Below, piece by piece: positions 1 to 42,209 of a stretch of DNA of 42,209 bases. The stretch comes from Octopus bimaculoides (taxonomy: Eukaryota), in assembly GCF_001194135.2 (NCBI RefSeq), contig NC_068982.1, forward strand, positions 38,487,764-38,529,972. Reading direction: 5' to 3'. The notes beneath the pieces are model-generated. The model saw only the letters and a list, made by a program, of their open reading frames with translations. It was not told the origin of the DNA and did not search any database. The position numbers and the translations under genes were made by a program. Every line of letters starts with the position of its first letter. Within the stretch, counting starts at the first letter, position 1.

Positions 1-290
1 TCTTGTTTACACGACTTTAAGAGGACAGCTGGGAAACCATCGGGGCCAGTTGCCGAATTTGAGCTCATTTCATTTATGGCAGCTATCACATCTTCCTCTT
101 CAATGTCGATGTAGGTAATGGATGCAGTCTTTTTCTGCTGAGTGCTATTGTCAAAGAAATCAGCTGGGTTCTTTATCTGCATGTGACTCAGAGGAGAGGT
201 GAAGACACTCTTGAATTGTGTACTGAGCACTTCACTTATCCATGTGGGATCTGCAGTCAGTGAGCCATTAGGCAGGAATAGGGGTCGTAT
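1..290 (-). mobile_element. CR1/L2-type non-LTR retrotransposon ORF2 fragment (linker and start of RT), runs off window edge
   Basis: Manual minus-strand translation is open: IRPLFLPNGSLTADPTWISEVLSTQFKSVFTSP...IEEEDVIAAINEMSSNSATGPDGFPAVLLKSCKQ. The F-x-SVFT and S-A-x-GPDG-x-P motifs are typical of CR1/L2 ORF2 just before RT. Not in the ORF track. Confidence 0.85.
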
Positions 291-292
<2 letters not shown>

Positions 293-332
<40 letters not shown>

Positions 333-372
333 TGCACACACATATATTTATATATATATTTATATATATATA
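293..372. repeat. (TA)n microsatellite, interrupted
   Basis: Direct reading; abuts the LINE fragment. Confidence 0.95.
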
Positions 373-580
373 TTATGTGTGTTGTTGTTGTTGTTGATGA
401 TGCCATAAGAAGTTTATAAACATCAAGAGAACATGAAATAATTCTTCTTTAAAATAATGAATCTCAAAGCAAATAAAGCAGCCTTCAACTTCTTCTGGTC
501 AAAAGGATTTTTAAAGCCATATATTTGCACACTGCTATTTATAACTTTATGTGCCTTGTGATTCACTGTTTCAAAAAAGA

Positions 581-712
<132 letters not shown>

Positions 713-812
713 AGATGGATAGCTAGTTAGCTAGATAGTGTATGTATGTGTGTATGTACAATTGTTAGTTTCTCCTTGTCTTGATGTTAGTTGTTAATAT
801 GTGTCACCTTCA

Positions 813-968
813 NNNNNNNNNNNNNNNNNNNNNNNNNNNNNNNNNNNNNNNNNNNNNNNNNNNNNNNNNNNNNNNNNNNNNNNNNNNNNNNNNNNNNNNN
901 NNNNNNNNNNNNNNNNNNNNNNNNNNNNNNNNNNNNNNNNNNNNNNNNNNNNNNNNNNNNNNNNNNNN
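813..968. other. Assembly gap (156 N)
   Basis: Run of N. Confidence 1.
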
Positions 969-1016
969 AGCGCCTTCCACTTGGATTGCTTGGCACTTCA
1001 CCCACTATGTAACAAA

Positions 1017-1143
1017 TGTATGTATGTATGTATGTATGTATGTATATCTGCAGGTATGTATGCATATATGTATGTATGTATATTTGTATATATGTATGTA
1101 TGTGTGTATGCATGCATGTATGTATATCTGCAGGTATGTATGC

Positions 1144-1176
<33 letters not shown>

Positions 1177-1350
1177 TATTTGTATATATGTATGTTTGTA
1201 CATATGTGTATATATATTTGTATGTATGTATGTATGTATGTATAATATATATGTATACCTACATTCACAAACATATACACAGACACACACACACATACTC
1301 ACATACATATATGCACATTTACACTCACACAAAACACACACACACACATG
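1017..1350. repeat. Imperfect (TGTA)n/(CA)n microsatellite tract
   Basis: Direct reading; includes a repeated tgtatatctgcaggtatgtatgcatatatg block. Confidence 0.9.
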
Positions 1351-1747
1351 CACATTATTTCTTGAAACTCCATTGTTTTGAATGTGTTACTCACATGTCT
1401 AAAATATAATAATATAATGCCTCATTGTAACTGTAAATAATAAAGGATTGAGTATCAGAAGACACAAGACAAATATTTATTCTAGACTAATGTAATTTGA
1501 AGATTTGACTGCTATTTCTAGAAGATCGAGTGATGTGAAGAAAAGAAAAAGAAAATACAAATATTGATTTATATCAGAGAATCTTTCCAGTGAGATGTAA
1601 TTACTTAAAAATAGTTATACTTCACATTTCTTAACCTTTATTAAGAACTCAATAGTACATTATTGAATTCTCACAAAATTTAGCTTGCTGGAGAGATGAC
1701 AATGTTATCATTATCATCATCATCATTATCATCATCATTGTCATCAA

Positions 1748-1900
1748 CATCATTTAACGGTCACTTTCCATGCTTGCATGGGTCAGACGGAGTTTTATTG
1801 AGGCAGATTTTTCTACAGTTGTGTGTTCTTCTTGTTGTCAACCTTCATCTGTTTCGAAGCAAGGTAACATTTTCCCTTAGCTAGACACCTGTTTTTCACA
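1748..1900 (-). mobile_element. RTE-LINE 3'-end fragment (or SINE sharing the RTE tail)
   Basis: catcatttaacggtcactttccatgcttgcatggg is the reverse of the ...catggacaacagatgttaaatgatgatg end of the RTE at ~23380-23410. Confidence 0.6.
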
Positions 1901-2029
1901 GAGGACTGGAAATGAACCTCACTTGTATGACAATGACACTCATTTACAACCATCATGTGATGTTTAGACAAAGTACACATAACACACACATGCATATATA
2001 TCCATGTATTATATATATTCCTTTATTTT

Positions 2030-2262
2030 TTTCTTGTTTCAGTCATTCGACTGTGGCCATACTGAAGTACCACTTTGAAGGAATTTAGTCAAATAAATTG
2101 ACCCCAGGACTTATTTTTGAAGTTTAGTACTTATTCTGCCTCTATTTTGCTGAACTGCTAAATTACGGGGACATAAACACACCAACACCAGTTATCAAGC
2201 GGTGATGGGGAACAAACGCAGGCACAAAGACACACACACATAGATACATACATACATATATA
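2030..2262 (-). mobile_element. tRNA-derived SINE family A, 3' half ending in internal microsatellite
   Basis: Collinear with the intact copy at 17234..17640 (cttgtttcagtcattcgactgtggccat...gaccccaggacttatt...acataaacacacc). Confidence 0.85.
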
Positions 2263-2264
2263 TA

Positions 2265-3450
2265 TTGGGTCATCACATAAATAATGTGGCTTTTTTATAC
2301 TTTTATTTTTCAAAATTAAGATAAACAAAGTTCTTTCTTAATCTAAAATATACTTTCCTTCGTTTTCCACAATGCTCTTCCATCTATCTGGTAGACTTGC
2401 AAGGCTTCTCTTCTAAAATTCACTTGTCCATGATGGAAAATACTCCTCCAGTATTGTTCTGACCTTGTCTACAGAATTCATATTTTTTCTGTCCAAATGA
2501 TTTTGAAGACTAGGGAATAAATGATAATCAGATGCGGCAATATGGTGGGTGGGGCATTGTTTCCCATTCAAACTGCTCCAGCCTTTGGAATGTCATCCTT
2601 GCTATTTGTGGCTGAGCATTATCCTGATGGAAGAACACATTTCATCTTGAAACCAGAGATGGTCATTTACCTTCTAGCGTTAACTTAAGCCGCTCAAGTT
2701 GCACACAGTAAATTTCGTTTGTTATCATTTGGTTTGGGTTTTAAAGTTCAAAGTGGTCTAAACCTTTCATATCCCACCAAACAGATAACATCTTATGTGG
2801 GTGAAGACCTTCTTTAGCCTGGGATGCCAGTGTTTCTCCTTTCTCTACCATCTTTGGCACTTGACATTTTTATAGAGAACCCATTTCTTGTCACCGGTCA
2901 CTATTTGGTCCAAAAAGGTTCATTCATGAGATGTGACAGCAAAGAAGAGCACACATTCACTCTCTGTGTGCGATTAGACTCGGAAAATTTGTGAGGGACC
3001 CATTGACCCAATTTGCTGACTTTCCTATGGCACGCAGGTGTCGATGAATGGCTGAATGACCAAATTCAAGCTTCTTTGCTAGTTCCTCAACAGTTACAAT
3101 GGGATTTTGTTCCACCAGGGTTTGCAGGACATCCTTGTCGAGCTCTACAGATCTTCCAGGACAAGGCTCGTCTTCTAGGCTATAGCTTCCAGCTTGGAAT
3201 TTCTGGAACCACCATTGACACTGGCTTACACTTATCATCTGATCCCCATATTCTGCATTAATATTCCTTGCACTTTACATTCCGTTGTTGCCTTTATTGA
3301 ACTCATAAAGCAAAATATGCTGAATATGCTCCTTTGTCATTTCCATTATAGCTTTGAAAAAAGAACTGTTAAAATAGAACAATCTCTCATTCAAAATTCC
3401 GAAAATGCAATTTTTTTCATAGAGCACATGTTTCATGCCAAACATGACCA
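2265..3450 (-). mobile_element. Mariner (DD34D) transposon, degenerate
   Basis: TA|TTGGGTCATCACATAAATAATG terminus at 2265. Transposase pieces MEMTKEHIQHILLYEFNKG (ATG 3346), SVSQCQWWFQKF...LEDEPCPGR (2957..3238) and an HPP(Y)...SDYHLF motif near 2520-2570. Second TIR not found. Confidence 0.9.
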
Positions 3451-3720
3451 CATGCAACCTATACTACACTTACACCACACTCCACATTTGGCACTAAACA
3501 TGACAGGGCATGAGCCACACTCAACCCATACTATTTGTATCTCAACAATCCTCCCAGTTAGATGTGTCTCTACTACTTACTGATGTTTTTTTTTAATGAT
3601 TTTTGTGACTTGAGGACTGAAAATGTTTAAAAATGTTAAAAAGAGCTGCAAATTTCTGTATGGGTAACAGTGAGAATTTTTTTTAAATGTATGTCATTGT
3701 CAATAGCATAATAAGTAGAC

Positions 3721-4250
3721 ATACTGCAGAAGCTTGGCCATGGTGTATCTCTACAGTATCTAACAGAAGATTATAGTGTGAGAACTACCACAGTGTATGA
3801 CATCAAGAAACAGTGAGATAAATTGGTAAAGTTGTAACTAATGAAAAATAGGAAAACATTGCAGAGAGCAAACAATGAAGATCTTGACTGTGTGTAGATT
3901 GAGTTGGTTCAATAGCAAAGAACTGGACATATGTCACTGTCCAGGGATTGATGGACATGAAATAAACTAGAAAATACCTTGAAGAACTAAACATTGAAGG
4001 TAGCAGAAAGTTGGCAGCTGAAATTTTAAGAAGTGTCATAATGTAAAATACCTGAAAATCTGTGGTGCAAAAGCTTCTGCTGATTTGATGCAGCTGAAAG
4101 TTACACTGATAAATTTGCCAAGATGATATCTAATGAACATGATAATCCAAAACAAATTTATAATGGAGATGAAACAACTCCTTACTGTTGCTATGATCCT
4201 AAAAAATGTTAGCAACAGTTGATGAAAATATCTCTATGGACTTGAAACTA
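3721..4250 (+). mobile_element. pogo/Tigger (Jerky/Tigger7-like) transposase fossil
   Basis: Broken frames read ILQKLGHGVSLQYLTEDYSVRTTTVYDIKKQ*DKL (HTH-psq), MKNRKTLQRANNEDLD (CENP-B-type HTH) and KYLKICGAKASAD...KQIYNGDET (first catalytic D). Confidence 0.85.
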
Positions 4251-4944
4251 AAGTTCAACCTTTGATTGAAATATATACAAATCTGAATTTTGTTTTCAAA
4301 GTTGGGGGCAGGGTTGACCTAAGCTATTCCTGGGAACCATGGCTCATGATAAAGGATATGTACTGTACTGTGATTTCAAAAATAAAAAAAAACATTTGGA
4401 ATTCTAAAATGTGTCTGGTTTCAAAGGCTTTAGATAAGAGATTGCACATCTGTTTTTGTTTCCCAGTAACTCACTATAATGACCTCATTACGTTTATGGA
4501 TCACCCAAAACAGTAAGAAACAACCTGCAGGATCTCTGAAAAACAGCTAAACTTAGAAATACCTGGATGAACTACATAGACAATATTGTTAGAAATGCAA
4601 TGCAAATGAATTGCAAAGTTCAGTTTTTAGCAGTGTTACAATGTTAAGGGACAAAATAAAAATAAATGAAAGGCAAAGTAACCTTTTGCTGAAATATGTC
4701 AAAGTAAAAAAGAACCTATGATGTAGTCAAAGGAAGCACCCATGACTGCTTTCAGGGACTTTGCAACTTGTGGGAAAAAGTGATCTGCAAACTGCAGATC
4801 CCCAATATTTACAACAGTGTGCTTCACACACACTAACTGACTATTTCCAAGCACTAAATTAAGTTTAACAGGTGGGCCAGGTGGTAATAGTAAACCAAGC
4901 AATGAATTAAGTTTCCTACCCAAGAATGGGTATGGTCCCTCTGA

Positions 4945-5050
4945 CATATGATCCACACAGTTTCCATCTATCAAATTTCGCTCACAAAGCTTTGATTGAT
5001 CCAAGGTTACGACAAAGGGCACTTGATTAAGATACCATACAGAAGTGGTA
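4945..5050 (-). mobile_element. SINE family A 5'/central fragment
   Basis: cagtttccatctatcaaatttcgctcacaaagctttg matches 17490-17560. Confidence 0.65.
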
Positions 5051-5059
5051 CTAGTGTAT

Positions 5060-5217
5060 GAGTGATATTCATTTTGCCAATCCCAGAGAGATGAATGATA
5101 AAGTCAGCTTCCACAGGATTTGAAACTCTGAATATAAGTAATGAAACTCTGAATATAGAAAGATAAACCTGAATATTATTAAAGCTATTTTTTAGTGCTC
5201 TTGCACTTCTGCCACTG
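5060..5217 (-). mobile_element. SINE family B, highly degenerate
   Basis: gagatgaatgataagtcagcttccacaggatttgaaactc resembles gaatgaaaggcaaagtcgacctcagcggaatttgaactc at ~22010-22050. Confidence 0.5.
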
Positions 5218-5274
5218 TATAAATATTAACTTCAATACATAATAAAGAAATGCAAAGTTTTATATGAATCACTT

Positions 5275-5470
5275 CTCATGATTAAGAATTTTACTTCCAA
5301 CTACATTGTTTCACCAGTCTTGTTCTACAGCACTTTGGGTAAGTGTCTTCTACTATAGCCCTAGGCTGACCAAAGTTTTGTAAATTGAGTTGGTAGATGG
5401 AAACTGCAAAACAAGCCTGTCATATAATATATGTTTGTGTGTGTGTGTGTGCATACAAGTGTGTTTGTTA
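5275..5470 (+). mobile_element. SINE family A 5' portion
   Basis: gcactttgggtaagtgtcttctactatagccctaggctgaccaaag...ggtagatggaaactg followed by the (TG)n tract. Confidence 0.8.
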
Positions 5471-5559
5471 ATGTGTTTACTTGCCACTTACTTATTTGAA
5501 AGTCACAGCCTTTGCATAGTGTTCTGTTGGCATTTCTCCTGTCAATAAAACACCTGTTC

Positions 5560-5715
5560 ATTTTGTGCCTTTGAAGGCACATGGAATAAAATATCTCTTA
5601 CTTGTAAAACAGGTAATGTTAATGTCAAGAACATCCGGCTGTAAAACAATACCTCAATAACATATTTATCTAACCCATGTTAACATAGAAGAGCAGACAT
5701 AAAACACAATGAACA
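5560..5715 (+). mobile_element. RTE-LINE 3'-end fragment
   Basis: tctaacccatgttaacatagaagagcagacataaaac resembles the RTE terminal motif. Confidence 0.5.
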
Positions 5716-5763
5716 ATTTGTATTGTTTTAATATATTGTGTTGTTTTAATATATCATTCTAAT

Positions 5764-6355
5764 TGTTAAAAGAATAACTCACTTAATGATATCAACAATT
5801 ATTTGAACTTTGTTAATTAGTCACTAAATACTTTACATGAATGAGAAGAGGTAAATGGCCTATGGCTAAAGGATTGGACAACTATCTCCTGCATTAAGTA
5901 TTTAAACATTACTAGCTTTTTGTTGTGTCTGTGTAAATCATTCTACAAAATTTACTTCCTTAGTTGTCCTGAATAGCTTTACTGGGGTTATATTTACCTA
6001 AGATGGTTGTTCTATTAAAGGGAGAGTTTATCTTGCTTTCAGTTCNNNNNNNNNNNNNNNNNNNNNNNNNNNNTGTTAAAAGAATAACTCACTTAATGAT
6101 ATCAACAATTATTTGAACTTTGTTAATTAGTCACTAAATACTTTACATGAATGAGAAGAGGTAAATGGCCTATGGCTAAAGGATTGGACAACTATCTCCT
6201 GCATTAAGTATTTAAACATTACTAGCTTTTTGTTGTGTCTGTGTAAATCATTCTACAAAATTTACTTCCTTAGTTGTCCTGAATAGCTTTACTGGGGTTA
6301 TATTTACCTAAGATGGTTGTTCTATTAAAGGGAGAGTTTATCTTGCTTTCAGTTC
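5764..6355. repeat. 282-bp identical direct repeat either side of a 28-N gap (5764..6045 / 6074..6355); probable unmerged contig overlap
   Basis: Both copies read identical by eye and each ends exactly at the gap. Confidence 0.9.
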
Positions 6356-6720
6356 ATGACATTAAAACTAGAGTTAAGCACTGTCCCAACAATCTATTAT
6401 GTTTCATGTAAGGATATTATACTTTAATACATTTATGACGATTTCATCTAGAAAAAAATCATATTGAGACAACATCAGTCTATGTTATAATCAGTTGCAT
6501 TCACTATCAATCATTTTTAGAGTTGATAACTAAACTTGCTAAGATCCAGTCCTACTCTTACTTTCCAATTCTGTTTTTATGAACCACAACTAAGATTTTC
6601 TTAAAATATTAAAGCAAGTTTTTTTTCCAATAAATCGAAAATGCTAGGTGTATGGACAAAATTTATAATTTCTGAGGAGTGGAAGTTTGAATCAGTTCTA
6701 CCTTAACTTATATTGGAAAT

Positions 6721-6731
6721 AGTGTGTGTTT

Positions 6732-6785
<54 letters not shown>

Positions 6786-6845
6786 ATGCGTGTGCATGTG
6801 TGTGCACGTGTGTGTGCAAGTGTGTGCACATGCATGTGCATGCAG
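6721..6845. repeat. (GT)n microsatellite decaying into (GCAT)-type units
   Basis: Direct reading. Confidence 0.95.
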
Positions 6846-9674
6846 AGGGGCAATGCCTAGTTTCTGTGTACATTATCAAAATGGGTACCTGTTTTTGTTG
6901 CTTAATGGTTTTGTGATGCCTGTTGGAGTTAGGTTGTTGTATAAGAAAATTAAAATCAATGCCTGCTTTATTTCTGATATTCTGATAATGTCAGATCATT
7001 GCTTCCTTAAAAATGAATGTAATTACTTCTTAGATTAATGAATAATTTATAGATATTAGAATACCAATGTTACCAATTGTTATGAGTAATGTCTAGCAGG
7101 TCTCTACATCTTTATGGTTATTAATTGTTATGTTGCTTTCCTTTGAGAACTACTTCTCGGATTAGTTTTCTGATAAAAGACAGAGGAACATGAAGGAAAG
7201 AAGACAGGCGCTGGCTCAATCAGTTATAAGAAAGCTTATGTGTGCAACAGAGATGTGTCATGGTTGTTATGTGTTTTTGATTGTTTTTTATATGTAGTTG
7301 GTTTCTTGAGAAATGGAAAATAGCTAATTACTTCAATTAGTTATTGTTTTTCTCCTTGACTATTTTTGATCAAGAACTAATCCGACTCTAGAGCTGGACA
7401 ATTAAACTAATGGGCATCTCTAAAATTCTCCTCCAATGGTTAGTTGCTTTCAAAATGATTCCTATCCCCATCATGTGATGTAGTGTAATATTTTATTCAT
7501 CTCTATGGAGACCAAACTCTAACAATATAGAACCAGAGGTTTTTGTAAAGGATATTTTGCTAGAAAGTGCGAGTGTGTGCGAGAAAAACGCTGCTATCAT
7601 TGTACAGGTGAGTAGTTTTAATAAAATATAAGCAACTATTGTTATCAAAAATATACTGAAAAATGTGTGAAACTTACATAATTAAGTTAACCTAAAATCA
7701 CATTATAATCTTCATACAAGAAATTAATGTTTAAAACTATAATTGTTACAGTTTCAGCAAGCAGTTCTTGTAAACTAAGAGGTTATTCTTTAAAAATATT
7801 AAACTTACTTCAAGTACAAAGTACTTTTTTATATTCATTTGTAAAACTTTGTTAAAATCATGGAAGTTAATTTGAACAAGTTTGAAGAGTTGCTATAACA
7901 AAAACAAAAATAATCATAAATCTTAAAAAGTGATTTAATCTGATCTTATAGAATTTCTAATTTCTTTTCAAGTAGTTTATGAATGAGGCCAATAGATAAT
8001 AATATATATTATAAGCAAATTAGCTTTTAAGTTACCTGTAAAATAAAAGATTTTGTAAAGTGATTTCGTACTTCATAATTCTAAACTGTTTAAACAGAGT
8101 TTTACAAGCAATACCTTTCTTTAAACTATTCATAATTTATGATAATGTTTAAGATTTCTGTAAAAATAGATAACTTATAAAGTCTTTCCATGAGTCATCA
8201 GATTTCCAAATCATATTCTACTTCAGATGAAATAATTAACTCTACTTACCTTAGTATATTCAGCTACAAATTAGACATCAGCTTCTCTAAGTTGCTTATG
8301 ATTGTCTAACCTCCTTTTCTCAGCAAAAATGAGTTTTTTTTTTTCTATCTAACAGTTCAGTAAATGGAGATAAGTACCGTTCTATAGACTTTTGTAGTTT
8401 ATGGAAGGATTCGTCATTTTGGTTTTTAAATTGCATAAAACCTATGTGCTATGTATTTCCTTTTCTTAAAAATGGGCCTATTTTCTTTGACTGAAAAAGT
8501 ATTTATTTTATACAATATTTATTTGATACTAAACCTTTAGAAGGTAGGTAAAAAGAAAATATCAATATAAGATTTATTTGCATTAGAAGTACCAAAGTCC
8601 TAATGAAATGGAAGCAGAAGGTATGACAAGACTAGGTCTTTATTCACCTCTCCATCAGCTTTTTGCCTGCAAACATTTTTTTCATAACATATGATTAAAC
8701 TTCCAGTTTACTCTATCAGTACTACCTTAGTCTCAGAGTTTCATGAATCTCTCTATATAAATGATATCATCAAATTATCCTTCTTTTTTTCTACTGCTCT
8801 TTTATCCTAACACACTGCCCATTCTTTGTTGCTGCAAGCATTCAGGGCCATATTTCTTGTATGAAGGTAACTTTCTCCTTTCCTCCTAACAATTTTGGAG
8901 GTTCTATTAAATATTCAGTCTTACACTAATGATTCTTGTGAATGTGATGATCAATCATTTTGTATGTAAAATGGGAGTCAAAACAGCTAAAATATCAAAA
9001 TGAGACAGTGTTATGGATTAGTTGGGCTCTGGAACAAGCAGTGGGAGTTGAACTGGAATCCAGAAGTTGGCAGTGACTGGCTATAACTGCTGACAGAAGA
9101 ATATTGTAGTTTAATGTAGAAATACCCAAGGAAAATTGGATACCACCTGATGACTTTTTTCTTCTGCCTGAAAGCTACAGTCATAATCACTTGCAAACAA
9201 CTTGTTTGTGCAAGCACTGCCATTTGAAAGCTCCATATACTGGACAGCAGTAGGGTGACCTGTTGTAGTCATCACAAGAGATTGTATAATGTTATGGGGC
9301 TTCCTCTCAACAGCTTTGCTGTGCACCCGATCCTATCACCGGTGTGAGTCCCCTGTCCCTATTGACAAGGTCGTTTAACATTATCCTTATTCTTGTTTTG
9401 ATACAAGACCAGGAATAAATTTTACAAGAATGAACATAAAAAGTAGGATTTATATCCAAAATCTAGAGAGAAGAAATCAAATATTCTAAAGCAGCAGTTG
9501 CCAGCAATTTTTCCACAGACCAGGGGATCATGTGCATAACAAAACACAATGAAGTGCAAAATATATTAATTTAATTAATACCTGTAGTATACACATATAT
9601 AACATATATAATATATATATATATAATACAAAAACATCCTGCAGACTGCAAGTCTTTAAAACAGAAATAAAAAG

Positions 9675-10023
9675 GGTGAAGATACCCTTCAGTCTGAATG
9701 ACCATGGGATTGCTTCTAGATAGTTACCCTAGTTACCCTTCGAGGCACAAGTCTGGGCAAGGTTATTTATGGAAGACCAGCAGTTGTCCATGCATACTAG
9801 CCTTCCCTCACCATGCCACTGATGTTATTCAAGTGAAAGGTAAATGCCGATACAGTTTGATGCCAGTGACGTCGCAACTCATTTCTACAACTGAGTGAAC
9901 TGGAGCAGCGTGGAATAAAGTGTCTTGCTCAAGAACACAACACACAGCCCAGTCCAGAAATCAAACTCATTACCTCATGATTGTGAGCCTGATGTTTTAA
10001 TCACTGAGCCATGCACCTTCACC
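9675..10023 (-). mobile_element. tRNA-derived SINE family C (CORE-like body), near full length
   Basis: Minus head ggtgaaggtgcatggctcagtgatt...ctcacaa...gagtttgatttc has A- and B-box-like motifs, then tgtgttgtgttcttgagcaagacact, which resembles the CORE-SINE motif. Confidence 0.8.
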
Positions 10024-10512
10024 AAATAAAAAAACAAAAACACAGAAATAAAATTTGAAAACTTATTCTTACTGAGTGGCCCAGTACTAAATGATTCACA
10101 GCCTGGTGGTTGGGGGATTCCTGCTCTACAAAAGCATTTTTAATGCTTATGTTTCTGCATTATTACATTAAAAGTTGTAAGCCTTGCAAAGTGTCATTAG
10201 AATGAAATGTGGAGATCAGAATAGAAATGAAATATAATCTTCGATGTACTTCTTAAAATGCATTGTAGTCATGAGGGAATATGTATTACTTGCACATAAG
10301 TACATGGAATGTGAGAAACAATTACAGGTAATATTGTTAGAATGAATGCAAAGTAGACATAATCAGGAAACTTGTAAACTGTTTGTGGGGTACAGAGGCC
10401 AACACTGAATGTGCATGCTTTTAGTTTCAATTTGGATATTTAATTTCATTTCAAACTATTCGGACATCATTGTAAAAATTTATATTAAACATTTTAGAAT
10501 TTACCATTGTAT

Positions 10513-10660
10513 TCATCATCGTCATCACCGCAACAACCACTACAACCATCACCACCCCTATTGTCACAACTACTACCAGCGTCGTTGTCGGCATCATCAT
10601 CATCATCATTATCACCATATTCATCATGTTCATTATTATCATTGTTACTTTCATGATTGT
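10513..10660. repeat. Imperfect (CAT/CAC)n trinucleotide tract
   Basis: Direct reading. Confidence 0.85.
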
Positions 10661-11210
10661 TTTACCATACTGGCCTGGATTATACTGATTTGCATTTCTC
10701 CATCCAATATCATACATCAACTCCTAACTCAATTTCCAATCTTTCTTCATTAATCTATACGACAACAACTAATAATAGATCTTAACGCAATATGTAAATG
10801 CATTACATATCCATCTGACCATGTTTGTATCTCCAGCATACTTAAGACAATACTTTTGCTTCTCCAACTGGGAAAGTGTTCAATCCAATAACATGCATTC
10901 TGCTTTTTGTGGAGCTTTAATATTCCCAGATAGAGTCAAATCAAGCTTGTCACCAGACTTTGGTGCCTAGAGGTGCTTCAGAATATTCTGGGTGAGCACT
11001 AATTTGTAATAATGTTAAAGTGAAGTCACTAAAGTGGAGTAAATCTGAGGGTGCACTATTGAATAGTGAGGGACAGTGCTGCCCTTAGCAACGGGCATGA
11101 ATCAAATTAAATATGTCAAACTTCAAAAAGTAACAGACTGAGCACTTTAAACTCCAAGACTGATATCCTGTAATCTTTTCTTGAAGGTAATGTTTTAGTA
11201 AATTAGATCA

Positions 11211-11212
<2 letters not shown>

Positions 11213-11255
<43 letters not shown>

Positions 11256-11287
11256 NNNNNNNNNNNNNNNNNNNNNNNNNNNNNNNN

Positions 11288-11340
<53 letters not shown>
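11213..11340. repeat. (GA)n microsatellite containing a 32-N gap (11256..11287)
   Basis: Direct reading. Confidence 0.95.
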
Positions 11341-11343
<3 letters not shown>

Positions 11344-12312
11344 CGTGAATAAACAGGAAGTATATCCACCTCAGCGGTTAGCTATCAATACATTGCATTC
11401 TTCAAAAATTCCATGCTTCCCAATATTTGCCAACAACTACTCCTGACATGTCTATGCACCCTTTTGTCTTTATAACTCTTTTACTGTTCCTTTTCTATCT
11501 TTTTGTGTTTGATTTTGGGGTTCATAGTTGTGTTTCTTTACTTGACTTATTGCTGTTTTCTGCCCTTGCTTTTGCCATTTTCCAATGAGTTGTAATGCAC
11601 CTGATCACTCTATGTAAAAAGCTCATATTTTTTTTATTATGGTCAAGTTAATGAGGCAATGAATAACAAGACAAAGTGTCCACAGTTTGTATGCTGTCAT
11701 CAGCAGTATGTTTAGTCCATGGCTTGTAGACACTCAGCTGTTAATGTTAACTATAAATATAAATAGATACACTTAGAGTTATAATTCACAGAAGTATACA
11801 GCAAAAGCATTGTTGGATTTCGTTGGCATACAGTACTGAGTTCAATTCTTCCAAGGACAAAAACCTACATGTGCTAAACAAACATTATGTCCCATGAAAT
11901 GTTTGTACCCTATTGAAACTGAACATAAAGACTAGCCATATGGGTCCTTCTGTCTCAGAACAGGATTCCATTTTCATTTTAGACTAATGGAATATATATT
12001 GAGTAAAATTAACAAAAATATGATATAAAACATTTGTTTCTTTTCCAAAATCAAACAAGACATAAGTTTTAATTATGTGGTTTGTATATGTATGTGTGTA
12101 TGTGTGTGTAAGGGTGGATGAGTGAAGGATAACAAAAATGACCATGTGTCTGGTTAAAAAGTTTTATATTGAGTTTTTCCAAACATTAATATTGTCTTTT
12201 TCTTTTTGATATATTAAAGATAAAGTTTATATATATTAAAATATATCAAATATATTAAATGTTAAATTTATTTATATATATTAAAATATATTAAATATAT
12301 TATAATAAATTC

Positions 12313-12350
<38 letters not shown>

Positions 12351-12355
<5 letters not shown>

Positions 12356-12545
12356 TTTCAAATTTTGGCACAAGGCAAGCAATTTCTGGGAAGGATAAAT
12401 CGATTACATTGACTTCAGAGGTTAACTGGTACTTGTTTTATTAACCCCTGAAAGGATGAAAGGCATAGTCAACCTTGGCAGAATTTGAACTTAGACTGTA
12501 AAGATGGTCAAAATGCTGCTAAGCATTTTGGCCAACATGCCATAC
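12351..12545 (-). mobile_element. SINE family B, degenerate, tail abutting (TA)n
   Basis: actggtacttgttttattaacccctgaaaggatgaaaggcatagtcaaccttggcagaatttgaac matches the reverse of 14161..14390. Confidence 0.85.
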
Positions 12546-13472
12546 ATTTATATATATATCAAAAATATATTAAGTGCATTAAATTTATATATTAAAAATA
12601 CATAAAATATTGTATAAAAATATGTTAAAAAATAAAAAATAAGGCCATATTGTTACAAAATTTCAGGTATTTTATACTCTTTTCATTATCAAAGTTTTAT
12701 TAAGAAAGACTACAAAGCAAAATTAAGTAGTCACAGAAAGATAAAAATGTATGACTGAGTAGAGCATGGTTAGAGAAGCTTTTATGTGTTGCATATTTCA
12801 GCATGTATTATAGACTTTCAGTTATTATTCAATTTTGTCTGGTGAAATACTTTAAAACTAAAATCTCCTGCATGGAAATCGATCTTTGATATGACATGGG
12901 CGTAACTGTTGACTAGTCAGATAAGTTTGTTCATTTTTTTTTTTTTTACATACTTGGCTTTCCATTGTCATATGTTTGAAAAGAGGTAAAATTTATTCAA
13001 ATTTCAAAAACAATAAGCAAAAACTGCAGAGAAAGAATAGAGTGACAGAAAAATAAAGCTTAAATCACTACAATAAAAATAGTTTTTATGTTAATTTAAA
13101 TAACATTGGAAAGGATTCAATAGGTAGAAAAAAAAAACTGAATGATTTTATTTGACAATCCAATATTACAATATTTTTGGAGTATCTACAAATGTATAGT
13201 AATGAATATTGTTTACATAAAATAATTGTTAAAATCGGTTATTTTTCTCTCTCTTCCTCCACACACACACACACTACACAACTAGTGAAAAAACTCCTTT
13301 TGTGAAAAGCATAAATTTGAATGAATGAATTCAACCAGCTTATAACTAATGATAAAACCAAAGTTTTTATTTTCTGTTAAACTATTAATTCTCTTTGTGC
13401 TTATTCTGCTGCATCTCTGCCTCTTTGCACCATACATGCATCTTTTCCATCATTTTTTTTTAATAATTTAAT

Positions 13473-13822
13473 GCTGGTTTCAAGTTTTGGCACAAGACCA
13501 GCAATTTTAGGGAAGAGGTTAAGTTGCTTACATTGACCCCAGTGCTCAACTGGTACTTATTTTATCGACCCCAAAAGTTGACATCGGTGGGATTTGAACT
13601 TATAGTAATAATTTTTTCTACTATGGGCATAAGGTCTGAAATTTTGGGGGAGGCGGCTAGTCAATTACATCGACTCCAGTGCTTAACTGGCAGTTATTTT
13701 ATCAACCCTGAAAAGATGAAAGACAAAGTAATCCCCAGCAGAATTTGAGCTCAGAATGTAAAAGAAGAAGAACTGTTGCAAAGCATTTTGTCCAGTGTGC
13801 TAATGAATCTGCTAGCTTGCTG
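13473..13822 (-). mobile_element. Two tandem SINE family B copies (first truncated)
   Basis: The ctggtacttattttatcgacccc and ggcagttattttatcaaccctgaaaagatgaaag modules occur twice; second copy has the head to ~13822. Confidence 0.8.
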
Positions 13823-14039
13823 ATTGTCACCGGTGCTGGCATTACAATCAATTTATGACACTACCAGATCCTTGAAGTGTATTTGGTGGAGTTTATTCCG
13901 TTAAAGGGATTGGGAAAACACCCTTCCCCTCTTGGTTCCTTCTTTGCTTCCATTTTTCCTCCCAAACATTGACTTACTTATGATCAGACATGACCAGTCT
14001 CACCTGTCAAGGAAAGTCTATCAAACATCATGGACGCTA

Positions 14040-14103
14040 TTCCTCCTCCTCCTCCTCCTACTACTACTACTACTACCACCACCACCACCACCATCACTAC
14101 TAC
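14040..14103. repeat. Compound (CCT)n-(ACT)n-(ACC)n trinucleotide repeat
   Basis: Direct reading. Confidence 0.95.
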
Positions 14104-14160
14104 TTTAACTATTTTAACTCTATACACACACACACGCATACACACACACAAACACAAACT

Positions 14161-14390
14161 CAAGCTGGCAGAAACGTTAGCACACTGGGCAAAATGCTTC
14201 GCGGTATTTCGTCTGCTGCTATGTTCTGAGTTCAAATTCCGCCGAGGTCGACTTTGCCTTTCATCCTTTTGGGGTTGATTAAATAAGTACCAGTTACGCA
14301 CTGGGGTCGATATAATCGACTTAATCCGTTTGTCTGTCCTTGTTTGTCCCCTCTGTGTGTAGCCCCTTGTGAGTAGGTAGTAAAGAAATA
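14161..14390 (+). mobile_element. tRNA-derived SINE family B, well preserved
   Basis: A-box-like tggcagaaacg and B-box gagttcaaattcc, then gtcgactttgcctttcatccttttggggttgattaaataagtacc, which resembles the Deu/Nin SINE central domain. Confidence 0.9.
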
Positions 14391-15522
14391 ACACACACAC
14401 ACACATAAACACACTAACAACATATTTTCGTTTCTTTGTTATTATTTTATTCATAAAATGATTTTTAAAATTAATTATTGCTTTCTTTTTAGAATAACTA
14501 ACTTGGATATATCTACTTCTTCTAAAACCAGAAGGAAAGAAGAGGTTGCTTAACATTTCCGGCAACAATGATAAAATATGAAGAAATTATTGGAAATAGT
14601 TGTGTGACATCAATGAAAAGAATGAAATTACATACATATTTACTTAGAAAAATAATTGCAAAAATAGCAAACATATAATAATATATTGCTTATTTTTCTA
14701 AATATTATCTAAATTGATTATCAAGTCATCAAAAAATTTTTTCCTACATCTTGTGCAACAAAATATTGTTGGTTTTTGAAATTTATTAGTAACCAATATC
14801 AATAAATATTGTATGATACCTTTGTAACTGCTTATTGTCACATGCAGTATATTCAGATATATATTCATTCTACAAAATGATATTCAGAACCAAATCTGTG
14901 CTGCTCCTAAAATAATATCTCTTTACCTTTTTGCTGCTGTAGCACAAATATTCTTTATCTACAACACATCTTCAGTCAACCAACCGGCATCCAATCAACA
15001 ATATTATTCCAATTGGTAAATTAATAATAAAATATCAATAATAATGAACGTTTTCAACTGTTGTATTGAAAATAAATTCCCTTTTTATAAGGTGATTAAG
15101 AATCGCCTGCTAAATAATGCAAAAGATACTCTGAAATCTACCTGAAAAATCATATTTTTAACTTGGAATACAATTTTCACAGTTTCTCTTCCAAATTGTC
15201 GATCTACATCTATAAAGTTTGATATATGCAGAAAACATTGATTGATTAATATTTTATTCAGATTTTATTCAAGACAACATATTTTTGTTGTTCAATTTAT
15301 TTCTTAGCTCTCTCTCTCTCTTTCTGCTACTTCCTAACTTCGTGCGCGTGCGCGCACACGCCTATACACTCTCACACAAACACATGCTCACGCACATACA
15401 CACAAACACATATATATGTATGCATATCTATATTTCTCTCTTTTGCTGTTATTGTTGCTCTTATTGTTGTTGTTGATAAAAATTTAAGCATTATAACTGA
15501 TTTTTAACTGATTGCTTTGTGA

Positions 15523-16470
15523 ATGGATAACCTAACCATGGAAGAAGTGAACTCCGACAGCTCGTGTGACTTTGCACGTTGCTGGACTGTTGCCCTTCAA
15601 GTCACCTTATTGGGATTAATCTCAGCTGTGGGCACATTCAGCAACTCTTTAGTCATCCTGGCTATATTTTTGTTTGATGAACTTCGAACCAAAGCAAAGT
15701 CTTTTGTATGTAATTTAGCTGTCGCTGATCTGATTTTGTGCCTCTTCGTAATTCCTCTACGTACAATGATGATGTTTGCCAGACAACCTTTTGGCTTATG
15801 TCATGTAACGGTGGTAGCACAAGCCACATTCGTCTATACTTCAATAAATACACTAGCTGCCATTTCATATAATCGTTTTGTATTGACGATGAAGACACGG
15901 TCTCAGTACGAGAACACTTTTACTAAACGTAACGTGTTCCTCATTTTATCAACAGTTTGGTGTTTGGCTTTTGGTGCTTCCTTCATGGCTGTCATGTGGA
16001 CTGGAGCACTTAATGTCACCTATGACAACAAGACACGGGCATGTGTGTTTTTGAGAGGAAATGCAACAATTTCAGCCCTTCTGATGGTGCCACTATCATT
16101 ACTCTTTTCACCATTGTTATTAACTCTTTATTTCTATGCCCGTATTTTTTACTATGCTCGTCACTCCGCTGTGTCAGTAACTGGCCATCGCCCAGATGAC
16201 ATTAGTTTCACTTACAAATTGTGTTGCATCACCATTCTTTTCGGAATTTTAAACTTCCCAGCTTGCATTTTGGCTGTAGTACAGGTATTTAGTAGTCCGG
16301 ATGCAAATGAAGTTTTGATTCGTTTTTCCATCATCATCCAGCTACTTAATTCTGCTGTCAACCCAGTTATATATGGGTGGAAAGTGCCAAAATTTCGAAA
16401 TGCGTTTATTCGTATGTTACGCTTGAATACTTGTTTCAAAAGGGCCACAGTGCAGCCTATTAATCACTGA
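15523..16470 (+). CDS. Intronless class A (rhodopsin-like) GPCR, melatonin-receptor-like orphan, 315 aa
   Basis: Seven hydrophobic segments. TM1 SNSLV, TM2 NLAVADL, TM3 Cys and ISYNRF (DRY position), TM4 W, ECL2 YDNKTRAC, TM5 P...Y, TM6 LNFP, TM7 NSAVNPVIY, helix 8 PKFRNAF; N-glycosylation sequon NLT at residue 3. Confidence 0.95.
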   Translation: MDNLTMEEVNSDSSCDFARCWTVALQVTLLGLISAVGTFSNSLVILAIFLFDELRTKAKSFVCNLAVADLILCLFVIPLRTMMMFARQPFGLCHVTVVAQATFVYTSINTLAAISYNRFVLTMKTRSQYENTFTKRNVFLILSTVWCLAFGASFMAVMWTGALNVTYDNKTRACVFLRGNATISALLMVPLSLLFSPLLLTLYFYARIFYYARHSAVSVTGHRPDDISFTYKLCCITILFGILNFPACILAVVQVFSSPDANEVLIRFSIIIQLLNSAVNPVIYGWKVPKFRNAFIRMLRLNTCFKRATVQPINH

Positions 16471-16548
16471 CAAGAATCTCTGTAAAAATATATAAATGAA
16501 AAAATTAAAAATTTAAAAAACTGTAATATTACAATTTTAAAATTAAGT

Positions 16549-16554
16549 AATAAA
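16549..16554 (+). terminator. Candidate polyadenylation signal for the GPCR
   Basis: AATAAA ~80 nt after the stop codon; common by chance in AT-rich DNA. Confidence 0.3.
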
Positions 16555-17097
16555 GAAAACTTCCCAGAAATATTTTCAGAAATATTTGAAAACTAAGAGC
16601 ATTCAGGTTAATAAGAAACTTAGACTTTTTTTTGTATGGAAATAACTGTGAAATGTGTAACTTTTTATTGCTAAAATAAAGTTGTTAAATATGAAATATT
16701 TGGTTTGGGCTTTCAATTGAGTTAAATGAAATTGTCAAAAACTCAACAATATTCTATTTGCAATGTTTGCACACCGATAGATTATTGGTTGAAATTGCGT
16801 TGCTGTTTTCTTTTAATTTTGATTTCTAAACGATCATCTAATATTGATTTGGTTATTGCAACTTCCTTTGTTTACAGATGCTATGGTATTATAAGCCTCA
16901 AATCAATTTTGATTCAGAAATTCTTTTATTATATAAACCTAAGTGTACTTTCCAATTAAATTACTTTTTATTAGGCAATCAAAGCATCTATTTTAAATGA
17001 GCACTGTTCTGATGAAGTAGCCACAGATCTAGATAACTGTACGAACATTTAGAAATCTGAGTATGAGTCTGACTTGTGTTTGAAGTCTTTTACAGTG

Positions 17098-17177
17098 AAA
17101 ATCAGATGTATCTGCTCAAAATCTCATTACTCTTAACTGCAGAAATAACCTTCATATATCAATCTATCTTTTGTTGA
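17098..17177 (+). repeat. ~80-bp dispersed repeat, second copy at 41945..42023
   Basis: aaatcagatgtatctgctcaaaatctcattactcttaa...tatatcaatctatcttttgttga is shared by both sites. Confidence 0.8.
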
Positions 17178-17233
17178 GATATGTTAAATTTATTAAGGCA
17201 ACGTGACTTAAACAAAATATCCATTATATATAT

Positions 17234-17640
17234 TACTCTTTTACTCTTTTACTTGTTTCAGTCTTTTGACTGTGGCCATGCTGGAGCACCGCCTTTAGTC
17301 AAGCAAATCGACCCCAGGACTTATTCTTTGGAAGCCTAGTACTTATTCTTTCGGTCTCTTTTGCCGAACCGCTAGGTTACAGGGACATAAACACACCAGC
17401 ATCGGTTGTCAAGCGATGTTGGGGGGGGACAAACACAGACATACAAACACATACACACATACATATATACATATATATGACAGGCTTCTTTCAGTTCCCG
17501 TCTACCAAATCCACTCACAAGGCATTGGTCGGCCCGAGGCTATAGTAGAAGACACTTGCCCAAGATGCCACGCAGTGGGACTGAACCCGGGACCATGTGG
17601 TTGGTAAGCAAGCTACTTACCACACAGCCACTCCTACGCC
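17234..17640 (-). mobile_element. tRNA-derived SINE family A, full length
   Basis: Minus head ggcgtaggagtggctgtgtggtaag...gggttcagtccc (A/B boxes), CORE-like tcttgggcaagtgtcttc, internal (TG/TA)n, 3' tail ggcggtgctccagcatggccacagtc...gaaacaagtaaaagag. Confidence 0.92.
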
Positions 17641-18859
17641 TATATGTGTATAAATATTGTAGATATTTAATATGATTACAGGAATAACCATGAAATTTAC
17701 TTTTACAGTTAAATGATTAATCTAGAGATAATTATGGACTTAAATGTTCTCTTGCCATCGAATAATTCTGTGTCATTTCAGAAATTGATGATTTTGGGTT
17801 TGTTTGGGATTTTGTTTTCTTTTCATGTTTAGTATCTTCATAAATTAAATATTTTTTCTGATGATGCGTACTTTGTGAGAGCCAATCAATCTAAGACCCA
17901 GTTTTAGTTATCGGAGAAAATCATTTTACATACTTGAGAAGACATGCATGTGACAATTGCATATTTTACTTCTAAAATAGTAGGCAAAATCTCTGATATA
18001 AAGAGGAATATGCTTCATCTTGCTGACTTCCTTTGTAACATTGCAAGCATTAAATAAAAAAAAACAGTATTTCACACTTATTATCCTAGAAAAAGCTTAA
18101 ATTCAGTAGTCTGGAAATGCTAAGAAGAAAGTTAGTTTGAGAGTGTTGTTTCAGCCATGGATAAAAGTCCTTTAAGAAAGGATTTGGAAGTGAATTCAGT
18201 AATGAATTAAGTGTACAGATTGGTGTAGATCTGTCATTAGTTCCCTTCAACTTATTAGAAGACCTTAAAACAAGTTCTTGTGTTGGGAATTTTATATGCT
18301 AATGACTTTGTTCTCATTTATGAATCTCTTTTGTTCCAAAACTAGAAGAATGGTCTAAAATTTGAAAGTTAACATTGCAAAGACTAAAGTGCTTTTGTTT
18401 GTAAGAGAGAAATTGAAGCAAGTAATGGTACCTATAAGATGCTGTGAGATCTCTGAGAGAGTGATAGAATACCAATAATTACCTGTATATGGTTTTCTTC
18501 AACATTTATTTGACATCACAACAAACAAGTGCAACATTTCAGTAACTACTAAGGTGTGCACCATCTGGCTATTTTCACATTCTTTGTCAAAACAATGCAG
18601 TCATATACATTTGTGGTTTTGAAAATGTTTGTTTGATGACATAGAAGACTATTGTACATAATATTTCCCAATCTATATGATGGGAGTTCATAAAAGAACA
18701 TTGTAAATTATCAGCTACATATAGCTTTTCTGAGCGGCAGTGTAAATTCTTTTAAATAAAGAAATAAACTATACAAATGACTATTTGCATATTATTGTTG
18801 ATGTTGTTGTTGCTGCTGTTGTTTAGCCCCAAGTCAGTCCTAATTTAGAAGATTTATGG

Positions 18860-18991
18860 CAGTCATGGGCAACCTGTGTCCTGTGAGGCTTTCTGAAATT
18901 ACCATGCATACTTTTTAGCATCACAGACTGCCTGATGATGATGAGGCATGTTTCATGCAGCCCACTGCTTGAAAAAGGCTATCCATGCCTG
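18860..18991. mobile_element. hAT (Charlie-like) MITE, 132 bp
   Basis: TIRs CAGTCATGGGCAACCT / CAGGCATGGATAGCCT (12/16 match); flanks ATTTATGG / ATCTATGA fit a decayed 8-bp TSD (6/8). Confidence 0.7.
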
Positions 18992-19224
18992 ATCTATGAT
19001 CAAAAGTATCTAATCCATACTCATTCAAGCTCCCTTCTTCAGGAATAATTCATACTGGACTAAATTATTCAATGTGCCATTTTTCAAGTTTGTAAGAGAG
19101 TGGTTTGAGGGAGCATTGTCTATTTTGATAGCTAAAACAGGTTCCTAGTGGTATACATATTGGCTTAAGAGGATCCCTCATTCTTATTTAATGGTGGAAA
19201 AGAGGAAAAACAAATTTACTGTTT

Positions 19225-19528
19225 TATAGTGTCTTCAGGCTGACTAAAGTTTTGTGAGTAGATTTGGTAGATGGAAACTGAAATGAGCCCATTGTATATG
19301 TGTGTGTGTGTCTGTGTGTGTGAGTATGTCTGTGTGTTTGTACTTGTCCCCCACCATTACTTGACAACTGATGTTAGCATGTTTCCATCCCTGTAACTTG
19401 GCAGTTCAGCAAAAGAGTTTGATAAAATAAGTACCAAGCTTTACAAAAATAATAAGTACTGGGCTCAATTCATTTGACACAAATTTTTCAAGGTGGTCAA
19501 ATGACTGATACAAGTAAGAGATAGAAGA
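19225..19528 (+). mobile_element. SINE family A, 5'-truncated
   Basis: ggctgactaaagttttgtgagtagatttggtagatggaaactg, (TG)n, gataaaataagtacc, aaggtggtcaaatgactgatacaag. Confidence 0.85.
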
Positions 19529-21909
19529 TATATATATATATATATATATATATTTGTATTTTGAGTTAAAATAACTTTTGTGGCTTATAATTCTTTAATT
19601 TTTCAATAACTTTACAAATCATATTACATATCCCTTGTGTTTCCATATTTTGCTATGATCCTTGCCTTGCTAAAGGCCTCAGATCCCTTATCTCTCTCTC
19701 TATCTCTTGTATGTGGTGATGCTGATCATTGCTTGTTTGCAGTGCACCCACCCCCCATTCCCACCCCCACCACTAATACTGAAAATCTCTTATACCAGAA
19801 ACACTGACAGACTTGCATACCTCCATCCTACAATCCACCTACCTCTTTCTGTCTATACATAATGGACTAACCAATAACATCTCATTTACTTAAACATTGA
19901 CCTATTATATTTGCAGCAGAAACGCATAGATTTACGATGCTTATAACATTTATATTTACAATACTTACATTACACTCACACCCCACCTCCAACATGTTTC
20001 AATGATGGTAGGTTAAAACAAGAACAATTGATGTGACATGTCTGTTATCAAATGATCATGGAAACCTTTTTTGCAGTGCTGAAGAACATTAGTCCTTCCC
20101 ATGTTCCCTCCCACCTCCTTTTCCTAGTTTTCAGAGTCAGCACTGTCAATGTAGGCTCAAAGAAAGGTAGGTCTAGCGAGATTGTTGAGATGCTTGAATG
20201 GAGGCGTGTTGATGTATGTTGCATCCAAGAGGTAAGGTGGAGAGGAGCTTCAGCCAGGTTCCTCATAGGCAAGACACATAGGTATGAAATCTTCTGGGGA
20301 GGTAACAGTGACAGAGTAGGTATGTGGGCATACTTCTTGCAGAGAAATGGGTGGATAAGGTCATAGAGGTAGTCAGAGTGTGTGATAGAGTGATTAAGCT
20401 TAGGTTAGTCTTACAGAAAAGTATAGTGACAATTATCTCTGCCTATGCCCCACAAGCGGGCCTACAAAATGAACAGAAGGACAATTTTTATGATATTCTT
20501 CTGCAGGCTACCTCAAAGACAAATGACAATGATCTCCTCTTTGTGGCTGGGGATTTCAATGGGCATGTCAGACAGCAGCCTGGTAACATCTATGGAATGC
20601 ATGGGGGCCATGGAATTGGTTCCCGAAACGAAGAAGGAACAAGGCTACTGGAGTTCTGTGATATAAATAACCTTTTGATCTGCAACACTAACTTCAGAAA
20701 GGCAGCCAGCCACCTGATAACCTACCAATCAGGTGTCTGTGCTAGCTAGATCGATTACATTCTCACCAGACAACGGGATGCATGGTTGCTCCTAAATACA
20801 AAGACTGTCCCTGATGAAGAATGCACCCCCCAGCATAGACTAGTCATTAGTGACTTTAGACTCTACACCAGAAGGATACAAAGAAGTAAACCAATCTGGA
20901 AAAGAAGAATTTGGAAACTTAAGGACCCTTCATATGGTCAGAGATTTAGGGACATCTTAATTGAGAAATTTGATGAAATGGAGGAGGAGTTACAGATTTG
21001 TGACATAGAGAGCAACTGAGAATTCTTGAAGTACAGCTTGCTGAGTGCCACAGACCAAATTTGTGGATAATGCTAAGTCCCATCCAGACCTAGGGTAACG
21101 TGGTGGTGGTGGAACGATGTGGCAGACAGGGCTACTAGAGCAAAGAAACAGGCCTGGAAGGTCTGGAAGAATGGTGGTAGCAAGGAATTGTATCAGATTG
21201 CCAGAAGGGATGCTAGAAGACAAGTATATCTAGCCAAGGGTGAAGCAGTAAAGAAGAAGTTTGTCTATGTTCTGCAATGTGAGGACTAAAGAACTGAAAT
21301 GTTTCAGATTGCAAGACAGTGTATGAGAGAAAATCATGATGTCATAGGAGAGAAATGTGTCTGTATGGATGATGGTGCACTTGCATGTAATGATTCTGCA
21401 AAGAAAGGGGTTTGGAAATGCCATTATGAAAGACTGCTGAATGTAGAGAATGAATGGGAGGAGAAGAGTCTGCTAACTGTTGATCCAATTGAGGGACTGG
21501 CTACCTGAATCGACAGTTCCATGGTAGATGAAGTAGTTAAGGATATGAAGATTGGAAAAGCCCCCAGCCCATAAAGAATCACTGCTGAGATGCTTAAAAT
21601 ATCTGGCAGTGTAGGTTATGGTCTAGTCACCTGTATTGTAAATCAGGTGGTTCACGAAGGAGTCATACCCAATGACTGGTGTAGCAGCACCATAGTCAAC
21701 TACTACAAAGGTAAAGGTGATGCCTTAGATAGAAATAAGTACAGAGGTCTCAAATTGCTGGATCAGGTGATGAAAGTTATGGAGAGAGTCATAGCCCAAC
21801 TAATGAGGAAGAGTTATATTAGATGAGATGCAGTTTGGTTTTGTGCCAGGAAGTGGCATCACTGATGCTATATTTCTGGAACTAGAGAAGAAGTTCCAGG
21901 TATAGAATC

Positions 21910-22117
21910 CTTTCTACTATTGGCACAAGGCTGGAAATTTTTGGGGAGGGGGCCAGCCGATTAGATCGACCCCAGTATGCAACTGATACTTAATTTATCA
22001 ACCCCGAAAGAATGAAAGGCAAAGTCGACCTCAGCGGAATTTGAACTCAGAACGTAAGGACAGATGAAATATTGCTAAGCATTTCACCCAGTGTGTTAAC
22101 GATTCTGCCAGCTTGCC
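21910..22117 (-). mobile_element. SINE family B inserted in the RTE
   Basis: Reverse match to 14161..14390; flanked by TAGAATC at 21903..21909 and 22118..22124. Confidence 0.9.
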
Positions 22118-22388
22118 TAGAATCAAAGTACCTTTGAGTTACCCTAGCAAAAATCAAAGTCTTAGTAAGTAGGAAGACAGACAAATCACAAATCCCTTCA
22201 GGTAGTTGGCTCTGCCTGATCTGTAGGAAAAGTGTAGGTAGAAACTTCATAAGATGCACTCAATGTAAGCTTTGGACACACAAAAGCTGCAGCAATATCA
22301 GAGGAGGGTTAATAGGGAAACTAGCTTTTGTATGTGGAAGATGCACAGGTACAATAAATACTGTAGAAAATAAACTCCATCAACTGCC

Positions 22389-22415
22389 NNNNNNNNNNNN
22401 NGGGGGGGGGGGGGG
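22389..22415. other. 13-N gap followed by a 14-G run inside the RTE
   Basis: Direct reading. Confidence 0.95.
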
Positions 22416-23409
22416 AGCAGCTAGAGGTAGTAGATAACTTCCATTATCTAGGTGACTAAGTAGTGGAGGTGGATACTCCGAGAGCATAGCTGTGAGAATA
22501 AGATTAGGCTGGGCAAAGTTCAGAGAGCTCCTACCCCTGCTGGCAACAAAGGGCCTTTCTCTCAGAGTGAAAGGCAGATTATTTGAATGCCTGTGTGCGA
22601 ACAGCTATGCTGCATGGCAGTGAAACACGGGCTGTGACAGCCGAGGACATGCATAGGCTTGAAAGAAACGAAGCCAGTAAGCTTTGCTGGATGTGCAATG
22701 TCAGTGTGCATGTTCGACAGAGTGTAAGCATCTTGAGAGAAAAGTTAGGCATAAGAGGAATCAGATGTGGTGTCCAAGAGAGATGATTGTGTTGGTATGG
22801 TCATGTGATGCATATGGACAACGACAACTGTGTAAAGAAGTGCCAGTCTCTAACTGTGGAGGGAACCTGTGGAAGAGGTAAACCTAGGAAGACATGGGAC
22901 GAGGTGGTGAAGCATGATCTTCAAACTCTGAGCCTCACAGAGGCAGTGACTGGTGACCGAGACCTTTGGCAATGTACTGTGCTCAAGAGGACCCATCAAA
23001 CCTAGTGAAATCATAATCGTGGTAACAAGCACCCATGCTGGTGGTACATAAAGAACACCTTTTGAGCATTGGGCTTCATGGAGGCAAAGTGGCTGAGTTT
23101 CTATCGATTGTTTGGCCTCACGGAGGCAATGTCTAAGATCTTTGGCATTATGTCATGCTTGAGAAGAAGACCCATCAAGCCAAGCAAAATCACGGTTGTG
23201 ACAGATACTGGTGTCACATAAAAGCACACATTACACTCTCAGATTAGTTGGCGTTAGGAAGGGCATTCAGCCATAGAAAACCATGTCAAATCAGAGTGAA
23301 GTCTGGGGCAGCCTTCTAGTGTGTCAGCCGGGTCAATCCATCCAACTCATGGGTCAAACCATCCAAACCATACCATACTGGTATGGACAACAGATGTTAA
23401 ATGATGATG

Positions 23410-23447
<38 letters not shown>

Positions 23448-23724
23448 GAAATACTTGGGCTGGTGCCTGATGTTGCAGTAAACCTACTGGCAGTGAGGGA
23501 CCCCTGTTCTTTGTTAGTCTTCAAGGAGGTTTACTCGTTTATGCAACCTGCTGCTCTACTGACCCAGATATTTTGTTTTGCTTGTCTATGGGACCCTTGG
23601 TATTGCTAGTGAGAGTAATTGTGGTGTTGTGAAAGTTACCCTTGACTTAAAACCCTTGCCACCACTGATACTCACCTGTCAGTGGTGGAAATGAATCAAC
23701 AGCCACCACCATCATCATCATCAT

Positions 23725-23759
<35 letters not shown>

Positions 23760-23765
<6 letters not shown>

Positions 23766-23860
23766 ACAGACTTCTGTATACCAAATTTTACACTCACAAG
23801 GAATTGGCCAATCCAAACTATAGTAGAAGACATTTGCTCGAAGTATCAAGAAGTGAGATC
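23760..23860 (-). mobile_element. SINE family A fragment
   Basis: taccaaattttacactcacaaggaattggccaatccaaactatagtagaagacatttgc. Confidence 0.7.
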
Positions 23861-24914
23861 AAAAGAAGTTCCTTTTTCAGTTTGATCCCACTGCACAATA
23901 CAAATGGCTACTGATGGAGCCTGAAGTGAACCCAAACCTGTGAATGAAATTGATAGTTGGAAACAGTGTGGAATCCTGTCACTTCCTTTTACATTACTTT
24001 GGTATCTAAATTGGAGTCAATTCTGTTGCAGGTATTTTGACAAGATTTCAGTCTGAAGATAATGCAGTATCTTGATGCACTGCTTCCTAATGCAGCAACT
24101 CATAAGTTATGTATGTAAGTGCATGTGTTTATGTATATTTCTACATATGTATCTGTGCAAATGTATGCTTGTAAGTATGTGTGTGTATGTGTGTATGCAA
24201 GCATATCTATATGATGTACTTGTATATATGTGCATATATGTCACTAGCCTTTCTGAATTATTTCTCTTATGTCATTTTTGTTTAATTTATGTAAATTACC
24301 TTGGCCATAAATGTGTTCTACTCCTTTTGTGGAAGTCTAAATCCCATGGCTACAGGTGGAAGGATAGGACAATTTTTGTGTTGATGACGCCTGCTGAAAC
24401 AGAAACACATGTTTATGATTGTCCTCTTATCATCAGACAATAAACCTGTCCTTTTCCTTTAATAACATGTTAACTTTGAAGAATTCTTATTGAGATTATC
24501 TCCCTTCCTAATATGGTGCTGGTCTCAATTGCCATTTTGTGATTATGATACATTCTTTAGAGGTGGAGATATTTTTCTTAATAAATCAAGAATTGGTTGG
24601 AAAACTCTGCTGTTGAATTAGAAACAACTGCAATGTGAAATTATATTTTAAAAATATTAAGTTCACTGTAGAGTAATGTTTTTATTCATGCTGTACGACC
24701 TGAAAGTATGGATATAAATTTGCAACATGTACATTCATTTACTTGAAACACTTGATACAGTGATCAGCAACATTGTAATAAAATACTGTACTGTAATGGT
24801 ATAAGTGGTAATACATTAAAACTAACTACAAAGTTACTTAACAAAACCAGAGGTGTTTAAGCATCAGGTTATGTTTTCAAACTAAATATCATATCAAATT
24901 ACTGGTGTGTTAAC

Positions 24915-25430
24915 AGTGTTTCATTTTATTACTATAATATATTATAGAACTTATCAATAGATTTAATATCTAATACTGTGTGTTATGATAAATGTTAGTA
25001 CTATATCTATGAACTATGTTTATGGATTGAAAAAGACGGAACTGATAATTGTATGTTTCAATTCTTGTTGAAGTTTTCTTCAGTAACTACATACTCTCTC
25101 TAACTATCCATAAAGATACTGCTTATAAATCTTCTCTAATATTAGGGGTTAAGGCAAACTGGATTGACCAATTTGGATATTGAACGTTTCTCTTGGTAGC
25201 CAGTTTCATTTCATTGATATGATACTATATAATATACTATAGAACATATCAATAGATTTAATCGCCAATACAGTATATTACGATGAATGTAAACAATATG
25301 TCAATACAGTATGTTTGTGAACAGAAAAAGAGGGAACAGTTAAATCTGTTTTAATTCTTGTTGGAATTTTCATCAGCATATGAACACTTTCTCTAACTAT
25401 TTACAAACACTTGATTTGTAAACCTTAGAA
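24915..25430. repeat. Diverged two-copy tandem duplication, period ~295 bp
   Basis: tataatatattatagaacttatcaatagatttaat (24933) vs tataatatactatagaacatatcaatagatttaat (25228); further collinear blocks gaaaaaga.ggaac, aattcttgttg, ctctaactat. Confidence 0.85.
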
Positions 25431-25764
25431 TAAATAACACTGTATGATGTGGCTTTGGGTGCCTGAGAATGTGATAGGGTAGTCATAATTGGAATACATT
25501 TAACTACAAGTCTATACTATTAGGACTGGTCAGGTGATATACAACAAAAAGTGCTTCCAAACTATTTCCATGAACTAATGGAATAAAGGTGTATGAAAAT
25601 GATCGTGGTTTACATGATTCATATAAATTCATTCTAAACAAATTCCTTGTAGATAGTTTGACTTGTGTCATGTTATTATTAAACAATCACCCATGACAAA
25701 ATCCAAAACACAGCACTTGATGAAATCAAAAATATTCTGCTGGCATCCTCTGCAATGGGTTCTG

Positions 25765-25904
25765 CTTGAAAGGTTAAGAAGTTCACTTTGCAACCATATT
25801 GTTTCATGTTCAGTCACACTGCATGGCATCTTGGGCAAGTATATTCTGCTACAGCCCCAGCTGTGTGAGTGAATTTGGTAGATGGAAAATGTGTGGAGGC
25901 CTGT

Positions 25905-25954
<50 letters not shown>

Positions 25955-26044
25955 TGACAACTGGAGTTGGTTTGTTCAACTAAACTTTTCAAGGTGGTGC
26001 CCCAGCATGGCCACAGTCCAATGACTGAAAAAACAAAATAAAAA
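25765..26044 (+). mobile_element. SINE family A with internal deletion
   Basis: gttcagtcacactgcatggcatcttgggcaagt, (TG)n, aaggtggtgccccagcatggccacagtccaatgactgaaa. Confidence 0.88.
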
Positions 26045-28369
26045 GTGTAACAAAAAGAATATGAGGAGAGAAAAGCAGATAGAAATAAACAAGGCAATAC
26101 ATTAAAATGTTTAAATTGTAAACTTTATTTATAAACAGTTGACCTATTAGATCACTGCACACTTTTCAGAGGCCAACCTTCTACAAGAAGGCACTCAGTG
26201 GAATTTCGTAGAGATTACAAATAAACTGTAGGGAGAAATGTAATTGTTTATTAAAGGGGCCAATTCATTGATTTATTTATTTATGAAATTCAATCACTTG
26301 ATGCCAAAACTTCATGTGTCAGGGGAAGATCAAGGATTCAACTGCTTAACATAATAACATGGAACTCTACCTCCAACCAAAGCTGATTCGGTAACAGCAG
26401 TAGTGGTGGAGGTGAGGGAGACGATGACAATAACAATGAAGATGATAGTGGAGATGGTGATGATGAATATGCAGATGAGAAAGATTATGATAACAATGTT
26501 TATATTTTTATTGTAATTAGTCATGTCGTCTTAGGAAGAGGCTTTGTTTCTTTGCATTCAGGCCTATCAAATTGGGCTAAACTGGATTATATAGTGCACA
26601 GTTGGACTATAGTGCACAACTGGACTATGGCACTCAGAAATATGCATTTCTGAAATAACCATAATTTCACAGATTTACAGTTGGGAGATAATTAGATTAT
26701 GCAACATTCATACCTTTCTCTAAAGGATTAGTAACATACAAGTAAAGTGAAATAGCTACAACTGGGGAACTAAAACTATATTGAAGGCTGAGCTCCCTGG
26801 GAGCAGGCTGATTCTAGTAAAAAGTGCTCAGAAATGTGATATTCTTGTACTACTCAATTGTGATATTTTTGTACTACTCTCAGTGGTTTTCAACCATCTC
26901 TTTTAATTAGCAAGTTTAATTTGGAGGGAAATATTATGCAGTAGCAGGGATTGCTTTTCAAAATTAAAATATTTGAGATGCTTCTGGAAAACATTTCAGC
27001 ACATGTAGCAGCTTGCCATATCATACCAGAATAGTGCAGCATCTGAATTGAAAACCACTGAATTAGTCAGCCAAATTCATCATTGAGGTTATTTCCCTCC
27101 TTTTTTAAATATTAAGTTGAGTTAATAACAATCTCTAAACTAGCTTCCACTTTCTATCCATAAACAATAAACAGAAAAACACATGGTAAACCATTACAAT
27201 AATTTCTGAAATTTATATCTTCTGTCTTTTGACAACAAAATGCATAATATAGTTTTCAGGGTTTTTAAAAGGGAAAATTCAAGGACCCAGAGAGCCAAGG
27301 AATGAGGCCATGACAATCTATCGGGCCCTGGAAAAAAAGAAAAAGAAAAGGAAACATAATCCCCTTGAATTCTGAGAGGATCCTACCTCTCAGGGCCTGA
27401 AAGCAGTCTTGTACTGCCTTGCCAAGTTTCTTTGGAGGCCCTGCCAATTTCAGTCTTTGGCTTCCTTATTAGTTATTAAAAATAAATAACTGAATGTCTA
27501 TCTGTCAAATGTACAAAAAAAAAAAAGGAAAAGAAAAAAGAAACAAATTAATAATAATAATAATAAAAAAAGTATAAAAACTATCAAAATTTACAATTTA
27601 GCTTTGCTGCCTCTGATTCCACATTGACACAGGAAATTATATTTTTTCATATTCTCCAAAAAATGAAATTACTTTATGAATGTATTATGTAATACACTTT
27701 TAATGGGAGAATTGTTCATACATGATGTATAATTGTTACAATTTTATTATTTTCATTCATTGATACATAAACTTAAATCTTTTAAGTTTGTGCTTCTTGA
27801 AAGATATCACAGGAGATAAAAATGTAAATAAATAAAATATTTGAGAGAATAAAATAAAATCATTATCATTCAAATTTTCACAATATTTATCTCATGCTTG
27901 CATAGATTGGATGGCTTCAGCTTAGATTTTCCTGGTTATGAGCCATGGAACTGTTTGAATTACTTAGTTTCACACATTCCTTGGTTCGTCTACCTATATA
28001 CTTACTATCACCAAACAACTATTTGTCACCCAATTAATCCACATTCTCAATTACTACCACATACATACATACTGCCCTGAGCTTCTGTTTTTACAATCAA
28101 CAAGTATTTCCCAGTTACTTTTGAAACTGGATTTTGCGCATGTTTTCAGTTTGACATTGCATATCTAACAGATTTTTACCTATTTATATTTTTATTTATT
28201 ATATATAAGGCATTTTATGAATATTAGCAACATAAATTATTGGTTTCCAATGGGCAGTTGCTGCATCACTGTTGTTCTGATGGTGAGAGCATCAAAGAAG
28301 TATCTGTACAGCTTGAGCAGAATTTTAGCGCATATTATCAGCAGCTTATTTTTGGCCAATATGCGTTTT

Positions 28370-28463
28370 GTCAATACACAAACATGCACACCCCTGCACA
28401 CACACACACAAACATAAATACACACATATATATGTACACACATATCTATTTTTGTGTGCATGA

Positions 28464-28536
<73 letters not shown>

Positions 28537-28740
28537 CATATATATATATTGTATATATATGTATACATGTACACATTGGGCTTCTGCACAGTTCCTTTCA
28601 AGCAAATTTCACTCACAGTCCAATAGTAAACCCAAGATGATGATAAAACACACATAGCCAAAGTGTCACATAGAGGGATTGAACATGAAACCTCTTTGTT
28701 GCAAAGTGAACTTATCCAGCTCACAATAATGCCTGTTTAT
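28370..28740 (-). mobile_element. SINE family A 5' half with expanded (TA/CA)n core
   Basis: gggcttctgcacagttcctttcaagcaaatttcactcaca...gggattgaacatgaaacc following a ~200-bp microsatellite. Confidence 0.65.
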
Positions 28741-29176
28741 TATCTAATTCTTATCTAGTCTTTTCAATTCTATGTTTACAAACTAAGATTCACTGTAAAG
28801 TTGCCCTATATTTATACAGTCCTTAGATAATATTTTATTTCTACAAAAACATTAAGTAAATAAGAAAAAATTTTCATTTTGAAACTTCTGCATGCATCTA
28901 TTGACCACAGAGGGTATAGCATAACTAGCACCACTATCATTAATAAATAAATTAGTTAATAAACGGAAATTTTGTATCAGTTTCAATGAACCAATAATCA
29001 GTGTTTGTAGTTTTCAACTGGATTGTGGAATATAGGTTATGGCAGAGCATTTACTATACTATAGGCTCTATATAATCAAGTGCAGCAGAATGCTGTCTTT
29101 TATTCTCTAAATTTCACTGACAAAAATGTAAATATGCATATGTATATGCGTGTGTATGCATATATATATATATATA

Positions 29177-29828
29177 NNNNNNNNNNNNNNNNNNNNNNNN
29201 NNNNNNNNNNNNNNNNNNNNNNNNNNNNNNNNNNNNNNNNNNNNNNNNNNNNNNNNNNNNNNNNNNNNNNNNNNNNNNNNNNNNNNNNNNNNNNNNNNNN
29301 NNNNNNNNNNNNNNNNNNNNNNNNNNNNNNNNNNNNNNNNNNNNNNNNNNNNNNNNNNNNNNNNNNNNNNNNNNNNNNNNNNNNNNNNNNNNNNNNNNNN
29401 NNNNNNNNNNNNNNNNNNNNNNNNNNNNNNNNNNNNNNNNNNNNNNNNNNNNNNNNNNNNNNNNNNNNNNNNNNNNNNNNNNNNNNNNNNNNNNNNNNNN
29501 NNNNNNNNNNNNNNNNNNNNNNNNNNNNNNNNNNNNNNNNNNNNNNNNNNNNNNNNNNNNNNNNNNNNNNNNNNNNNNNNNNNNNNNNNNNNNNNNNNNN
29601 NNNNNNNNNNNNNNNNNNNNNNNNNNNNNNNNNNNNNNNNNNNNNNNNNNNNNNNNNNNNNNNNNNNNNNNNNNNNNNNNNNNNNNNNNNNNNNNNNNNN
29701 NNNNNNNNNNNNNNNNNNNNNNNNNNNNNNNNNNNNNNNNNNNNNNNNNNNNNNNNNNNNNNNNNNNNNNNNNNNNNNNNNNNNNNNNNNNNNNNNNNNN
29801 NNNNNNNNNNNNNNNNNNNNNNNNNNNN
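29177..29828. other. Assembly gap (652 N) within (TA)n
   Basis: Run of N. Confidence 1.
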
Positions 29829-30060
29829 TATATATATATATATATATATACATGCATGCATATAGGTATACATATATCTATGTAAACATATACATATATA
29901 CCTACACACACACACATATATATGCATATATGCCTGTATGTATACTTATATACATACATATGTACATACATATATATATGCACGCACATACACATATACA
30001 CACACATACATACATACATATACACAAACACACACATATAAATAAATACATACATATATC

Positions 30061-31292
30061 TGAGGGTTGTCTGAAAAGTAATGTAAAAGTGGTCATAACA
30101 TTTTTATTAACAGACATAAGCCAATCAAATTGCATGTGTTGGTAGTAACTATTTTCCCATAATAAATATTCTTCTGTTCTTTTTTCATCACAAGCAAATT
30201 GTGGGATCCAATCAGAAACAATGTGCCATCATAGAGTTGTTGACAAAGGTGTGTTGCAGGATGTTCCACACCTACAGAAGTTTATAAGTTTTTTAAAAAG
30301 ATGAATCCATTGACAAGAGCAATATGCCCAGGGAAACTAGCACAGAAGATAAACCATGCAGTGGAAGACTTTCATCTGTAACCACTGATATGAAACTACT
30401 GATGCAGAGGGTGGATGAACTGATTCACGTGATCTTGTTGCACAATTGGACTGTAGTCCCACAACACTAGAGAAGATGGTGGAAGACTTTGGGTATTCGA
30501 AAGTATAGGCAAAATGGATACCTTGGGAGCTGGCAACCCAATTTCAAGAAGTGGAGGGAAGAGAAGACTGCTCTGATCTGACAGAAGCATTAGAAGCCAA
30601 TTAAAACATTTTTGTCTAATCCGATGACAAGGAATGAAACATGGCCATATTTTTATGATATAGAAACAAAGATTCAGTCGATGGAACGGTGTCACACCTC
30701 TTCTCAAAGCTTATGATTTTCAAAAGCCAGTGATTGTCATAGAAAGTCATGGGAACTGTTAATTGAGATGACAAAGGTATAATACTCTGTGAATTTCTAG
30801 AATATGGCTGTAACATGAACAACAAGCAGTATATTGAAACATTTAAAAAGCTTAGAGAAGCTATTAGAAGGAAGAAGTCAAGGAAGAATCTATAAACAAT
30901 CCATATCTAACTTGACAATGAGCCACCACATACATCCTTGGCAGCAAATGAAAAACTTAGACCGGTCAGTGGTAATCCATTAACTTTACAGCCTAGATTG
31001 AGTGCTATCCAACATCCATCTGTTTGGCCCAATGAAGGAGAGTCTTTAGGGAGAGTGATTTGCTAATACTAACAAGGTGCATAAGTGGGGTACAACATAC
31101 AAATATTTTCAAAGAGGATTTGAAAGTTGAGTCCAAGAAATGCACAACTGTATTTCTTGTGGTGGCCACTATGTTGAGAGGTACCTTTGTGTAGAAAAGT
31201 TATTCTACCAACATGTGCAATTTGAATGATCTATGTCAACTAATAAAAAAAAAGTCATATTCACTTTTGCTATACTTTTGGTTCAACCCTTG
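30061..31292 (+). mobile_element. Mariner transposon (irritans/Hsmar2-like), full length, degenerate
   Basis: TIRs tgagggttgtctgaaaagta / revcomp caagggttgaaccaaaagta, ~1.23 kb. Broken transposase EDKPCSGR, GYSKV*AKWIPWEL, NETWPYFYDIETKIQSME, LDNEPPHTS, HLFGPMKE. Confidence 0.9.
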
Positions 31293-31299
31293 GATAGAC

Positions 31300-31745
31300 A
31301 TATGTGTGTGTGTGTGCTTCTGTGTGTGTGCTTCTGTGTGTGCATATATACATACATAAATATATATATGTATGTATATATGCACATACAGATTTATATA
31401 TATAAACATATGTACACATTCAAATATATATATGTACATCCATATATATATATATGTATGTGCATATAAGCATGTTTACATACATATATATACATATTTA
31501 CACACATATATTTACCGTAACTTTATGCACACACACACACACACAACATACAAATGAACTTATCTGCATGTGTGTGTGTGTGTGTGCACGAATGTATCTA
31601 TATATATGTGTATGTACACACACACATACACATGCACACACACATGTATATATACACATAGATATATATGCACATTCATATATGCACATGTACACACATA
31701 CACCACATTCACAAATACAGATATACATATCTGTGTAAATGCATG
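31300..31745. repeat. Long imperfect (TA/CA/TG)n microsatellite tract
   Basis: Direct reading. Confidence 0.9.
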
Positions 31746-32039
31746 TTTCTAAGTATTAAAACTTCAAGTCCAAAACACTAACATTCTACAAAAATTTCAC
31801 TCCAAAATTCTAGCACTACATAGTAAACTACTAATCTGAAGGAAGAAAGCTTGATAATTTTCTTTGAAAATGCATAATTTTGTTCAAATCCAAATAAATA
31901 ATTCTCGTTTATTCACTCAAGTAATTTTTAATCTACCTACCAACAAATATAAACAAAATATAAATCCCAAATTTTACTATTTTTCATTATATTATCATGA
32001 AAATTATCACACCAGCTTTTCTTTAGTAAATGTAACTCT

Positions 32040-32078
<39 letters not shown>

Positions 32079-32444
32079 ATAAGCATCTCAAAAGTAAATA
32101 GACTCCTCTCATTGTACTGTTTTACCTGTGTGGACACTGTTCATTAATATGATGCCCAAATAAGTTAAATCGTTAAAAACTGCACAAGCCATGACTACTA
32201 ATTACTAGATCAATTATTTAAATGCATCAAATGACATTTTGTTTCTAGAAATATTTCTTTCAATAAAATTTAAAAAAAAAAAAAATTATGGTGTCTATTT
32301 ACTTTTGAGATACCTGTGAGTGTGTGAGTGTGTGTGTGTGTGTATATATAGATAGATAGACACATATATATAGATAGATAGATAGACACACACACATACA
32401 CATACAGACATACATATATGCAAATTTGTATATCAAAGCTTTCA

Positions 32445-33824
32445 TCAGGAGGCTAGATTTGCTCTCTCTGTTTCTCGTAGCTTGTAATCAATCTCACTAT
32501 ATAGTTCTTGAGATATTTCACCTGTCAAAAGTTTATACAGAAATGTAGATTTGCTTTTTTTCATATGGTTTAATTTTGATGAGGCATCGCTCAAATAAGA
32601 CAAACCAGTACTGTCTTTACCCATTGGGATAATTCCGCGTAAATATTTCTCTAATTCAGAGACATTCTCTCTTTTAGGAGAATTTCCATTGTTGGAAGCA
32701 TTCTTTTTCGAATTGGAAATGTGTAGCTGTTTATCACTTTGTTTATGTTTTAAATTCTGCATATAGCTGAAATATCGGCTATCAGGTTTGTTTGGGAATG
32801 CACCTGGTTGCAAATTTCTTGGCTGATGTTGTGGAAAATTGAAAGAAGAAGGTGACAAAGCACATGACAAATGACCTGTTAGAACTTTTTGCAGACAGCT
32901 TGTCTTTGAAATAACATTTGGGGATTTAGGTATTGCAAACACGTCCTTCTTTTTAAAGGTTTTTGAACTTTTGGTTTGATTATAGTTGAATGAATTATCA
33001 ATGCCGTAAGATGAGTCAGATGGAGACAACAAATGCATTTGAGCAGAGGAACAATTATCCCCTTGCTTCTCACTAAAATATCCATGGAGATTTGCATGAA
33101 CTGAATTACATTTTGCTGCATATTTCCCTAAATTAGGCTCGCTACAAAATTTATTTTCACATTCTTGAAAGCAGTTATTTAGCTTTTGACATTTTGAGTG
33201 ATATGACGGTAAACTGGAAGATATAGCAGTGGAAAGGGAGGAATTTGGAAACAAATAAGTTGGTTCAGGATTCTTCTGATTATCAGAAAATACAGAAACT
33301 GGATCATCTTTGTCATTAAAGTAATTTGATTCAATTAGTTCAGACTGATTACCAAATAATGGCTGATCAAATGCGTGATCAAAAGCCTGATCAAATGCAT
33401 TGTTTATTTCACCTAGTGATAACTGATTATCAGTGGCATCTGAAATGTTTCGGGAAGAGAAGGCAATGTCATCAAAAACAGGTTTTAATTTGTTCTCAAA
33501 TACACTGGGATTTTCATGGTATACAGAGGTGCAAATAGATGTGTTTGGATCACCTGAAAAGAAGTCATCATTGATGAGATCAGATTTGAAGAAGTTATCA
33601 ACATCAAATGAAGCAATCTCTTCACTTGAGGGTGTTTCTGACTGAAAATAACTCATCATATCATTCTGTACATCTTCGGAATTGTACATTATTTGACTTA
33701 TCAAAGTTTCAAATTGGGAATTGTCTTCAAAATCAAAATCATTCATAGAACCTTCACTGAATGCAGAGTCTGGTGATGAGACTGCAGAAAGATTTTTATC
33801 AAGAGGAGATGTCATTGTAAACAT
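32445..33824 (-). CDS. Uncharacterised 459-aa protein, acidic/Ser-rich, likely disordered, with C-terminal LxxLL-like motifs
   Basis: 1380-nt uninterrupted ORF in AT-rich DNA, not repeat-derived by any motif I recognise. In-frame TGA upstream (33890-33888) supports the ATG at 33824; strong splice acceptor 117 nt upstream. Confidence 0.88.
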   Translation of the reverse strand: MFTMTSPLDKNLSAVSSPDSAFSEGSMNDFDFEDNSQFETLISQIMYNSEDVQNDMMSYFQSETPSSEEIASFDVDNFFKSDLINDDFFSGDPNTSICTSVYHENPSVFENKLKPVFDDIAFSSRNISDATDNQLSLGEINNAFDQAFDHAFDQPLFGNQSELIESNYFNDKDDPVSVFSDNQKNPEPTYLFPNSSLSTAISSSLPSYHSKCQKLNNCFQECENKFCSEPNLGKYAAKCNSVHANLHGYFSEKQGDNCSSAQMHLLSPSDSSYGIDNSFNYNQTKSSKTFKKKDVFAIPKSPNVISKTSCLQKVLTGHLSCALSPSSFNFPQHQPRNLQPGAFPNKPDSRYFSYMQNLKHKQSDKQLHISNSKKNASNNGNSPKRENVSELEKYLRGIIPMGKDSTGLSYLSDASSKLNHMKKSKSTFLYKLLTGEISQELYSEIDYKLRETERANLAS

Positions 33825-33941
33825 TAGGAAAGAACGATAAGCTTTTTTTCTATGCTGTATTTGTTTCCTATTTGAAATACTGAATAGTCAAGGGAGAGCT
33901 TCCATTGAAGAAATGCAACATGTAAAAATTGATTACGGCAT

Positions 33942-33970
33942 CTGAAATAGATACAAGGGAATAGAATTAA
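33942..33970 (-). promoter_or_regulatory. Candidate 3' splice acceptor of the coding exon
   Basis: Minus strand ttaattctattcccttgtatctatttcag|atgccg; exon would begin at 33941. Confidence 0.6.
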
Positions 33971-36170
33971 CATTATGAATATGATAATGCTACAAAGATA
34001 AAAATAGTGCAAAGTATAAATACATATTGCTTTCTGCTTTTAATTCATAATTTCATTTAAATTTATTAGTGATGCTTTTGTGCTTTACAAAAATTAGGAT
34101 CAGTTATTCATTTTGTTGGATACACAAACCACATTGTTCAAGGTGAAGGTGAAAACAAATACACACACACACACCCACAATCTCATAACAACCAATTCAT
34201 GTTACCAAACAATTTCAAGTTGAAGAACCTTGCAAGTGTGAAATGGTAAATTAAAAATCATTGGACATTGCTGAATGGAAGAGTATAACATGGAACCTTT
34301 ATTACTGCAGGTCTGAAATCACCATATCTGGTTCATGAATCTCAGAGATGTAAAACAATAAAAAAGAAGAAAAAAAAGGAACAAAACTCATGGGTGAAAA
34401 CAATAGTCAACAAACATCTAAAGACCATCAACATTCTGTCACTTAAATTCATCCTGTTTTGATTGTATTTGTTACTGGTAACACACACACACAAAATAGC
34501 AAAAACACATGTGGAAACGGGTTACACAATAGAAATATTATGCGGTTCAATCCACTCCACTTCATGTAACCACAGATTTCCTGAATCTTATTTAAGGCAC
34601 TGGAGAAACACTTTCCTCTTATAGATATAGAAAAAAAAATCTTTAATAGACATACAGTAGAATGTGCATACTCCGCCACACCAAATCCATCCAACAATGT
34701 AGCAGCAATTAACAATAAAAAGTTAAATAGTAATAGTAATAAGGAACGTGCCTTTACTTATATAGGTAAATATTATATTGTGAATGTTATATCTTAAGCT
34801 ATTAAGATAATACTATGACAATTGTGTCTCTTTCTAATAGTAGTAATAATATAGATACAATAAATACTGACTTTTCTCATAATATTCCAAATAGCATGTG
34901 TAACTTTAGGGATCCAAATAAGTGCCTTTTAAATAACCAGTGTTTTAAAACTAATGTAGTATATAAATGTTCATTTATGACTCCAGGTGAATTACAGTGC
35001 TATATAAGTGCTATTGTAATCAAATTTAAGTTCAGATAGCATAATCATATACATTCCATTAAGAGTGAAACAAAAGCACTTACCATTTCACAAGCTAAAT
35101 TTCTTAGAGACCTCAAAATGAGGATTATTAGTAAATCAGTAGTGTATTGCACTTCCATACAAAGGGTTATGTTATGGGTAGCTGTAACATGTGTGCTATG
35201 GAGATGACTAATTTGTTTCAGAAATACAGACAGACAGAGAGAAGAATCACCTTGTTACAAGACTGGTATTTTATTTATCAACCCTAAAAAATAGATGTAA
35301 ACCAAAGCTCATTTTGATGGTACTTCAATGAAGAGTTCAGAGAACTAGAGCAGCTACCACAAGGCAATTTATCTGGAGCTTTATAAATTTGGCCAATTTG
35401 CTGCCTTATGATTGTACATGTAAAAAATCTACACTGTATATGTAAAAAAGTGTGATGTGTATTGAAATACAGGTGGTGAATGCAGAACATTTTTAAATGA
35501 TTGGTGAGGAAAAAGTTGTGAATATATCCATCTGATGGATGTTCGAGGTTTATTTTGGAGTAACGTTTAACACAAATAAATGGAGAATGCAGCTGGGAAG
35601 AGATGCATTGTCAAATGTCTACACAGAATGCAACAATATTAATTTGAGCATGACTGATATATTATGTTTTAAAAAATGAATCACAGATAAAATGTGCATG
35701 ATACCTAATTAGAAACAAAGAAAATCCTGCAGGGAAGTTATTAGGGCATATCAAAGAAGATTAGATCTCACAAATTAAATCATATAGATGGCGATCAATG
35801 AAACTTATAGGATGATGAAATACAGACATTTAAACAATGGTATCAATAAATGCATTAAAGTTTACTGGTAGTCTATTATTTGCTTCTGTATATTATTTAA
35901 TTTTTATTTCTATTTTTATGAAAGCTGAGGATGATGAAACAGTGATAACAGATGTCCAGCAGGATTGTAATCCATACAGCTGAATGAAGTCACAAATGCT
36001 AATAACTAATAAACCATGTCATATAAATTCAAGTTACTCATAAAACATGTGAGCTTTCAATGAATTGGTTTTATGAAATTAAATTAATGTAAGATACCCT
36101 AGCCTCTCACATGTGACCCCTTGTATATTTTGTAGATATTCATAACAGCCATGTCAACTGAGCCAATATA

Positions 36171-37406
36171 TTAGGTTGTTTCACATGAAATGTTGTATTT
36201 GAAAGGTAACAATAAAATGTTTCAGGTGTTGAGAACTGATTAATTTAATCAAAGTATGATCCATGTGCATTTATGATGTTTACCCAACGTTTCTCTATGA
36301 CATATATTCCATCTTTAAAAAAAATTCATCTTTTGCTGTGATAAACTGTCCGAATGCTTTAATTACCTCTTCTCTATTTAAGAAGGTTTTATCGCTTATG
36401 AAAAGCTCAAAATGCTTAAATAAGTGATAATCAGGAGGAGAGATATCAGGGGAATAGGAAGGATGTTGCAAAATCTCATAATTCAGGCCTTGCAACTTTT
36501 GGACCATAGCTTGAGGAGTGTGAGGATGTGCATTGTTGTGGAGCAAAATTGGGCCATCTCTATTCACTAGTCTGGGTTGCTTCTTTTTCAAATTCTCATG
36601 CATACAATCAATTTCCTGGCAATATGATGTTGCTGTTACTGTTTTTCCTTGTTGCAAAAATGAATAACTCCCATCACAGACCACCATACAGTGACCACTA
36701 ACTTTTTAGGGTGCAATGGTGGGTTTGGGTAGTGTTTCGGTGACTTTGCTGCATCTAATCACTGTCCTGTTCTCCTGCTGTCAAAGAGTATCCATTTCTC
36801 ATCACAAGTAATGATCTGATGCAAAAATGGTCTTTTTTCAGTCAAGAAAGCAATAAAGAGCACACTTCGAGGTGTCTGTTTTTTTAATCTCATTCAGTTG
36901 ATGTGGAACAAACCTATCCATTTTCTTGACTTTTCCAATTTTTTACATGTGTCCAAAAACAGTTGAGCGAAATGTTTGGAGTTCTCATGAAAGTTTTTGA
37001 ACCTTTGTTCTTGAATTTTGCTCAACCAAAGCATTTAATCCATCATGCTGAATAACTAATTTTGGCCTACCCCTTGGTTTATTTTCAAGGCTATCATCTC
37101 CTGAACAAGAACTCTGGAACCATCTCTGAATAGTTCTGATGTCAACAAAACCATTACCAGAGGTCTTCTTCATATTCCATAGAGCTTCTGTGGCAGAGTG
37201 ACCCAGTTTGTACTCATACGAGAAAATCACTCAACATAGTTTGGTTGTTATCATTTTCCTAAGGTCTGTGGGTACAAATTTTGTATACCAATATTATTGG
37301 GAAAGAAAAAGAGTCAAGATTAAATGCAAAGTATACATAATTGAGTTTTTAAATGACTGAAATAACAAGTAATTAAAAATGCAACATTTCATGTGAAACA
37401 ACCTTA
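36171..37406 (-). mobile_element. Mariner (DD34D) transposon, full length, degenerate
   Basis: ~30-bp near-perfect TIRs ttaggttgtttcacatgaaatgttgtattt / taaggttgtttcacatgaaatgttgcattt, TA at 36169-36170. Transposase ORFs 36985..37230 (YEYKLGHSA...ENKPRGRP) and 36295..36687 (HNNAHPHT, HPSYSPDISPPDYHLF). Confidence 0.95.
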
Positions 37407-37521
37407 AAAATTAAAATTTTCCTGTTCAAAAATGTTAATTAGGCTCGATGGAATCACTAAAATAATGATGCTTGTCAAAAATTAATTAAGAAGATATAAA
37501 GGCACCATATGATACACACAC

Positions 37522-37565
<44 letters not shown>

Positions 37566-37569
<4 letters not shown>

Positions 37570-38100
37570 GTTATGAAGGGTAATGGAGTCAACCAGACCT
37601 GAATGATACAGGTAATACCGAGTAAGTGCTGTATACCGTCTAGTTTTGCCCCAGATGTGGTTGCAACATGAATGGGGAATATAACATGGGTCATGTATTA
37701 GCGTGTGTATATATAAAAAGAATGAGATAAAGAGAGTAATGGCATAAATAAATTTATATCTTATGTAGAATGCCTTACAGCTGTTTCAGGGAAAGTTCAA
37801 TGTATCCCTTCATCGGAGACGGTAATAGTAGAAGATAATGATTATTACATCTGTATGAGGAGATTTGCAGTAAGAAATGAGAGCGATGTGGAAAAGAAAA
37901 AACAAAGAAGAAAAAGTACTTGGAGTATAGTTCCGTTTCAACAGTAAATATCCATGTATAGAATCTGTGTGGGTATTTTCCAGTGATAATTATAGTTACA
38001 TTGGTGGATATATATCACTTCGTATCCAGTTTACTCTGTGCGTTGTTTACTTAAAGGACAGCCCGAAGTGAGTGCAAGATGTGTGTAGGATTGTGAGATC
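37566..38100 (-). mobile_element. Probable Penelope-like element terminal-repeat fragment adjoining (TA)n
   Basis: Contains a minimal hammerhead motif, a known hallmark of PLE pLTRs. No GIY-YIG or RT coding recognised; boundaries approximate. Confidence 0.55.
37772..37820 (-). ncRNA. Minimal type I hammerhead ribozyme motif (U4C variant)
   Basis: Minus strand: GTCT CCGATGA AGGGA-12nt-TCCCT GAAA C AGCT GTA AGGC. Stems I (4 bp), II (5 bp) and III all pair, with a GUA cleavage triplet. Confidence 0.7.
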
Positions 38101-38106
38101 AAGTCA

Positions 38107-38378
38107 CAGGAATGGATAACTGAAAATTGTCATGATCACATAGCCCCTAACATTTGGGCCCCTAATTCCCCAGATCTCAATCTATTGGACTATTACATGT
38201 AGAACATTGTTGAGAGAGAGAGGTCAATGAACACACTCATAACACCAAACATTGTTTGAAAGCTGCCATATTCAGAGTAATGTCCAAAATGTACCAGGAC
38301 CACATGATTCAAGCATGTAGATGATTTAGATCTCATATAGAAGGAGTGATTGAACCTGAAGGTGGTTTTATTAAATAA
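38107..38378 (+). mobile_element. Tc1/mariner DD37D (maT-like) transposase C-terminal fragment
   Basis: QEWITENCHDHIAPNIWAPNSPDLNLLDYYM*NIVERE / VNEHTHNTKHCLKAAI...ACR*FRSHIEGVIEPEGGFIK*. Confidence 0.85.
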
Positions 38379-38394
38379 CATTATAGAAAACGAA

Positions 38395-38836
38395 GTGGAG
38401 GTGGGAGAGGTATGCAGTAATATACATCTGGAAGATTCTGGAAGGAATTGTGCCACATTTTGGCATTCAAAGCTACACAAATACCAAAAAGAGTTGACGC
38501 AGCACACAACTAAAGATCCCAGAAATGCCATCATGCTTCAGGAAAAGTTACTGCAAAAATCTGGGTTTCAGCAGCCCACAGTTTTTAAATATTCTCCCCA
38601 AGAGCCTGAGGGACAAACACAAAGTGGATATAGATGTTTTCCAATCAAAAGTAGACCTCTCTCTGTCGAGAGTACTAGAAGAAACTACCGCGTAGCAAGA
38701 CATACAAATGAGGGTAGTGACATCAAACTCCCTTATTAACAAAATGCCACATATTAGAGAAGGCTCTCAAGAGTAAAAGTGCAGCAAAATGGTAGTGCCC
38801 CAGCATGGCCACAGCTCTCAGCTGAAACTGGAAAAT
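38395..38836 (+). mobile_element. CR1-type LINE 3' end
   Basis: ERYAVIYIWKILEGIVP and PQFLNILPKSLRD...DVFQSKVD...MRVVTSNSL C-terminal motifs, then 3' UTR gtagtgccccagcatggccacagctctcagctgaaac ending in (TA)n. Confidence 0.85.
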
Positions 38837-38866
38837 ATATATGTATATATATATGTATATATACAG

Positions 38867-38944
<78 letters not shown>

Positions 38945-38956
38945 CATACATACATA

Positions 38957-39164
38957 NNNNNNNNNNNNNNNNNNNNNNNNNNNNNNNNNNNNNNNNNNNN
39001 NNNNNNNNNNNNNNNNNNNNNNNNNNNNNNNNNNNNNNNNNNNNNNNNNNNNNNNNNNNNNNNNNNNNNNNNNNNNNNNNNNNNNNNNNNNNNNNNNNNN
39101 NNNNNNNNNNNNNNNNNNNNNNNNNNNNNNNNNNNNNNNNNNNNNNNNNNNNNNNNNNNNNNNN
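38957..39164. other. Assembly gap (208 N) within (TA/TACA)n
   Basis: Run of N. Confidence 1.
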
Positions 39165-39206
<42 letters not shown>

Positions 39207-39210
<4 letters not shown>

Positions 39211-39430
39211 AATTTAAACATGAACAAACAAAAACAAACACAAAAAAACACAAAAAAAAACAACACGAGGACGTGGAATAAGTACAGTGTTATTGGACGC
39301 TCAGGAAAGGAAAGAAAAGAAAGAGGATTTAAAGTTTCGATCGGAGATCTTTGTCAGAAATATAGGAAAAGTCCAAAGAAGGGAAGACGGAGAAAGAAAA
39401 TCGCCAATGATGCACACACGGTCACATATT
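39207..39430 (-). mobile_element. Possible second Penelope-type repeat end with a decayed hammerhead motif (39324..39360)
   Basis: Minus strand TTT CTGACAA A GATC-TCC-GATC GAAA CTTT AAA; starts directly at (TA)n. Confidence 0.45.
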
Positions 39431-39458
39431 GGAATGACTGTTATTGTTATTATTAACG

Positions 39459-39677
39459 TGGTAAACTGGCAGAATTATTAGCACATTGGAGAAAATGCTT
39501 AACAGTATTTCTTTCAGGTCTTTATATTCTGTGCTCAAATTCAGCTGAGGTCAGCTTCACCTTTCAACCTTCTGAGGATGATAAAATGAAGTACCAGTAA
39601 AATACTGAAGTCAATATAATCAACTCATCCCTCCCCTAAAAATGTGCAGGCCTTGTCCCAAAGTTCTAAAGGCCATT
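39459..39677 (+). mobile_element. SINE family B, degenerate
   Basis: aactggcagaattattagcac...ctcaaattcagctgaggtcagcttcacctttcaaccttctgaggatgataaaatgaagtacc. Confidence 0.8.
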
Positions 39678-40124
39678 AGTGCTTGCATAAGTCAGAAAGA
39701 ATTTGTTAAGGCAGCCTTTCTATAGCATGGTGCCTTTTCTCTCTCCAACCCTCATCGGCTTCCAAGCACAATAATATTTCCCTACAGCCACTTATGTTTT
39801 TCACAGAAGACTTGAAATGAACAACATCACTGGTATGATGGTAATGCTTCTTCACATCCATCACATGATCTCAAGGCAAGGGTACAAACAAACACAAACA
39901 TGCATATATATATTGTCCACATTGTGATTTATCAGCTAGATCACATGTTAGTTTAATAAGTCATGCTTGTGCTCATATCTATATTGCTTTTGGTAGCCTA
40001 AGGACTTACATGAGGACTCATGAAGTGAAGTGAATGAACGAATGATAAACATTGGTGAATAGTAGTAATAATAATGTGTGTTGTTGATAATCTATTTGGT
40101 TGATTTTTTCTTTCCTGTCTTCTC

Positions 40125-40283
40125 GCTTCTTTCAGTTTCTGCCTACCAAATCCACTTAGAAGCCATTGGTCAGCCCACGGCTACAGTAGATGACACATTC
40201 CTAAGATGCTACACAATGAGATTGAATCTGAGATCAAAGGGTTAAGAAACAAGTTTCTTAAGCACACAGTCATAACTGCACCT
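40125..40283 (-). mobile_element. SINE family A 5' half
   Basis: cttctttcagtttctgcctaccaaatccac...ggctacagtagatgacac matches 17485-17640. Confidence 0.8.
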
Positions 40284-40336
40284 ACACACACACACACACA
40301 CACATGCATACACACACATACATACACACACATGCA

Positions 40337-40406
40337 CATTTTCAAGCTTACATATATGTGTATGTGAATGTTTATTCACATACACATATATGTAAGCTTG
40401 AAAATG
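40337..40406. repeat. Perfect 33-bp inverted repeat with 4-nt spacer (70-nt hairpin)
   Basis: CATTTTCAAGCTTACATATATGTGTATGTGAAT-GTTT-ATTCACATACACATATATGTAAGCTTGAAAATG, checked base by base. Confidence 0.97.
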
Positions 40407-40852
40407 AAACAAACATTAACAAGGAGACTAAGCTTTCACTGCAACACGTCACATTTTAAAGGTTATCTATGAACTAGAGATAACTACAAAATACTTTTGA
40501 AACAAACGAGATATAGAAGATATAAGACTTGACTATGAAACAAAATGTTGACTGGGAAGTGTTTTTGTATAAGACATAAGACAGATTACAATCTGTGCTC
40601 TAAAATGTCATCAAAATATTATCTTCTTTTGAGTTACAATGATATCATGATAGCATACATAGTACTGTCTGTTTGAAGAACTCTTATGGTGAGAGAATTA
40701 CAAATAGTAGAGAAATGCATCCTCAATCAAAATTATACTGAGTATCAAACTAAGCAATTTTAATAGAGCCAACTAATTAAATTTCCATCAAATGCTGCTG
40801 CTGTTTCATCATCATTATCATCATCTTCTCCTTCTTCTAACGTCCCTTTTCT

Positions 40853-41015
40853 CATCATCATCATCTAACATCCTTTTTTCCATGCTGACATGGACTGGGC
40901 AGATTGACAGGATCCGATGGGTCCTAGGACAACATCATACTCCAGTGTTAGTCTGCTTTGGTATGGTTTCTACTGCTGGATGCCCTTCCTTAATACCAAC
41001 CACATTACAGTATGT
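40853..41015 (-). mobile_element. RTE-LINE 3'-end fragment
   Basis: Reverse reads gttggtattaaggaagggcatccagcagtagaaaccatacc...catggaaaaaggatgttagatgatgatg, matching 23250..23410. Confidence 0.75.
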
Positions 41016-41320
41016 ACTGTGTGTGTGATAATCCAAATACAATCTTCTGAGAAAAATAGGTAAAATGTGAATCGTGATTTTGTTCAGTAAAATTCAATGA
41101 AATAGGATAAAGCAATGCAAAGAAAATATTTGGTGATAAGTTGCCTTAGAATCTATAATTTCTAAGCTGTAATTATAGGTTTGTATTTGTACTCATATTA
41201 TTAGCTTTCTTGAGTTTGTTACCAAAAATTTAAACAGCAATCGAAAAAAGCTGGAGTTTCCAAGAATGAGCAAAAGGTTTTATAAGTTTAATCAGAATAA
41301 GTCTATCTTTAACTTAAAAT

Positions 41321-41724
41321 TTTTAACTTGTTTCAGTCATTGAACAGGAAGGATTTAATCAAACAAATCAACACCAGTATTTATTTGCTTTAAGTAATGC
41401 AACTTATTCTGTTGGTCTCTTTTGTCAAACTGTAAATTTATGGGAATGGAAACAACCTTGCATTGGTTGTCAAGCATTGGTGGGTTGAGGGGACAAATAT
41501 ACACACACATACATATATATTTATACATGTATATGTGTTTCTATGTGTGTGTGTGTGTGTGTGTGTGCGTGTGTGTGCGTGCGTGTGTGTGCACGCGTGT
41601 GTGGGCGTGCGTGCATGCACACACACATATATATGATATGCTTCCACACTGCTTCTGTTTATCAAATTCACCCACAAGGAATTGGCTGGCCGATGACTAC
41701 AGTAAATGATACTTGCCCAAGATG
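41321..41724 (-). mobile_element. SINE family A, 5' head missing
   Basis: cttgtttcagtcattg tail, ggttgtcaagc, ~160-bp microsatellite core, tcaaattcacccacaagg...acttgcccaagatg. Confidence 0.85.
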
Positions 41725-42209
41725 AATTTTTGATACTATTGAATTGTTGTCAAAATTGTCTGTTTATTAGACAGAAAAAGAACAAAAGACAAGAAATTAG
41801 TAAAGACATGTATATGATAATATATAAAACTTGATCCCAAACATTCATAAAACCTACAGCTGTTATAAAGTGTTATCCTTATTACAAATGTCATAAACAA
41901 TCCCTGACACTTTTCATAACAAATTATTAACCATTTTATGGCAGAAATCAGATATATCTACTCAAAATTTCATTACTCTTAATGGTGGAAAGCAGTTTTA
42001 TATATCAATCTATCTTTTGTTGAAGAAGTCTGTCTAACACTCGCAAACATATATTTCAGTGAAACACATTCACTGATTACAAAAATTAGAAATAGTACAT
42101 TTCTAAATCTCTCAGAGAGACTTAAGCAGTAGTGATGCGATAAAGTAGTTGTATACTGCCAACTTAACATGACAGTCCCAATAAGGGAATATACTACTGC
42201 TATTTAGCC

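What the first reader, a model, noticed from the sequence alone, without database searches (positions are those of the whole stretch)
32445..33824. Orphan 459-aa protein built like a stand-alone nuclear-receptor coregulator
Seen: D/E/F-rich N-terminal ~180 aa, a Ser/Asn linker, a basic patch KSSKTFKKK, and three copies of L-x-K-(V/Y/L)-L-(T/R)-G: CLQKVLTG (32874..32894), ELEKYLRG (32634..32654) and FLYKLLTG (32520..32540, canonical LxxLL). No DNA-binding or enzymatic domain is recognisable. Established: acidic-aromatic tracts act as activation domains, and LxxLL boxes bind nuclear-receptor AF-2 (SRC, PGC-1, RIP140/NRIP1, DAX-1); NRIP1 is also a single-coding-exon gene. Inference: an uncharacterised molluscan transcriptional coregulator. 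This is the best candidate for new biology in the window.
Basis: partly seen in the sequence, partly recalled or inferred. Interest (0 to 1): 0.72.

Follow-up and report, generated by a model that had tools for sequence, protein, structure and literature searches.

The report
Cephalopod-only disordered coregulator-like protein
This is a real, strongly conserved octopus gene from a small family so far found only in cephalopods, encoding a mostly unstructured protein strung with short docking motifs of the kind that transcription coactivators use to bind nuclear hormone receptors, although no binding has been tested.

Summary
Window 32445..33824 (-) is an intact 459-aa ORF in Octopus bimaculoides. 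It has an acidic/aromatic N-terminus, a Ser/Asn linker, a basic patch and three copies of L-x-K-Φ-L-[T/R]-G.

It is a genuine gene. dN/dS is 0.08-0.09. The orthologue is a spliced mRNA in a cuttlefish-like decapodiform, with a 5'UTR intron and one coding exon. The stop codon position is conserved.

It is not one exon of a larger known protein and has no Pfam domain. AlphaFold predicts disorder, with short helices exactly on the conserved blocks.

An exhaustive profile search of 1.84 billion proteins found only five representatives. Every member with a known source is a cephalopod. They form two paralogues, and all three boxes are kept in both.

Three motifs are new here:
- An invariant S-x-x-S-x-x-S-x-x-S / DSAFSE motif that nearly matches the Wee1 β-TrCP degron.
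- An HCF-1-type [DE]HNY motif in relatives, lost in the octopod copy.
- Class III flanks on the LxxLL box.

The motif set mimics PGC-1α (LKKLL, LLKYL, DHDY, acidic N-terminus). Even so, profile comparison shows no homology, the motif order differs and there is no RS/RRM region.

The third, receptor binding, remains untested.

The parts
32445..33824 (-). Complete CDS (459 aa plus stop) of paralogue A of a cephalopod-restricted family; single coding exon
   Evidence: ORF. Exact protein recorded on O. bimaculoides chromosome CM046602.1. dN/dS 0.084-0.091 against a sister octopus and Argonauta. Orthologues.
33747..33776 (-). Invariant phospho-motif, aa 17-26, S-P-D-S-A-F-S-E-G-S (S-x-x-S-x-x-S-x-x-S; core DSAFSE); putative β-TrCP-type phosphodegron or CK1-type cascade
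   Evidence: S17, D19, S20, A21, F22, S23, E24 and S26 are invariant in all 8 aligned sequences of both paralogues. The Wee1 degron TGEDSAFQEP is listed in PMC10317156. The function is inferred.
33564..33725 (-). Conserved acidic-aromatic helical module, aa 34-87 (LETLISQ..., SSEEIASFDVDNFF...); activation-domain-like
   Evidence: AF2 helices 34-62 and 67-87. 39-aa tiles with net charge <=-9 and >=7 W/F/Y/L occur here in every member checked. 0 nonsynonymous against 21 synonymous changes in codons 1-95, O. bimaculoides vs Argonauta.
32973..33284 (-). Poorly conserved Ser/Asn-rich disordered linker, aa 181-284
   Evidence: 30% S+N. pLDDT about 30. Length varies between lineages.
32946..32972 (-). 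Basic patch KSSKTFKKK, aa 285-293; a similar FKKK lies upstream of box 1 in Sepia paralogue B (seen by eye, not aligned); possible weak NLS (inferred)
32874..32897 (-). Box 1, CLQKVLTG (LxxVL, Ser at -2, Thr at +6)
   Evidence: AF2 helix 307-316. Kept as LRKVL, LREAL or LYQVL at the equivalent position in all members.
32625..32663 (-). Box 2, VSELEKYLRGIIP (LxxYL), the most invariant C-terminal element
   Evidence: E-L-E-K-Y-L-R-G invariant in all members with a C-terminus. AF2 helix 390-396. Core LEKYL compares with PGC-1α L3 LLKYL.
32451..32549 (-). Box 3 (TFLYKLLTG, canonical LxxLL with class III flanks) plus the conserved terminal amphipathic helix (EISQELYSEIDYKLRETERANL)
   Evidence: L, K, L, L, T, G, E ... 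Y, E, I, D invariant. AF2 helices 428-434 and 439-458, pLDDT 83-89 in the C-terminal model. Class III definition.
33868..33943 (-). Candidate 3' splice acceptors (tttcag, ttcag, aaatag) just upstream of the ATG; probable end of a 5'UTR intron
   Evidence: Sequence. By analogy with the proven acceptor in the decapodiform orthologue. Not shown for octopus.
31592..32444 (-). Probable 3'UTR, conserved with Argonauta; AATAAA/ATTAAA at 31932 and 31913
   Evidence: Colinear 74-85% identity to Argonauta beyond the stop codon. No open frames. The cuttlefish-like mRNA has about 2 kb of 3'UTR.

Best explanation
Shown: this is an intact, expressed-type, single-coding-exon gene of Octopus bimaculoides under strong purifying selection. 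It belongs to a small two-paralogue family detectable only in cephalopods. The protein is predicted to be intrinsically disordered. Its conserved parts are short helix-forming linear motifs separated by fast-evolving Ser/Asn-rich linkers.

Inferred mechanism: a regulated nuclear adaptor or transcriptional coregulator.
- The three [S/T]-x-L-x-K-Φ-L-[T/R]-G helices dock onto LxxLL-binding grooves. The most likely target is the AF-2 surface of nuclear receptors. Box 3 is a class III NR box, the type preferred by NR5A receptors. Box 2 (LEKYL) resembles the ERR-selective L3 of PGC-1α.
- The acidic-aromatic N-terminal helices would recruit the transcription machinery.
- The invariant S17-x-x-S20-x-x-S23-x-x-S26 / DSAFSE element would act as a phosphorylation-dependent switch. 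Most likely it is a β-TrCP-type degron like Wee1's DSAFQE, controlling protein level.
- The priming site differs between paralogues: Ser-Pro in paralogue A and R-x-R-x-x-S in paralogue B.
- Relatives also carry an HCF-1-type [DE]HNY motif, which the octopod copy has lost.

Rough probabilities: real constrained gene 0.97; disordered motif-based adaptor 0.8; transcriptional coregulator 0.45; direct nuclear-receptor binding 0.3.
For: Gene reality:
- dN/dS is 0.084-0.091 in four pairs. The first 95 codons show 0 nonsynonymous against 21 synonymous changes.
- The locus is syntenic and colinear with Argonauta.
- The decapodiform orthologue is a spliced mRNA. Its colinearity with genomic DNA starts at a T13CTTTTCAG acceptor.
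- Paralogue B was assembled from Sepia esculenta hatchling RNA-seq.

Disorder plus motifs:
- Mean pLDDT is 42, with helices only at the conserved blocks.
- The C-terminal 81 aa do not form a compact domain (pTM 0.34).

Motif conservation across about 43%-identical orthologues and across paralogues is shown.

Composition is activation-domain-like in all members.

Motif precedents:
- PGC-1α L2 LKKLL, L3 LLKYL (primary ERR site), HCF-1 motif DHDY and an N-terminal activation domain.
- Class III NR box = Ser at -2 and Thr at +6, preferred by SF-1/LRH-1.
- Wee1 β-TrCP degron DSAFQE.
Against: - No experiment or complex model links the boxes to any receptor.
- Only box 3 is a canonical LxxLL. One LxxLL per 459 aa is not unusual by chance (P=0.17).
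- Box-3-like strings occur in unrelated proteins. TEM β-lactamase has LRKLLTGEL.
- No convincing conserved classical NLS was found.
- Box 3 is fused to a conserved 20-residue helix with an invariant Y-x-E-I-D. A plain NR box does not need this, so the partner may be something else.
- No octopus expression data were found. The four short 95%-identical contigs are genomic, not transcripts.
- All degron, HCF-1 and NR-box readings rest on short motifs with low information content.
Confidence: 0.4

Rival explanations
1. It is a motif-based adaptor, but not for nuclear receptors. The three amphipathic boxes, and especially the composite box 3 plus terminal helix, bind another helix-accepting domain. 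Candidates are CBP/p300 KIX/TAZ/NCBD, Sin3 PAH, a Mediator subunit or a cytoplasmic scaffold. The protein would then be a phospho-regulated signalling or cell-cycle adaptor, or a substrate.
For: - Box 3 is always followed, at fixed spacing, by a conserved helix with invariant Y..EID. This suggests a larger interface than an NR box.
- Boxes 1 and 2 are non-canonical (LxxVL, LxxYL).
- The strongest conservation lies in the phospho-motif, not in the boxes.
- LxxLL-like strings are common and promiscuous.
Against: - All boxes share the NR-box-like frame [S/T](-2)-x-L-x-x-Φ-L. Box 3 has exact class III flanks in all 8 members.
- The co-occurrence with an acidic-aromatic N-terminus and an HCF-1-type motif points to transcription.
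- No PDB chain of a p160 CBP-interaction domain or similar matched the module profile at E<=10.
Confidence: 0.33
2. The hydrophobic boxes are nuclear export (or other trafficking) signals. The protein is a nucleo-cytoplasmic shuttling factor, and the phospho-motif controls its location.
For: - Box 2 in paralogue A fits NES class 1c (LEKYLRGIIPM).
- The conserved N-terminal helix in paralogue B fits classes 1a/1d (LESLIDQLIF).
Against: - Neither NES match is conserved across both paralogues. Box 2 ends in Thr in paralogue B, and the N-terminal helix of paralogue A ends in Tyr.
- Boxes 1 and 3 fit no NES class in the octopus protein.
- Three export signals in one protein would be unusual.
Confidence: 0.1
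3. It is a highly diverged true homologue of the PGC-1 family, an NT-PGC-1-like truncated copy, possibly a retrogene since it has a single coding exon.
For: It has look-alikes of four PGC-1α features: an acidic N-terminal activation domain, LKKLL (identical in P0006/P0007), LLKYL-like LEKYL with an identical S-E-L-x-K-Y-L frame, and a [DE]HxY HCF-1 motif.
Against: - Family profiles score PGC-1α no better than shuffles. The full-length profile gives -7.8 bits with 1431 of 2000 shuffles at least as high. The module profile gives 1.3 bits with 100 of 2000 at least as high.
- The motif order is different: HBM first, then L3-like before L2-like.
- There is no RS region or RRM.
- The exhaustive profile search found no PGC-1 protein.
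Confidence: 0.05
4. It is a spurious or decaying ORF (chance open frame, transposon remnant or pseudogene) in a repeat-rich region.
For: - The surroundings are rich in microsatellites and transposon fragments.
- The O. sinensis paralogue B locus is split into four ORFs in different frames.
Against: - dN/dS is about 0.09 over 1.4 kb.
- The frame is intact in three octopods and two decapodiforms.
- It is a single-copy syntenic locus, and the orthologue is a spliced mRNA.
Confidence: 0.02

Closest known systems
PGC-1α / PPARGC1A (N-terminal half, as in the NT-PGC-1α isoform)
   Same: Both have a disordered acidic N-terminal activation region followed by several leucine-rich helices. LKKLL (L2) is identical in two family members. 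LLKYL (L3, the ERR-selective site) compares with the invariant LEKYL, within an identical S-E-L-x-K-Y-L frame. Relatives carry an HCF-1-type [DE]HxY motif.
   Different: No sequence homology is detectable. The motif order is not colinear. There is no RS domain, RRM or CBP80-binding motif. The octopus copy lacks the HCF-1 motif. The whole CDS sits in one exon.
RIP140 / NRIP1
   Same: Box 1 (LQKVLTGH) resembles the LLQLLLGH-type boxes I recall from NRIP1. That recollection is a lead only.
   Different: This protein has 3 boxes rather than 9-10. No CtBP-binding PxDL[ST] motif occurs in any member. No homology was detected. The acidic N-terminus suggests activation rather than repression.
Class III NR-box cofactors of NR5A receptors (SF-1/LRH-1/NHR-25 partners, e.g. 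C. elegans LIR-2; Drosophila Ftz-FTZ-F1 from memory)
   Same: Box 3 has Ser/Thr at -2, a hydrophobic residue at -1, LxxLL and Thr at +6 in every member. This is the class III signature.
   Different: The class is defined on mammalian peptides. No binding data exist here. These cofactors are unrelated in sequence to this family.
β-TrCP substrates with Gly-less degrons (Wee1 DSAFQE)
   Same: D-S-A-F-x-E is identical at five of six positions and invariant across the family. Upstream and downstream serines sit at 3-residue spacing.
   Different: Only a 6-10 residue motif is shared. The kinases involved, and β-TrCP binding itself, are untested.

Membership tests
PGC-1 family (PPARGC1A/B, PPRC1, Spargel) | C-terminal RS-rich region and RRM | tested here: not met
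   No Pfam RRM or any other domain at E<=10. The CDS ends 23 residues after box 3's LLTGE in all members.
PGC-1 family (PPARGC1A/B, PPRC1, Spargel) | Detectable sequence homology of the N-terminal activation/NR-interaction region | tested here: not met
   Profile against PGC-1α scores no better than shuffles (the PGC-1α sequence is from memory). No PGC-1 protein among the hits of the exhaustive profile search.
PGC-1 family (PPARGC1A/B, PPRC1, Spargel) | L2 LxxLL, L3 LLKYL and HCF-1 motif DHDY in the order AD-L2-L3-HBM | tested here: inconclusive
   Look-alikes of each motif exist. Their order is HBM-AD-box1-L3-like-L2-like, and the octopus protein lacks the HBM.
RIP140 / NRIP1 | CtBP-binding PxDL[ST] motifs and 9-10 LxxLL boxes | tested here: not met
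   No P.DL[ST] in any of 8 members. One to three LxxLL per protein.
p160 / SRC (NCOA1-3) | N-terminal bHLH-PAS domains and a CBP-interaction domain | tested here: not met
   No Pfam hits. No NCOA chain among PDB matches at E<=10.
Functional class: NR-box (LxxLL) nuclear-receptor coregulators | Exposed amphipathic LxxLL helix with class-defining flanks | tested here: met
   Box 3 is [S/T]-Φ-L-x-x-L-L-T in all members. It is helical in an otherwise disordered chain and not buried in a compact domain. Class III definition.
Functional class: NR-box (LxxLL) nuclear-receptor coregulators | Ligand- or AF-2-dependent binding to a nuclear-receptor LBD and an effect on transcription | not testable with these tools
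No experimental data were found.
SCF-β-TrCP substrates | D-pS-G/A-Φ-x-pS/E degron | tested here: met
   DSAFSE is invariant. It matches the Wee1 DSAFQE degron listed. This is a sequence-level match only.
SCF-β-TrCP substrates | Phosphorylation-dependent β-TrCP binding and degradation | not testable with these tools
   Needs biochemistry.
HCF-1-binding proteins | [D/E]-H-x-Y motif | tested here: not met
   Absent from the octopus protein and from 8.4 kb upstream in the window. Present as EHNY or DHNY in decapodiform paralogue A and in paralogue B of Sepia and O. sinensis.

The most novel reading that the evidence does not exclude
Cephalopods evolved their own family of PGC-1-like nuclear-receptor coactivators, with no detectable homology to any coregulator family. 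It was assembled convergently from the same short motifs: an acidic activation helix, an LKKLL-type box, an LxKYL ERR-type box and an HCF-1 motif. A Wee1-type β-TrCP phosphodegron, with paralogue-specific priming sites, puts it under kinase control. That would make it a lineage-specific layer of nuclear-receptor or metabolic gene regulation in animals noted for regulatory innovation.
Probability: 0.25. Interest if true: 0.65.

Novelty: new variant of a known kind. Interest (0 to 1): 0.45.

Why it matters
Cephalopod genomes hold many lineage-restricted genes of unknown function. Few come with so coherent and testable a motif architecture under such strong constraint.

If the boxes do bind nuclear receptors, this would be a clear case of convergent assembly of a coactivator from short linear motifs. 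It would also give a handle on ERR, NR5A or other receptor signalling in cephalopods, where cofactors are essentially uncharacterised.

If they bind something else, the invariant DSAFSE phospho-motif and the composite box 3 helix still define a new regulated adaptor family.

The case also shows the limit of motif-based annotation. The PGC-1α look-alikes are striking to the eye but statistically indistinguishable from chance at the profile level.

Tried and rejected
- Pfam and PDB sequence searches on the protein and its relatives gave nothing significant. The best PDB look-alikes are chance matches: TEM β-lactamase LRKLLTGEL, and a 'Matrix Protein' AELEGYLRGVNPM at E about 1.
- I first took P0006-P0008 for non-cephalopod mollusc orthologues. 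I rejected this. P0009 is an Octopus sinensis paralogue and P0008 comes from Sepia esculenta RNA-seq.
- I hoped L004-L007 were octopus transcripts. They are colinear with the genome through the 5' flank and end in microsatellites, so they are genomic contigs.
- PGC-1 homology is rejected by the shuffle-controlled profile scores.
- An upstream exon encoding the decapodiform N-terminal extension or HBM was not found in the window.
- A folded C-terminal domain burying boxes 2 and 3 is not supported (pTM 0.34). I did not run fold search because both models are too low in confidence to give meaningful matches.
- From memory, the element resembles the p160 CBP-interaction domain (LLDQL...LEEIDRAL against FLYKLL...YREIDRKL). 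No NCOA chain appeared in the PDB profile search, so I dropped it as a lead.
- NES patterns are not conserved across the paralogues.
- Rfam found nothing in 25-35 kb.
- The third word-indexed homology search, with trimmed modules, returned only two family members and nothing new.
- Literature searches for the locus names, and for cephalopod NR coactivators, gave nothing specific.

Full report
OBSERVATION. The window is a eukaryotic assembly: AT-rich, full of microsatellites, with N gaps. The exact protein is recorded on Octopus bimaculoides chromosome CM046602.1 in GCA_001194135.2. The ORF at 32445..33824 (-) encodes 459 aa.
- Aa 1-180 are 31% D/E/F with net charge -29.
- Aa 181-290 are 30% Ser+Asn.
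- KSSKTFKKK is at aa 285-293.
- CLQKVLTG, ELEKYLRG and FLYKLLTG are at aa 310, 390 and 428.

No shuffle out of 200,000 gave two or more copies of the 7-residue pattern, although the pattern was defined post hoc. One LxxLL alone is not unusual (P=0.17). Pfam gives no family at E<=10, and PDB gives nothing significant.

IS IT A GENE, AND IS IT COMPLETE?
- Orthologues exist in a sister octopus (97%), Argonauta hians (88%) and two decapodiforms (43%, 610 and 633 aa). There is also a partial Acanthosepion pharaonis model.
- dN/dS is 0.084-0.091 in four comparisons. In the first 95 codons O. bimaculoides and Argonauta differ by 21 synonymous and 0 nonsynonymous changes.
- The locus is syntenic with Argonauta, with colinear conserved non-coding blocks for about 6 kb downstream.
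- A 4.5-kb Logan contig encoding the 633-aa orthologue is colinear with the genomic locus of the other decapodiform only from its nucleotide 333. At that point the genome has T13CTTTTCAG. The contig is therefore a spliced mRNA with a non-coding 5' exon, the whole CDS in one exon, and about 2 kb of 3'UTR.
- In the window, candidate acceptors lie 44-118 nt upstream of the ATG.
- All homologues stop at the same position. The ORF is thus a complete CDS, not an exon of a larger protein.
- The four 95%-identical short contigs are genomic, not transcripts. Direct expression evidence for the octopus copy is therefore lacking.

FAMILY.
- An exhaustive HMMER profile search of 1.84 billion representatives found only five proteins at E<=0.001.
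- The 'distant' hits (863-1009 aa) are a second paralogue. One N-terminal fragment is Octopus sinensis LOC118761188. Its locus carries all the modules but is broken into four ORFs in different frames.
- The 1009-aa form comes from RNA-seq of Sepia esculenta hatchlings.
- Every member with a known source is a cephalopod. The source of P0006/P0007 is unknown.

ANATOMY. AlphaFold2 gives mean pLDDT 42. Helices fall only at aa 34-62, 67-87, 137-151, 307-316 (box 1), 390-396 (box 2), 428-434 (box 3) and 439-458. The C-terminal 81 aa modelled alone give pTM 0.34: three helices and no compact domain. So the boxes are exposed, partner-inducible helices rather than a buried core. The elements conserved across both paralogues are:
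(i) S17-x-x-S20-x-x-S23-x-x-S26 with the invariant core D-S-A-F-S-E. It is preceded by Ser-Pro in paralogue A and by R-x-R-T-N-S in paralogue B.
(ii) An acidic-aromatic module (LE-x-LI-x-Q ... SFD-x-D-x-F) with net charge <=-9 and >=7 W/F/Y/L per 39 aa in all members.
(iii) A basic patch.
(iv) Box 1: [S/C]-x-L-x-x-[V/A]-L-[T/A].
(v) Box 2: ELEKYLRG, invariant.
(vi) Box 3: [S/T]-Φ-L-x-[K/R]-L-L-T-G-E, followed at fixed spacing by Y-x-E/K-I-D in a long helix.
(vii) A [D/E]HNY motif near the N-terminus of decapodiform paralogue A and of paralogue B. It is absent from the octopod paralogue A and from the 8.4 kb upstream of it in the window.

MECHANISM (inferred).
- The DSAFSE core matches the validated Wee1 β-TrCP degron DSAFQE at five of six positions, including the Glu that replaces the second phosphoserine.
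- The 3-residue serine spacing is what a CK1-type sequential phosphorylation would use. That point is from general knowledge.
- NR boxes are classified by their flanks. Class III has Ser at -2 and Thr at +6 and is preferred by NR5A receptors. Box 3 fits this in every member. Box 1 has the same flanks with Val or Ala at +4.
- PGC-1α has an N-terminal activation domain, L2 LKKLL, L3 LLKYL (the primary ERR site) and the HCF-1 motif DHDY. The family has LLKKLL or LYKLL, SELEKYL (against SELLKYL) and [DE]HNY.
- Together these point to a phospho-regulated nuclear adaptor that bridges LxxLL-binding proteins, most plausibly nuclear receptors, to the transcription machinery.

IS IT A PGC-1? No. Family profiles score human PGC-1α no better than shuffled versions. 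The full-length profile gives -7.8 bits, with 1431 of 2000 shuffles at least as high. The module profile gives 1.3 bits, with 100 of 2000 at least as high. HMMER does pair the expected motifs, each at about 0 bits. The motif order is not colinear, and the RS/RRM region is absent. The RIP140-defining CtBP motifs are also absent. The resemblance is functional and motif-level, hence probably convergent.

CAUTIONS.
- Short motifs recur by chance. TEM β-lactamase carries LRKLLTGEL.
- The conserved helix fused to box 3 suggests an interface larger than a plain NR box.
- No conserved classical NLS was found.
- NES-like patterns occur in box 2 of paralogue A and in the N-terminal helix of paralogue B, but they are not conserved across paralogues.
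- No receptor-binding, localisation or activation data exist, and complex prediction could not be run with these tools.

VERDICT. The third test, receptor binding, is open. The thing is a new, cephalopod-restricted family of disordered, motif-built proteins. It most resembles LxxLL coactivators of the PGC-1 type without being homologous to them. Interest is moderate: a well-defined, experimentally tractable candidate, but with a function that is still only predicted.

Noticed in passing
window 15523..16470 (+): An intact 315-aa single-exon ORF encoding a rhodopsin-family GPCR (Pfam 7tm_1, E=1.3e-33; weaker Srsx chemoreceptor hit). It lies about 16 kb downstream of the gene, on the opposite strand.
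   Followed up: partly
window 20324..20749 (+) and the GC-richer stretch 20000..23000: An endonuclease/reverse-transcriptase fragment (Exo_endo_phos_2, E=2.4e-4, below the Pfam cutoff) in a region of 43-45% GC and strong positive GC skew. It is probably a non-LTR retrotransposon remnant.
   Followed up: partly
window 36295..36687 (-): A mariner/Tc1-type transposase fragment (Pfam Transposase_1, partial DDE domain, 27.1 bits) about 2.5 kb upstream of the gene.
   Followed up: partly
window 26083..26252, 26633..26859, 27549..27937: AT-rich blocks with stops in all frames, 75-87% identical to and colinear with Argonauta hians. One is more conserved than the CDS itself. They are candidate conserved regulatory elements or a very long 3'UTR. 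Rfam found no match.
   Followed up: partly
L011 10001..12464 (Octopus sinensis VCDQ01004062.1): The paralogue B locus carries every conserved module, but split into four ORFs in different frames. The annotated 227-aa 'isoform X1' (LOC118761188) looks like a model forced around frameshifts. The cause is either assembly indels or pseudogenisation in octopods.
   Followed up: partly
L002 11831..11833: P0003 ends in an extra 'W' because the metagenome gene caller read the TGA stop as Trp. The contig is a decapodiform host contig inside an ENA 'metagenome' assembly.
   Followed up: yes
P0003 aa 365 and P0004 aa 383 (aligned to window ~33130..33150): Decapodiform paralogue A has a second [DE]HxY match (EHSY). 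It aligns to EPNL in the octopus protein, so the octopod copy has lost both HCF-1-type motifs.
   Followed up: partly
window ~830..1000, ~29180..29830, ~38950..39150: Assembly gaps (runs of N) flanked by (TATG/CA)n-type microsatellites. Similar microsatellites bracket the gene at ~32300..32440 and ~34160..34180, and they terminate the short-read contigs of the sister species.
   Followed up: no
window 32625..32663 (box 2): PDB chain 9q47_B ('Matrix Protein') begins with AELEGYLRGVNPM, resembling SELEKYLRGIIPM. E is about 1, so I treated it as chance.
   Followed up: no
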